Source: a virus
Lineage: Duplodnaviria > Caudoviricetes
Virus record (IMG/VR): IMGVR_UViG_3300014656_000044
Span: 1-44,285 of that record
Strand: one strand, 5' to 3'
Length of the DNA stretch: 44,285 bases
Shown here: piece after piece, positions 1 to 44,285 of the stretch
How positions within the stretch are numbered: the first letter of the stretch is position 1
Layout of the letters: each line of letters opens with the position of its first letter
Program-made: the position numbers and the translations under genes
Notes under the pieces: generated by a model
Told to the model about the DNA's origin: nothing
Database searches by the model: none
Seen by the model: only the letters and a program-made list of their open reading frames with translations

Positions 1-2
1 TA

Positions 3-575
3 CGGTATCAGGCTATTAAGGTTTTAGAAGAGATAATAGACCTGGATACTCTTTTTGGCTGGAGTTATTCGGAAGCCTCAAACCCAATTTATCCATTTGA
101 AATACCCCCGCCACAGATTACGGATGAACATATTCGGTTATTGAAAGCCTGGGATTCGGTCAGGGGTTCGGTCGGGGATTCGGTCTGGGCTTCGGTCGGG
201 GATTCGGTCTGGAATTCGGTCTGGAATTCGGTCTGGAATTCGGTCAGGGGTTCGGTCGGGGATTCGGTCAGGAATTTGGTCAGGGATTCGGTCTGGGATT
301 CGGTCGGGGATTCGGTCGGGGATTCGGTCTGGGATTCGGTCTGGGCTTCGGTCGGGGATTCGGTCTGGGCTTCGGTCAGGGCTTATATTGGCTCATTGTT
401 TCTGAATATAAAAGTATGGAAATATATAAATCACAAGAGAGGCATATGTCCTTATCAACCATGCGCTGTCCTCTGGAGGCAGGGTCTTGTACCGACGTAT
501 AATAATAAATCATGGCAGTTGCATGGTGGGCCATCCGCTAAAGTGTTATATGAAACTAACTGTCAAAGCTTATAA
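3..575 (+). CDS. Tetrapeptide-repeat ([WGR][DANG]SV) phage protein, C-terminal part; N-terminus probably at 44177-44285
   Basis: Frame is open from position 3 (RYQAIKVLEEII...) through the listed 141..575 ORF. Confidence 0.75.
   Translation, partial: RYQAIKVLEEIIDLDTLFGWSYSEASNPIYPFEIPPPQITDEHIRLLKAWDSVRGSVGDSVWASVGDSVWNSVWNSVWNSVRGSVGDSVRNLVRDSVWDSVGDSVGDSVWDSVWASVGDSVWASVRAYIGSLFLNIKVWKYINHKRGICPYQPCAVLWRQGLVPTYNNKSWQLHGGPSAKVLYETNCQSL
150..377 (+). repeat. 19 tandem 12-bp units, consensus (T/G/A)GG(G/A)(A/C/G)TTCGGTC
   Basis: Read directly; encodes WDSV/GDSV/WNSV/WASV/RGSV; one unit reads RNLV. Confidence 0.95.
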
Positions 576-592
576 CCTTTAACCTTTTTCCC

Positions 593-623
593 GGGGGCCG
601 CGCATCCTACACGCGGGAAAGGA
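593..623 (+). repeat. 31-bp early-gene leader repeat, copy 3 (GGGGGCCGCGCATCCTACACGCGGGAAAGGA)
   Basis: Identical to 43351-43381 and 43735-43765; CCGCG/CGCGG hairpin, then AAGGA, then ATG 630. Confidence 0.95.
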
Positions 624-629
624 CACAAA

Positions 630-719
630 ATGGGAAAATACACTAAAGGAGAATACATCCGAGACCATCCACGTACATACTTAGCAGGTGCCTTAAGTGG
701 CAACAAGGGGATAATCTAA
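630..719 (+). CDS. 29-aa hypothetical peptide (MGKYTKGEYIRD...)
   Basis: ATG 6 nt after the repeat's AAGGA; its TAA overlaps the ATG at 719. Confidence 0.5.
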   Translation: MGKYTKGEYIRDHPRTYLAGALSGNKGII

Positions 720-1135
720 TGGATAAAAAACAATTTCAATCGTTATTGGGAATGGCCAGAATATTTCAGCGGGTAGACCCTGACCGCGCCGATTTCTGGC
801 GCGGGTTTCAGCGCGGTCTGCGCCGGCTGCATCACCAGGAGGTAAAAATCTGGGAAAATTTCGGCACGGTTGAGGAGCATATGAAATTTCTGAACTGCCG
901 GAATGGAGAATTTCGCCGGGATTTCCAGTTCGGGTACCGCGCCGGATTTTATCGGGAGGAGATCCGCCTGGAATCTGAGGCAGATATTCAACCTCTCCGC
1001 AAACTCCTCGGCCTGTCGGTCGCGGATCTGGCAGAGATCGCCGCCGTATCCCCCCGCACAGTGGAGGGGTGGGAACAGGGCCGCCCGATGGCTGAGTCTG
1101 CCCGGCAGTTGATAAAAAAATATTTGATAATCTAA
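719..1135 (+). CDS. Protein with C-terminal XRE-type helix-turn-helix
   Basis: LRKLLGLSVADLAEIAAVSPRTVEGWEQGR. Confidence 0.8.
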   Translation: MDKKQFQSLLGMARIFQRVDPDRADFWRGFQRGLRRLHHQEVKIWENFGTVEEHMKFLNCRNGEFRRDFQFGYRAGFYREEIRLESEADIQPLRKLLGLSVADLAEIAAVSPRTVEGWEQGRPMAESARQLIKKYLII

Positions 1136-1150
1136 AACTGGAGGTTACAA

Positions 1151-1348
1151 ATGGAAGCGAACAGAAAAGAACGGTGTGATTTTGATGTAATGCACAACGA
1201 GGAACAATGGCACATTGAGATGTCATGGATACAGACGGATGGTAACGTTGCTTGGTATGACGGGGCCACATACAGAGACGGCGTGAAGTTTATGCGGATT
1301 TTTTCTCCGTCTGAGATTGATGTTCCTGAAATAACACATGGAATATAA
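1151..1348 (+). CDS. Hypothetical protein
   Basis: GGAGG RBS; stop TAA lies inside the ATATAAC box. Confidence 0.65.
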   Translation: MEANRKERCDFDVMHNEEQWHIEMSWIQTDGNVAWYDGATYRDGVKFMRIFSPSEIDVPEITHGI

Positions 1349-1405
1349 CCAGGCGCTTGTGCGTAGCGAGTACGGTCAATTTTGCGTGGGGGGTCATCGT
1401 TATCG
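1343..1405 (+). repeat. Degenerate attC-like site
   Basis: ATATAAC CAGGC GCTTGTGC...GTTATCG; left arm typical, right arm pairs poorly. Confidence 0.35.
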
Positions 1406-1435
1406 GGGAACCGAAGGCTGGTGGATTGCTGTTTC

Positions 1436-2035
1436 CTAAACCCCGATTTCTGCCCGTGACTCCGGTCGTGGGCCGTTGTGGCGGTTTAGAACTGGATCCA
1501 ATTGATAAGTTGTGGCGCGTTCTTTAGTCGCCACCAGCGATTTGTTGGGCATTGCTACCCATTTCTCGCGGTCAACCGTCTCCTGCCATTTTTTGAGAAT
1601 CTGGCTAAACTCGCCACACCAAAGACAGCGCCGATGGTTGCCGTCATACTGCCAGCGCGTGTCGTCGTTTCTAAAATGCTCGGTGTGTTCGGGATCGACG
1701 GCGCAGCGGCCCGTTAGTGCGTAATTTTCCCAAAAGTCGGGGATTTCAACCAATCCCCCAGTAAACTTCCGGTTCAACAAATATGCGAAACTCTGTTCCC
1801 TGCAGCCGTTGCAAAGCACGGCCATTAACCGACATCCGGAAAAGCACAGTCCAGGTTTAATCATTCCAATCCATTTTACTCCATAAGCATCGACGTAGAC
1901 GCGGGATGTCCAAGCGCGGTGCTTGCGTTGCCTGTGTTTCAACCACCGGTACAAATTTGGGCTATATCGGTCGCCATTCTTCGGATTGATGATGGCTAAT
2001 AGATCTAATCCGTTTTGTTCCATGATTTTCTCCAT
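1436..2035 (-). CDS. Hypothetical Cys-containing phage protein (cassette gene reading through its attC)
   Basis: 199-aa ORF; C-terminal PNKSLVAT... is the translated attC. Confidence 0.7.
   Translation of the reverse strand: MEKIMEQNGLDLLAIINPKNGDRYSPNLYRWLKHRQRKHRAWTSRVYVDAYGVKWIGMIKPGLCFSGCRLMAVLCNGCREQSFAYLLNRKFTGGLVEIPDFWENYALTGRCAVDPEHTEHFRNDDTRWQYDGNHRRCLWCGEFSQILKKWQETVDREKWVAMPNKSLVATKERATTYQLDPVLNRHNGPRPESRAEIGV
1496..1550 (-). repeat. attC-like site
   Basis: GCCCAAC AAATC GCTGGTGG...CCACAAC TTATCA ATTGGAT (R' GTT changed to ATT). Confidence 0.65.
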
Positions 2036-2037
2036 AT

Positions 2038-2061
2038 GCCTAACATTTAGGCTTGTTAGCC
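2038..2061 (-). repeat. Collapsed attC remnant (R'' and R' only)
   Basis: GGCTAAC AAGCCTAAAT GTTAGGC at a gene junction. Confidence 0.45.
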
Positions 2062-2270
2062 GACATTAGAAGTGGCTGCAACGGTCTGTTGAACGTCAAA
2101 ACATTGAGCCAAATTTTACCACTGAACATAATTTTAAAACGTTCTCGAATAGATAGTTCCCAGCAGGTTACTATCTCACCATCCTCCATCTTCAATGCGG
2201 GCAATAGCTTATATTCAGGCTGATTTTCAGCATATGTCATATTACATTCTGGAAATTTTATAATATCCAT
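2040..2270 (-). CDS. Hypothetical phage protein (YAENQPEYxxLPA type)
   Basis: AAGGAG RBS before ATG 2270; 76 aa. Confidence 0.75.
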   Translation of the reverse strand: MDIIKFPECNMTYAENQPEYKLLPALKMEDGEIVTCWELSIRERFKIMFSGKIWLNVLTFNRPLQPLLMSANKPKC

Positions 2271-2280
2271 ATTTCTCCTT

Positions 2281-2484
2281 TTAGCAATCATCCCATCGTC
2301 GTGAGATTTCTTTTGATATGTGGAATGGAACCCAGTTATTCCGAGGCACTGGACCTGCACCTGGCATACTTCCATGTAATCGACTTACTCCGCTTCTCTC
2401 ACATTGTTCCGAGCAATACCAAGCGTTCGTCCATCCTCTCTTTAGGTTTTTAACGTCTCCACACTCTATACATTTCTTTTCCAT
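2281..2484 (-). CDS. Small CxxC...CxxxC zinc-binding protein
   Basis: CIEC...YCSEQC; RBS directly after attC. Confidence 0.7.
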   Translation of the reverse strand: MEKKCIECGDVKNLKRGWTNAWYCSEQCERSGVSRLHGSMPGAGPVPRNNWVPFHISKEISRRWDDC

Positions 2485-2505
2485 TCCAAACCCCCCTTTC
2501 TAAGA

Positions 2506-2553
2506 TGCTAACGGTCTGATCACCGGCTTGTCTGCTGGATTTATGGGTTATAA
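2506..2553 (-). repeat. attC-like site
   Basis: TTATAAC CCATA AATCCAGC...GGTGATC AGACC GTTAGCA; upstream stop codon inside R''. Confidence 0.75.
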
Positions 2554-2757
2554 TTCATCTTCGATGAGCACAGTAATGCGCCTTCCAACAAGAGATTGAG
2601 CGGTATATCCACAGGCGTTAATGAGCTCACCAAACCTCTCAATATCAAAATCGGAATTTACCAAACAGATTTTATCCCCTGCTAAAGATGCTATGCGGCC
2701 AGAAATTTGCAGTTGAACCGGTCCACCATCATGATCTGAGATATAAAATTTTTCCAT
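2548..2757 (-). CDS. Hypothetical protein (cassette gene, MEKFYISDH...)
   Basis: AAAGGGGG RBS and ATG 2757 just after attC; 69 aa. Confidence 0.65.
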   Translation of the reverse strand: MEKFYISDHDGGPVQLQISGRIASLAGDKICLVNSDFDIERFGELINACGYTAQSLVGRRITVLIEDEL

Positions 2758-2768
2758 CGCTTCCCCCT

Positions 2769-2816
2769 TTCTAACGTGGAGTTCACCCATTAGTCGGGTG
2801 TAACTGTTGGTTAACA
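2769..2816 (-). repeat. attC-like site
   Basis: TGTTAAC CAACA GTTACACC...GGTGAAC TCCAC GTTAGAA; canonical 5/8/7/5 geometry. Confidence 0.85.
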
Positions 2817-3280
2817 CACATATCCTCGACAACCTGTTCCGGTATCCGGACAAAATCGCCGTTGGCCGCGACAATATCAAATTGCTCACTCCCTCCTGGA
2901 CCTACCCTGCACCAGATTGTACCAATACAATCCTGGGTACTGGTCCGACCTGGCGGCATCCTTTTCCAATTAACGGGCAATTCATCACGCATTGCCCTTT
3001 CTACGATACTTTTCAAGCTTGCGCTTGGGGTGGTCAATTGGTCATACAGTTTCCAGTTTGCGTTATCCATCGCTTCCCCCTTTCTAACGCGGTGTAACTG
3101 CTGGTTATCGTCAGGGTCTAATGACGGCATTCCCCATCTTTCCCCCCAACACGAAAAATGAATAGGGAGACACGGAAGAATACAAACATATAAATCAAGG
3201 CAATTACCGTCTCTTTGCCAAAAAACTCCCATCCAAAAATCTTCGATTTTAAACTTTAATTCAATATTCCAGTCCCGCAT
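2783..3280 (-). CDS. Hypothetical ORF; probably two cassette genes (starts 3280 and 3070) fused in frame across a deleted attC
   Basis: Internal RBS and ATG at 3070 match the one at 2757; collapsed attC at 3082-3110. Confidence 0.6.
   Translation of the reverse strand: MRDWNIELKFKIEDFWMGVFWQRDGNCLDLYVCILPCLPIHFSCWGERWGMPSLDPDDNQQLHRVRKGEAMDNANWKLYDQLTTPSASLKSIVERAMRDELPVNWKRMPPGRTSTQDCIGTIWCRVGPGGSEQFDIVAANGDFVRIPEQVVEDMCVNQQLHPTNG
3082..3110 (-). repeat. Internally deleted attC (sister of 2769-2816)
   Basis: CGATAAC CAGCA GTTACACC GC GTTAGAA; L' arm missing. Confidence 0.75.
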
Positions 3281-3282
3281 TT

Positions 3283-3546
3283 TTACCTCCCTTCTATTGA
3301 AACCGTTGTCCCGCTTTTAAGTGATTCCTCATAACTCTGGCTTTTACCCTTCGACAAATATTTATCCCGGCAAACCTCATCGCAGAATATCAACGGGCCA
3401 TGAATAACCTGGCCGGGTTGGGTCAGCTTGCCGCATTGATCGCAATACCAAGCGACGTAATGGGTTTCCTCATCCCCCGCCCACCCGATCTGAACGATTA
3501 CGAGAGCGGTTGTCAAGATTGCGAATACTATGATTGCTTTTTTCAT
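3283..3546 (-). CDS. Signal-peptide/membrane-anchored small zinc-binding protein
   Basis: Hydrophobic N-terminus; CDQC...CDEVC. Confidence 0.65.
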   Translation of the reverse strand: MKKAIIVFAILTTALVIVQIGWAGDEETHYVAWYCDQCGKLTQPGQVIHGPLIFCDEVCRDKYLSKGKSQSYEESLKSGTTVSIEGR

Positions 3547-3560
3547 TGCTTAATTTCCCT

Positions 3561-3628
3561 CCCCTACGATGAGTTGAGAAGTGGCCGGATGCCTTTCCCG
3601 GCCAGCTTTCTCAAACGACTGGTTATCG
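3561..3628 (-). repeat. attC-like site
   Basis: CGATAAC CAGTC GTTTGAGA...TGGCCGG/CCGGCCA...TCTCAAC TCATC GTAGGGG. Confidence 0.75.
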
Positions 3629-3823
3629 TTAATCTTTCATAAATGATCGGGTTGCATCTTCAGGGGGATCTCCATACTTTTCGATACACTCGTCAATCCA
3701 TTCCTGCATTTCTCTTGGACCACCACTTGTCACAAGGCCATATCCTCGTCCTGACTTATTCCATCGCGGATCGGATTCACTATGCACAGACCAACTCCCC
3801 ATTTTTGGACCGAACATTGACAT
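3629..3823 (-). CDS. Hypothetical protein (cassette gene)
   Basis: AAGGAG RBS; stop abuts attC. Confidence 0.7.
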   Translation of the reverse strand: MSMFGPKMGSWSVHSESDPRWNKSGRGYGLVTSGGPREMQEWIDECIEKYGDPPEDATRSFMKD

Positions 3824-3844
3824 AATAATCTCTCCTTTCTAATA

Positions 3845-3904
3845 AGATAATGATGGAACTAAGAAGCGGGCGGATCACCCAGTATCTTCTCAACCTATTT
3901 TCTA
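3845..3904 (-). repeat. Degenerate attC-like site
   Basis: GTTGAGAAG...CTTCTTAG inner arms; R boxes eroded. Confidence 0.35.
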
Positions 3905-3906
3905 CT

Positions 3907-4146
3907 CTAAGGTGACCCCTTACCGCTGAGTTGGCCCGCTAAATAGCCCGTCTTACTTAAGTGACAGGTTAACCAAGCCTGTCTTATATGATTTAAGCCC
4001 CCGTGTTTACCACAAGATGGGCACCTTACTGTCCACCTATCCGTCCGATGCTCAAATATCGCATCACATCTACCACACCTAATTTTAAGCATATTAATTT
4101 TAGGTGTCCATCGTGCATCTAATATTCTATGTAGCCCATTATACAT
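3907..4146 (-). CDS. Zinc-ribbon protein reading through its attC
   Basis: CGRC...CPSC. Confidence 0.7.
   Translation of the reverse strand: MYNGLHRILDARWTPKINMLKIRCGRCDAIFEHRTDRWTVRCPSCGKHGGLNHIRQAWLTCHLSKTGYLAGQLSGKGSP
3918..3974 (-). repeat. Degenerate attC-like site
   Basis: GGTTAAC CTGTC ACTTAAG...GGTAAGG; TAACCTGTCACTTAA shared with the site at 18089. Confidence 0.55.
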
Positions 4147-4148
4147 AA

Positions 4149-4201
4149 GGTTAACAAGTTATTAGCGAGACCTTGATAACCCCCGATTTGTAAGGTTATC
4201 A
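4149..4201 (-). repeat. Possible attC-like remnant at the head of the left array
   Basis: TGATAAC...GTTAACC just before ATG 4146; weak inner pairing. Confidence 0.25.
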
Positions 4202-4223
4202 TCATCCAAAATCCACCCTACTT

Positions 4224-4898
4224 TTAGAATGGAATTTGATCATCCGTTGGTTCCAACTCCTTGCTTCCAAAATAATCATTTATCAACTTCGCCTTGTTCG
4301 CCAATTCTTCTTCCTGGGTCGGCATGTCCCGCAATGCCATTTTAGACAAGGCTCCCATATGCTTTACTGTCTCACCGGGCTTTCTCTCCGGTTTAATTAA
4401 TTTCCAACCAACAGACTCGATAGCTGCCTTGGTCAACATCGGGGCACCCTGGGCAATCTCCGCGATCTTCCAGTTTTCGCATCTTCCGCACTTGGTAATA
4501 TACTGGTAATCAACCGGGGATGGTCTTTCATGCTCGGTGCCTTTTAGGTCATCATATAATTTCGCCATCCAATGTGGAGGACGGTAATATTCTATAATGC
4601 CGGTCCCATTACATTCATGGCATTCATGGGGTTGTGTTTCCCTCACCATCACTTCTGGATTTGATTGCTTGTATTCCAGCCAATCCCCGTTAATGTCGTT
4701 CGGGGATGGAAGGACTGAACCGGGCCGGATCGCCGCAATCCTCTTTTCAATGATCTTCTCGAAGATGCTATCAGGGATGTGTTTAAGTTTCTGATAGAAT
4801 AATGTCGCCTGTTTATCCGATAAGGTTTTCCCGCACCAATCCAAAAGTCCTTCCATTGCATTTTCAAACAAGGATTTTTCCAAGGCGTTTACCTCCAT
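4224..4898 (-). CDS. Replication-associated protein (possible helicase loader/inhibitor) with CxxCxGxG motif
   Basis: Overlaps the end of the initiator gene; CHECNGTG, CGRC. Confidence 0.5.
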   Translation of the reverse strand: MEVNALEKSLFENAMEGLLDWCGKTLSDKQATLFYQKLKHIPDSIFEKIIEKRIAAIRPGSVLPSPNDINGDWLEYKQSNPEVMVRETQPHECHECNGTGIIEYYRPPHWMAKLYDDLKGTEHERPSPVDYQYITKCGRCENWKIAEIAQGAPMLTKAAIESVGWKLIKPERKPGETVKHMGALSKMALRDMPTQEEELANKAKLINDYFGSKELEPTDDQIPF

Positions 4899-5631
4899 TG
4901 TTCCCACCTAATTCAATATCATCATCCCATCTTCGCCCTGTCAACCAACCCTGCGCCATTTTTGGTGTTCGACCATTTTCAATTAATGACCGTCTTCGTT
5001 TTGATTCCTTCTCTGCTGAGTCTAAAATCTTCTCGAATAAGGCAAGGTTTAATTCTTGGATGTCATACCATGAATCAGCTGCTTCGGCTTTACCAAGTTT
5101 ATAATTAAAGACCTTCCAAAATTCTTCAAACCACAAGAGCTTCTGTCCTTTTAATTTTCGCTTTTTTTTCGTCACATAAACCTGTTCTTCATTTTCCTGA
5201 AATGAAGTATTAGTTATACTATTAGGAGTAGGAGATGGAGATGGAGTAGGAGAAGGGGGCGTTACTTTTTTGTTACTCTTGCGTTTATCTCTGTAACGCT
5301 GTTGTCGTAAAGCGTTATTATCCTTGTCTTTTTGATCGCTAATCATCCGTCTGTTACGTACCGTTATGTTTCCGTTATCACCCGTAACGACGTTACAAAA
5401 ACGTAACGCTTCATTTTCTAAAAGGAATAAACTTATATCTTCGATTTCAACAGTCATAACCTTGGCAAAATTCTTTAAACTTGAAAAGGTTATTTCACCT
5501 TTTTTCGGTGCTAACCACATATAGCAAAGACAATCAATCCAAATTCCTCTTGTGGTAATACTTGCAAGTCTTAACTGGGTGTCTGTTAACCAGTCCTTAA
5601 CGTAGAACTGAAAGGCTGGAGCCTTACCCAT
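4864..5631 (-). CDS. Phage replication initiator (YdaU/DUF1376-like N-terminus)
   Basis: KAPAFQFYVKDWLTD N-terminus; NALRQQRYR helix; PSPTPS linker; FEEFWKVF...QGWLTGRRWDD C-terminus. Confidence 0.75.
   Translation of the reverse strand: MGKAPAFQFYVKDWLTDTQLRLASITTRGIWIDCLCYMWLAPKKGEITFSSLKNFAKVMTVEIEDISLFLLENEALRFCNVVTGDNGNITVRNRRMISDQKDKDNNALRQQRYRDKRKSNKKVTPPSPTPSPSPTPNSITNTSFQENEEQVYVTKKKRKLKGQKLLWFEEFWKVFNYKLGKAEAADSWYDIQELNLALFEKILDSAEKESKRRRSLIENGRTPKMAQGWLTGRRWDDDIELGGNNGGKRLGKILV
5258..5410. other. Candidate replication origin (iteron-like GTAACG/CGTTA(C/T) repeats inside the initiator gene)
   Basis: About 8 copies in both orientations next to an AT-rich tract; lambda O-like placement. 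Confidence 0.4.
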
Positions 5632-6064
5632 TATCAATAGACCCTTTCTTTATAGTTTTATCCCAAAACATTTTTGATAACATCTTCTGTGCGCCAGGGT
5701 CGCTGAAAGCCATTTCGTATATTGAAGCCATGACTTCAGAAACATTAAATGGTTTTAAATTCAGGAGTCCGTAGGTTAAACTGAAAATATCATCTGCTAA
5801 AAACTTTTCTCTCAATGCCGACAGAAGCATTTGTTCATATTCTGGCCTTGATTTCCTTTCATGTTTATGGCAATCCTCACAAAGTGTAATGAGGTCATCG
5901 TTGGTATAATCCCAAGGATTTTTAGCTTTTTTATAAACCCTATGATGCACATGGAGGATTGATTCTGCATTATAACAACGTTTACACTCCCACTTATCCC
6001 GTTCTAGGATTTTAAGGCGCTTCTTTTGCCACCTAGGATCTTTTAGTTTATCTGTGTAGTCCAT
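5624..6064 (-). CDS. HNH endonuclease-family protein
   Basis: LKDPRWQKKRL..ILERD..CKRC..LHVHH..LITLCEDCH; GAGGTG RBS. Confidence 0.85.
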   Translation of the reverse strand: MDYTDKLKDPRWQKKRLKILERDKWECKRCYNAESILHVHHRVYKKAKNPWDYTNDDLITLCEDCHKHERKSRPEYEQMLLSALREKFLADDIFSLTYGLLNLKPFNVSEVMASIYEMAFSDPGAQKMLSKMFWDKTIKKGSIDNG

Positions 6065-6080
6065 TTCACACCTCAACCAC

Positions 6081-6156
6081 AAAAAAAACCCGTGGAACAG
6101 CATCAGGCGTAAGCTGGCCTGCCCGACACATTACTGTATCAGGGTTCCACGGGTTT
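6081..6156 (-). terminator. Large-loop terminator/attenuator upstream of the HNH-initiator genes
   Basis: 13-bp perfect inverted repeat AAACCCGTGGAAC/GTTCCACGGGTTT followed by a T run. Confidence 0.65.
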
Positions 6157-6207
6157 CGTTTGTTTTCGATGTTAATAATCATACGCTTACTTCCTTATGC
6201 TCCCCCG

Positions 6208-6236
6208 ACCCTACCACGCCGAGGCGGGGAAATCAA
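6208..6236 (-). promoter_or_regulatory. Putative sigma70 promoter
   Basis: TTGATT-17 bp-(TGG)TAGGGT. Confidence 0.4.
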
Positions 6237-6241
6237 GGGAA

Positions 6242-6550
6242 TTATCGTTCAAATATAATATCAAACCCTAGATCACGTGCTATTCTCAATTCTTCCACGC
6301 TGCCAGAGGATTTATCAAAACCTGGTATCATAACGATCACATCGCAGCGCTTTAGGATCTCGATGTCACCGTCCAGCCATACATGATCCGGGGCCAGCCC
6401 ATCAAAAAAAGCCGTGTTAAGGTGAGGGCAAAATACCGCATAACCAAGCTGCCAGTATTTTATGGCGTACTTTTCGGCGTGCCTGATGTTCTCCAAAACC
6501 ATCTTTCCATTACTTGGCCGGTATGGGCCTGATATAAACGCCAGTTTCAT
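6242..6550 (-). CDS. DUF1937/DUF4406-like (nucleoside 2-deoxyribosyltransferase fold) protein
   Basis: FISGPY...VFCPHLN...LKRCDVIVMIPGFDKSSGSVEE. Confidence 0.8.
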   Translation of the reverse strand: MKLAFISGPYRPSNGKMVLENIRHAEKYAIKYWQLGYAVFCPHLNTAFFDGLAPDHVWLDGDIEILKRCDVIVMIPGFDKSSGSVEELRIARDLGFDIIFER

Positions 6551-8823
6551 GATTGACTCCTCAGCTCGTTGATGTCAAATAACAACATCCCATGTTCCTG
6601 CTCAATCTTGGTAAGATTTTCAACGGCGATGTCAAAGTATGACCTTTTCAGCTCGATCAATATCGCCTTCCTTCCGAACTTTATAGCTTGGTACGCCTCA
6701 CTTCCTATCCCTCCAAATGGAGTCAATACGGTTTCACCCGGATTAGAATACAACTTAATACATCGTTCGATCGTTCCAAGTTGCAATGGGCAGATATGCT
6801 TTTCATCATCGTCATCCCTTGCCCTTGCATATCTCAGAGTATCTGATTCTTGTATCCCGGTCCATATCCCACCGGCCCAATCTATCCATGTCTCGTTATC
6901 GATCTCTCCGTTTTTAACTGGCACAACTGGCACATCCGGTTTGCCAGGTTTCTTGAATATCAGGATGTGGTCCAGGAGGGCAGGCCTGGAATCTGTTGAA
7001 TCTTTTCTGAGTTGGGTGAACAGTAGGGCTTTTGATTTTGTTCTTATAGCTTGGGCCTGTGGATTCTTGGTTACGATTGCCCGGCCGTAGAATATCCACC
7101 CTTCTTTCTCGTATGCCTCTATAACAGCCCCAGGGAAGTCCCTGATACCCATGTACCCATCTTTCATTGACATGGCTGGGATATCGGAAGTATGGGCGCA
7201 TGTGTTACGGCCCTTTTTTGTGACCCTCAATAGCTCCCGGATTATGAATTTATAATGATCGAAAAATTCACCCCAATCCCTTGAGTTTCCAAGGTCCCTT
7301 TGTGTCGAAGTGTATGTGTATAAATCTGCGAAAGGTGGGCTATACACGGAAAGATCAACGGAATTATGGTCTATTTCCTTTAATCTTTCGCACGAATCCC
7401 CCAACATTGCAGTGAAGTCTTTGCCGTGGTGGGTCATTATTTCATGCTGAATATCCATTATGTTTATTCCCTCCAATTCCTGAAGTTCGTAGTTTTTGAC
7501 ATTCTTCATCAGCTCATCGTGAAGCGACATAGCAATCTGTTCTTTCCTGAGAACATTTTCATAAATTGCCCTTTCCACATCCGACAGGACAATCCATACG
7601 TTAACTGGTTCTTTCTGCCCGAATCTCCATGACCTCCTGATGCACTGATAATAGGATTCAAATGAATCGTTGAGGCCCAGGAATAGCATATTGTGGCAGT
7701 TCTGGAAATTCATTCCATGACCAGCTATCTTTGGTTTCGTGACAATTGTTTGATACTTTTCGTCCTGAAAATCTTCGATGGCCTTAACCTTAAAATCAAT
7801 ACTATCACTCCCCTTGACTTCGGTTGATTCTATCATTTTCGATATTTGGGAGCTCTCAGCATTAAGGCCACACCAAATAATCCATTGGCCTGAGTCTCTT
7901 TTGATAATACCCAATGCCTCTTCTATCTTTGGCATGATCGTTTCCCGCCTTACTTTCCCCCTTTCCTGTATTCCCTTCAACGATCCGAAGAAAAGCATGC
8001 CCTCCGGCGTATAATCAACCGGCACAAAAACAGGCTTTATATTGAGGGGTGGCAGAATGAACATATCATCGTTGAACCCAAGATCAGATGGTTTTTTCAT
8101 GCTCATGGCCCATGAAGAAAGCCACCTATAGAAGTCTTGCTTTGCGTAATTCTTGAGCCTCCATTCTGTTCCTTTTTTGTTGGATTGCTTTTCTTTTATA
8201 ACGAATCCATTCCCGTAATGTTTCTCGACGACAAGATTCGCATGGATAAAAAACTCGGCCAGCATTTCTGTCTGTTTGCATATACCTAGAAACTCGGCAT
8301 GATTTCCCAGCTCTATTTGATCGTTTGGGGCTGGGGTAGCGGTGCAGGCCAATCGGTATGGTACTTTCTGGAATGCTTTTATGAGTTTGCGCCGGGTCTT
8401 TCCATCGAATGATTTAAGGATGCTTGATTCATCCAGTACGATTGCCTCCCATTTCACGTTGATGAAGTTATCAACCATTTCATAATTTGTGATATAGATT
8501 TTATGGTCATTTATCTGGTCTTGGGTTCGGATATACTTCACGTCCATATCAATCTTTTTTGCTTCCCTAACCGTCTGCCGGGCCACAGAAAGCGGTGCAA
8601 TTATGAGGGTCTTTCCCCCTATTAAACGCGACCATTCCAGTTGGCAGAATGTTTTTCCGAGTCCGGTATCCATAAATAAGGCACATCGGCCTTTTTTTAT
8701 AGCCCATTGGGTTACTCTTCTCTGAAAGTAGAATAACATCGGATGGATATCTTTTTCATTTATATTTATCCCAGACCCATGATATTTTCTTTGCTTTGTT
8801 TTCAAAAACTCCTGATAATCCAT
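6547..8823 (-). CDS. SNF2-like helicase fused to an amino (N4-C/N6-A) DNA methyltransferase
   Basis: DTGLGKT, LDESS, TATP, QCIRRSWRFGQ; C-terminal YSPPF, HICPLQ, TPFGGIGSE. Confidence 0.88.
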   Translation of the reverse strand: MDYQEFLKTKQRKYHGSGININEKDIHPMLFYFQRRVTQWAIKKGRCALFMDTGLGKTFCQLEWSRLIGGKTLIIAPLSVARQTVREAKKIDMDVKYIRTQDQINDHKIYITNYEMVDNFINVKWEAIVLDESSILKSFDGKTRRKLIKAFQKVPYRLACTATPAPNDQIELGNHAEFLGICKQTEMLAEFFIHANLVVEKHYGNGFVIKEKQSNKKGTEWRLKNYAKQDFYRWLSSWAMSMKKPSDLGFNDDMFILPPLNIKPVFVPVDYTPEGMLFFGSLKGIQERGKVRRETIMPKIEEALGIIKRDSGQWIIWCGLNAESSQISKMIESTEVKGSDSIDFKVKAIEDFQDEKYQTIVTKPKIAGHGMNFQNCHNMLFLGLNDSFESYYQCIRRSWRFGQKEPVNVWIVLSDVERAIYENVLRKEQIAMSLHDELMKNVKNYELQELEGINIMDIQHEIMTHHGKDFTAMLGDSCERLKEIDHNSVDLSVYSPPFADLYTYTSTQRDLGNSRDWGEFFDHYKFIIRELLRVTKKGRNTCAHTSDIPAMSMKDGYMGIRDFPGAVIEAYEKEGWIFYGRAIVTKNPQAQAIRTKSKALLFTQLRKDSTDSRPALLDHILIFKKPGKPDVPVVPVKNGEIDNETWIDWAGGIWTGIQESDTLRYARARDDDDEKHICPLQLGTIERCIKLYSNPGETVLTPFGGIGSEAYQAIKFGRKAILIELKRSYFDIAVENLTKIEQEHGMLLFDINELRSQS

Positions 8824-8832
8824 TATTCCTCC

Positions 8833-9045
8833 CTATCGAAAAAACCCCCGCCCCATGACCTGCTCTAAATGCTGGCAATCGCTATATCCCGGCTTAATCG
8901 GCTCACCATGCTCATCGTATTTCACGCCGTATGTTTCGGCCTGGCGCTGGCAATGGCCGGGATGAAACCGCTTGTTGGCCGAACTGGTGATACGCTTGCC
9001 GCACCATCGGCAGATCGCGTTTGAGGCGGTGCCGTGGTAGGTCAC
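8833..9045 (-). CDS. Small Cys/His protein
   Basis: CRWC...HC; coupled to the upstream ORF. Confidence 0.55.
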   Translation of the reverse strand: MTYHGTASNAICRWCGKRITSSANKRFHPGHCQRQAETYGVKYDEHGEPIKPGYSDCQHLEQVMGRGFFR

Positions 9046-9290
9046 TTCCTCTTCTTCTCTTCTCGGACCAAAACCTCATCCCGGTCAACATGGACAGTCC
9101 CGTATTTGATATTGATCGGAGGTGCGGCCATTGTTTTTACGGCATCGGTGATTTCAGTTTTTACGATAAACCTGACCTCATCAGCCGTGACCCCCCGGTG
9201 ACCCCAATATGTCCAGTACAGGTACACGGAGAGCAGGGCGATTACGGCACCCATTAAAAAGATTCCTATCGCGTATGTTATTGGTTTCAC
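9042..9290 (-). CDS. Membrane-anchored hypothetical protein
   Basis: GGAGG RBS and GTG; N-terminal TM helix. Confidence 0.55.
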   Translation of the reverse strand: MKPITYAIGIFLMGAVIALLSVYLYWTYWGHRGVTADEVRFIVKTEITDAVKTMAAPPINIKYGTVHVDRDEVLVREEKKRK

Positions 9291-9353
9291 CCCGGTACCT
9301 CCCCTAATTCGGCCAGCAGTTCCCAAATGTCCTTTGACAGCCAATCCAGGTAG

Positions 9354-9557
9354 TCAAATAGTTCCTGGCCGATTGCATGCCGGAGAATGGCTTCCTGCTC
9401 CTGGGCTATCGGATTCGTCATAATTCACCGAGTTTAAATGGGGGCCGTATGTAAATCGTCGGCCGGTTTCGCGTTTGTGGATAATCTGCAAGGCTTCCAA
9501 TTTTAACATTGTGCGATGGATTGCCGCCCTCAATAATATGTATTTCACATCGTCCAT
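9354..9557 (-). CDS. Hypothetical protein
   Basis: GGAGG RBS before ATG 9557. Confidence 0.55.
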   Translation of the reverse strand: MDDVKYILLRAAIHRTMLKLEALQIIHKRETGRRFTYGPHLNSVNYDESDSPGAGSHSPACNRPGTI

Positions 9558-9762
9558 GGTGCCTCCGGTCTTAATTCGGATTAACGTAGAACTAAGAAGT
9601 TGCGGGGACTTCACACACGCCCTATGTAACGTGGGAGGCCATTCGGCAAAACTCCGGGGCGATCTTACCCGGTGGAGAGGTCCCCGCAATCTAACCTACC
9701 TTTCCGGTTTATTTCCCCTCCCTCTCAAGAACGCGCACAGCCTTTGTCGGTACGCGCCGGCC

Positions 9763-10101
9763 CTAACCCCCTAATGGCTTAAACCTTGGAGGATTCCCGA
9801 CCTTCCCCCTTCGGTCCTTTGGTTTTTGCCATATTGGTGTAACATTCCACTGTACATCATCAAAAGACAGTTGATCCTCATCAGCGTGCCCGTTGGCAGA
9901 ATCTTTCACTTGGTCCGCAACAAACTTAATATCAGCCTTCAGCTTGTTTCCGTGCTGGTCAGGAGATATCTTCAAGGTGAGCGATACCGCCAATGTGTCA
10001 TCGCTTTTGAGATATGCTTTGTCCAACTCATTCTGATATGAGTTAAGCAATCCCCCCAATAGTTCTGTCGCCTTCTCTATCGTCTTGTTTCCAATCTTCA
10101 T
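9763..10101 (-). CDS. Hypothetical protein
   Basis: GGGAG RBS; 112 aa. Confidence 0.65.
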   Translation of the reverse strand: MKIGNKTIEKATELLGGLLNSYQNELDKAYLKSDDTLAVSLTLKISPDQHGNKLKADIKFVADQVKDSANGHADEDQLSFDDVQWNVTPIWQKPKDRRGKVGNPPRFKPLGG

Positions 10102-10252
10102 AACTTATCTCCCTATCTCCCAGTATTTTTATGAACGCGCACAGGTTTATAGTCACGGTCAGTAGCCAGATTCGAAATCGCCACGACAAGCGACGATAAT
10201 CCCTGAAAACGCTTTTGCGACCTTGGATAAGGGGTAACCTTAGTTCGTTCAT
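10043..10252 (-). CDS. Hypothetical protein
   Basis: GAGG RBS; overlaps the next gene. Confidence 0.4.
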   Translation of the reverse strand: MNELRLPLIQGRKSVFRDYRRLSWRFRIWLLTVTINLCAFIKILGDREISYEDWKQDDREGDRTIGGIA

Positions 10253-10289
10253 TGTCGCCTCGTTAACCCCCCATTTTTAGGGGGGTTAA

Positions 10290-10505
10290 TTAGTAAAGAA
10301 ACCGTATGATGAAACTTAATGATAATTTTTTTGGCTGGTATGGTTTCAGATGGTAAAAAACACAGGTTTCATCCATGCAGTTTTTTACCGCCTTCCTTGG
10401 CTCCGGCTCATTTCGATCCCATCCGCAACATTCAAAACAGTTGATGATGATCGCCTTTGACCGAGTTAGCTTAGTTAGGTCGTCTGGTATTTTCCTGGCA
10501 GTCAC
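10290..10505 (-). CDS. Small Cys-rich zinc-binding protein
   Basis: KAIIINCFECCG...C...C; GAGG RBS. Confidence 0.65.
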   Translation of the reverse strand: MTARKIPDDLTKLTRSKAIIINCFECCGWDRNEPEPRKAVKNCMDETCVFYHLKPYQPKKLSLSFIIRFLY

Positions 10506-10512
10506 CGTGACC

Positions 10513-11181
10513 TCACCGCCTGAAGGTTATCCCTGCAAAAGCATTATCCGCCCGTACCTCTTCGGGGATATGGCCATAGCCACTGACTCCATCAAAAGCA
10601 AACCAGTCTTCCGATAATCTCAGGCAGGTATATCCGACGTTTACACTGATTGACCAATCCCTGCCAATCTGCTTGTTCATACTAAAGGTAACGGCGGCCA
10701 ATGGTCCCCCCTGGATGTCGTGGTCATACGATGTAAGCCCGGTAAATCCACGCTTTCCAAAATAGAGCATCGCGGCTTCGTGAAATGTCGCCCGGTCTTT
10801 CCCCATTGTCGCCCACGGATGAACCCAGCCGACATCGGCCGATAGGGTGAGGCATTTAAACAGGGTCTGATGTACGCCTAACCCGCCCCCGGCCATGGTC
10901 AGCTTGTAGGCTTCTTGACCGTACACGCCCCTGAAGGTCTGCCCGGCTCCGGCCCATACGGATATCCAGTCACCGGATAGGCGGAAGTTGACCCAGGGAC
11001 CGGACCGAAGTTCTTTATTGCAGTAAAAGTTGTATCGGGATTCGGCGGAGAAGCTGGCTGCATGGACCTTTTCTAAATCCATACAAATGATAAACAGCAG
11101 GGCCATGATCAGGAAAAGAAAGAAGGCGATCCATCCCATACGGGATGCAATCTTTTTATGTGCGATGAGGTATTTGTCCAT
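10513..11181 (-). CDS. Putative outer-membrane beta-barrel protein
   Basis: Signal peptide ending VHA; amphipathic Gly/aromatic strands; C-terminal AFAGITF. Confidence 0.6.
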   Translation of the reverse strand: MDKYLIAHKKIASRMGWIAFFLFLIMALLFIICMDLEKVHAASFSAESRYNFYCNKELRSGPWVNFRLSGDWISVWAGAGQTFRGVYGQEAYKLTMAGGGLGVHQTLFKCLTLSADVGWVHPWATMGKDRATFHEAAMLYFGKRGFTGLTSYDHDIQGGPLAAVTFSMNKQIGRDWSISVNVGYTCLRLSEDWFAFDGVSGYGHIPEEVRADNAFAGITFRR

Positions 11182-11200
11182 GTCGGCCTCCTTGTTTGGA

Positions 11201-11228
11201 GGCCAAAGGCGGGTATTTCAGGTGTGAC
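11201..11228 (+). repeat. 28-bp direct repeat, copy 1 (GGCCAAAGGCGGGTATTTCAGGTGTGAC)
   Basis: Identical to 11584-11611. Confidence 0.95.
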
Positions 11229-11235
11229 GCTAAAG

Positions 11236-11264
11236 ACGTTACACTATTGGATTTTATTTGTCAA
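11236..11264 (-). promoter_or_regulatory. Leftward sigma70-type promoter
   Basis: TTGACA-17 bp-TAACGT. Confidence 0.7.
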
Positions 11265-11334
11265 TCAAAAAATACCGATAGCTCATATTGGATCGAACAT
11301 GAATAACGAATGTTGTGCTGCAGTAAAAAAAAGC

Positions 11335-11364
11335 TTGACAATCGTTACTTATCAGTTTACTTAT
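11335..11364 (+). promoter_or_regulatory. Rightward sigma70-type promoter with TTACTTAT tandem boxes
   Basis: A-tract, then TTGACA, 17 bp, TACTTA; TTACTTAT at 11345 and 11357. Confidence 0.6.
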
Positions 11365-11369
11365 ATATT

Positions 11370-11558
11370 ATGGAAATAGAAATTAAAAAATTGGAGTGCC
11401 TAAGGTGCCACCATACTTGGATTCCAAGGCAGTCTGAAGTCAGGATATGCCCGAAATGCAAATCCGCCTATTGGGACAAGGCCCAACCCGACCAACCTTT
11501 AAGGATGACTGACCCTGCGGGGATCCGACAATCCGGGAAGTCTGGGAATGGGCAGTAG
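11370..11558 (+). CDS. Small zinc-ribbon protein, probably leaderless
   Basis: CLRC.H.W.PR...CPKCKS.YW; no SD, ATG at the expected +1. Confidence 0.7.
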   Translation: MEIEIKKLECLRCHHTWIPRQSEVRICPKCKSAYWDKAQPDQPLRMTDPAGIRQSGKSGNGQ

Positions 11559-11583
11559 GCGGGGCAACCAAACAACCTAACCG

Positions 11584-11611
11584 GGCCAAAGGCGGGTATT
11601 TCAGGTGTGAC
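11584..11611 (+). repeat. 28-bp direct repeat, copy 2
   Basis: Identical to 11201-11228. Confidence 0.95.
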
Positions 11612-11675
11612 AACCAAAATGCCTTTGCCCACAGACCCCCACCCTCCGGGGTGGGGAGAAAGGGGGTCATTGTTG

Positions 11676-11822
11676 ATGATATACCATATTAAAGTTTGGT
11701 CTCTTACCCTCGTATTTCTGGGCGGCATTGCATTGACCGGTTGTGAGAGCGCCTATTTCCCTCTCCCGAATATTGCGGGGATTGGGATTGTGGCACTCGT
11801 CGGCTTGATTGCGTGTCAATAA
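11676..11822 (+). CDS. Small membrane protein/lipoprotein
   Basis: Two hydrophobic segments, LTGC lipobox-like motif; stop inside attC R''. Confidence 0.55.
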   Translation: MIYHIKVWSLTLVFLGGIALTGCESAYFPLPNIAGIGIVALVGLIACQ

Positions 11823-11875
11823 CCAGCCGCATTACCGGACTGCGCTACGCTACGCCGGTGAGCTAAGTGTTAGCT
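11817..11875 (+). repeat. attC-like site (59 bp)
   Basis: CAATAAC CAGCC GCATTACC GG[A]C...GCC GGTGAGC TAAGT GTTAGCT. Confidence 0.8.
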
Positions 11876-11897
11876 TCTTAGAAATGAGATTGTACCT

Positions 11898-12614
11898 ATG
11901 ATGACGTTTGGGTCACTTTTTGCCGGAATAGGGGGCTTTGATCTTGGCCTTGAACGTGCCGGGATGAAATGTAAGTGGCAGGTTGAAATTGATCCGTTTT
12001 GTAGAAAGGTACTTCAAAAACATTGGCCGGAGGTTCCAAGATATAGAGATGTGCGAGAAATCGAAAAAATTGAATCAGTCGATATTATTTGCGGAGGGCC
12101 TCCCTGCCAAAGAACAAGTGTCGCCGCTGCAATATTTGGCAATAGAACTGGAGAAAGTTTATGGGGAGAGATGGCGCGAATTGTTCAAGAAAATATGCCG
12201 ACATGGGTTATCGTTGAGCAGCCCCCTGGAAACAAAAAATGGGAAACTGAAGTTACGGTGGATCTGGAGGGCCTTGGGTACTGTGTTGACAGATTTGTCA
12301 GATCGGCTCTGCTTTGTGGTGCGCCTCATGAACGCCGGCGGGTGTTCTTTGTTGCCAACACCTTGCGCGAGCGACTCGACACGTTCACCAGGCTCAGAGA
12401 ATCATCCTCGATTATCGAAAAGTCGTGGCCTTCGCCTCCAAGAGGAACTTGGCGCTCGCCCAGGACCGGAACTTGTCGAATGGATGATGGGCTACCCGAT
12501 TGGGTGGACCGAATTAAATCACTGGGAAATGCTGTGATACCGCAAGTAATTAAGCATATTGGTTTAAACATAATTAACGCTAACAATGGCTTTCAGCGGA
12601 CAAGGAGCCGCTGA
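11898..12614 (+). CDS. DNA (cytosine-5) methyltransferase, alpha-type polypeptide
   Basis: SLFAGIGG (I), GGPPCQ (IV), EQP (VI variant), PHERRRVF (VIII), LGNAV (X). Confidence 0.88.
   Translation: MMTFGSLFAGIGGFDLGLERAGMKCKWQVEIDPFCRKVLQKHWPEVPRYRDVREIEKIESVDIICGGPPCQRTSVAAAIFGNRTGESLWGEMARIVQENMPTWVIVEQPPGNKKWETEVTVDLEGLGYCVDRFVRSALLCGAPHERRRVFFVANTLRERLDTFTRLRESSSIIEKSWPSPPRGTWRSPRTGTCRMDDGLPDWVDRIKSLGNAVIPQVIKHIGLNIINANNGFQRTRSR
11983..12537 (+). CDS. Overlapping alternative-frame ORF, probable beta polypeptide supplying C5-MTase motif IX
   Basis: LLPTP...PELVEWMMGYPIGWT, nested within the MTase gene; start may be 12049. Confidence 0.6.
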   Translation: MKLIRFVERYFKNIGRRFQDIEMCEKSKKLNQSILFAEGLPAKEQVSPLQYLAIELEKVYGERWRELFKKICRHGLSLSSPLETKNGKLKLRWIWRALGTVLTDLSDRLCFVVRLMNAGGCSLLPTPCASDSTRSPGSENHPRLSKSRGLRLQEELGARPGPELVEWMMGYPIGWTELNHWEML

Positions 12615-12628
12615 AGCCGTCGTTATCA
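12578..12628 (+). repeat. attC-like site
   Basis: CGCTAAC AATGG CTTTCAGC...GCTGAAG CCGTC GTTATCA; canonical geometry. Confidence 0.88.
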
Positions 12629-12647
12629 TCTTTCTTTGGAGGCATAA

Positions 12648-12899
12648 ATGGCAATCATATTAGATTTAACAGAGTATACTGGTGATGAGGTTTTTCAAGA
12701 AGGAATGCCTAAAAAAATATTATTAGTCCCTGGAAAACATTATTTTGAATATGATTTACATCCTAACCATCGACGGGCTAAATGGTATAAGCAACGCGTG
12801 GAGGAATCAAGGCGGGTGTCCCCTGATAAACGTGCTGATTGGCCGATAGGCATCACTGAACACATGCTCCATGATGGGGCTAAAATAATCCACAGATAA
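12648..12899 (+). CDS. Hypothetical protein (cassette gene)
   Basis: GGAGG RBS; flanked by two attC; stop inside R''. Confidence 0.75.
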   Translation: MAIILDLTEYTGDEVFQEGMPKKILLVPGKHYFEYDLHPNHRRAKWYKQRVEESRRVSPDKRADWPIGITEHMLHDGAKIIHR

Positions 12900-12955
12900 C
12901 CAAAGCATTAAGTCGTACAGCAAAAAGACGCTGCCGCTTATGCTCGTTGTTGGGA
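12894..12955 (+). repeat. attC-like site
   Basis: AGATAAC CAAAG CATTAAGT...GCTTATG CTCGTT GTTGGGA. Confidence 0.82.
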
Positions 12956-12965
12956 GGTATTAAAT

Positions 12966-13244
12966 ATGAATATAGTCAACACGGTTCTAAAAGGGGCGGG
13001 GATGCCCCTACCGGATGATCCGATAATGGATGAATATTGCCCCGAGGGCCAGATCACCAAAGGCTATGAGCAGATCATGGCCGGGGTTGAGCAGATATCA
13101 AGCGGCCTGTACCTATGTCGTCCCCAAACCCTGGAGGCCATGAACGATATCAACCAACTGGCCAATATGGTCCGAGCGATCACGGAAGAATTAGAGAAGG
13201 CGCAGTCATCTTACATCGAGATCAAGGAGGTATGCAATGGATGA
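12966..13244 (+). CDS. Hypothetical protein
   Basis: GGAGG RBS. Confidence 0.65.
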   Translation: MNIVNTVLKGAGMPLPDDPIMDEYCPEGQITKGYEQIMAGVEQISSGLYLCRPQTLEAMNDINQLANMVRAITEELEKAQSSYIEIKEVCNG

Positions 13245-13410
13245 GGAAAGGTTCACCATGAACCGGTGCGACATTCACCGGGATCATTTTTACATCTACC
13301 GTGACGGCCTGAAATACGCGATATCATTTTTCTCTGCAGAACTGGCGGATAAGATTGATGAAGCACGTGTGTTGCCGGTGAAGCAACTGAAACACACTAA
13401 GGGGGACTAA
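13237..13410 (+). CDS. Hypothetical 57-aa protein
   Basis: AAGGAGG RBS; TAATG coupling to the ERF gene. Confidence 0.55.
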   Translation: MDEERFTMNRCDIHRDHFYIYRDGLKYAISFFSAELADKIDEARVLPVKQLKHTKGD

Positions 13411-14192
13411 TGGAAACGAAAAAGAATGCGCCAGAAGTAATCGATGTAACATCGGAAGATATGAAGGTAGTCGTAAGGTCGCCTTATGAATCTATTCTAT
13501 CAGCGGTCAAGGAAGGGACCGACCTAGACAGGCTGGAAAAGGTGCTTGAGATAGGGATGAGATGGGAGGCCAATGAAGCCAAGAAAGCCTATCATCAGGC
13601 CATGACAGATTTCAAGGCCAATCCTCCAGAAATCCTAAAGGATAAGCACGTTTCATTTCCGGTAGGTGGTAAGACCACCGAATATGATCATGCCTCCCTT
13701 GCCAATGTTGTAGAGAGTATCAATAAGGGCCTAAGTCAACATGGATTGTCTGCGGCTTGGGTCACGAATCAAGGTGAAGGAGGTATATCGGTTACTTGCC
13801 GGATTACCCACAGTCTGGGCCATAGCGAAGAAACGACCCTTGCGGCGGCCCCGGATAATAGCGGAAGTAAAAATGCGATACAGGCTCTTGGTTCGACAGT
13901 CACATATCTTCAGAGGTACACGCTCCTTGCATTGACCGGACTGGCAACAAAGAACGGATCCGATGATGACGGCAATGGGGGCCCAACAGTCGTCATATCC
14001 GATAAGCAATTAAATACAATCACCGATTATTTGGACAACCTTGGGGCCGACAAGCCAAAATTCTGCAAGCATTTCGAGATTGATGAGGTTAAGGATCTTT
14101 CTGCGGATAGATTCAATGAAGCCGTTGCAATGCTGAAAGCCAAGGAAGCCAAACTAAACAAAGCGAAGGAAGAAGCCAATGCTACGACTTGA
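13410..14192 (+). CDS. ERF-family ssDNA-annealing recombinase
   Basis: YDHASL, ITHSLGHSE, GSTVTYLQRYTLLALTGL..DDDG. Confidence 0.9.
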   Translation: METKKNAPEVIDVTSEDMKVVVRSPYESILSAVKEGTDLDRLEKVLEIGMRWEANEAKKAYHQAMTDFKANPPEILKDKHVSFPVGGKTTEYDHASLANVVESINKGLSQHGLSAAWVTNQGEGGISVTCRITHSLGHSEETTLAAAPDNSGSKNAIQALGSTVTYLQRYTLLALTGLATKNGSDDDGNGGPTVVISDKQLNTITDYLDNLGADKPKFCKHFEIDEVKDLSADRFNEAVAMLKAKEAKLNKAKEEANATT

Positions 14193-14778
14193 TATAGAGC
14201 AGGGGACCAATGAATGGTTTCAGGCTAAGTTGGGAATCCCTTCTTCGTCAAACTTCGATAAGATCCTGACGCCGGCGACTGGAAAGCCTTCAGCACAAGC
14301 CAAAAACTATATGTATCGTCTGGCCGGGGAACGGATCACAGGGATTCCAGTCGAGACATACCAAAACGCAACCATACAGAGGGGGGTTGAGTTAGAATTG
14401 GAAGCACGATCCGCCTTTGAGTTCATCGAAGATCAAGCCGTTGAGCTTGTTGGCATCTGCTTCCCCGATGAAAAACGAAAATTCTGCTGTTCACCAGATG
14501 GTCTATTTGACAATACCGGACTTGAAATCAAATGCCCTCTCCTACATACCCATGTCGGATATCTACTGGCCGGTAAGTTGCCCACAGATTACATTCCCCA
14601 GGTTCAGGGGAGTATGCTTGTGACTGGCGCTCCCTTCTGGTGGTTCATGTCGTATTATCCGGGAATGGATTCACTGATCATTAAGGTCAAGCGTGACGTT
14701 GAATATCTGATCAAGCTGAAGGTGGCCCTAGATACGTTCTGCGATGAACTGGATAATACCACGGAGAAGTTGAGATGA
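14179..14778 (+). CDS. YqaJ/lambda-exonuclease family protein
   Basis: EQGTNEWFQAKLG, RGVELE, CSPDG, LEIKCP, QVQGSM. Confidence 0.92.
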   Translation: MLRLDIEQGTNEWFQAKLGIPSSSNFDKILTPATGKPSAQAKNYMYRLAGERITGIPVETYQNATIQRGVELELEARSAFEFIEDQAVELVGICFPDEKRKFCCSPDGLFDNTGLEIKCPLLHTHVGYLLAGKLPTDYIPQVQGSMLVTGAPFWWFMSYYPGMDSLIIKVKRDVEYLIKLKVALDTFCDELDNTTEKLR

Positions 14779-15194
14779 TCGATCTGCCCCTCCAACTAAA
14801 CAAAGACTATTGGCTTGCCCCGACCTGCCAAGAGGATTTGACCAAGCTCAAGAATTTCAAGCCAAATCAGATTCTTCGGGCAAAACTGGTAGGCGTGAAG
14901 AAACCCCGAAGCGTGAAACAACTCAACGCATATTGGGCGGCTTGCACATTGGTAGGTCACAACTCCGACAAGCCAAAGGAGGAGGTTGATTTCGATGTCA
15001 AGATTTTGCTTCGGCATATCAAGTCGATGAGGACTGTCGGGAAAGAGACTTTTATTGAAGTAGCTTCGATATCGTTTAAGAACCTTCCACACCTAGATGC
15101 CTGCGGATACTTCGACCGGGCTTTCCCTGTTTTGGCGGGGATGATTGACGTAACCGAAGATCAGCTTATGGCGGCAATTAAAGCAGATTTTTAA
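14775..15194 (+). CDS. NinB/DUF1367-like recombination accessory protein
   Basis: KPRSVKQLNAYWA...SISF; follows ERF and exo. Confidence 0.55.
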   Translation: MIDLPLQLNKDYWLAPTCQEDLTKLKNFKPNQILRAKLVGVKKPRSVKQLNAYWAACTLVGHNSDKPKEEVDFDVKILLRHIKSMRTVGKETFIEVASISFKNLPHLDACGYFDRAFPVLAGMIDVTEDQLMAAIKADF

Positions 15195-15247
15195 GTTACC
15201 TCCTACTTTCACCCATGCCCCTGGGGGATGCCTGAGCGAAATACAGG

Positions 15248-15306
15248 GGCTAACCACCCGCTCCACCGGACTGCGCTACGCTACGCAGGTGATCAACCCG
15301 TTATGG
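15248..15306 (+). repeat. attC-like site (59 bp)
   Basis: GGCTAAC CACCC GCTCCACC...GGTGATC AACCC GTTATGG; shares ACCGGACTGCGCTACGCTACGC with 11817. Confidence 0.8.
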
Positions 15307-15434
15307 CGATGGAGTAATCCTAAACGTTGCCAACTGATAAGGGGCAGAAATAGACAGTGAAACATTGCTTTGAACTTAGCCGGTAAAAAATGGTTTAGCA
15401 AATGTACCATGCCGGAATATTCGTTGCCCTATCG

Positions 15435-15483
15435 CCATAACCAGGAGGTTGAGCGGATAAAACCGCTCACCTCCACATTGTGC
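15435..15483 (+). repeat. attC-like site
   Basis: CCATAAC CAGGA GGTTGAGC...GCTCACC TCCAC ATTGTGC (R' GTT changed to ATT). Confidence 0.8.
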
Positions 15484-15503
15484 CTTTTCGGGGAGAGAGC
15501 AAA

Positions 15504-15626
15504 ATGACAAATGATTTTGCGGATATCTGTAATGCTCGCGATCATTACAGAGGTAAAGTAGGGCTGGGGAAAGCTTGCCCCTGGCGTTGCCCGTCGCTCT
15601 CCCACCGTAAGGGCACAACAATTTAA
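15504..15626 (+). CDS. 40-aa hypothetical cassette peptide (MTNDFADIC...)
   Basis: GGGGAG RBS between two attC sites. Confidence 0.4.
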   Translation: MTNDFADICNARDHYRGKVGLGKACPWRCPSLSHRKGTTI

Positions 15627-15669
15627 TGCGCTGGACGGCAAAAAGCCGCCAGTGATCAAGGCGTTAGCC
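15613..15669 (+). repeat. attC-like site
   Basis: GCACAAC AATTT...CTGG[A]CGGC/GCCGCCAG...AAGGC GTTAGCC. Confidence 0.78.
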
Positions 15670-15687
15670 AGAAAGGAGGATTTATAA

Positions 15688-15864
15688 ATGGTTCTGCAAA
15701 GTGATTATAGTCGCACTATATCTAGTGTTGTCAACAGCATACATTCATTACAAGAAGAGATTGATGCACTAAAAAAGCGTATTATGAAGTTAGAAAAAAC
15801 TGCCAAATTGCTTGAAAAAACACACGATAACAAATCACTGAACTTGACTGAAAAACGCTCTTGA
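15688..15864 (+). CDS. 58-aa coiled-coil hypothetical protein
   Basis: AAGGAGG RBS; ends DNKSLNLT (translated attC left arm). Confidence 0.6.
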   Translation: MVLQSDYSRTISSVVNSIHSLQEEIDALKKRIMKLEKTAKLLEKTHDNKSLNLTEKRS

Positions 15865-15905
15865 TCTTCTATGAAAAAAAATGACACGATTTCAAACCGT
15901 TAGCG
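15825..15905 (+). repeat. Partial attC-like site
   Basis: CGATAAC AAATC ACTGAACTTGAC left arm; possible R' GTTAGCG at 15899. Confidence 0.45.
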
Positions 15906-16258
15906 AACTCCATGCCTACCTCGCTGAGCATGAGCGCAAAATGAACCCAGGCCAAGCCGTGGATCCGGAGCAATCTGACCCAGGCCCGGAAAGTGACCTG
16001 CAGCGCAAATGCGAAAAGTGGCTGGATGATCACGGCTTCCCGTTTCTCCATGATCGATCACGGAAAAAAAACAAGCCGGGCCGCTTCCTGGATCTCCACA
16101 TTTACCTGAAGAAAGGCCGGCACGTCGTCATTGAATTGAAGGTAGACGGGAACCCGTTGACCAAAGAACAGAAGCAGACCAAACAGCAGTTGATCTTCCT
16201 TGGTCATGAGGTCTACGAGGTCCGGAGTTATAAGCGGTTTTTGGAGGTGGTGAAATGA
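15881..16258 (+). CDS. VRR-NUC domain nuclease
   Basis: ESDLQ, DL, IELK, LTKEQK, LGHEVYEVRS. Confidence 0.85.
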   Translation: MTRFQTVSELHAYLAEHERKMNPGQAVDPEQSDPGPESDLQRKCEKWLDDHGFPFLHDRSRKKNKPGRFLDLHIYLKKGRHVVIELKVDGNPLTKEQKQTKQQLIFLGHEVYEVRSYKRFLEVVK

Positions 16259-16797
16259 GAGGACACGACTACCTATGGGGTTATCCGTGGGATTACATTC
16301 GAAGGGGTCTTAGGAAGCTGAATAATACAATAACCATCGAATCCCCCGATTGTCTGAGGCTCGGGCGGGATATCTACCTCGGGGATCATGTTTGGATTTC
16401 CAACCCAAAGTGGACGTGTGAAAAAGGGAAACCGCCTAAACGCCTTAATCCACTGGTAACTATCGGGGATGGCACCTACATTGGAAGGTTTACCACTATC
16501 TCGTGCATAAATCGTATCACTATTGGCAAAAATGTCATGATTTCCGAGCGGTGTTTCATCGGTGACTGCTATCATGGATACCAGGACAGGGATGTTGCGA
16601 TTATCGATCAATACCTCTTCTCTCCTGGGCCAGTACGGATTGGGGATGGATCTTGGATAGGGCCGGGTGTGGCGATTCTGCCCGATGTCAATATCGGCAA
16701 GCACTGTATGATAAGGGCTAACTCTGTGGTAAATATCGATATCCCTGACTATAGTGTTGCCGCTGGAAATCCAATAAGGGTAATCTGTAATGTTTAA
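16255..16797 (+). CDS. Hexapeptide-repeat (left-handed beta-helix) sugar O-acetyltransferase
   Basis: IGDGTYIG, IGKNVMIS, IGDGSWIG, IPDYSVAAGNP. Confidence 0.88.
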   Translation: MRGHDYLWGYPWDYIRRGLRKLNNTITIESPDCLRLGRDIYLGDHVWISNPKWTCEKGKPPKRLNPLVTIGDGTYIGRFTTISCINRITIGKNVMISERCFIGDCYHGYQDRDVAIIDQYLFSPGPVRIGDGSWIGPGVAILPDVNIGKHCMIRANSVVNIDIPDYSVAAGNPIRVICNV

Positions 16798-16909
16798 ATT
16801 CATTTGGGATCTATTTGCTACCATGATCATTGCGGTGTTATTAATCCCAATTATGATTGGGGGCTGGTATAAGAAAAGGCGGATGGGGAGACGTAATAGA
16901 AAATATTAA
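16790..16909 (+). CDS. 39-aa membrane peptide
   Basis: TM segment followed by a basic tail. Confidence 0.45.
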   Translation: MFKFIWDLFATMIIAVLLIPIMIGGWYKKRRMGRRNRKY

Positions 16910-16929
16910 CCAAGGAACGGAGGAAGAAA

Positions 16930-17607
16930 ATGAAACACTCAGACATAGGAAGTTTATGGGAACGTAGGTTCGGTAAGGTTGACACTGAATTTTTCAAATC
17001 GATTGATGAAATTCAACGTCTGCCGTTGGATAATAAGGTGAAAATAAACGAATTTCCGCTAGTGGCAGGGCAAGTCAGTATTGCTAAATATTCATGCCTA
17101 CATTGGGCTTTTACGAAAGTTTTGGGACTGGCCGGCGACTTTGCCGATGTCGGCACCCTGCGCGGTGCATCGTTGCTGTGGATAGCCAAACTAATGAAAA
17201 TATTTCAGCCTCATTCAGCATCACAAATTCATGCGTTCGATTGGTGGCGGGATGGAGAAGAGGATTATACAACCCTGCATCAGTTGGCTCGGATACAGGG
17301 ATTATCGGATATCATCTCGATTCACCGGATGGATTTGGCGACTGAGCTGCCCCACTTCGGAAATGACCCGATTTATGGCCGTACCCATTTCAAATACGTT
17401 TTCATGGATTGCGGCTTCGATGCGGCACTGAAACAGGCAATACCGTTTTTCTGGAATCGATTGGTATCGGGCGGGGTGATGGTTTTTGACCATTTTGGGT
17501 TGGACAACGAGCATGAGACTGAGTTGGTTATAGACCTGTTGCCAGACGGCACCAAAATTTACTCATTTCCGTTTGCGCGACAACCATCCGGTTATGTGAT
17601 AAAATAA
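16930..17607 (+). CDS. TylF/MycF-like SAM-dependent O-methyltransferase
   Basis: GDFADVGTLRGAS, IHAFDW, VFMDC, LVSGGVMVFDHF. Confidence 0.78.
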   Translation: MKHSDIGSLWERRFGKVDTEFFKSIDEIQRLPLDNKVKINEFPLVAGQVSIAKYSCLHWAFTKVLGLAGDFADVGTLRGASLLWIAKLMKIFQPHSASQIHAFDWWRDGEEDYTTLHQLARIQGLSDIISIHRMDLATELPHFGNDPIYGRTHFKYVFMDCGFDAALKQAIPFFWNRLVSGGVMVFDHFGLDNEHETELVIDLLPDGTKIYSFPFARQPSGYVIK

Positions 17608-17619
17608 GGCGGTGGGGAG

Positions 17620-17856
17620 GTGCAAAAACTAGAAACAGCCCTATACCTCGATGGGATCCTGGAGATGATGGGGTGGAGCAGGGCAACATATTTCCGTAGG
17701 GCACCTGAGTTGGAGGCCTGCAGAGCGATTTTTTATCAGTGGGAGGTGGCGGTAAATCGGAATGGGAAACGGCACGTTGTAAGGCGCATCAGGGCATGGC
17801 CGTCACGACTCAAAAGGTGGTCGGCTATCAAGACGGCAAAGGAGAAAGGGGGATAG
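17620..17856 (+). CDS. Small HTH DNA-binding protein (AlpA/Xis-like)
   Basis: ILEMMGWSRATYFR. Confidence 0.55.
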   Translation: MQKLETALYLDGILEMMGWSRATYFRRAPELEACRAIFYQWEVAVNRNGKRHVVRRIRAWPSRLKRWSAIKTAKEKGG

Positions 17857-17902
17857 ATAATGTTTAGACTTAGAGTAAGTGTCGGAAAATTGGAGGTAAT
17901 AC

Positions 17903-18094
17903 ATGCCTGAATTGAAACCGTGTCCGTTCTGTGGCGAAAAAGCCGTTAGCGGAAAAAGCGAGTTCAACCTTGATATTCGACCACGATTTGTTTTGTTCTA
18001 TGTACACTGTGGAAATAGTCGTTGTCCTGCTTGCCCAGAAGTCGGAATGTCAACTGAACACGATGCGATTGAAGCATGGAACACAAGGAAATAA
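17903..18094 (+). CDS. lar: Lar-family restriction alleviation protein
   Basis: ELKPCPFCG...C..C...AIEAWNTR. Confidence 0.85.
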   Translation: MPELKPCPFCGEKAVSGKSEFNLDIRPRFVLFYVHCGNSRCPACPEVGMSTEHDAIEAWNTRK

Positions 18095-18148
18095 CCTGTC
18101 ACTTAACATCGATGGCCAAGAGGCCACGAGTTAGTTCCGTCGTTAGGT
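18089..18148 (+). repeat. attC-like site
   Basis: AAATAAC CTGTC ACTTAACA TCG[A]TGGCC/GGCCACG AGTTAGT TCCGTC GTTAGGT; Lar stop inside R''. Confidence 0.85.
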
Positions 18149-18156
18149 ATTCAAAT

Positions 18157-18423
18157 ATGGCTGAATGGAAATATCCAGGACACCTGATATATTCTTACTA
18201 CAAACCAAGGGGCGGTTGGTATCCTTCCGTTTTCGGCGGATGGACAAGGGGACCATATTGTATCAAGGTATATCTTGAAGAAGATGATGCGATTGCGGCT
18301 TGTCCGAAAGACTGTGAAGTGATTTTAATTCAGATAGAATTTAAAAAAAAATGGAGATACCTAACCAGTCAACCCAGCGGACGGAAGACCGCCGCTGATG
18401 TTATTGTTATGCTCTATGAATAG
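18157..18423 (+). CDS. Hypothetical cassette gene reading through its attC
   Basis: ATG 8 nt after R'. Confidence 0.55.
   Translation: MAEWKYPGHLIYSYYKPRGGWYPSVFGGWTRGPYCIKVYLEEDDAIAACPKDCEVILIQIEFKKKWRYLTSQPSGRKTAADVIVMLYE
18359..18412 (+). repeat. attC-like site
   Basis: ACCTAAC CAGTC AACCCAGC GG[A]CGG/CCGCC GCTGATG TTATT GTTATGC. Confidence 0.8.
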
Positions 18424-18661
18424 AAACGAAAACATAACAGTTGCCGTATTAAGGGGATGGACGTTGAGGCAGGTCGGAAGCGTTTTTTCAATTACTCCCG
18501 TAAGAGTACGGCAGATAGTTGAACGTACAATACACATTTGCGACAGAAAACTTTTTTTGTCACTGAATGGCAGTCTTAAGGAATATCGAAAACATAGACA
18601 TAGACTCATATCGAGCATAAGAAATCATTTAAGCGGAAGCGAAAAAGACCGCTCCGCTTAA
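18416..18661 (+). CDS. Sigma70 region-4-like HTH protein (cassette gene)
   Basis: GWTLRQVGSVFSITPVRVRQIV. Confidence 0.65.
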   Translation: MNRNENITVAVLRGWTLRQVGSVFSITPVRVRQIVERTIHICDRKLFLSLNGSLKEYRKHRHRLISSIRNHLSGSEKDRSA

Positions 18662-18674
18662 TTCAATGTTATCA
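18615..18674 (+). repeat. attC-like site
   Basis: GCATAAG AAATC ATTTAAGC GG[A]AGCG/CGCTCC GCTTAAT TCAAT GTTATCA (R'' AAC changed to AAG). Confidence 0.8.
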
Positions 18675-18692
18675 CCTTAGAAAGGGGAGAAA

Positions 18693-18875
18693 ATGGAACC
18701 AGACAATGAGTATGTCAAAGCCAGAAACAAGCTAATTCCATTCGCAGAGATATACGCGAATAAGAAACATGGAGAAGCTGCAGGGGATCAAGACCGAGAG
18801 ATTTGGACCGCCTTATGGAACAGCGCATTTTCGGGTGAGATGGACCGGTTAGCCCGGAAGGAAGGGCTTGTCTGA
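18693..18875 (+). CDS. Hypothetical protein
   Basis: AAAGGGGAG RBS after attC. Confidence 0.65.
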   Translation: MEPDNEYVKARNKLIPFAEIYANKKHGEAAGDQDREIWTALWNSAFSGEMDRLARKEGLV

Positions 18876-18930
18876 TCAGAATCTTTTCTTAAAGTTTATT
18901 GTGAAACGTGAGCCCTCCATTCATCTATCA

Positions 18931-21927
18931 TTAGGGCTTTAATTTCCTTGTCCTCTTATATTTTTGACCTATAACGGCGCTGGGTACAGATAGTCCCCTC
19001 CTCAGGCCCCGAAGCGTTTTAAACATCTGTGATGTAAATGGAATGCCTTTTATTTTCATAATGGTTTCAATTTGCTTCTCAGTTTTCTTTTCTGCAGTAA
19101 GTGCATGTAAAACATCCGCTCCGGCCCCAAGCAATCCGCCACCATACCTAAGGCCACCACCGATTATAGGCAGAAATTCGATGACTTCTTTCGCTGCACT
19201 TACCGAGGCGGATGGAAATCCGGCCCCTTCTTCAATCGCTTCCCCAAAAGCTTTTATCGGGGTCGGGTAGGGACTGTTTACACCTAGCACATCCTCATAA
19301 AATACATTACCAAGTGTCGCGGCTACAATAAATGTTGTCGCCTTTTTAAAGGCTTCCACTTGTCTTACGTTGGGATTCCTTACCCCGAGAACATCTCTTG
19401 TAATGAATCCCCATTGATTAATTACGAATGTCTGGAAAAGTGATATAAACTTCCCCAATGCTGTACGTTGAATAGGGGCAAGATCTCTTTTGGCAGCAGA
19501 TGCTTGTGTCTTCGTAACCACATCATCTGCATAATTAATGGATTCCCTTTCTTTTAATCCAAGTTTTTCCTTTGCCATTTCATATGCACCCTGCCATGTA
19601 GCTCTAGCCGTTTCCATATCTAATATTTGAAGGGGTTTCAATCCTATTTCTCCGGCTGTTCTTTTTATTTCACCCCATTTCCCGGATCGAATAGCATCGA
19701 AAGCGTCTTTTGCTGCTATATCATATTGTCTTCCCAGGAGTACGTTTGACTTTTCGAGCGCTTCGTTTCTCTTAATAGGATCTAGCAGGCTTTCGATGCC
19801 TCTCCATGTGTACTTAGGCCCTATGGCTGCTGCTGTATTGACACAAGCTGTTGGTTGGATTAATGCAGATCTTATATTACCGGATAAAATAGCAAATGCC
19901 AGATTACGGTTTAGCCGTAGTAGGGAATTATCAACTGCCTTTGGCAAGGTTGAGGCTGGTTTCTGGCCCGCTACGGTATCCATCCACTCTGTTAGAAATT
20001 TCGCTGTCGCTGGAATTTCTTCGGCCATCTTCCAGCGTGTCCCGGCTTTCTTGTTACCAAAAATTGTTGTCGTTCCTCTCAACTTTGCAAGTACTGGAGA
20101 TACATGGATATGCCTCAAGGCAGTGTCAGCATACCGTTCAATTATTTCAAATGGGTCTAACTTGATTTCCATTCCACCATGTTTCAATCGTTTTTTCGCA
20201 TACTGGAAGGGGGTTGTTTTCATGTGAATGAATTGCTTATTCATTGTGTCCAGGGTAGACATTATAGGATTGAAACCTAATTCATCCAACAGTGTTGTCT
20301 CAAGCATAAACGTTAAGTAATTCTTTACCTTCCCAAATTCTTCTTTTCCAGCTATCCTTCTGGCTTTGTTTAGGCGATTATACCAGTGAACTAATTTCCC
20401 CCTAAATGCTTTATAAACTTTAATTTCAGTTTCAGTGAGCTTCGGGATTTCCTTTATCTTCATTACCTTGAGGATTTCCGTCCCTCTTGCTTGCCTAGAT
20501 ATGGCATATATACCAATTCTTTTCCTTGATTTCATTGGAATAGTCGCCTTTAAATCGTTAAGCCATACTTTCGTTTGAACTCTTTCTAGGGCAACTTTGT
20601 AATCAGCCTCGACTATCGGGCGGTAAAAAAACTCTTTAGCCCATGGTCCTAATTCTTCAAATGTTCTGATTGGGTTTTCCAGCCAGCCTCCGAGCGGTTT
20701 TCTTCTGAGGTTTGGAAGTGCTTTGATGCCCGCTTCTTCATGCTCATACATTTTATACATATCTTTGAATTTCTTGCGCCGCTTGAAGCTCATGTGTTCT
20801 TCAACTACCTTGGCCTCTGCACCCTCCTTCATGCGAAGAACAAATGGTTTTTGTGCTATATCCCCGGTTTTCGGTTCAAATTCGATTTCAATCAGATCCG
20901 GATTTATACCTTCCTTTTCCATATGTTCACGAATCTTTTTAACGTCCTTTCGGTCGGCTAATATTTCGGCTTTTGTTTCGTAAATGATTTCTGCGATTCC
21001 GAGTTCTGGCAACTTTGTCGTAGGCACTTCGGCTTTTACTTCTTCGATAATTTTTTGCACTCGATGGGGTGGCAATGTTTGTTCTTTTGTTTCTAACACC
21101 TCCTCGAGTATTCTTTCATCAACTCGCCTGGCTACTTCTTCGCGTTCCTTCGCAGAAAGATCGTATAGCTTTTTGTCAACTCTCTTGGCAAGTTCGGTAC
21201 GTTCCAGCGTGGTGAGCTCGGTTGAGTTTTTGATTCGCCTGAACCCACTTCTCCCGATATGACGCAAACCAAAAATAGCCGGGGACCCAACAATAAGCGT
21301 ATGGACCATGGCACCTAGGAATGGACTCCCTGATTTATCGGCAATCGTTTTCCCAAGTCCTTCGCCTACCTTGTCAAGAACTTCAAAAGGGTAAAATGCG
21401 CTTTCTGTTAAATGTTGCCCCTTTGCAGTCTGCGGTTGATATATTAATATATCTTGTATGGCTTCAACGACCTTCTTATTCGCATCTTTATACACTAGGT
21501 TGGCAGGAGTTGATATAAGTCCGATCAATCCTGCCAGTGGCAATCCATAACTCATCGTTGCAACATGAGAGGCAGTCTCTAAAATCGGGTAAACACTTCC
21601 GATATCCTTTGCGATTTCAAAGGCATCCTTCATGGCTTCATTCACAAGGCTTGCATCTTCTTCATCAAATTCCCTAACCGTTCTGGCTGATACATCTGCA
21701 TGATCTTCCGTTCCCTCCGGTACAAATCCAGGAGGTGGTGAGGGGGTTTCCTCGATGATTTGTTCTTCCGGGACAAAACCTTTTGGGGGTTCTGGCATAG
21801 AGATTTCGTGGATAAAGCTTGGGGGTGGTTTTGGAGGCGTTACCTTGCCCACATCCCCAAGGCTTTCAATGAAATCATCAGGAGGTCGTTTTGATTGATT
21901 CGATACTTGGGCGGGAATTACCGGCAT
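18931..21927 (-). CDS. Large internal virion/ejection protein
   Basis: 998 aa, last late gene; helical, LFQTF motif; position matches podovirus ejection proteins. Confidence 0.65.
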   Translation of the reverse strand: MPVIPAQVSNQSKRPPDDFIESLGDVGKVTPPKPPPSFIHEISMPEPPKGFVPEEQIIEETPSPPPGFVPEGTEDHADVSARTVREFDEEDASLVNEAMKDAFEIAKDIGSVYPILETASHVATMSYGLPLAGLIGLISTPANLVYKDANKKVVEAIQDILIYQPQTAKGQHLTESAFYPFEVLDKVGEGLGKTIADKSGSPFLGAMVHTLIVGSPAIFGLRHIGRSGFRRIKNSTELTTLERTELAKRVDKKLYDLSAKEREEVARRVDERILEEVLETKEQTLPPHRVQKIIEEVKAEVPTTKLPELGIAEIIYETKAEILADRKDVKKIREHMEKEGINPDLIEIEFEPKTGDIAQKPFVLRMKEGAEAKVVEEHMSFKRRKKFKDMYKMYEHEEAGIKALPNLRRKPLGGWLENPIRTFEELGPWAKEFFYRPIVEADYKVALERVQTKVWLNDLKATIPMKSRKRIGIYAISRQARGTEILKVMKIKEIPKLTETEIKVYKAFRGKLVHWYNRLNKARRIAGKEEFGKVKNYLTFMLETTLLDELGFNPIMSTLDTMNKQFIHMKTTPFQYAKKRLKHGGMEIKLDPFEIIERYADTALRHIHVSPVLAKLRGTTTIFGNKKAGTRWKMAEEIPATAKFLTEWMDTVAGQKPASTLPKAVDNSLLRLNRNLAFAILSGNIRSALIQPTACVNTAAAIGPKYTWRGIESLLDPIKRNEALEKSNVLLGRQYDIAAKDAFDAIRSGKWGEIKRTAGEIGLKPLQILDMETARATWQGAYEMAKEKLGLKERESINYADDVVTKTQASAAKRDLAPIQRTALGKFISLFQTFVINQWGFITRDVLGVRNPNVRQVEAFKKATTFIVAATLGNVFYEDVLGVNSPYPTPIKAFGEAIEEGAGFPSASVSAAKEVIEFLPIIGGGLRYGGGLLGAGADVLHALTAEKKTEKQIETIMKIKGIPFTSQMFKTLRGLRRGLSVPSAVIGQKYKRTRKLKP

Positions 21928-23610
21928 TTATTCTTCCTTTTCGATTTCTACCCACTTTTTACCATCCCATCTTATTCGCTTCAATGTTACTGGATTAACG
22001 AAAACTTGGCCTTTCCCCCCTTCGTCAATTAGTGGGGTTCCAGAATCTTCCCATGGCATATCCGGCGGGCCTTCTTCCGAAGGTGGTTCGCCAAGAAATA
22101 ATCTTTCAATACTGATAGGCGTTACCGCTCTCATAAATTGCTTTATCAAACCTTCTTCTTTTTTTGCAAAATATTCTTTCGTTCTTATTTCCAACTCATC
22201 CCATGGATCACGTTCCTCTTCCACTGCCTTTGAAAGATAGCGATCTATTTCACCATGGATACGCCTATTTTCCCTTATTTGTTCCGGGGTTGGTTTCCCT
22301 GCCGCTGGAACATCTACATAAAAAAAGTTGCTCCGATAGTTATCATTCGCTTCTTGTGCGGTTTTTAATGCCCGGCTTTTTAGCGGTTCTTTTTCATCCG
22401 ATTCCCCATCTTTCCACTTACGAAAATCATCAATATATTTTTCATAATCGATTGTCTTTAATCCCTTGCCATGAAGAGATTCTATATATTTTTCTCCGCC
22501 AAGTTCATTTTCAAGATATTCAGGATATTGATTTATTAACCTAGATACTTGCCCTTTGGTCACTTCATTGGTAATTCCATACGGATCAACTTCACTCTTT
22601 GCCTTTGTTTCAATCATGCTTAACAAGGCTCTCCTAGACCCAGCTCCTTCAGTTGGCTCTAGTATCTCATCGTTGAGAAGTTCTGCGTAAAGGGTTGCGT
22701 AATCCTTCTCCGTTTTAATTCTTGTCAGCCAATAGCTTTGATGGGTTCTGAGTTGTAGCTTTCTGAATACATTTTGTATTGTTTCGGCTTCATATCTAGC
22801 TACCTTATCCCTTGCTTTTAATCCAGATATGTGCCTATTTGCTTTTTCAACTTTCTTTTGCCGAGCATCAGTATCTAAGTTAAACTCTTTAAGATTTTTC
22901 AATGACTTCGCAACGGCCTCGGCTTCTTCCACTGTTCCTGCCGATTCAATGGCTTTATCCGCCCTCACACTTTCGGCTTGATCAGTGAAGCTATTCCGGT
23001 AGGCTTGCTGTTCTAGTTCGTTTAGGTAGATCCATCCAGCCTTAACCTTAATATCAAAATTGCCTTTGATTATCTCCCTCATCTTCGGGTCTGTTTCTAT
23101 TGAATAATCATCAAGGGCATTTTTAAGATTTTCGTTCATGGTTGCCTTGCCATGTTGTACCACAAGCGTTCTTTGCCGAGCCCGAGCCAGCTTCATCATA
23201 CTGGATGAGTAGACTGAGAATAGGTTATTGAACTTCTGTAGACCCCCGGGATCATCAGCGAATCGGTCTTCATACTTCGCCCTGGTCGCTTCCATGATCT
23301 GAGAAGAGGTATTAACAAGCCCTTCCATATCAGTGCTTTCGCGTAAGGCTGTAGCAAAATCCTGTTCGTCTAGCCTGAGGCTATTTTGCGTTTGGCTAAG
23401 TTTGATATCTCTGGTTGCCTTCTTTTCTTGTTCGTCCGCGATCTTCCGGATCCGTTCAACCCTGGATACAGTCGCGCCGAACTGTTCCGCAGAAGATGAG
23501 ATTTGTTGACCTGCCCTGGCCAAGGCAGCACCGGGAGCCCCGGCAACCCCCGGGGAAACACCCGGCGATCTTACGATTCCATCAGATATATATGTCGGTA
23601 TTTTAGGCAT
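21928..23610 (-). CDS. Internal virion/ejection protein
   Basis: MPKIPTY start, helical, synteny. Confidence 0.65.
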   Translation of the reverse strand: MPKIPTYISDGIVRSPGVSPGVAGAPGAALARAGQQISSSAEQFGATVSRVERIRKIADEQEKKATRDIKLSQTQNSLRLDEQDFATALRESTDMEGLVNTSSQIMEATRAKYEDRFADDPGGLQKFNNLFSVYSSSMMKLARARQRTLVVQHGKATMNENLKNALDDYSIETDPKMREIIKGNFDIKVKAGWIYLNELEQQAYRNSFTDQAESVRADKAIESAGTVEEAEAVAKSLKNLKEFNLDTDARQKKVEKANRHISGLKARDKVARYEAETIQNVFRKLQLRTHQSYWLTRIKTEKDYATLYAELLNDEILEPTEGAGSRRALLSMIETKAKSEVDPYGITNEVTKGQVSRLINQYPEYLENELGGEKYIESLHGKGLKTIDYEKYIDDFRKWKDGESDEKEPLKSRALKTAQEANDNYRSNFFYVDVPAAGKPTPEQIRENRRIHGEIDRYLSKAVEEERDPWDELEIRTKEYFAKKEEGLIKQFMRAVTPISIERLFLGEPPSEEGPPDMPWEDSGTPLIDEGGKGQVFVNPVTLKRIRWDGKKWVEIEKEE

Positions 23611-23611
23611 A

Positions 23612-24052
23612 TTATTTCGTCTTTAGCGCGTAAGCACTTGACCCGGCCCGACCAAGCCCTGAAAGGAATGTCCCTGCCGCAGCGGTTCTTCCAGCCTTGT
23701 AAACCTGCCGGCCCATGAATTGCTGTTGTCTACTTGTTTCTATTCCACCCCTCCGGATAGCCGTTGCCTCTTCCTCGCCTTCTTCCGCTGTTTCAGCCAA
23801 TACCACCAATGGGCTACCAGATTCGACATCGACCCCGGCTTTTGCATATAGGGCTCTCTGGGTTGACATCAAGTTCTTCAGCCTTTTCCTGTGAGCCGCT
23901 TCCTTCTGGTCGGCCTCACGTTGGACAAGTAATGCCTTTTCGTCTAAGGCTTGCTTTTCTTTCTTTGCGGCTGCCGCTTGCCCTGTAACGGCCACCGCTG
24001 TTCCTCCCAGACCTACTGCTAGTGCTGCCCATCCTAATGCGACTGCTGACAT
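23612..24052 (-). CDS. Small internal virion protein (T7 gp14-like)
   Basis: Ala/Gly-rich N-terminus; QRALYAKAGV..SGSPL. Confidence 0.75.
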   Translation of the reverse strand: MSAVALGWAALAVGLGGTAVAVTGQAAAAKKEKQALDEKALLVQREADQKEAAHRKRLKNLMSTQRALYAKAGVDVESGSPLVVLAETAEEGEEEATAIRRGGIETSRQQQFMGRQVYKAGRTAAAGTFLSGLGRAGSSAYALKTK

Positions 24053-24120
24053 TATATCGCCCTCCCGTACATACAGAGGTCCTCTCCGTTCATGTTGTGG
24101 TTGGCGGTAACAATAAACAT
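24052..24120 (-). pseudogene. 22-codon remnant resembling a GNAT C-terminus
   Basis: NGEDLCMYGR versus NCEDLLMFSR in the upstream gene. Confidence 0.35.
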
Positions 24121-24121
24121 C

Positions 24122-24571
24122 CTACATCACTCGACTAAACATTAATAAATCCTCACAATTCGGTCCATATTTTCGCAAAACCCCCTCACACTGAAATCCG
24201 AGATGTTCCAGAAATGTTCCAGCTTTGTAGTGATCAGGGTTTGATATTGCCTGGACTCGCCTCAGTTTTTCAACTTTAATTGTATTGTTCAAAAATCGTT
24301 TAACACTACTATAGACCGTCTTGGGATACTTGGCGAAAAGTGGTGACATCAACATCCAGGCTTCTCCCCGTTGATATCCCAGGAGTACGACACCACCACA
24401 ACAGATGATATCTCCGTCAATGACAACCGTGCTTGCAGGTCCCCGATCATACCAAGCATCTATAGCTGATTCCCAATTCTGGGTGGATAGCCACAAATCC
24501 TCTTCCCGGACCTTCCTATCGAGGATGTCATAGGCATGGAGCTTTTCAAATTTCACTATTTCAATCTTCAC
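24122..24571 (-). CDS. GNAT-fold acetyltransferase-like protein (T7 gp13 position)
   Basis: GEAW, LRRVQA, FLEHLGFQCEGVLRKYG. Confidence 0.8.
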   Translation of the reverse strand: MKIEIVKFEKLHAYDILDRKVREEDLWLSTQNWESAIDAWYDRGPASTVVIDGDIICCGGVVLLGYQRGEAWMLMSPLFAKYPKTVYSSVKRFLNNTIKVEKLRRVQAISNPDHYKAGTFLEHLGFQCEGVLRKYGPNCEDLLMFSRVM

Positions 24572-27500
24572 TCAATGTCACCCACGGAATAATCCCCAAA
24601 ATAGTCATTGGCAATGGCTGTTCCTGGACAATGGATATCGTCGCCTCGTCCTCAAAATCCCATTGCAACCCATCGACTTTTATCTGATCCGTCAATAGTT
24701 CACCCGATGTAAAATCGGCAAAAGATTGTAAATCATCCCGGGTAGGGCCATACTGAATCCCATCCCCCGTTTCAAAAAAACTGACGAATAGTTTATAGAT
24801 TCTCTGCTTCTTGCCCCTGGCCGGCCCAAGTTCGGACCCGGCATTTATTTTCATTGGCTCGACAATAGACGTATAAGGCAAACCCACATGGATCTTATTT
24901 GCGTACACCTCTATGCTTACCCCGCTGTTTGCAACGAGTTCATTATCCTGAACAACCCCATCGGAAAGGATCGCCACCGTTTTTCCCGATAGGTGCCCGA
25001 GGCCCACGAGGTCATTTGTGCATTTATAGGTCGTGCCTCCACTGGTATAGGCTGAATAGCCCGATGAGTCCACGCCTGCAAGCGCAAACTGCGTGGCCGA
25101 TGAAAGTGTGACGGTGTAGATATCATCCGTTCCGATATTGATCTCTGTCATTCCGGACACATCATATACCCGCACCTCGTCACCATCCTCAAAGCCATGG
25201 CCTGATGCCGACACAACGGCAGGACTCGCGCCGGATATTCCGGTGATCGCAACCGGGGTCCCCCCATCCCAGGTAAGCCCCGAATGTAAGAAAAAGGCGT
25301 CTTCGATTTTGCTAAAAAATTCAATAGGTTTAAAATACTCGACATATCGCTTTGTCGATCCATCAATGGTCCGGTTGGCTATTACCCAAACCCTATCTTC
25401 ATTATCTTCCTGATGGTTAACGGCAACGCTCTCAAACTCACCATCCGTTTTAATTCTAAACCAACTGTAAATCTCTTCCTGATTTTCGTAGGTCATTCCA
25501 AGGAGTTGTCCGTCTGCCCTGATAGCCCATAGGATAGGCAGGGGTTCCTGCTGAAATGCGAGTTGAGCAATACCTGACCGCAGCCTTGTCGAACCATAGG
25601 TGATATGCTTGGCGATCCTCGTAACATCTGGAGATACAAACTTATCGGTAGCATAGGCAAACTCGCTCTGCTTTAATTGCCGTACACTCGTACCGGCCCG
25701 AGTGACCCACAGGATAGAATCAGTCACCACTTCCGGCTCGATATCCTTTACCCCTAGACTGATCTGCTTTCTTGCCAGGATATTGGTGGGAGTGATTGGA
25801 TCATCAATAGTTGTTGCCCCAAGTCTCCATATGCCTCCAACGGTTCCCATCAACAAATAATCCTGACCCAACATCCATAGAACCCTGTCTATCTGACCGG
25901 ATGCGATGGTATATTGTATGGCGTCATCATCTGACACTCCGCCAGTAAATTCGTCATAATCCCCTGACTCGCTCAAGTTAACCTGCTGTGGATTATTGTT
26001 TGAGCCTCCTATTGCAAGACGTTGTTCAAAGAACGCCCCGCATGATGGTCTATTATCTTCCGTTCCGTATATCTGTTCCTGGGCATACCCGAACCCGGCG
26101 AACGTGCTGTAATTCGTTGAGTTGATTCCTTCCAATTCAAATGTTTTAGCGCCGGTGTCAACACTGTCAATATCAAAGAATTTATTACTGACTTCCGGCA
26201 TCGTGGTAGTCCCTGAGATATAAACAATCTCCCCATCCTCAAGGGTTGTTGGAACAGCTGCGCACGTCACGACTGCCGGATTCGCATTGCTGATCCCAGT
26301 TATCGTCAGGAGAGTCCCGGCGTTGGTTTTCATATCTGCCAGGGTCCATGAATAATGACTGCTTCTAGTCAGGGTCTTTGGTGGGTAGCTGGGATGGAAG
26401 ATATAAAGCCGGTCTGCACTTTGAGCGGTCTTGAGATCCATGACGTTTTCAGCGGTATACGGTGTCACAACTTCAAGCGTTGCATCACCGCCGCCTGTCA
26501 GGGTTCCGCTATCTGTGAAGGGGTATGCCTGAGTAGGGGGAGTGAAGTTGGAAGTCCAGCGGGTAACTCCGCTTGTCAACCTGTACTCATCGAGCCACCC
26601 GTTCAGGTCCATTGAATCAAGGTGAAGCAATAACTTGGTATCTGAATCCGAAGTATACGCCGAAGTTGGCACGGTGTAGGTATCTGTTACCCCTGAACTG
26701 GGGGCAAGGCTAAATGGGTTGCCTTGAACGATACGAATTTCATCTTTATATCCTGAGAATAGGTTGGCTGGTACATCCTGTTGTTGCCTTGCGCCTATAA
26801 CCAATGGGCCGGCAAAAGTATCGGTAGTGTTGTCACTCAGGTAATCGGTTTGGCTACCATCCTTATATACCCCGTACACAACCCCAAGCCGGTAAACCAT
26901 TACATGATGCCAGTCAGTGTCCGTTATCTCCCCTGCAAAACCCGTATCAAGCGAACCGGCTCCATTTGCAAACCGTAACCCGCTGCCGTGAACGTGTTGA
27001 AAAAACCAACGATTGTTTGCGTCCTCTGCTTGCCCTATAAGATTTTCCGTTCCAGCATGATCCGTAAATTTAACCCATAGATCAACGGTCCATTCAGTCA
27101 CCCCGCTGCCAATCACATCCCAGACATTGCTATCCGGGAGATATAAATAATCGGAATCACCGTCAAACCAAGCCGCGCCATCAAAATACCCTTCCGTTGT
27201 GACACCTGCTGTTGCGATAAAGTTAACTCCATGCCTAGACACCCCGGAATCCGGTGCGATGGTAGTTCCTGAACTTCCGATAAGCACAGTGGAGGTGAAA
27301 TCCGGTATATCAGCGGATGACGTAAATGTTCCCTGGGCGAACCCGTCAACCGTGACAGCCCACGCCGTTGTTACCCCGCCCCATCCCCGGATGAGAGCGA
27401 TGTGATATCCGGTATCCGCTACTGGCGACCATGATATCGATTCATCGATAGTTGTTGCCCCGCTTTCAGTGACGAGAAAGTTTATCTTGCTCAGTCCTAG

Positions 27501-28178
27501 ATCGACATAGAACAGGACGAAACTACTGGCGGCGGATGTCTGGGCATATAAGGAATGCAGTCCTGATATAGTCGGGAACCTGACGTATGTTTCCAGGACG
27601 ATGTAATCATTAGAGAAATCAAAATCTGATGAGTCCGCTATTTCCAGGTAATCGCCATCACCGTCAAACAGCCCCGACCCGGACCCGAACTTCTTCCAGG
27701 CCGTGTCAACCTCAACATTCCCAACTTTATCAAGTGTATGGTTATTGGTGCTGTCATCGAAAAATGATGTGCTCTCATCCGTGCCATCAAAGTGTATCAT
27801 GAGCATCGTGTAATCGTCTGCTCCCCTGATCTGTCCATCGTCCTTGTAAAACCGGAAATATTTATCACCGGCTTCGATAACATATGATTGAATGGTGGAA
27901 AACTCGAAGGGGATTAATCTGGATTGAAGGCTTGAATCTTTGGTTTCAAGGACGAAGTAGGTGCCGGGGGCCCTGGATGTAGCGCCCTCGACAAGCGGGA
28001 TCATGTTTTCAAGGGTACGGCACCCGCTGAAGTACTTCTCAAGGTCAATTCTAATATCTAGCTTGGGGCTGAGTTCACCAGCGTTAAATGACGAAATAAG
28101 GGGGGTTGCTTTCCCGGCATCCGCATAAACAGGCCATGCCAAAACTACAGCAATTATCAGTCTGAAAATAAATGTCAT
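24561..28178 (-). CDS. Tail nozzle (tubular protein B) with N-terminal signal peptide and inserted LamG domains
   Basis: SFNAGELSP, RLIPFEFS, FFEQRL, HVGLPY, PLPMTIL; start coupled to the adaptor stop (TAATG). Confidence 0.88.
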   Translation of the reverse strand: MTFIFRLIIAVVLAWPVYADAGKATPLISSFNAGELSPKLDIRIDLEKYFSGCRTLENMIPLVEGATSRAPGTYFVLETKDSSLQSRLIPFEFSTIQSYVIEAGDKYFRFYKDDGQIRGADDYTMLMIHFDGTDESTSFFDDSTNNHTLDKVGNVEVDTAWKKFGSGSGLFDGDGDYLEIADSSDFDFSNDYIVLETYVRFPTISGLHSLYAQTSAASSFVLFYVDLGLSKINFLVTESGATTIDESISWSPVADTGYHIALIRGWGGVTTAWAVTVDGFAQGTFTSSADIPDFTSTVLIGSSGTTIAPDSGVSRHGVNFIATAGVTTEGYFDGAAWFDGDSDYLYLPDSNVWDVIGSGVTEWTVDLWVKFTDHAGTENLIGQAEDANNRWFFQHVHGSGLRFANGAGSLDTGFAGEITDTDWHHVMVYRLGVVYGVYKDGSQTDYLSDNTTDTFAGPLVIGARQQQDVPANLFSGYKDEIRIVQGNPFSLAPSSGVTDTYTVPTSAYTSDSDTKLLLHLDSMDLNGWLDEYRLTSGVTRWTSNFTPPTQAYPFTDSGTLTGGGDATLEVVTPYTAENVMDLKTAQSADRLYIFHPSYPPKTLTRSSHYSWTLADMKTNAGTLLTITGISNANPAVVTCAAVPTTLEDGEIVYISGTTTMPEVSNKFFDIDSVDTGAKTFELEGINSTNYSTFAGFGYAQEQIYGTEDNRPSCGAFFEQRLAIGGSNNNPQQVNLSESGDYDEFTGGVSDDDAIQYTIASGQIDRVLWMLGQDYLLMGTVGGIWRLGATTIDDPITPTNILARKQISLGVKDIEPEVVTDSILWVTRAGTSVRQLKQSEFAYATDKFVSPDVTRIAKHITYGSTRLRSGIAQLAFQQEPLPILWAIRADGQLLGMTYENQEEIYSWFRIKTDGEFESVAVNHQEDNEDRVWVIANRTIDGSTKRYVEYFKPIEFFSKIEDAFFLHSGLTWDGGTPVAITGISGASPAVVSASGHGFEDGDEVRVYDVSGMTEINIGTDDIYTVTLSSATQFALAGVDSSGYSAYTSGGTTYKCTNDLVGLGHLSGKTVAILSDGVVQDNELVANSGVSIEVYANKIHVGLPYTSIVEPMKINAGSELGPARGKKQRIYKLFVSFFETGDGIQYGPTRDDLQSFADFTSGELLTDQIKVDGLQWDFEDEATISIVQEQPLPMTILGIIPWVTLSED

Positions 28179-29176
28179 TACCACCTTCCCGCTCGTTCCC
28201 ACTCATTACCATCTGCTTCATCTTCAACATAATCCGAACTTTGGTTCAGGTCCTTCGCTCGACTCAAGGCCCAGTCATACAATGACATCATTGAATCGAG
28301 CTTGCCCTTTGCCTCGGTATGGAATAACGATAGATCAGCGGCCAGTCGGAAGGCAATCGTGGAAGCAAAGTGGGCGGTCCATTTCGTAACATCCGTTTCT
28401 TCCCTGATGTAGATCAATTGAAGTGGATAGTCGTCATTGTCATAATCGGTCAGCAGGACCAGGGTTCCGTCCGGTAGCGCCTCCATAACGTAGACATATT
28501 TTGTATGTCTGATTCTGATTTGGCCATCGAAAATACTGGCATACGCCCCTGTCGGATCAACCGGCCTGTCAATTCGGGTCCTGGTGGCAATCTTCAGGAA
28601 GTCTGAAGGGAGCAGATAGGCATAGTCGAAATCTTCAGCTGGGCAGGAAATCATAGCAACTTCGTCAAGATCAACCCCGTTCGTGGGAGGGCCATCGGTA
28701 TAAGTGGCATTTGCCGAAACGGTCCAGGAGGCAACAGATACCGAGTTTACTGTCGTCAATGCCCTGAGTGCTACCTGAATAAGTGTGGCGGTATTCTTCG
28801 CTGCGGTCGTTGAGGCGAGTTTGATCTGGATGTTTTGGCTATCGCTGGAATCAACCGCTACCGATAGGGCATCTGAACTATTCGTGGTGATCTCGATTGA
28901 AATGTCTTCGGTTCCTGACAGCCACTTGTCGGCTATGACATAGAGATGCTTGCCGTCATTACAATTTAGATCCACCCTCGGCGGAGCCTTAGACAATGTT
29001 CTCCTGGTCTTCGCAAAACGCCAATCATCGGCCTCAAGCACTTCATTTACAACATACTCCCAACTCAAAACAGCCGCGTTTACTTCGGCCGTATCATCGG
29101 TAATATTCTCAAGTCGTTTCGCACCTATCCGTTGTCGGGCAAGGTTTATGATTTCGAGCTGGGTAAATGAAGCCAT
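28178..29176 (-). CDS. Tail adaptor (tubular protein A) with internal insertion
   Basis: IINLAR.RIG, WRFAK.R..L, YAYLLPSDFL, IAFRLA. Confidence 0.8.
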   Translation of the reverse strand: MASFTQLEIINLARQRIGAKRLENITDDTAEVNAAVLSWEYVVNEVLEADDWRFAKTRRTLSKAPPRVDLNCNDGKHLYVIADKWLSGTEDISIEITTNSSDALSVAVDSSDSQNIQIKLASTTAAKNTATLIQVALRALTTVNSVSVASWTVSANATYTDGPPTNGVDLDEVAMISCPAEDFDYAYLLPSDFLKIATRTRIDRPVDPTGAYASIFDGQIRIRHTKYVYVMEALPDGTLVLLTDYDNDDYPLQLIYIREETDVTKWTAHFASTIAFRLAADLSLFHTEAKGKLDSMMSLYDWALSRAKDLNQSSDYVEDEADGNEWERAGRW

Positions 29177-29199
29177 TTACTACCTCAAGCTGATGGTTT

Positions 29200-29241
29200 G
29201 GAGCGGCCCAAGGGGAAAGGAGGAAAGCCCCGGGCCGCCCC
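29200..29241 (-). other. GC-rich hairpin with CTTTCCTCCTTT loop between head and tail genes
   Basis: GCGGCCC-GGGG / CCCC-GGGCCGC stem; no U tail. Confidence 0.55.
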
Positions 29242-29256
29242 GTTAGAAGTGGTGCG

Positions 29257-29757
29257 TTAAGCCCCTGGGAGCTGCGGCTTATTAACGAGAACCACCTCAT
29301 CCCGTGGCTGAGGCGGTGGCGGCCCAGCCGGATCAAGCAGAATGAAATGAAGGAGTTTTCCCTTTTTATCCATCGGATATTCGCCCTTGGCGAACCAGGC
29401 CCTGCGACCGACTTTGTATAGAACACTGCGATGAAAGCATTTGACCGTGCAGACATATTCCTTTCGTTTCGCGGCCTTATTTGATCTCACCATGGCATTC
29501 CGTGATTCCACATCCGGGACAAGGATATCATCCAACTCCTTGACCTTATCCTTAAAGTCAGCCTCTTTAATGGCAAGAGCTTCATCACGTTTTGACAGGG
29601 CCTCCACCGTGCCGGCTTTTTCATTTTCAAAGGCTTGGATCTTCGCCTCAAGTTCAGCCTTTTCAACCTCAACGGCTTTCCGTTCGGCTTCTAATGCCTT
29701 TCGATCTTTTGCGGCTTGCGTTCTTCCGTCTTCATCTGGCATGACTATTTCCTCCAT
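29257..29757 (-). CDS. Coiled-coil hypothetical protein
   Basis: E/K/A-rich 166-aa ORF after the cement gene. Confidence 0.7.
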   Translation of the reverse strand: MEEIVMPDEDGRTQAAKDRKALEAERKAVEVEKAELEAKIQAFENEKAGTVEALSKRDEALAIKEADFKDKVKELDDILVPDVESRNAMVRSNKAAKRKEYVCTVKCFHRSVLYKVGRRAWFAKGEYPMDKKGKLLHFILLDPAGPPPPQPRDEVVLVNKPQLPGA

Positions 29758-29817
29758 TTACCTATTTTGGTTAGTGTACCCCTAGGAAACACCTCGGGGT
29801 ACACATTGGTTTACGGT

Positions 29818-30219
29818 TTATACTGGGAGCTGAATGATAGACGCGGCATATACTCCGGTAATCTCATCGCCGGTCACCAACTGCCAGTAAATCCTGACAT
29901 ATCGCAGGACCGTTACACCCCTGGGGAACGGAAACACGAACTCCGCCCCGGCCACGATATTAGCTATCGGCATCCTGTACCTGGCTAAAAATGCGTCATT
30001 GGTCGTTGGTTCGCTGATTTTATGAACCAATTCAACATCAATCCCTGTAGTTCCGGCACCGGGGGCTGTCATCACATTCACAATGACCGCCGCCGGTAGC
30101 CCAAGGTCTATTCTCGGGTTGGTCAACTCAGTATCGATGTAGTAGGTGCTATCCGCATCGGCGGCAACTGATTGGCCTGTCATAACGGTTAAAGCCCATG
30201 CAAAATCTCTGTATCCCAT
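29818..30219 (-). CDS. Capsid cement/decoration protein (Bbp16-like)
   Basis: STYYID, LRYVRIY; follows the MCP. Confidence 0.7.
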   Translation of the reverse strand: MGYRDFAWALTVMTGQSVAADADSTYYIDTELTNPRIDLGLPAAVIVNVMTAPGAGTTGIDVELVHKISEPTTNDAFLARYRMPIANIVAGAEFVFPFPRGVTVLRYVRIYWQLVTGDEITGVYAASIIQLPV

Positions 30220-30250
30220 AATCAAGTCCTCCGTATTATTTCACCGCCTG

Positions 30251-31258
30251 TTAAATGGCGGTTTCGGTATTTGTTAAAGCATCACAGATGTTGACGATGA
30301 TTCCCCTGAACCTGAGAACGGGTTTCCCAAAGGCAGTGTCCATGGTGTAGTTAACGTTGTTTTTATCCTTCACCTTGATATCCATTTGGGTCCGGACAGT
30401 CCTGTTGACATAAATCCGGGTGCTTGGATCTTCGCCCATCCTCGGCAGCCTGTTACACATGGTTAGAAGGTCATTGTCATCGAAGGTATTGGATGCGCCG
30501 GCCGATTCGATATTGGCGATCCTCTGGACACATCTTTCATCCTGGACAAACAACCCCAGACGCCACTTGAACTGAGTAACCCAAGCTACGTAATTGTACC
30601 CGGCCCCTGAATACCCTTGAACCAGCTGCTTCCCAAGTTCATTGATCTCGATTCCGGCCTGGGTGCCCTTCGGATAGATGAAGTGGCATTTTTCAGGCCC
30701 CCATTCAACAACGATGATGGAACAGGTATCCGAACCACTTCCGCCACCATCCAAAACATTGTAATACCAAGTCGAGTCTCCGTTCGGGTAGGTGGTGGTT
30801 GAATTGAAAAGGGTATTGAACCCGTTAAACCCCAAGGCGTCATCACCGATTGATCCATAAATGACCTCTTCCTGGACCGCCTGAGACATGGCCTCGATAT
30901 ATTTCGAGTCCTTCCGTTGCCTGATGGCTTCAGCACTCGGGCCGCCAAGCCTTAGAAGTTCCTCATCAACCCGGCTGAATGTCTCGAACAGGGACATAGG
31001 GAAGGTGATCTGTGCCTCTTTGTGGGCCGAATAGATCACACCATCATTGATAGCCCTTTTCCCTATTGTCGGTAGTGAGACATCCCTGGTACCGATATGG
31101 GACAGGGCTTGGTTGGCCTCCATTATGGGTCCATCCTGAAGCATCGGAACCGTCCGCGCCAGCGTATCGCCGACAAACAGCAATCGCTCGTTGCTCGGGT
31201 CCATATAATTCAGGAGATCTACTAAGGTGTAAACAGTACCTATATTTCTTTCTGTCAT
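30251..31258 (-). CDS. Major capsid protein (BPP-1-like)
   Basis: RAINDGV, IEAMSQ, FKWRLGLFVQDERCVQRIANI, FRGI..CDAL.NTE. Confidence 0.9.
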   Translation of the reverse strand: MTERNIGTVYTLVDLLNYMDPSNERLLFVGDTLARTVPMLQDGPIMEANQALSHIGTRDVSLPTIGKRAINDGVIYSAHKEAQITFPMSLFETFSRVDEELLRLGGPSAEAIRQRKDSKYIEAMSQAVQEEVIYGSIGDDALGFNGFNTLFNSTTTYPNGDSTWYYNVLDGGGSGSDTCSIIVVEWGPEKCHFIYPKGTQAGIEINELGKQLVQGYSGAGYNYVAWVTQFKWRLGLFVQDERCVQRIANIESAGASNTFDDNDLLTMCNRLPRMGEDPSTRIYVNRTVRTQMDIKVKDKNNVNYTMDTAFGKPVLRFRGIIVNICDALTNTETAI

Positions 31259-31294
31259 GATATAAGTCCTCCGTTAGAAGAACTCACCAAACAA

Positions 31295-32047
31295 TTAAGC
31301 AAAGCTGGGCATACCTTCATAATTCATTCCACGTTCTTTCTTTTCCTCGCCCCCTGGTGATGCCGGAAGGGTGAAGTCTTCACCGAGTGCCGTTCCAATG
31401 ATATGGAAAAGTTTGCTCATAACCGGGTGATCACCGACCTTCTTCCCGCCTACAGTCAGGTTAAGGAATTCAGAAAATCCGGGGAGCTTTTCGCTGAACG
31501 TATCTAGCCCCCGTTTGGTGAGTTCAATATTTTTGTTATAGTCAGCGCCCCAGTCTGTCTTCAGAGCGACATCTGCGTCATTTACTGCCTTCTCGTCGGC
31601 TTCTGCTTGGGCTATTTCCATTTGGCCCATGAGTTCATCCCACGCCCGGGAGATCGTTCCCGCCTGATCCGCTGATAAACCGGCTCCATGGAATATGTTC
31701 TGTGCCCATGAAACCATCGCCGGATCGTGCTTGACCCCTTCAGCTATCGGAAACTCATAGCCCTCCGGTGTATCCGGAATGTTCATGCCCTTGCGGTAGG
31801 CCGCCACTTCTTCGTCTGTTGCTTTCTCACCCGGTTTGAATATCGCGCCTTTCAGCTTGCTTTGAAGGTCATCCCGTTCTGCTCGGATAGCTAATGCAGC
31901 CGGAAAAAACTTACTTACTGCATCATGCTCCTTGGCCCACGGATCTTCCTTGTGCTCGTCTGAAAGTCCCGCTCTCCATCCCAATGATCCACTTGCCTTA
32001 GGATCTTGATCCCCCTCTGGGGTCACTTGATCTTCTGCTTCTACCAT
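31295..32047 (-). CDS. Capsid scaffolding protein
   Basis: PDTPEGYEF, LKTDWGADY, GDHP, LGED; precedes the MCP. Confidence 0.82.
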   Translation of the reverse strand: MVEAEDQVTPEGDQDPKASGSLGWRAGLSDEHKEDPWAKEHDAVSKFFPAALAIRAERDDLQSKLKGAIFKPGEKATDEEVAAYRKGMNIPDTPEGYEFPIAEGVKHDPAMVSWAQNIFHGAGLSADQAGTISRAWDELMGQMEIAQAEADEKAVNDADVALKTDWGADYNKNIELTKRGLDTFSEKLPGFSEFLNLTVGGKKVGDHPVMSKLFHIIGTALGEDFTLPASPGGEEKKERGMNYEGMPSFA

Positions 32048-32079
32048 GATTTAAATACCTCCGTTAGTTGGTTTGGTAT

Positions 32080-32170
32080 GGGCAACAAAAAAGGGAGACA
32101 CGCATGGAAACATGGCCCCATGCGGCTCCCTAATTTGCTGTCCTCTATCTGATCAGGAAAGAGTTAGCCC
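32080..32170 (-). promoter_or_regulatory. Structured leader/terminator upstream of the scaffold gene
   Basis: GGGAG-CGCATGG/CCATGCG-CTCCC followed by T6; outer GGGC(T)AAC/GTTGCCC; CTGATCAG palindrome. Confidence 0.55.
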
Positions 32171-32210
32171 AAATTGTTTTATGTTATCCCCGGTTTCATC
32201 TAGCCCGGTA

Positions 32211-33752
32211 TCATAGCAATCCGTCCCTCACACACGCGCTATAGATTTTAGCGGCTTCTCCCGCCGACACTGTTTGGGATCGTGGAGCCAATACCTTTAT
32301 CTTCCCGGCGAAATAATTTCCCTCGTCTGTAGCCCCTATCAGTAATGGTAAGGGGGTGTCCTGGAGTCCGGAGAAGGCCCCGCCATTTTGAGTACTGGCG
32401 ACCATCATACCGTTGACGTAGATTGTGGCAAGTTTGGTGGTGTTGTCATACGAGCAGATAATTAGCTTTGCTGCGTACTGCGCCCCGTCACTGAATACCG
32501 CCGCATCCGTGCGTCGGTATCGGGATGAACTACCATCCACACTAATGGAAAAATCGATCTTGCCGGAGGTGTCCAATGTAATCATGTACGATCTAAGACC
32601 GGCTGCTCCCCACCGTGCTATGATGGTCTGGTCTGCTGCAGGTTGCCCGTCATCCGGCTGGATCAACAATGCCCAGGCGAAACTCCCCCTGAAATTAAAG
32701 CCGGGCCTGTAAACCTCGATGGTGTAGCCAGAAGCTGCATTCCAAGGGAATCCTGTTCCGATGTAGTTGAACGATTGAGATGCTCCTGTGGTTGTGCCGG
32801 AGAAGCACGTCAGGCCGGTTGCTCCGAGGTTGGTTATCTCTTTGTGCGTTACAGTATCAAACAGTATAGTCGTCCCTGATGCAGCAGCACATATTTGCTG
32901 CAACACCGATATGGTATTATCCGTACCATCACAGGTATAATAAAATGGACCTCTCTGAACCCATGAACCTGTCGCCTCCCTCTGAATACTATCAGGGATA
33001 ATATTTGAAGCTCCTCCAGTATAAATCCAACTCCTATAGGTTGTCTCCGTTCCTTGCTTAACGTACCAGGATATTTTGTATAATTTTCCTACTGTTCTGA
33101 CTGTATTTAGAGATTGGTAAGCATATGGTGTATCCCCGTCTTCCAGTATTTGTAAACAATTTCCAGATTGGCCACCTGCTTCCGATGATAAGATGGCATT
33201 AATAGCTGTCCAACTTGTAGTACCACTATCAAACCCACCGTTCAGGACATTCTCGCTCCCCAAAGTCTCGGCCCCGGCTGAAGCGGCACCCCCGGCATAG
33301 AACATGGCTTTAGTTGCACCGGAACTGTCAGTAAGAACGACCATGCTCCCCGAAGGAATAAGGTCGGGTAAGTCGTAAACATCGGATCGGATTCCGGCTT
33401 CACCACCTAGAATCATGGCTTCAAGCGTGACGCCGGTGAGGTAGAGCAACCGTTCCTGGGAGAACTTATCATCGGTTCCGTCAAATATCCATTCCGTGGC
33501 GTAATCCCCGGCCTGTTTACTTGCGGTAACTTGATTTGAGTGATTGTCCAACCCCAATATATCTAAGACGTTCTCGGTGTCTCCGTTCCCGCCTCTGCTA
33601 TCCCCCTGGTAATACAGCGCCACCCAACCCTCCTGAGACACCCCACCGGACCAATCATAGAAGTTGGTCTGTTCGTGGCCAGCGCCGAACGCAAATGGCA
33701 CCTGGGCGCAGGTCAACAGGCATATCAGTAATGTGATAATGACTTTTCTCAT
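32211..33752 (-). CDS. Signal-peptide protein with CBM-like and LamG-like domains (putative fibre/adhesin)
   Basis: N-terminal signal; LGSENVLNGGF CBM start; C-terminal IYVNG...LLIGA...FAGKI. Confidence 0.7.
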   Translation of the reverse strand: MRKVIITLLICLLTCAQVPFAFGAGHEQTNFYDWSGGVSQEGWVALYYQGDSRGGNGDTENVLDILGLDNHSNQVTASKQAGDYATEWIFDGTDDKFSQERLLYLTGVTLEAMILGGEAGIRSDVYDLPDLIPSGSMVVLTDSSGATKAMFYAGGAASAGAETLGSENVLNGGFDSGTTSWTAINAILSSEAGGQSGNCLQILEDGDTPYAYQSLNTVRTVGKLYKISWYVKQGTETTYRSWIYTGGASNIIPDSIQREATGSWVQRGPFYYTCDGTDNTISVLQQICAAASGTTILFDTVTHKEITNLGATGLTCFSGTTTGASQSFNYIGTGFPWNAASGYTIEVYRPGFNFRGSFAWALLIQPDDGQPAADQTIIARWGAAGLRSYMITLDTSGKIDFSISVDGSSSRYRRTDAAVFSDGAQYAAKLIICSYDNTTKLATIYVNGMMVASTQNGGAFSGLQDTPLPLLIGATDEGNYFAGKIKVLAPRSQTVSAGEAAKIYSACVRDGLL

Positions 33753-34231
33753 TTTATCGCCTCATTTAAGGGCCTGTAGCCGTTCGCCCATAGCCAAGTA
33801 GCCGGACTCGATAGCCTGACAATCAGCACAGGCAAAATGCAAACTATCTTAGATGTCTCCGTAACTATGAGGTTATTCAGTGTTTTGACCTCTCTGAATC
33901 GTCTGGACTCAATGGAATAGATATTGTAGGTCTTGCCATCCTTTGTCCATTGCGGAGGATTGGAGTCAAGTAATGTCTGTATTTTTCCGGTTAGTCCCCA
34001 TTTTTTTATCGTAGCTGCCGCCGCATTAAATTTACTGACATCCGACAAATAGCAATCAAATATGATCTGCTCATCCTTGGTCAGTTTCCGTGCAACGCCC
34101 CATTCATCAACTGGATCCACAAATACAGGAGCAACAGGAGGAGCCTCAATTACCACAAGAACATAATCTCCGGCCCGGGCCGGACATGCCAAGGCGATCA
34201 AGAGGAACACGGATAGAATCAATGTTTTCAT
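33749..34231 (-). CDS. Signal-peptide hypothetical protein
   Basis: MKTLILSVFLLIALACPARA. Confidence 0.7.
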   Translation of the reverse strand: MKTLILSVFLLIALACPARAGDYVLVVIEAPPVAPVFVDPVDEWGVARKLTKDEQIIFDCYLSDVSKFNAAAATIKKWGLTGKIQTLLDSNPPQWTKDGKTYNIYSIESRRFREVKTLNNLIVTETSKIVCILPVLIVRLSSPATWLWANGYRPLNEAIK

Positions 34232-34232
34232 G

Positions 34233-34904
34233 TTAGTACCTGTAAATTATCATATATGGACTGACATCTGAATAAGGCGTTGCAGTCGGTTCCAGTCCAA
34301 AATGAAGTTCTCTTGAAGCATCGGCATCCGTCACCCGCCATTCACTGTAAAACCCGTAAATTGACGACACGGACGTGTTGACTCCGTGATAGTATTGCAG
34401 GGCTGTAGTCGTAACCCCGCTCTGACCCCCATGTACCCAAGGATCATCGGTAATGACCACCGTTTCATCGGTTCCCCCGGTCAGTCTTAACTTTCCATCT
34501 TTTACCAATCCGGTCGTATCGGCCAACGGTAGTGTCGTGCCGCTCACACCGACTGCATTGGATAAATAACTTAGAAGGAGGCTAAAGCTAAAGGGGTTGC
34601 CGTACCGGTAGGTATCGGATTGATCGTCGGTCGTGAAACGCCTTAGTTTCCAAAGTTCATAGCTCGTTGTGCTTGATAGGGGGTCCGGTATCCAGACTTC
34701 AAAATAGGCTATGGCGGTGTTATTCTTCGAGACTACAATATCAGCATATTGAGCTGTCGTATCCGAAAAGGTTGTGAACTGCTTTGTGCTTGTTTGAAGA
34801 TCCGGGGTTGGACCTACACCAAATATTATAGGCCCTCGTCCAAACGATATTGAAGCCCACAAGGCGAGGGCAGTAAATAGCAAAATACCTGTAAATCGTT
34901 TCAT
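34233..34904 (-). CDS. Signal-peptide beta-rich protein
   Basis: MKRFTGILLFTALALWASISFG; Thr/Ser-rich. Confidence 0.7.
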   Translation of the reverse strand: MKRFTGILLFTALALWASISFGRGPIIFGVGPTPDLQTSTKQFTTFSDTTAQYADIVVSKNNTAIAYFEVWIPDPLSSTTSYELWKLRRFTTDDQSDTYRYGNPFSFSLLLSYLSNAVGVSGTTLPLADTTGLVKDGKLRLTGGTDETVVITDDPWVHGGQSGVTTTALQYYHGVNTSVSSIYGFYSEWRVTDADASRELHFGLEPTATPYSDVSPYMIIYRY

Positions 34905-34914
34905 AGCTTACCCC

Positions 34915-35421
34915 TTATTTGTAGCCGTAAAAGATCACAATACCACTCGCACCGGACACGGCATTGTTCAGCACCTGCATTGTCACACCTGAACCCTTGT
35001 CCGGCCACATATAGTATGACCCGAAGATTCCATTTGCGGAGTCAAGGCATATGATGCTGGTTTCTGTGGTTGATGTATCACGGTTTAATCCGGCACCCCC
35101 CAGCACATCATTGCCATGCTCGATATCGTACAGGTAGATATCATAGTTATCGGTTGGAGCGGTGACTCCACTCGGATCGGTCATAATCATCCATAAATAA
35201 TAACCCGTAAGCCCGGATATCTGAGCCTCAGTCACATCACCGCCTGTATTGGCTGTCCAGGTCACCTCTAACACAACCGTTTGATCCGTGTGGTTGTAGT
35301 AGGGTTTCTCCTGCGTTATCCCGGCCCCTATCGTATCCGCCACATTGGTAAAAATGATCCCAAAAGCGCAAAGGAGCGCCATGGCAATAACAACGGCTTT
35401 CTTCATTAAGTTTCGCATCAT
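34915..35421 (-). CDS. Signal-peptide beta-rich protein
   Basis: MKKAVVIAMALLCAFG; APTDNYDIYL.D..G.DVLGGAG.NR. Confidence 0.72.
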   Translation of the reverse strand: MMRNLMKKAVVIAMALLCAFGIIFTNVADTIGAGITQEKPYYNHTDQTVVLEVTWTANTGGDVTEAQISGLTGYYLWMIMTDPSGVTAPTDNYDIYLYDIEHGNDVLGGAGLNRDTSTTETSIICLDSANGIFGSYYMWPDKGSGVTMQVLNNAVSGASGIVIFYGYK

Positions 35422-35438
35422 AGTTCTCCTTCTGTGAT

Positions 35439-35636
35439 CTAGGACCCCGGACTAGCCTTCTTGTCCTTGTTGACGATCTTTGCTAGGAGCATCTTGAGGA
35501 AGCTGATGATCACATTATCGTATTTACCGATCTCTAATTTCCCTATCTTGAAATCCTTCGGGGTCGCGGCCGCCACTTGGTCCAGAATCCACAAAACAAA
35601 AACGATCTCCAGGTAATGCGTGATGATCCAGTCCAT
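35439..35636 (-). CDS. Small membrane protein (holin-like)
   Basis: MDWIITHY start, TM segments, basic tail; near the endolysin. Confidence 0.55.
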   Translation of the reverse strand: MDWIITHYLEIVFVLWILDQVAAATPKDFKIGKLEIGKYDNVIISFLKMLLAKIVNKDKKASPGS

Positions 35637-35648
35637 GACTTATCTCCT

Positions 35649-35918
35649 TTAATCGGTATGTACCGGGAATAAAAGAACGGCCAAACCGTCAACCAGAAAA
35701 CTTATAATCGGCATGATAACCATCTTGATCTTCGACCATGTTTCTTTTTGTCCCCCGGTAGAGGATATGATAAGACCGTTTATAATGGTGTTGATAACGA
35801 GCATTACCGAATCCTTTTTCTGTGGCCCACTTTTCGGTTCCTTGAAAAGATCTTCCGCCGCTCTAATAAGCCCAATTATAATAGTTATCATCTGCGATAC
35901 TATTACAAATGTTTCCAT
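35649..35918 (-). CDS. Membrane protein (holin-like)
   Basis: GAGGAGG RBS; AEDLF..PKSGPQKK; hydrophobic segments. Confidence 0.55.
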   Translation of the reverse strand: METFVIVSQMITIIIGLIRAAEDLFKEPKSGPQKKDSVMLVINTIINGLIISSTGGQKETWSKIKMVIMPIISFLVDGLAVLLFPVHTD

Positions 35919-35929
35919 GTGGTCCTCCT

Positions 35930-36238
35930 CTATCCATTCCATTGAATGTGAATATGATCCGCCTCAAGCAATACTGCGTACTCATCACCTAATCTGTTCT
36001 GTATTCGCGTCACCCATGACGTTATTCGATTTTCGATAGGGAAGTCCCTAATCCTAAAGTCGATGGCCTTCCCGGTTAAATGTTTCGACCTATCCGAATG
36101 GTTTCCTTCACATCCGGATGTTATCGTCACTTCGTAGCCATTCGGAGCAAGCAACTGAGCTTGAAACACAATGCGCCACATCTCAGGGTACATGAATGTT
36201 TTGTGGCTGAACCGAACCCCTGGCTTAACCTTAATCAT
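35930..36238 (-). CDS. Peptidase M15-family endolysin
   Basis: ITSG...SKHLTGKAIDFR...DHIHIQW. Confidence 0.85.
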   Translation of the reverse strand: MIKVKPGVRFSHKTFMYPEMWRIVFQAQLLAPNGYEVTITSGCEGNHSDRSKHLTGKAIDFRIRDFPIENRITSWVTRIQNRLGDEYAVLLEADHIHIQWNG

Positions 36239-36581
36239 TGCCGTCCCGCTGTTTCATGGCTTCAATAACCCCGAACCGGATCTGCTTGCCGTTGATGGCA
36301 TCAACTATCCTTTTCTCGGATTCCTTGATGGTTTTGGAAACATGCTCCATCATTTCCAGGCTTACGATCTTACACAAATCCGTATGTTTATCTCCGGTCA
36401 AGTATTCCTCTTTCAGCCTTTTGGCCATGCTATCCATAGTCTCTTTAGTTTCCTTGGCAGTCTGATCAATATCCTTCTTGTTCCGGGCCGTTGCAGAGGT
36501 GAATTTACCCCATGCAACGCCCCATCCTGCTATGGCCATTAAGATCCCGAACAGTATCGAAAGAAACCAGAAGAAATCCAT
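36231..36581 (-). CDS. N-terminally anchored membrane protein (lysis region)
   Basis: TM helix followed by a charged helical domain. Confidence 0.6.
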   Translation of the reverse strand: MDFFWFLSILFGILMAIAGWGVAWGKFTSATARNKKDIDQTAKETKETMDSMAKRLKEEYLTGDKHTDLCKIVSLEMMEHVSKTIKESEKRIVDAINGKQIRFGVIEAMKQRDGND

Positions 36582-36601
36582 AACAACCCTTGCCTTAGTG
36601 G

Positions 36602-37756
36602 TTATCGATTACCGCGCCACAGTTCCGCTCTATTAACGGTCATTGTGGAAGGAGTCGTGTCCGTCCCGACATATAACCCAAAGTACGTTACCCCGCTCAT
36701 ATCCCAGGTTGTATCGGTATAGTTTACATATATGGAGGTTCCACTTACGGACAGATAACCATTCCACTTCTGGGCCGCATCGGTGGCGTTATACATGGTT
36801 ATTTCGGCGTTAAAATCTCCGGCCTGGGCTCTATCGGGAGTTACGAGAGTAAATAATGTTACGCCACTGCCATCCCTTACATTTCCTGAGATTATGCACG
36901 CCCTCTTAAGGCTTGCAGTTCCAGCTATCGTTCCGGTTACTTTCCAGGTGAACACATCCCCCGGATTGATGCTATTGTAGGAGGCGTCAAGATTCCCGCT
37001 GGCATTTATACCGGTTACCGTGTAGATAGACACCCCGGCTATATTCGACACACCGGAATTGCACGTCACATATGTATTGATGTCCTGTTTTACAAAATCA
37101 CTCTCATCATCAACCACCCAGTAGCAGGTCGTCCCTGAATTGGCATACTCGACCCGGAGCGTCACGAAATTATTGTTGCCATAAATCGTGTACATATTAG
37201 CGGTATTTCCGCTGGGAAGCCGTATTTCATCAGTGGCCCCGGAAACCCCTGTTGCATAAGCGATGAGGTGCACCATCATATGTGGTTGGCTCAAGGTGAC
37301 ACCGGATTTCCGCCGGAATGTCCGTGACGAACCATGCATATCTTGGGTAATCGGTGGCAATGTAAATGTGGTCGAATAGGTACTGCCGCTAACCTCAATG
37401 AGACTCGGGTCGCCTGAAGTCAGCAAAGTGGGGCTGGCTCCGGATACGGTGTACTCTCCAAGCGTTATACCAACTAGGCTATCATTCCAAACTTGTCCGG
37501 TATTGCGTACTATCCCATTATTGGTAACGCCAGAATTGTTTGTCGTTTTCCGATCATTGAGGAAATCAGTACCAGCTTCCCCCCACCTATCGATGGAGAA
37601 GTGGAGATGCTTGCCGGTGAAATGCATATCCTCGTCAGGAATTTCGACCGCCTGAACGAAAATCCCGTAACCAATCCCGAAAGTCAGCAGCAAGACGCAA
37701 AATATAACAATCGGGTCCTTGATGTTTTTGATTAAAAAGTCCTTGAATTTTTTCAT
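36602..37756 (-). CDS. Signal-peptide beta-rich, SGVT-rich protein (putative virion appendage)
   Basis: Signal ending VQA; TFTLP motif; about 10 SG[VAST][TS] motifs. Confidence 0.7.
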   Translation of the reverse strand: MKKFKDFLIKNIKDPIVIFCVLLLTFGIGYGIFVQAVEIPDEDMHFTGKHLHFSIDRWGEAGTDFLNDRKTTNNSGVTNNGIVRNTGQVWNDSLVGITLGEYTVSGASPTLLTSGDPSLIEVSGSTYSTTFTLPPITQDMHGSSRTFRRKSGVTLSQPHMMVHLIAYATGVSGATDEIRLPSGNTANMYTIYGNNNFVTLRVEYANSGTTCYWVVDDESDFVKQDINTYVTCNSGVSNIAGVSIYTVTGINASGNLDASYNSINPGDVFTWKVTGTIAGTASLKRACIISGNVRDGSGVTLFTLVTPDRAQAGDFNAEITMYNATDAAQKWNGYLSVSGTSIYVNYTDTTWDMSGVTYFGLYVGTDTTPSTMTVNRAELWRGNR

Positions 37757-37772
37757 GGGTGAGCCCTCCGTA

Positions 37773-38063
37773 TCAATCGATTCTAAAGTTTTCTGTTGTC
37801 ATATCGTTATCCGGGATTTCAGTCGGGACAACCCCAGCTAAAGCCTTTATCACATCTGGTAAGGTTCCTTCTGAATAGGTTCCGAGTTTGGTCAATATCG
37901 CTACTCCGAGATTATGGGCGGCTATCATTGCCGGGTCATCGATGCTGAGCGGTTCCCCCATGTGACACATTTCCAGAATATCGCCCAGGACCTCCTGACC
38001 CATGGAGCTTAGGAGAAACAGCATCCGGTACTTGGCCCTCAGTTCCGCTTCTTCATTTGTCAT
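37773..38063 (-). CDS. Bbp19-like protein
   Basis: YRMLF..SMGQEVLGDILEMCH; downstream of the portal. Confidence 0.6.
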   Translation of the reverse strand: MTNEEAELRAKYRMLFLLSSMGQEVLGDILEMCHMGEPLSIDDPAMIAAHNLGVAILTKLGTYSEGTLPDVIKALAGVVPTEIPDNDMTTENFRID

Positions 38064-38088
38064 TTCACTTCCCTATTGCACATGCTTG

Positions 38089-38274
38089 TCATGCATTAGT
38101 GTACGTTTCCCCCTGGTCGCCTTTTAGACTTGTCTTTGCGTTGAATGACCAGCCCCCATGCAGACAATCATGCTTTGGATCAAGCTCACGGTACAGTTCC
38201 GGGGTCCATTTAATATTAGTTGTATATGAAGTTCCACATCTTTGGCATACCACCTCGAACCGTTGCTCTCCCAT
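38089..38274 (-). CDS. Small CxxC protein
   Basis: AGGGGAG RBS; CQRC. Confidence 0.5.
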   Translation of the reverse strand: MGEQRFEVVCQRCGTSYTTNIKWTPELYRELDPKHDCLHGGWSFNAKTSLKGDQGETYTNA

Positions 38275-38389
38275 GTTTACTCCCTCTTTTCCTTTTCGAG
38301 TTGCTTATCATGTTTCCAGGCTAACCATCCGCAGAAGATCCACCAGCAAATCAGGAAGACGCCAAAATATACAGGTGTTGGAATGTCCA

Positions 38390-40132
38390 TTATGCCTCAC
38401 CTCCAACGCCCATCAACTCACCCAATGGACTCCCTTCGTCCGGTGCTGTCCCGGCCGCCGGGATCGCCTTAGCCCCTTCCAACATCATCGCCTTCGCTTC
38501 GTCTTCCTGCTCCTGTTCTTGCCTAATGCGTCTGATCTCGGCAACATCGTCATCATCCCTGATGTCCTTCGATGGGAACCCGTGGGCTTCCATGATGTCC
38601 TTGGTTGTCTCATCCACCTTTATGACGTCCTTTGACTCCGGGAATAGATCGAACATGATTGAAGCCGCATCAAGACCGGAGATTATCCCCTGGGCTCTAA
38701 ATAGTTTTTTTTGTGCTTGAGCCATCGGGCCAACGTAATCAACCTCAAGGGCTGACCCGGCATATTCCAGGAGGATATCAGGCGGAGGCGGTATCCGCCC
38801 CGCTCTCTGCTCAATGGCGAAGCATCGGTCATGAAGTGGATTCATTGCCTCCGATTCCATATGGCCTATCCGTGGCCCGAGAATCGCCGCCTTCTCCGCT
38901 TGCATCTCCAGGATTTGAACCACCTTCAATTCCGGGCCACCGCGGGCAGCCTGTGTTGTCAGCATCAGGAAAAAGTCGACGTGGAAGTTCTCACGGATCT
39001 TCCGGTCGAACCGCTCCTGCATCTCGATACTATAGGGAAGCTGCAGACCGTCAAGCAATGGCCGTGGAACATTATCCTTTGTGATACCACCATCCATCCA
39101 GGTCCAACCCCGTGCCTCTCGATTGATCTTGCCCCTCAGAGCCTTCGGTCCTACCATCGGTGGGTCCGTCATTTTCTGACCGGCCTTGATGTTTGAACGC
39201 CCGGCCTGATTAGCGGTCATGATGTCAATATACGAATCCCAGGCCCAGGATCGGCCATACCATTCATCGCTGTTCTTCCGCCATCTCCAGGTAAAACCCG
39301 GGTCATCATCGAATCCTGACTCAAGTAAGATACTGGTTCGCTTATCCTTCAACAGCCACATCGAAGCAATTCCCTTGTTCTTGGCATCCAGCCGGCCAAA
39401 CTCAATATCACGCCGTGGATATGTGGCGTGGATGATCTCCTGTTGTTCGTATGGATTCTTCTCCAGCTTGCTCTTGAATTCAGGTATTGCCTTCTCGCAC
39501 TTCTCAAGTCCGAACTTCTGCTCCATTTGCCGGAGACTCAGATCATATACCCGGTATCTGGTATCGACCTTTCCATCGGCGTTCTCGGCAATATACATCT
39601 CTCTGAAATGCGGGACGGTGAAGACCAGGCGACCTTCCGCGATATTCTCCTCGATGATGACCGAAACGGTTCCCGGCCCCATTGCATCTCTTACGATGTC
39701 AGATGCCACGTCATAGAGATTGGAACGGAGGAACGCGGCGTACATTACTTCTTCGGCGGATTCCAGCCAGTTCTTAACATCAGGGTATTCGTCCATCCTT
39801 TTCCCGGTCCATGCTCTCATGCCGGAGGTCCGGGGAAAGTTGAACTTGCCGGGTAATGTGTAATTGTACCATCTGAATGACTTCGAGATCGTGTACCCGG
39901 CAAGCCCATCGCTTGATAGGTTCATCGACTGCAATGCCGTTCCGTCATAGACCTCTGCCCCGGTCTTGTTGCCCCTCATATGCCTGTTATCAACGATCTT
40001 CCGTCTGCCGTGATAGACATAGGTGAAGATGTTATCAATCATCGCCTCGTATGGTTGCCTGATCCGGGCAAGCTCCCCTAGAGCGTCCCTGCAATGCTTG
40101 GCTTTCTCTTCATCTGATGTTTTGTCAGGCAT
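38390..40132 (-). CDS. Portal (head-tail connector) protein, T7 gp8/Bbp21-like
   Basis: YDGTA, SNLY, RW....E.YGRS, LGP.IG..ESE...P, YVGPMAQAQK. Confidence 0.9.
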   Translation of the reverse strand: MPDKTSDEEKAKHCRDALGELARIRQPYEAMIDNIFTYVYHGRRKIVDNRHMRGNKTGAEVYDGTALQSMNLSSDGLAGYTISKSFRWYNYTLPGKFNFPRTSGMRAWTGKRMDEYPDVKNWLESAEEVMYAAFLRSNLYDVASDIVRDAMGPGTVSVIIEENIAEGRLVFTVPHFREMYIAENADGKVDTRYRVYDLSLRQMEQKFGLEKCEKAIPEFKSKLEKNPYEQQEIIHATYPRRDIEFGRLDAKNKGIASMWLLKDKRTSILLESGFDDDPGFTWRWRKNSDEWYGRSWAWDSYIDIMTANQAGRSNIKAGQKMTDPPMVGPKALRGKINREARGWTWMDGGITKDNVPRPLLDGLQLPYSIEMQERFDRKIRENFHVDFFLMLTTQAARGGPELKVVQILEMQAEKAAILGPRIGHMESEAMNPLHDRCFAIEQRAGRIPPPPDILLEYAGSALEVDYVGPMAQAQKKLFRAQGIISGLDAASIMFDLFPESKDVIKVDETTKDIMEAHGFPSKDIRDDDDVAEIRRIRQEQEQEDEAKAMMLEGAKAIPAAGTAPDEGSPLGELMGVGGEA

Positions 40133-40317
40133 TACTTAACCCTTCTACGACTACCATCGGACGCAATATAATAATGAATATCCCCATTGTAATCGGTAAA
40201 CCTTGCTCCTGGCTTTCGAAATTCAGGCTTTAAAACCCTTACGGATCTCAACCTCTGGTTGATCCTTGCGGTCTGTTCTTGCTTCTTCTCTTTCCATGTT
40301 TTTTCGGGTATCGGCAT
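40132..40317 (-). CDS. Hypothetical protein
   Basis: Coupled to the portal start. Confidence 0.55.
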   Translation of the reverse strand: MPIPEKTWKEKKQEQTARINQRLRSVRVLKPEFRKPGARFTDYNGDIHYYIASDGSRRRVK

Positions 40318-40319
40318 CC

Positions 40320-40640
40320 TTACCCCAAGGTTGTCTTCAATGTCTTATCAATAGGACGATCGAGTTGCCTTCCGGCTCGAATCGTCCCATGTCGGAAGGA
40401 TCTGTGTTTGGCTAACCTCTTGGCCTCAGTTTTTGCGGCCTCTCTCAGCCTATATGTATTGGCACCCTCTGCTATACTGGTGCCATGCGCTCTCATATAT
40501 TCCTGCTCTTCCAACGGGGTTATATTGGATAGATTACCAGATGCAACCCTACCCTCCGCTGATGCTAGGATAGAGGCATACGATGGATCACCTGACTTTG
40601 GTGATTTGTCTGGCTTTAAGGCGCTCATGCTAATTTCCAC
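40320..40640 (-). CDS. Small virion-associated protein upstream of the portal
   Basis: Ends KTTLG, a tail common at this position in this phage type. Confidence 0.5.
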   Translation of the reverse strand: MEISMSALKPDKSPKSGDPSYASILASAEGRVASGNLSNITPLEEQEYMRAHGTSIAEGANTYRLREAAKTEAKRLAKHRSFRHGTIRAGRQLDRPIDKTLKTTLG

Positions 40641-40866
40641 CCACCAACAATACCGATGGTTTGATCGCCTTGGCTTTAGCCTTATCCTTTGCTATTAGCG
40701 CGGACCCCATTGCATTGACCAAGATCTTTAGTATTGTGTCCGTGTCAGCCACGCCTTTCAATATCAAACCCTGCTTACCCGTCATATCCGGCGCGAGAAC
40801 TGTGATCGTGAGTTCGTAATCAATCGGTCTCCCGAATATTTCGTCAATCTTTCTCTCTTGGCTCAT
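40630..40866 (-). CDS. Hypothetical protein
   Basis: AAGGAGG RBS. Confidence 0.6.
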   Translation of the reverse strand: MSQERKIDEIFGRPIDYELTITVLAPDMTGKQGLILKGVADTDTILKILVNAMGSALIAKDKAKAKAIKPSVLLVGGN

Positions 40867-40878
40867 TGATTCCTCCTT

Positions 40879-42528
40879 TCATCCAATCCGAAATGGGTTA
40901 TCCTCATCCGGCCCTTGCTCATCATTCAACCCGAAGGTTAATGGGTCATAGTTCTCTTCATGGCCCCGCATAATATCGAGGAACACCGCCTCCTTGACCG
41001 TGTTGATACTGCAATACACAACCGCGTCCCCCTTATCCGGGGACCTCCCCAGTGCCCTGCTGGTTTTGTGGAGTCGTGGCCCGTGGATGATCTGCTCCTT
41101 GCTCTCAATCTGTATCCCCTGGGGCGTCAAAAACCATGTTGGAGCGCACAAATCCGCTTTCAGTTCTTGATCCGGGGGCAGGGCGATATTGGCCCCGGTC
41201 TTGGGGTCCAGGGTTTCCCGGAACTGCCACCATATCTGAGCACGGTAGTTCCGGAACTTGAGGCTCCTAGTCGCCTTATCCAATGCCCCTGGTTCCGGGC
41301 CGCCGGCACCATTGACCGCGATGACCTGGACTTCATTGCTCTTGAGATGATCATAGGTCGAGGCCCCTATGCCGATGATATCAACATGTATCGGAGCCCG
41401 GTCCCTGATGCATGATATTGCTACCCCGGCACTACTCGCCCCATCCGGGGTAGCCGCTCCCGGGAATACTGATAGCCTGTCATACCAATTACCATATCGA
41501 GTTGACACGATGGTCTGATCCGATCCACCTCGGGCCACGTCCAGGCCGCAGGATGTCATATCAGGCTCGATCCGGCCCTCATGGATTTTGGTCTTGCCCT
41601 CCGGCTCCCACCGGGCCATGGCCGCCTCAACCCAGGCCGTGGGAATCACCTGCCATACGCTATCCTCGACACCGGCGGTGAAATCACCATGGAGCATTTG
41701 AGACCGTAACGGCTCGGGTAGTGCCTGTAGGATAGACTGATAGCCTGTAGCCATCAGGAAAACATTGTCCTGAACTTTGGATGGGATGAAGGTCCTGGAT
41801 AGGGGTTGGATGATCTCGCCGTCACGCCGGAAAGGGGACCCATCTTTACATTCAACATCTTTGCCACCAATCGTTGTGTACCAGCGTAGCTCTCCCGGTT
41901 CGGCCGGATGAGGGTGGCTTTTGTCCAACCACGCGCCCCAGTACCTTGTAACCCACTGCCCCTCCTCATTTGTCGGGGGATTGCCGGTACACACTATCCG
42001 TGTCCGCTGGGCGGGGTTTTGCGCGTCCCGTAACCAGCCGCACAAAAACCTGAATTGAGACTCGAGGAAATGGGTGATCTCGTCGAACCCCTTGAGATCG
42101 CTATTGTGGCCCTGGAACTTGATCTCGTCACCGGCATCTTTGCAGCTGTGGAATCTAATTTGATGACCACCATTCTGCCAGGTGGCCTTTTGCCCGTTCC
42201 AATGCCGACGAGAATGTAGAATCTCATCCAGCAGGCGGTTGATCATTGAGATGTTCTGCACGCCCTCCCGGCGGAATAACATTGATATGCGATGTGAGGT
42301 GAGCGCGAGGCCCAGGAGTAGGTCGGTTTTGCCGCCACCTGCTGACCCTCCGTAATAGAGAATGTCGGCCGGCGACTGATAGGCATCGGTTTGGGGACCG
42401 GGTTGCGGCACCCAGATGGGAGTGTTGGATGATAAGAGCTCGTTGATCTCTGCCCGTTCATCTTCTGTGAGGCAATCGATGAGGCTGGCTATCTCGCTAA
42501 TTTTATGTGCCGCTGTCTCCATTGCCAT
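40879..42528 (-). CDS. terL: Terminase large subunit
   Basis: YGGSAGGGKT (Walker A), GFDEITHF (Walker B), TGNP, GLDVARGG.D, RSPDKGDA. Confidence 0.93.
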   Translation of the reverse strand: MAMETAAHKISEIASLIDCLTEDERAEINELLSSNTPIWVPQPGPQTDAYQSPADILYYGGSAGGGKTDLLLGLALTSHRISMLFRREGVQNISMINRLLDEILHSRRHWNGQKATWQNGGHQIRFHSCKDAGDEIKFQGHNSDLKGFDEITHFLESQFRFLCGWLRDAQNPAQRTRIVCTGNPPTNEEGQWVTRYWGAWLDKSHPHPAEPGELRWYTTIGGKDVECKDGSPFRRDGEIIQPLSRTFIPSKVQDNVFLMATGYQSILQALPEPLRSQMLHGDFTAGVEDSVWQVIPTAWVEAAMARWEPEGKTKIHEGRIEPDMTSCGLDVARGGSDQTIVSTRYGNWYDRLSVFPGAATPDGASSAGVAISCIRDRAPIHVDIIGIGASTYDHLKSNEVQVIAVNGAGGPEPGALDKATRSLKFRNYRAQIWWQFRETLDPKTGANIALPPDQELKADLCAPTWFLTPQGIQIESKEQIIHGPRLHKTSRALGRSPDKGDAVVYCSINTVKEAVFLDIMRGHEENYDPLTFGLNDEQGPDEDNPFRIG

Positions 42529-42946
42529 CCTTCCGGGCTTTGGCCTCGGTCAATAGGTATAGCAGTTTGGTTGCTGCCTCCAGGCTGGTCAGGCCGATTG
42601 CCTGTGGAATGCCATTTTTGTCGGGGAATTGATGCTGTGACGGCATGTAGTGCCCGAGCATTTTCTGGGCCTCGATTCTGGCTCGTTGCCTGATCGGCCA
42701 GTTGACCTCATCCCATTGGATGATGGTCTCCTCACTATTGCCACCGACTATCCTGGATCCGGATGTAGATGATAATTGATGCGGCTGGACCTTGCCTCTG
42801 ACCTTGATCGTTTTGGTTTCAGTTGCGCCCAGCTCACGCACCAAAAGCTCGACCCATCGTTTCATGGTCAAGCCGTGCTTCCTGCATGCCCGCTCGACTA
42901 GATCAGGCCCATTCATTTCGGCCAGAGTCACTACAGGTTTAGTCAT
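42503..42946 (-). CDS. Terminase small subunit (putative)
   Basis: Overlaps the terL start; helical, RIEAQKMLG. Confidence 0.55.
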   Translation of the reverse strand: MTKPVVTLAEMNGPDLVERACRKHGLTMKRWVELLVRELGATETKTIKVRGKVQPHQLSSTSGSRIVGGNSEETIIQWDEVNWPIRQRARIEAQKMLGHYMPSQHQFPDKNGIPQAIGLTSLEAATKLLYLLTEAKARKDGNGDSGT

Positions 42947-43133
42947 TCTATCACTAAATCACATTAAAATGATCTTGTCAAATCCGGAGTCTCGTAAAAT
43001 CCCATATGGGAGTCTCACGTTTTTGGGGTACCGTTCAGTTTTTGAGCACCCAAAAAGTGCATATAAAAACAGAGATTTATGCATTTAGTTTCACAAAAAC
43101 CCCACTTTTTTTAAAAAACAGTGAAAAAAAAGC

Positions 43134-43162
43134 TTGACATGTACGTAAATAGCGTATATATT
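43134..43162 (+). promoter_or_regulatory. Strong early sigma70 promoter
   Basis: A-tract UP element, TTGACA-17 bp-TATATT. Confidence 0.8.
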
Positions 43163-43197
43163 GTAATTAACAATAACATTTAATAGGAGGGATTGAG

Positions 43198-43329
43198 ATG
43201 ATGTTTCGATGCTGGTTCCAGGAGCTAATCCATCTGGGAAATATGGAAGATATCTACAATGATGTAACCTGCGATATTTTTGACATAACCCTGTTATCAT
43301 TATCGGATATCGCAAAATGGATCGTTTAA
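43198..43329 (+). CDS. 43-aa early hypothetical protein
   Basis: AGGAGG RBS. Confidence 0.5.
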   Translation: MMFRCWFQELIHLGNMEDIYNDVTCDIFDITLLSLSDIAKWIV

Positions 43330-43350
43330 ATCACGAGGCCAACTAATTCC

Positions 43351-43381
43351 GGGGGCCGCGCATCCTACACGCGGGAAAGGA
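43351..43381 (+). repeat. 31-bp early-gene leader repeat, copy 1
   Basis: Identical copy; ATG 43389 follows. Confidence 0.95.
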
Positions 43382-43388
43382 TAAAAAA

Positions 43389-43727
43389 ATGACAAAAAAA
43401 TCGATTAGAGAAATGACTGATGAACTTGTAAAAAATCGCGTTTTGATTTTAACGCGGCAACGCAAAATTGAGAGTTTGCTGCCGGCAAAAGAGGGTAGCC
43501 GCTATGCACGCAATAAAAACACTCATGGCGGTTGGGTTGTACCAGGCATAGCCGCCTGGACCCGAGCTGTTAACAATGCGCCAGGGTTTAGCTCTGACTC
43601 TTATTGGAGCGGCAGCGCTCCGACGCCGAGCACTCAATATCCGCTCGCGGTTGCGGAATTTTTGGAAAAAATAAATGATAACGGGACTTGGTATCAAGAC
43701 CAAGTCAAAAAAATTGTTAACCATTAA
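43389..43727 (+). CDS. Early hypothetical protein
   Basis: Flanked by two leader repeats. Confidence 0.7.
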   Translation: MTKKSIREMTDELVKNRVLILTRQRKIESLLPAKEGSRYARNKNTHGGWVVPGIAAWTRAVNNAPGFSSDSYWSGSAPTPSTQYPLAVAEFLEKINDNGTWYQDQVKKIVNH

Positions 43728-43734
43728 CTTTCCG

Positions 43735-43765
43735 GGGGGCCGCGCATCCTACACGCGGGAAAGGA
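43735..43765 (+). repeat. 31-bp early-gene leader repeat, copy 2
   Basis: Identical copy; ATG 43772 follows. Confidence 0.95.
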
Positions 43766-43771
43766 CCAAAA

Positions 43772-44026
43772 ATGGAAAATTACGAAATCAAAAGAGAGCA
43801 AGACCTGAGACTGATCGTCGCTAACCTCGATGCCCAGAAAATTAAACTCTACGATATGGCGGCGGATGCCAAAAATGTCAGTCGCGGCAAAGATCAGGAC
43901 GAATGCTATGCTTTGATTAATGAGATCCAGGCGGCTATGACAGCCGTGAGTAAAGCCGCTCTCAAAATCGAAAAGAAGCACGAGCAGGAAGCCAATAATA
44001 GGCTGTATGCCCAAATGGGCCTTTAG
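43772..44026 (+). CDS. Early hypothetical helical protein
   Basis: RBS supplied by the repeat. Confidence 0.7.
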   Translation: MENYEIKREQDLRLIVANLDAQKIKLYDMAADAKNVSRGKDQDECYALINEIQAAMTAVSKAALKIEKKHEQEANNRLYAQMGL

Positions 44027-44176
44027 AAAATACATGCCAACATTACACCCAACCCACAGCCCGTTTATTTGGCTCGTGACCTACCGGGATTATAGGTCAA
44101 CCCCTATGACTCTGGGGGCCGCGCTGTATTTGATAGATATTATCAACCGAGACATCAGGAAACGGAGGTGAAAAAA

Positions 44177-44285
44177 ATGTATAAACTTACACATCTTGAT
44201 GGAACTGATTTTTATTCCGGGACGATCAATTATGCTGATAATATTGGGAAAATAATCAGGGTTAAAGATTATGACCCGCCCGAAA
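44177..44285 (+). CDS. N-terminus of an ORF running off the window end (MYKLTHLDGTDFYSGTINY...)
   Basis: GGAGGTG RBS; in frame with the ORF open at position 3. Confidence 0.7.
   Translation, partial: MYKLTHLDGTDFYSGTINYADNIGKIIRVKDYDPPE

Follow-up and report, generated by a model that had tools for sequence, protein, structure and literature searches.

What is the role of an exact 28-bp direct repeat whose two copies flank a pair of divergent phage promoters? We analysed the complete virus record of 44,285 bp in which it lies (the window), whose head and tail genes are of podovirus type. The locus is placed between two gene arms. The leftward arm ends in helicase/methylase, HNH and replication-initiator genes, and the rightward arm carries methylase, Erf, exonuclease and NinB-like genes. 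We take this position to be that of the immunity region in lambdoid phages. The divergent promoters are predicted ones, 71 bp apart, and both have weak -10 boxes. The initial annotation had proposed a toehold-type antisense switch between the two transcripts. As analysed here, the locus is real, non-random and partly conserved, and its mechanism is predicted.

As had been annotated, the copies (copy 2 at 11584-11611; other features in Table 1) are identical at 28 of 28 positions. They lie 383 bp apart, and the sequence occurs twice in the genome even when three mismatches are allowed. The chance expectation of such a repeat is 1.7e-8. Contigs from two other studies cover both copies with 0 differing letters and no joint, so the repeat is not an assembly artefact; these contigs are from the same phage and contribute no covariation. 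Among viral contigs, the exact 28-mer was found in this phage only. Runs X6, X7, X8 and X10 contained only identical pieces or other zinc-ribbon genes.

Table 1. Features of the repeat locus, in window coordinates.
Feature	Positions	Strand	Basis or remark
First leftward gene, 222 aa, predicted switch target	10513..11181	-	ORF; N-terminus signal-peptide-like
SD-sequestering leader hairpin	11183..11206	-	7 Watson-Crick pairs (9 with U-G and U-A), 6-nt loop; SD GGAGG in 3′ arm
Repeat copy 1	11201..11228	-	predicted first 28 nt of leftward mRNA
Predicted leftward sigma-70 promoter, TTGACA(11264-11259)-17-TAACGT(11241-11236)	11236..11264	-	consensus match
Predicted rightward promoter, TTGACA-17-TACTTA	11335..11363	+	6 nt ahead of zinc-ribbon ATG
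Two tandem 14-bp operator-like palindromes, family consensus TTACCTATAGGTAA	11345..11370		overlie rightward promoter
Leaderless 62-aa CxxC..CPxC zinc-ribbon gene between the copies	11370..11558	+	ORF absent from the initial annotation
Predicted antisense hairpin: copy 2 as 5′ arm and loop, closed by 11613-11630 (also given as 11612-11630); apical GGU-GUGACA-ACC	11583..11630	+	fold
Second hairpin, 8 bp, UCCG tetraloop, just 5′ of small-ORF SD	11637..11656	+	no U-run
48-aa small membrane protein gene	11676..11822	+	two hydrophobic stretches, lipobox-like LTGC

The annotated leftward promoter-like site is present. It scores 9/12 and was omitted from the promoter scan listing because only three of six bases match in its -10 box. 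Sites of the strict form TTGAC[AT]-16/18-TA...T number two in 44 kb, at 11264(-) and 43134(+); a filter widened ad hoc to take in TACTTA adds 11335(+), which gives three. The first purine, 7 nt past the -10 box, is G11228, the last base of the repeat, and the predicted +1 is at or beside it. We counted in favour of a switch that this predicted +1, which belongs to one of the two to three best promoters, coincides with the end of the repeat. Given this start, nucleotides 1-16 of the leader would be mainly single-stranded (mean unpaired 0.84), and 6-nt windows starting at nucleotides 1-13 would cost 0.2-0.5 kcal/mol to open.

The hairpin said to hide the SD of the first leftward gene also held up: its z score is -3.84, and the unpaired probability of the SD is about 0. 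Alone, the RBS of this gene costs 16.4-17.0 kcal/mol to open; in a comparison of 36 genes its 16.5 was the highest cost (next 11.5, median gene about 4). When random 28-mers were substituted for the repeat, the occlusion was matched in 4 of 400 trials. From the top rank and the rarity of such random matches, repeat and hairpin look co-adapted. On the minus strand no terminator was called at the leader, and no U-tailed terminator follows the leader hairpin.

A dyad at 11221-11245 (7/8, 7-nt spacer; also given as 11222-11244) spans the end of copy 1, the leftward start and the -10 box. It scored as a plus-strand terminator-like site and may be an operator or a rightward terminator. We also considered a rightward RNA, cis-antisense across copy 1, that would stop at this hairpin, and rejected it, as no promoter was seen for it.

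The 222-aa leftward protein is a predicted outer-membrane beta-barrel: its structural neighbours in the atlas are OmpW / OMP_b-brl (TM 0.64-0.73). It matched no Pfam family at E 0.1. Among 199 candidates it found only itself, which makes it a singleton as far as these searches reached. A single-sequence AlphaFold model had a pLDDT of 32 and was unusable. The ORF has a good SD and is followed by the next ORF after 7 nt, with gaps of -59 to 73 nt as far as the helicase.

On the rightward side, relatives of the 62-aa zinc-ribbon protein are encoded at 23 other viral loci (L006-L028) and 11 MAG loci (L093-L103). Its Pfam zinc-ribbon matches are weak, there is no close sequence in the PDB, and tblastn gave no match in 50,697 isolated-phage records, where the region has one 27-nt chance match. 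A word search with the zinc ribbon returned no candidate, by a method that is insensitive, since relatives are known from the other search. With duplicates dropped, TTGAC[AT] lies within 80 nt of the start at 19 of 30 other zinc-ribbon loci. An 8/10 match to TTACY-N4-RGTAA was present at 20 of the 30, against 4.4 expected from shuffles, an excess that is inflated because the motif was chosen by eye from the same loci. A matrix built from the other loci, the window being excluded, scored 11345 highest and 11357 fourth highest among all positions in the window. The recurrence of promoter layout and palindromes in the family supports the rightward promoter. No terminator was called between this promoter or the zinc-ribbon gene and copy 2, which begins 25 nt past the zinc-ribbon stop; we counted the recurring layout and the absence of a terminator call for a switch as well.

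These sequence patterns suggest that the zinc-ribbon protein is likely an autoregulating repressor. More widely, zinc-ribbon proteins of 40-60 aa with the pattern CxxC..W.PR..CPKCKS form a family in environmental phage contigs; their genes are often leaderless and carry TTACY-N4-RGTAA palindromes in the promoter. This tiny leaderless family, apparently without a name so far, is a candidate for minimal Cro-like repressors. The locus had been annotated as having no cI-like gene. That holds for family matches: among 63 + 24 + 28 proteins scanned, none matched an integrase or cI-like family, except for a sub-threshold HTH match at 719-1135. It probably does not hold for function, as the locus has a likely repressor gene, the zinc ribbon, whose promoter contains conserved palindromes.

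Another reading is that the repeat acts as DNA, as a protein-binding operator or a recombination site flanking the promoter/zinc-ribbon module. We consider this very unlikely. Copy 1 does adjoin the 7/8 dyad over the leftward start and -10 box (11222-11244), and the direct repeats delimit a 383-bp unit. Against this, copy 2 lacks a second dyad half, the zinc-ribbon operator matrix ranks neither copy, and no joint across the repeats was found in four DNA runs, in which contigs show presence only. A deletion between the copies would also lose both early promoters, and the stem covariation described below favours RNA.

In the RNA, copy 2 would form a bulged hairpin of -19.2 kcal/mol with a modest z of -1.9. 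Its apical loop carries the complement of the first bases of the leader. Copy 2 lies 65-92 nt 5′ of the ATG at 11676, which starts the 48-aa gene. This protein matched no named family; its homologs P0003 and P0004 (63-69% identity) are encoded at loci L104 and L106. Opening of the small-ORF RBS costs 4.4 kcal/mol locally and 4.6-10.5 kcal/mol with longer context, and pairing with the leader would close it by a further 0-3 kcal/mol. Alternative stems overlapping this RBS had been annotated. They do exist in the sequence near 11635-11668, but the 8-bp C(UCCG)G hairpin prevails, and since the predicted effect of pairing is only 0 to +3 kcal/mol, no strong switching is predicted from them.

The first codons of the small ORF overlap, in another frame, a D-D/E-I-P-Y-stop tail (window 11671-11693, L104 365-387, L106 640-663). 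In L106 this tail is the end of a real gene lying upstream, which suggests that the small gene retains a relic of a former overlapping neighbour.

We computed how the two RNAs would pair. Their net binding is -27 kcal/mol. In the duplex, the opening cost of the OMP-like RBS falls to 4.8-8.3 kcal/mol. This gain of about 8-12 kcal/mol is the largest predicted effect at the locus. The copy-2 RNA had been described as complementary to the first 28 nt of the leader, including GGCC of the anti-SD arm, and it is these last four repeat bases, which invade the anti-SD arm, that carry the gain: with the antisense trimmed by 2 nt the RBS cost was 11.8, and with 4 nt removed it was 15.9 and the gain was gone. 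That this end of the repeat is the anti-SD arm, and that the RBS cost drops in the duplex, was also counted for a switch. The cheapest seeds join leader nucleotides 1-16 to the loop side (2.2-3.8 kcal/mol summed); seeds further in cost 6.9-16.8 kcal/mol.

The claim that pairing opens the RBS hairpin thus stands in part. The opening would be partial, with 5-8 kcal/mol left against about 4 for the median gene. The cofolding that the initial annotation had suggested as a check lowered the RBS cost in the duplex, but one optimum leaves the 7-bp SD stem intact because the swap of GGCC partners is nearly isoenergetic. Long RNA duplexes are RNase III substrates. A perfect duplex of 28-29 bp would likely be one too, and a leader cut anywhere before nucleotide 25 refolds shut (16 kcal/mol), so the outcome could become decay.

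On this modelling we propose that the copies form a loop-to-5′-end antisense switch that would activate translation of the OMP-like gene, a reading that we hold at just short of probable. That the pairing is functional, with either sign, we consider fairly probable. The rightward transcript from the zinc-ribbon promoter would read through into the copy-2 hairpin, whose loop would engage the predicted leftward mRNA at its free 5′ end; we infer both transcription starts. The duplex would then zip over 28 bases and displace the lower half of the SD-hiding hairpin. The freed SD would turn on translation of the predicted beta-barrel gene, with activation as the presumed net effect. More speculatively, the zinc-ribbon protein may set the dose of the trigger RNA, and OMP translation may gate the leftward arm through coupling or polarity. 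What suggests such gating is solely the tight gene packing of this arm, which begins with the OMP-like gene and runs to the helicase and replication genes.

A metagenome scan for the small ORF returned four loci: this phage, L104, L106 and one chance match. In L104 the small gene opens that phage's own recombination arm and is likewise preceded by the two hairpins. Together the two L104 hairpins have a z of -6.0, and the homolog of the copy-2 hairpin alone -2.8. We compared the pairs of window and L104, two sequences with pairs indexed by hand. Of 22 pairs, 15 are the same, four changed on both sides, one changed on one side and two are broken. The copy-2 hairpin accounts for 14 of them (nine same, two two-sided, one one-sided, two broken) and the second hairpin for eight (six same, two two-sided), its tetraloop changing from UCCG to GCAA. 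A 15-nt loop region is unchanged, and 18 of the 28 repeat columns are identical. From two sequences, this pattern of change would be that of a kept RNA structure. Covariation had been named beforehand as a check, and it gave four two-sided changes, but between two sequences only and with no partner leader in reach: the L104 contig reaches only some 300 nt beyond the small gene on its upstream side, too short to include any partner copy, and extension gave nothing. Positions 1-280 of L104 are hairpin-rich (first 140 nt z = -2.55) and include a 10-mer that also occurs at window 11302-11311, between the two promoters, which may be chance. In L106 the small gene overlaps the stop of the upstream gene and has no hairpin module.

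The repeat might also be only a recent duplication scar absent from relatives. For copy 2 this is weakened, as L104 keeps the covarying two-hairpin module and copy 2 is thus not a mere scar, but the perfect identity of the copies still fits a recent duplication. A related explanation makes the two-hairpin module an ancient element that acts in cis, for protein binding, processing or antitermination at the head of the recombination arm, and copy 1 the product of a single duplication that plays no part in RNA-RNA pairing. The module heads the recombination arm in both phages, and the copies are 100% identical to each other compared with 18/28 between copy 2 and its L104 homolog. We nevertheless regard this explanation as rather unlikely, since a random copy is not expected to fall at the predicted +1 and the anti-SD arm at once (4/400) and two RNAs with open seeds and a net binding of -27 kcal/mol could hardly fail to pair if both are transcribed.

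A second locus with two copies would bear on both explanations: the architecture with both copies was seen at one locus, which counts against the switch, and the absence of another agrees with the cis-acting element. None was found in any viral, metagenome or genome search. Among the best five repeats per locus, no exact repeat of more than 14 nt straddled the zinc-ribbon gene in the 23 other loci. For local matches flanking the zinc ribbon at 21 loci (two duplicates dropped), 20 did not exceed the shuffled maximum; L009 had 21 against 20. A pattern of promoter plus GTCACACC returned 119 loci from 36 of 64 collection parts, 87 of them distinct and 39 with short flanks only, and the longest second copy from the 5′ end was 9 nt. 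No new homolog of the module was found by nhmmer over the collected loci and a covariance model over 83 sources. The small-ORF profile matched none of 401 genomes, and a separate search with it gave one weak match of five. The genomes searched were chosen around one MAG carrying a zinc-ribbon gene and may not be the host group of the phage. Rfam covariance models (c4, isrK, sar and others) gave no hit at gathering score in the window, with sub-threshold matches only (E 0.26-7).

Several candidates from these searches were rejected. The hairpin pattern found nine viral loci, of which one is this locus and eight were rejected on inspection (L112 lies inside a coding region). In genomes, a pattern search found one in 339, rejected as within a coding region. 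Covariance model R2 found two in 151 genomes at 25-28 bits, and these were rejected because the loop was not kept.

The small membrane gene suggests a pairing of the opposite sign. In loci such as tisB/IstR-1, shoB/OhsC, zorO/OrzO and dinQ/AgrB, the genes are divergent and do not overlap, and the small hydrophobic ORF has a long 5′ UTR in which the complementarity lies, away from the start codon (PMC4147584). By analogy with the first three, the leftward 5′ end would bind the leader of the 48-aa gene and block a standby site and/or trigger RNase III decay of both transcripts. We judge such repression unlikely, though less so than the other rivals. The geometry of the genes is that described for this class in the same source, with a divergent layout and a small hydrophobic protein (48 aa). 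The conserved hairpin accompanies the small ORF and not the OMP gene, as L104 shows, and in L104 hairpin 2 reaches over the end of the SD and the AUG, which are paired there. The direction of the small-ORF RBS change on pairing and the refolding of a cut leader would also fit repression. In contrast to a discrete, terminated, non-coding antitoxin, the "antitoxin" here would be the leader of a protein-coding mRNA, which lacks a U-tailed terminator and goes on to an ORF of 222 aa that has a good SD. Pairing is also predicted to affect the small ORF far less than the RBS of this mRNA itself. In L106 the homolog overlaps the stop of an upstream gene and has no module, which is not what one expects of a tightly guarded toxin.

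We compared the proposed activating switch with other known systems. It resembles DsrA/rpoS and the crRNA/taRNA riboregulators, in which the RBS is masked by a 5′ hairpin and freed when a second RNA base-pairs with the arm that inhibits it (PMC2831331, PMC4737173). Both features of such anti-antisense action are predicted here: a cis hairpin occludes the RBS, and the second RNA lowers the computed opening cost from 16.5 to 5-8 kcal/mol. Unlike those systems, two phage RNAs would take part, from the divergent promoters, with a perfect 28-nt match that comes from a direct repeat in the DNA and a trigger that is an intercistronic mRNA hairpin.

As in the IS10 pair RNA-IN/RNA-OUT, pairing is predicted to start between an mRNA 5′ end and an antisense loop (PMC4737173). 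Whereas IS10 is an overlapping cis-antisense system that represses, the partners here do not overlap, do not arise from opposite strands of the same DNA (the repeat is 383 bp away), and the SD is predicted to be freed. Action of RNase III is reported for RNA-IN/OUT (PMC4737173) and zorO-OrzO (PMC4147584).

In P22, sas arises from the early-left transcript, and sieB is divergent. This antisense RNA of a phage governs how a superinfection-exclusion gene is translated (PMC12197685, PMC7067206). Unlike the RNA proposed here, sas has an overlap with its target and acts by switching between start codons. The sequences showed no likeness, and an exclusion role for the beta-barrel is putative.

The geometry is not of the toehold type that had been annotated. 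As in the synthetic toehold switch (Green et al.), a single-stranded 5′ toehold would precede strand displacement into an RBS hairpin. In that switch, however, the RBS is kept in the loop, the AUG is bulged out and pairing is linear-linear (PMC7247568), whereas here the SD lies in a stem and the trigger is a hairpin whose loop would meet a 5′ end, not an unstructured linear RNA. The locus lacks a defining feature of the toehold, of the IS10 cis-antisense and of the type I class.

Phage antisense RNAs in the reviewed material cited here mostly repress and overlap their targets, and the activators PreS, StxS and IsrK either target host mRNAs or use other routes (PMC12197685). A partial survey of the literature, which does not establish absence from print, found no report of such an arrangement in a phage or of the zinc-ribbon family. 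If the switch is true, it would be a compact equivalent, in nature, of engineered riboregulators: two RNAs, perfectly complementary yet not overlapping, from divergent early arms, whose pairing opens an RBS. One short duplication could then recruit an existing hairpin to regulate a newly gained membrane gene. A bolder version, which we rate as rather doubtful, is that the 28-base duplication created a natural riboregulator pair in which an RNA of the recombination arm would license the first gene of the replication arm and hence, through coupling or polarity, the arm itself. This would be an RNA AND-gate or timer in place of cI/Cro, and the trigger dose would be set by leaderless zinc-ribbon repressors of about 40 aa, a widespread family.

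Other repeats and structures were seen in the window. Related repeats with TAAC...GTTA ends (families D3, D4 and I1) lie between small genes at 11820-11875, 15251-15303, 2497-2560, 2750-2782 and 3063-3095; presumably they resemble the ends of integron attC cassettes. The consensus promoter at 43134 is followed by three copies of a 31-33-bp exact repeat (591-624, 43349-43381 and 43735-43766), and at the end of every copy an SD-like motif precedes an ATG. A 12-bp tandem array at 115-420 lies within the ORF at 141-575. At 6070-6172 (-), between a nucleotide-enzyme gene and the HNH/replication genes, a long stem closes two small hairpins and is followed by a U8 run, a candidate structured terminator or attenuator inside the leftward arm.
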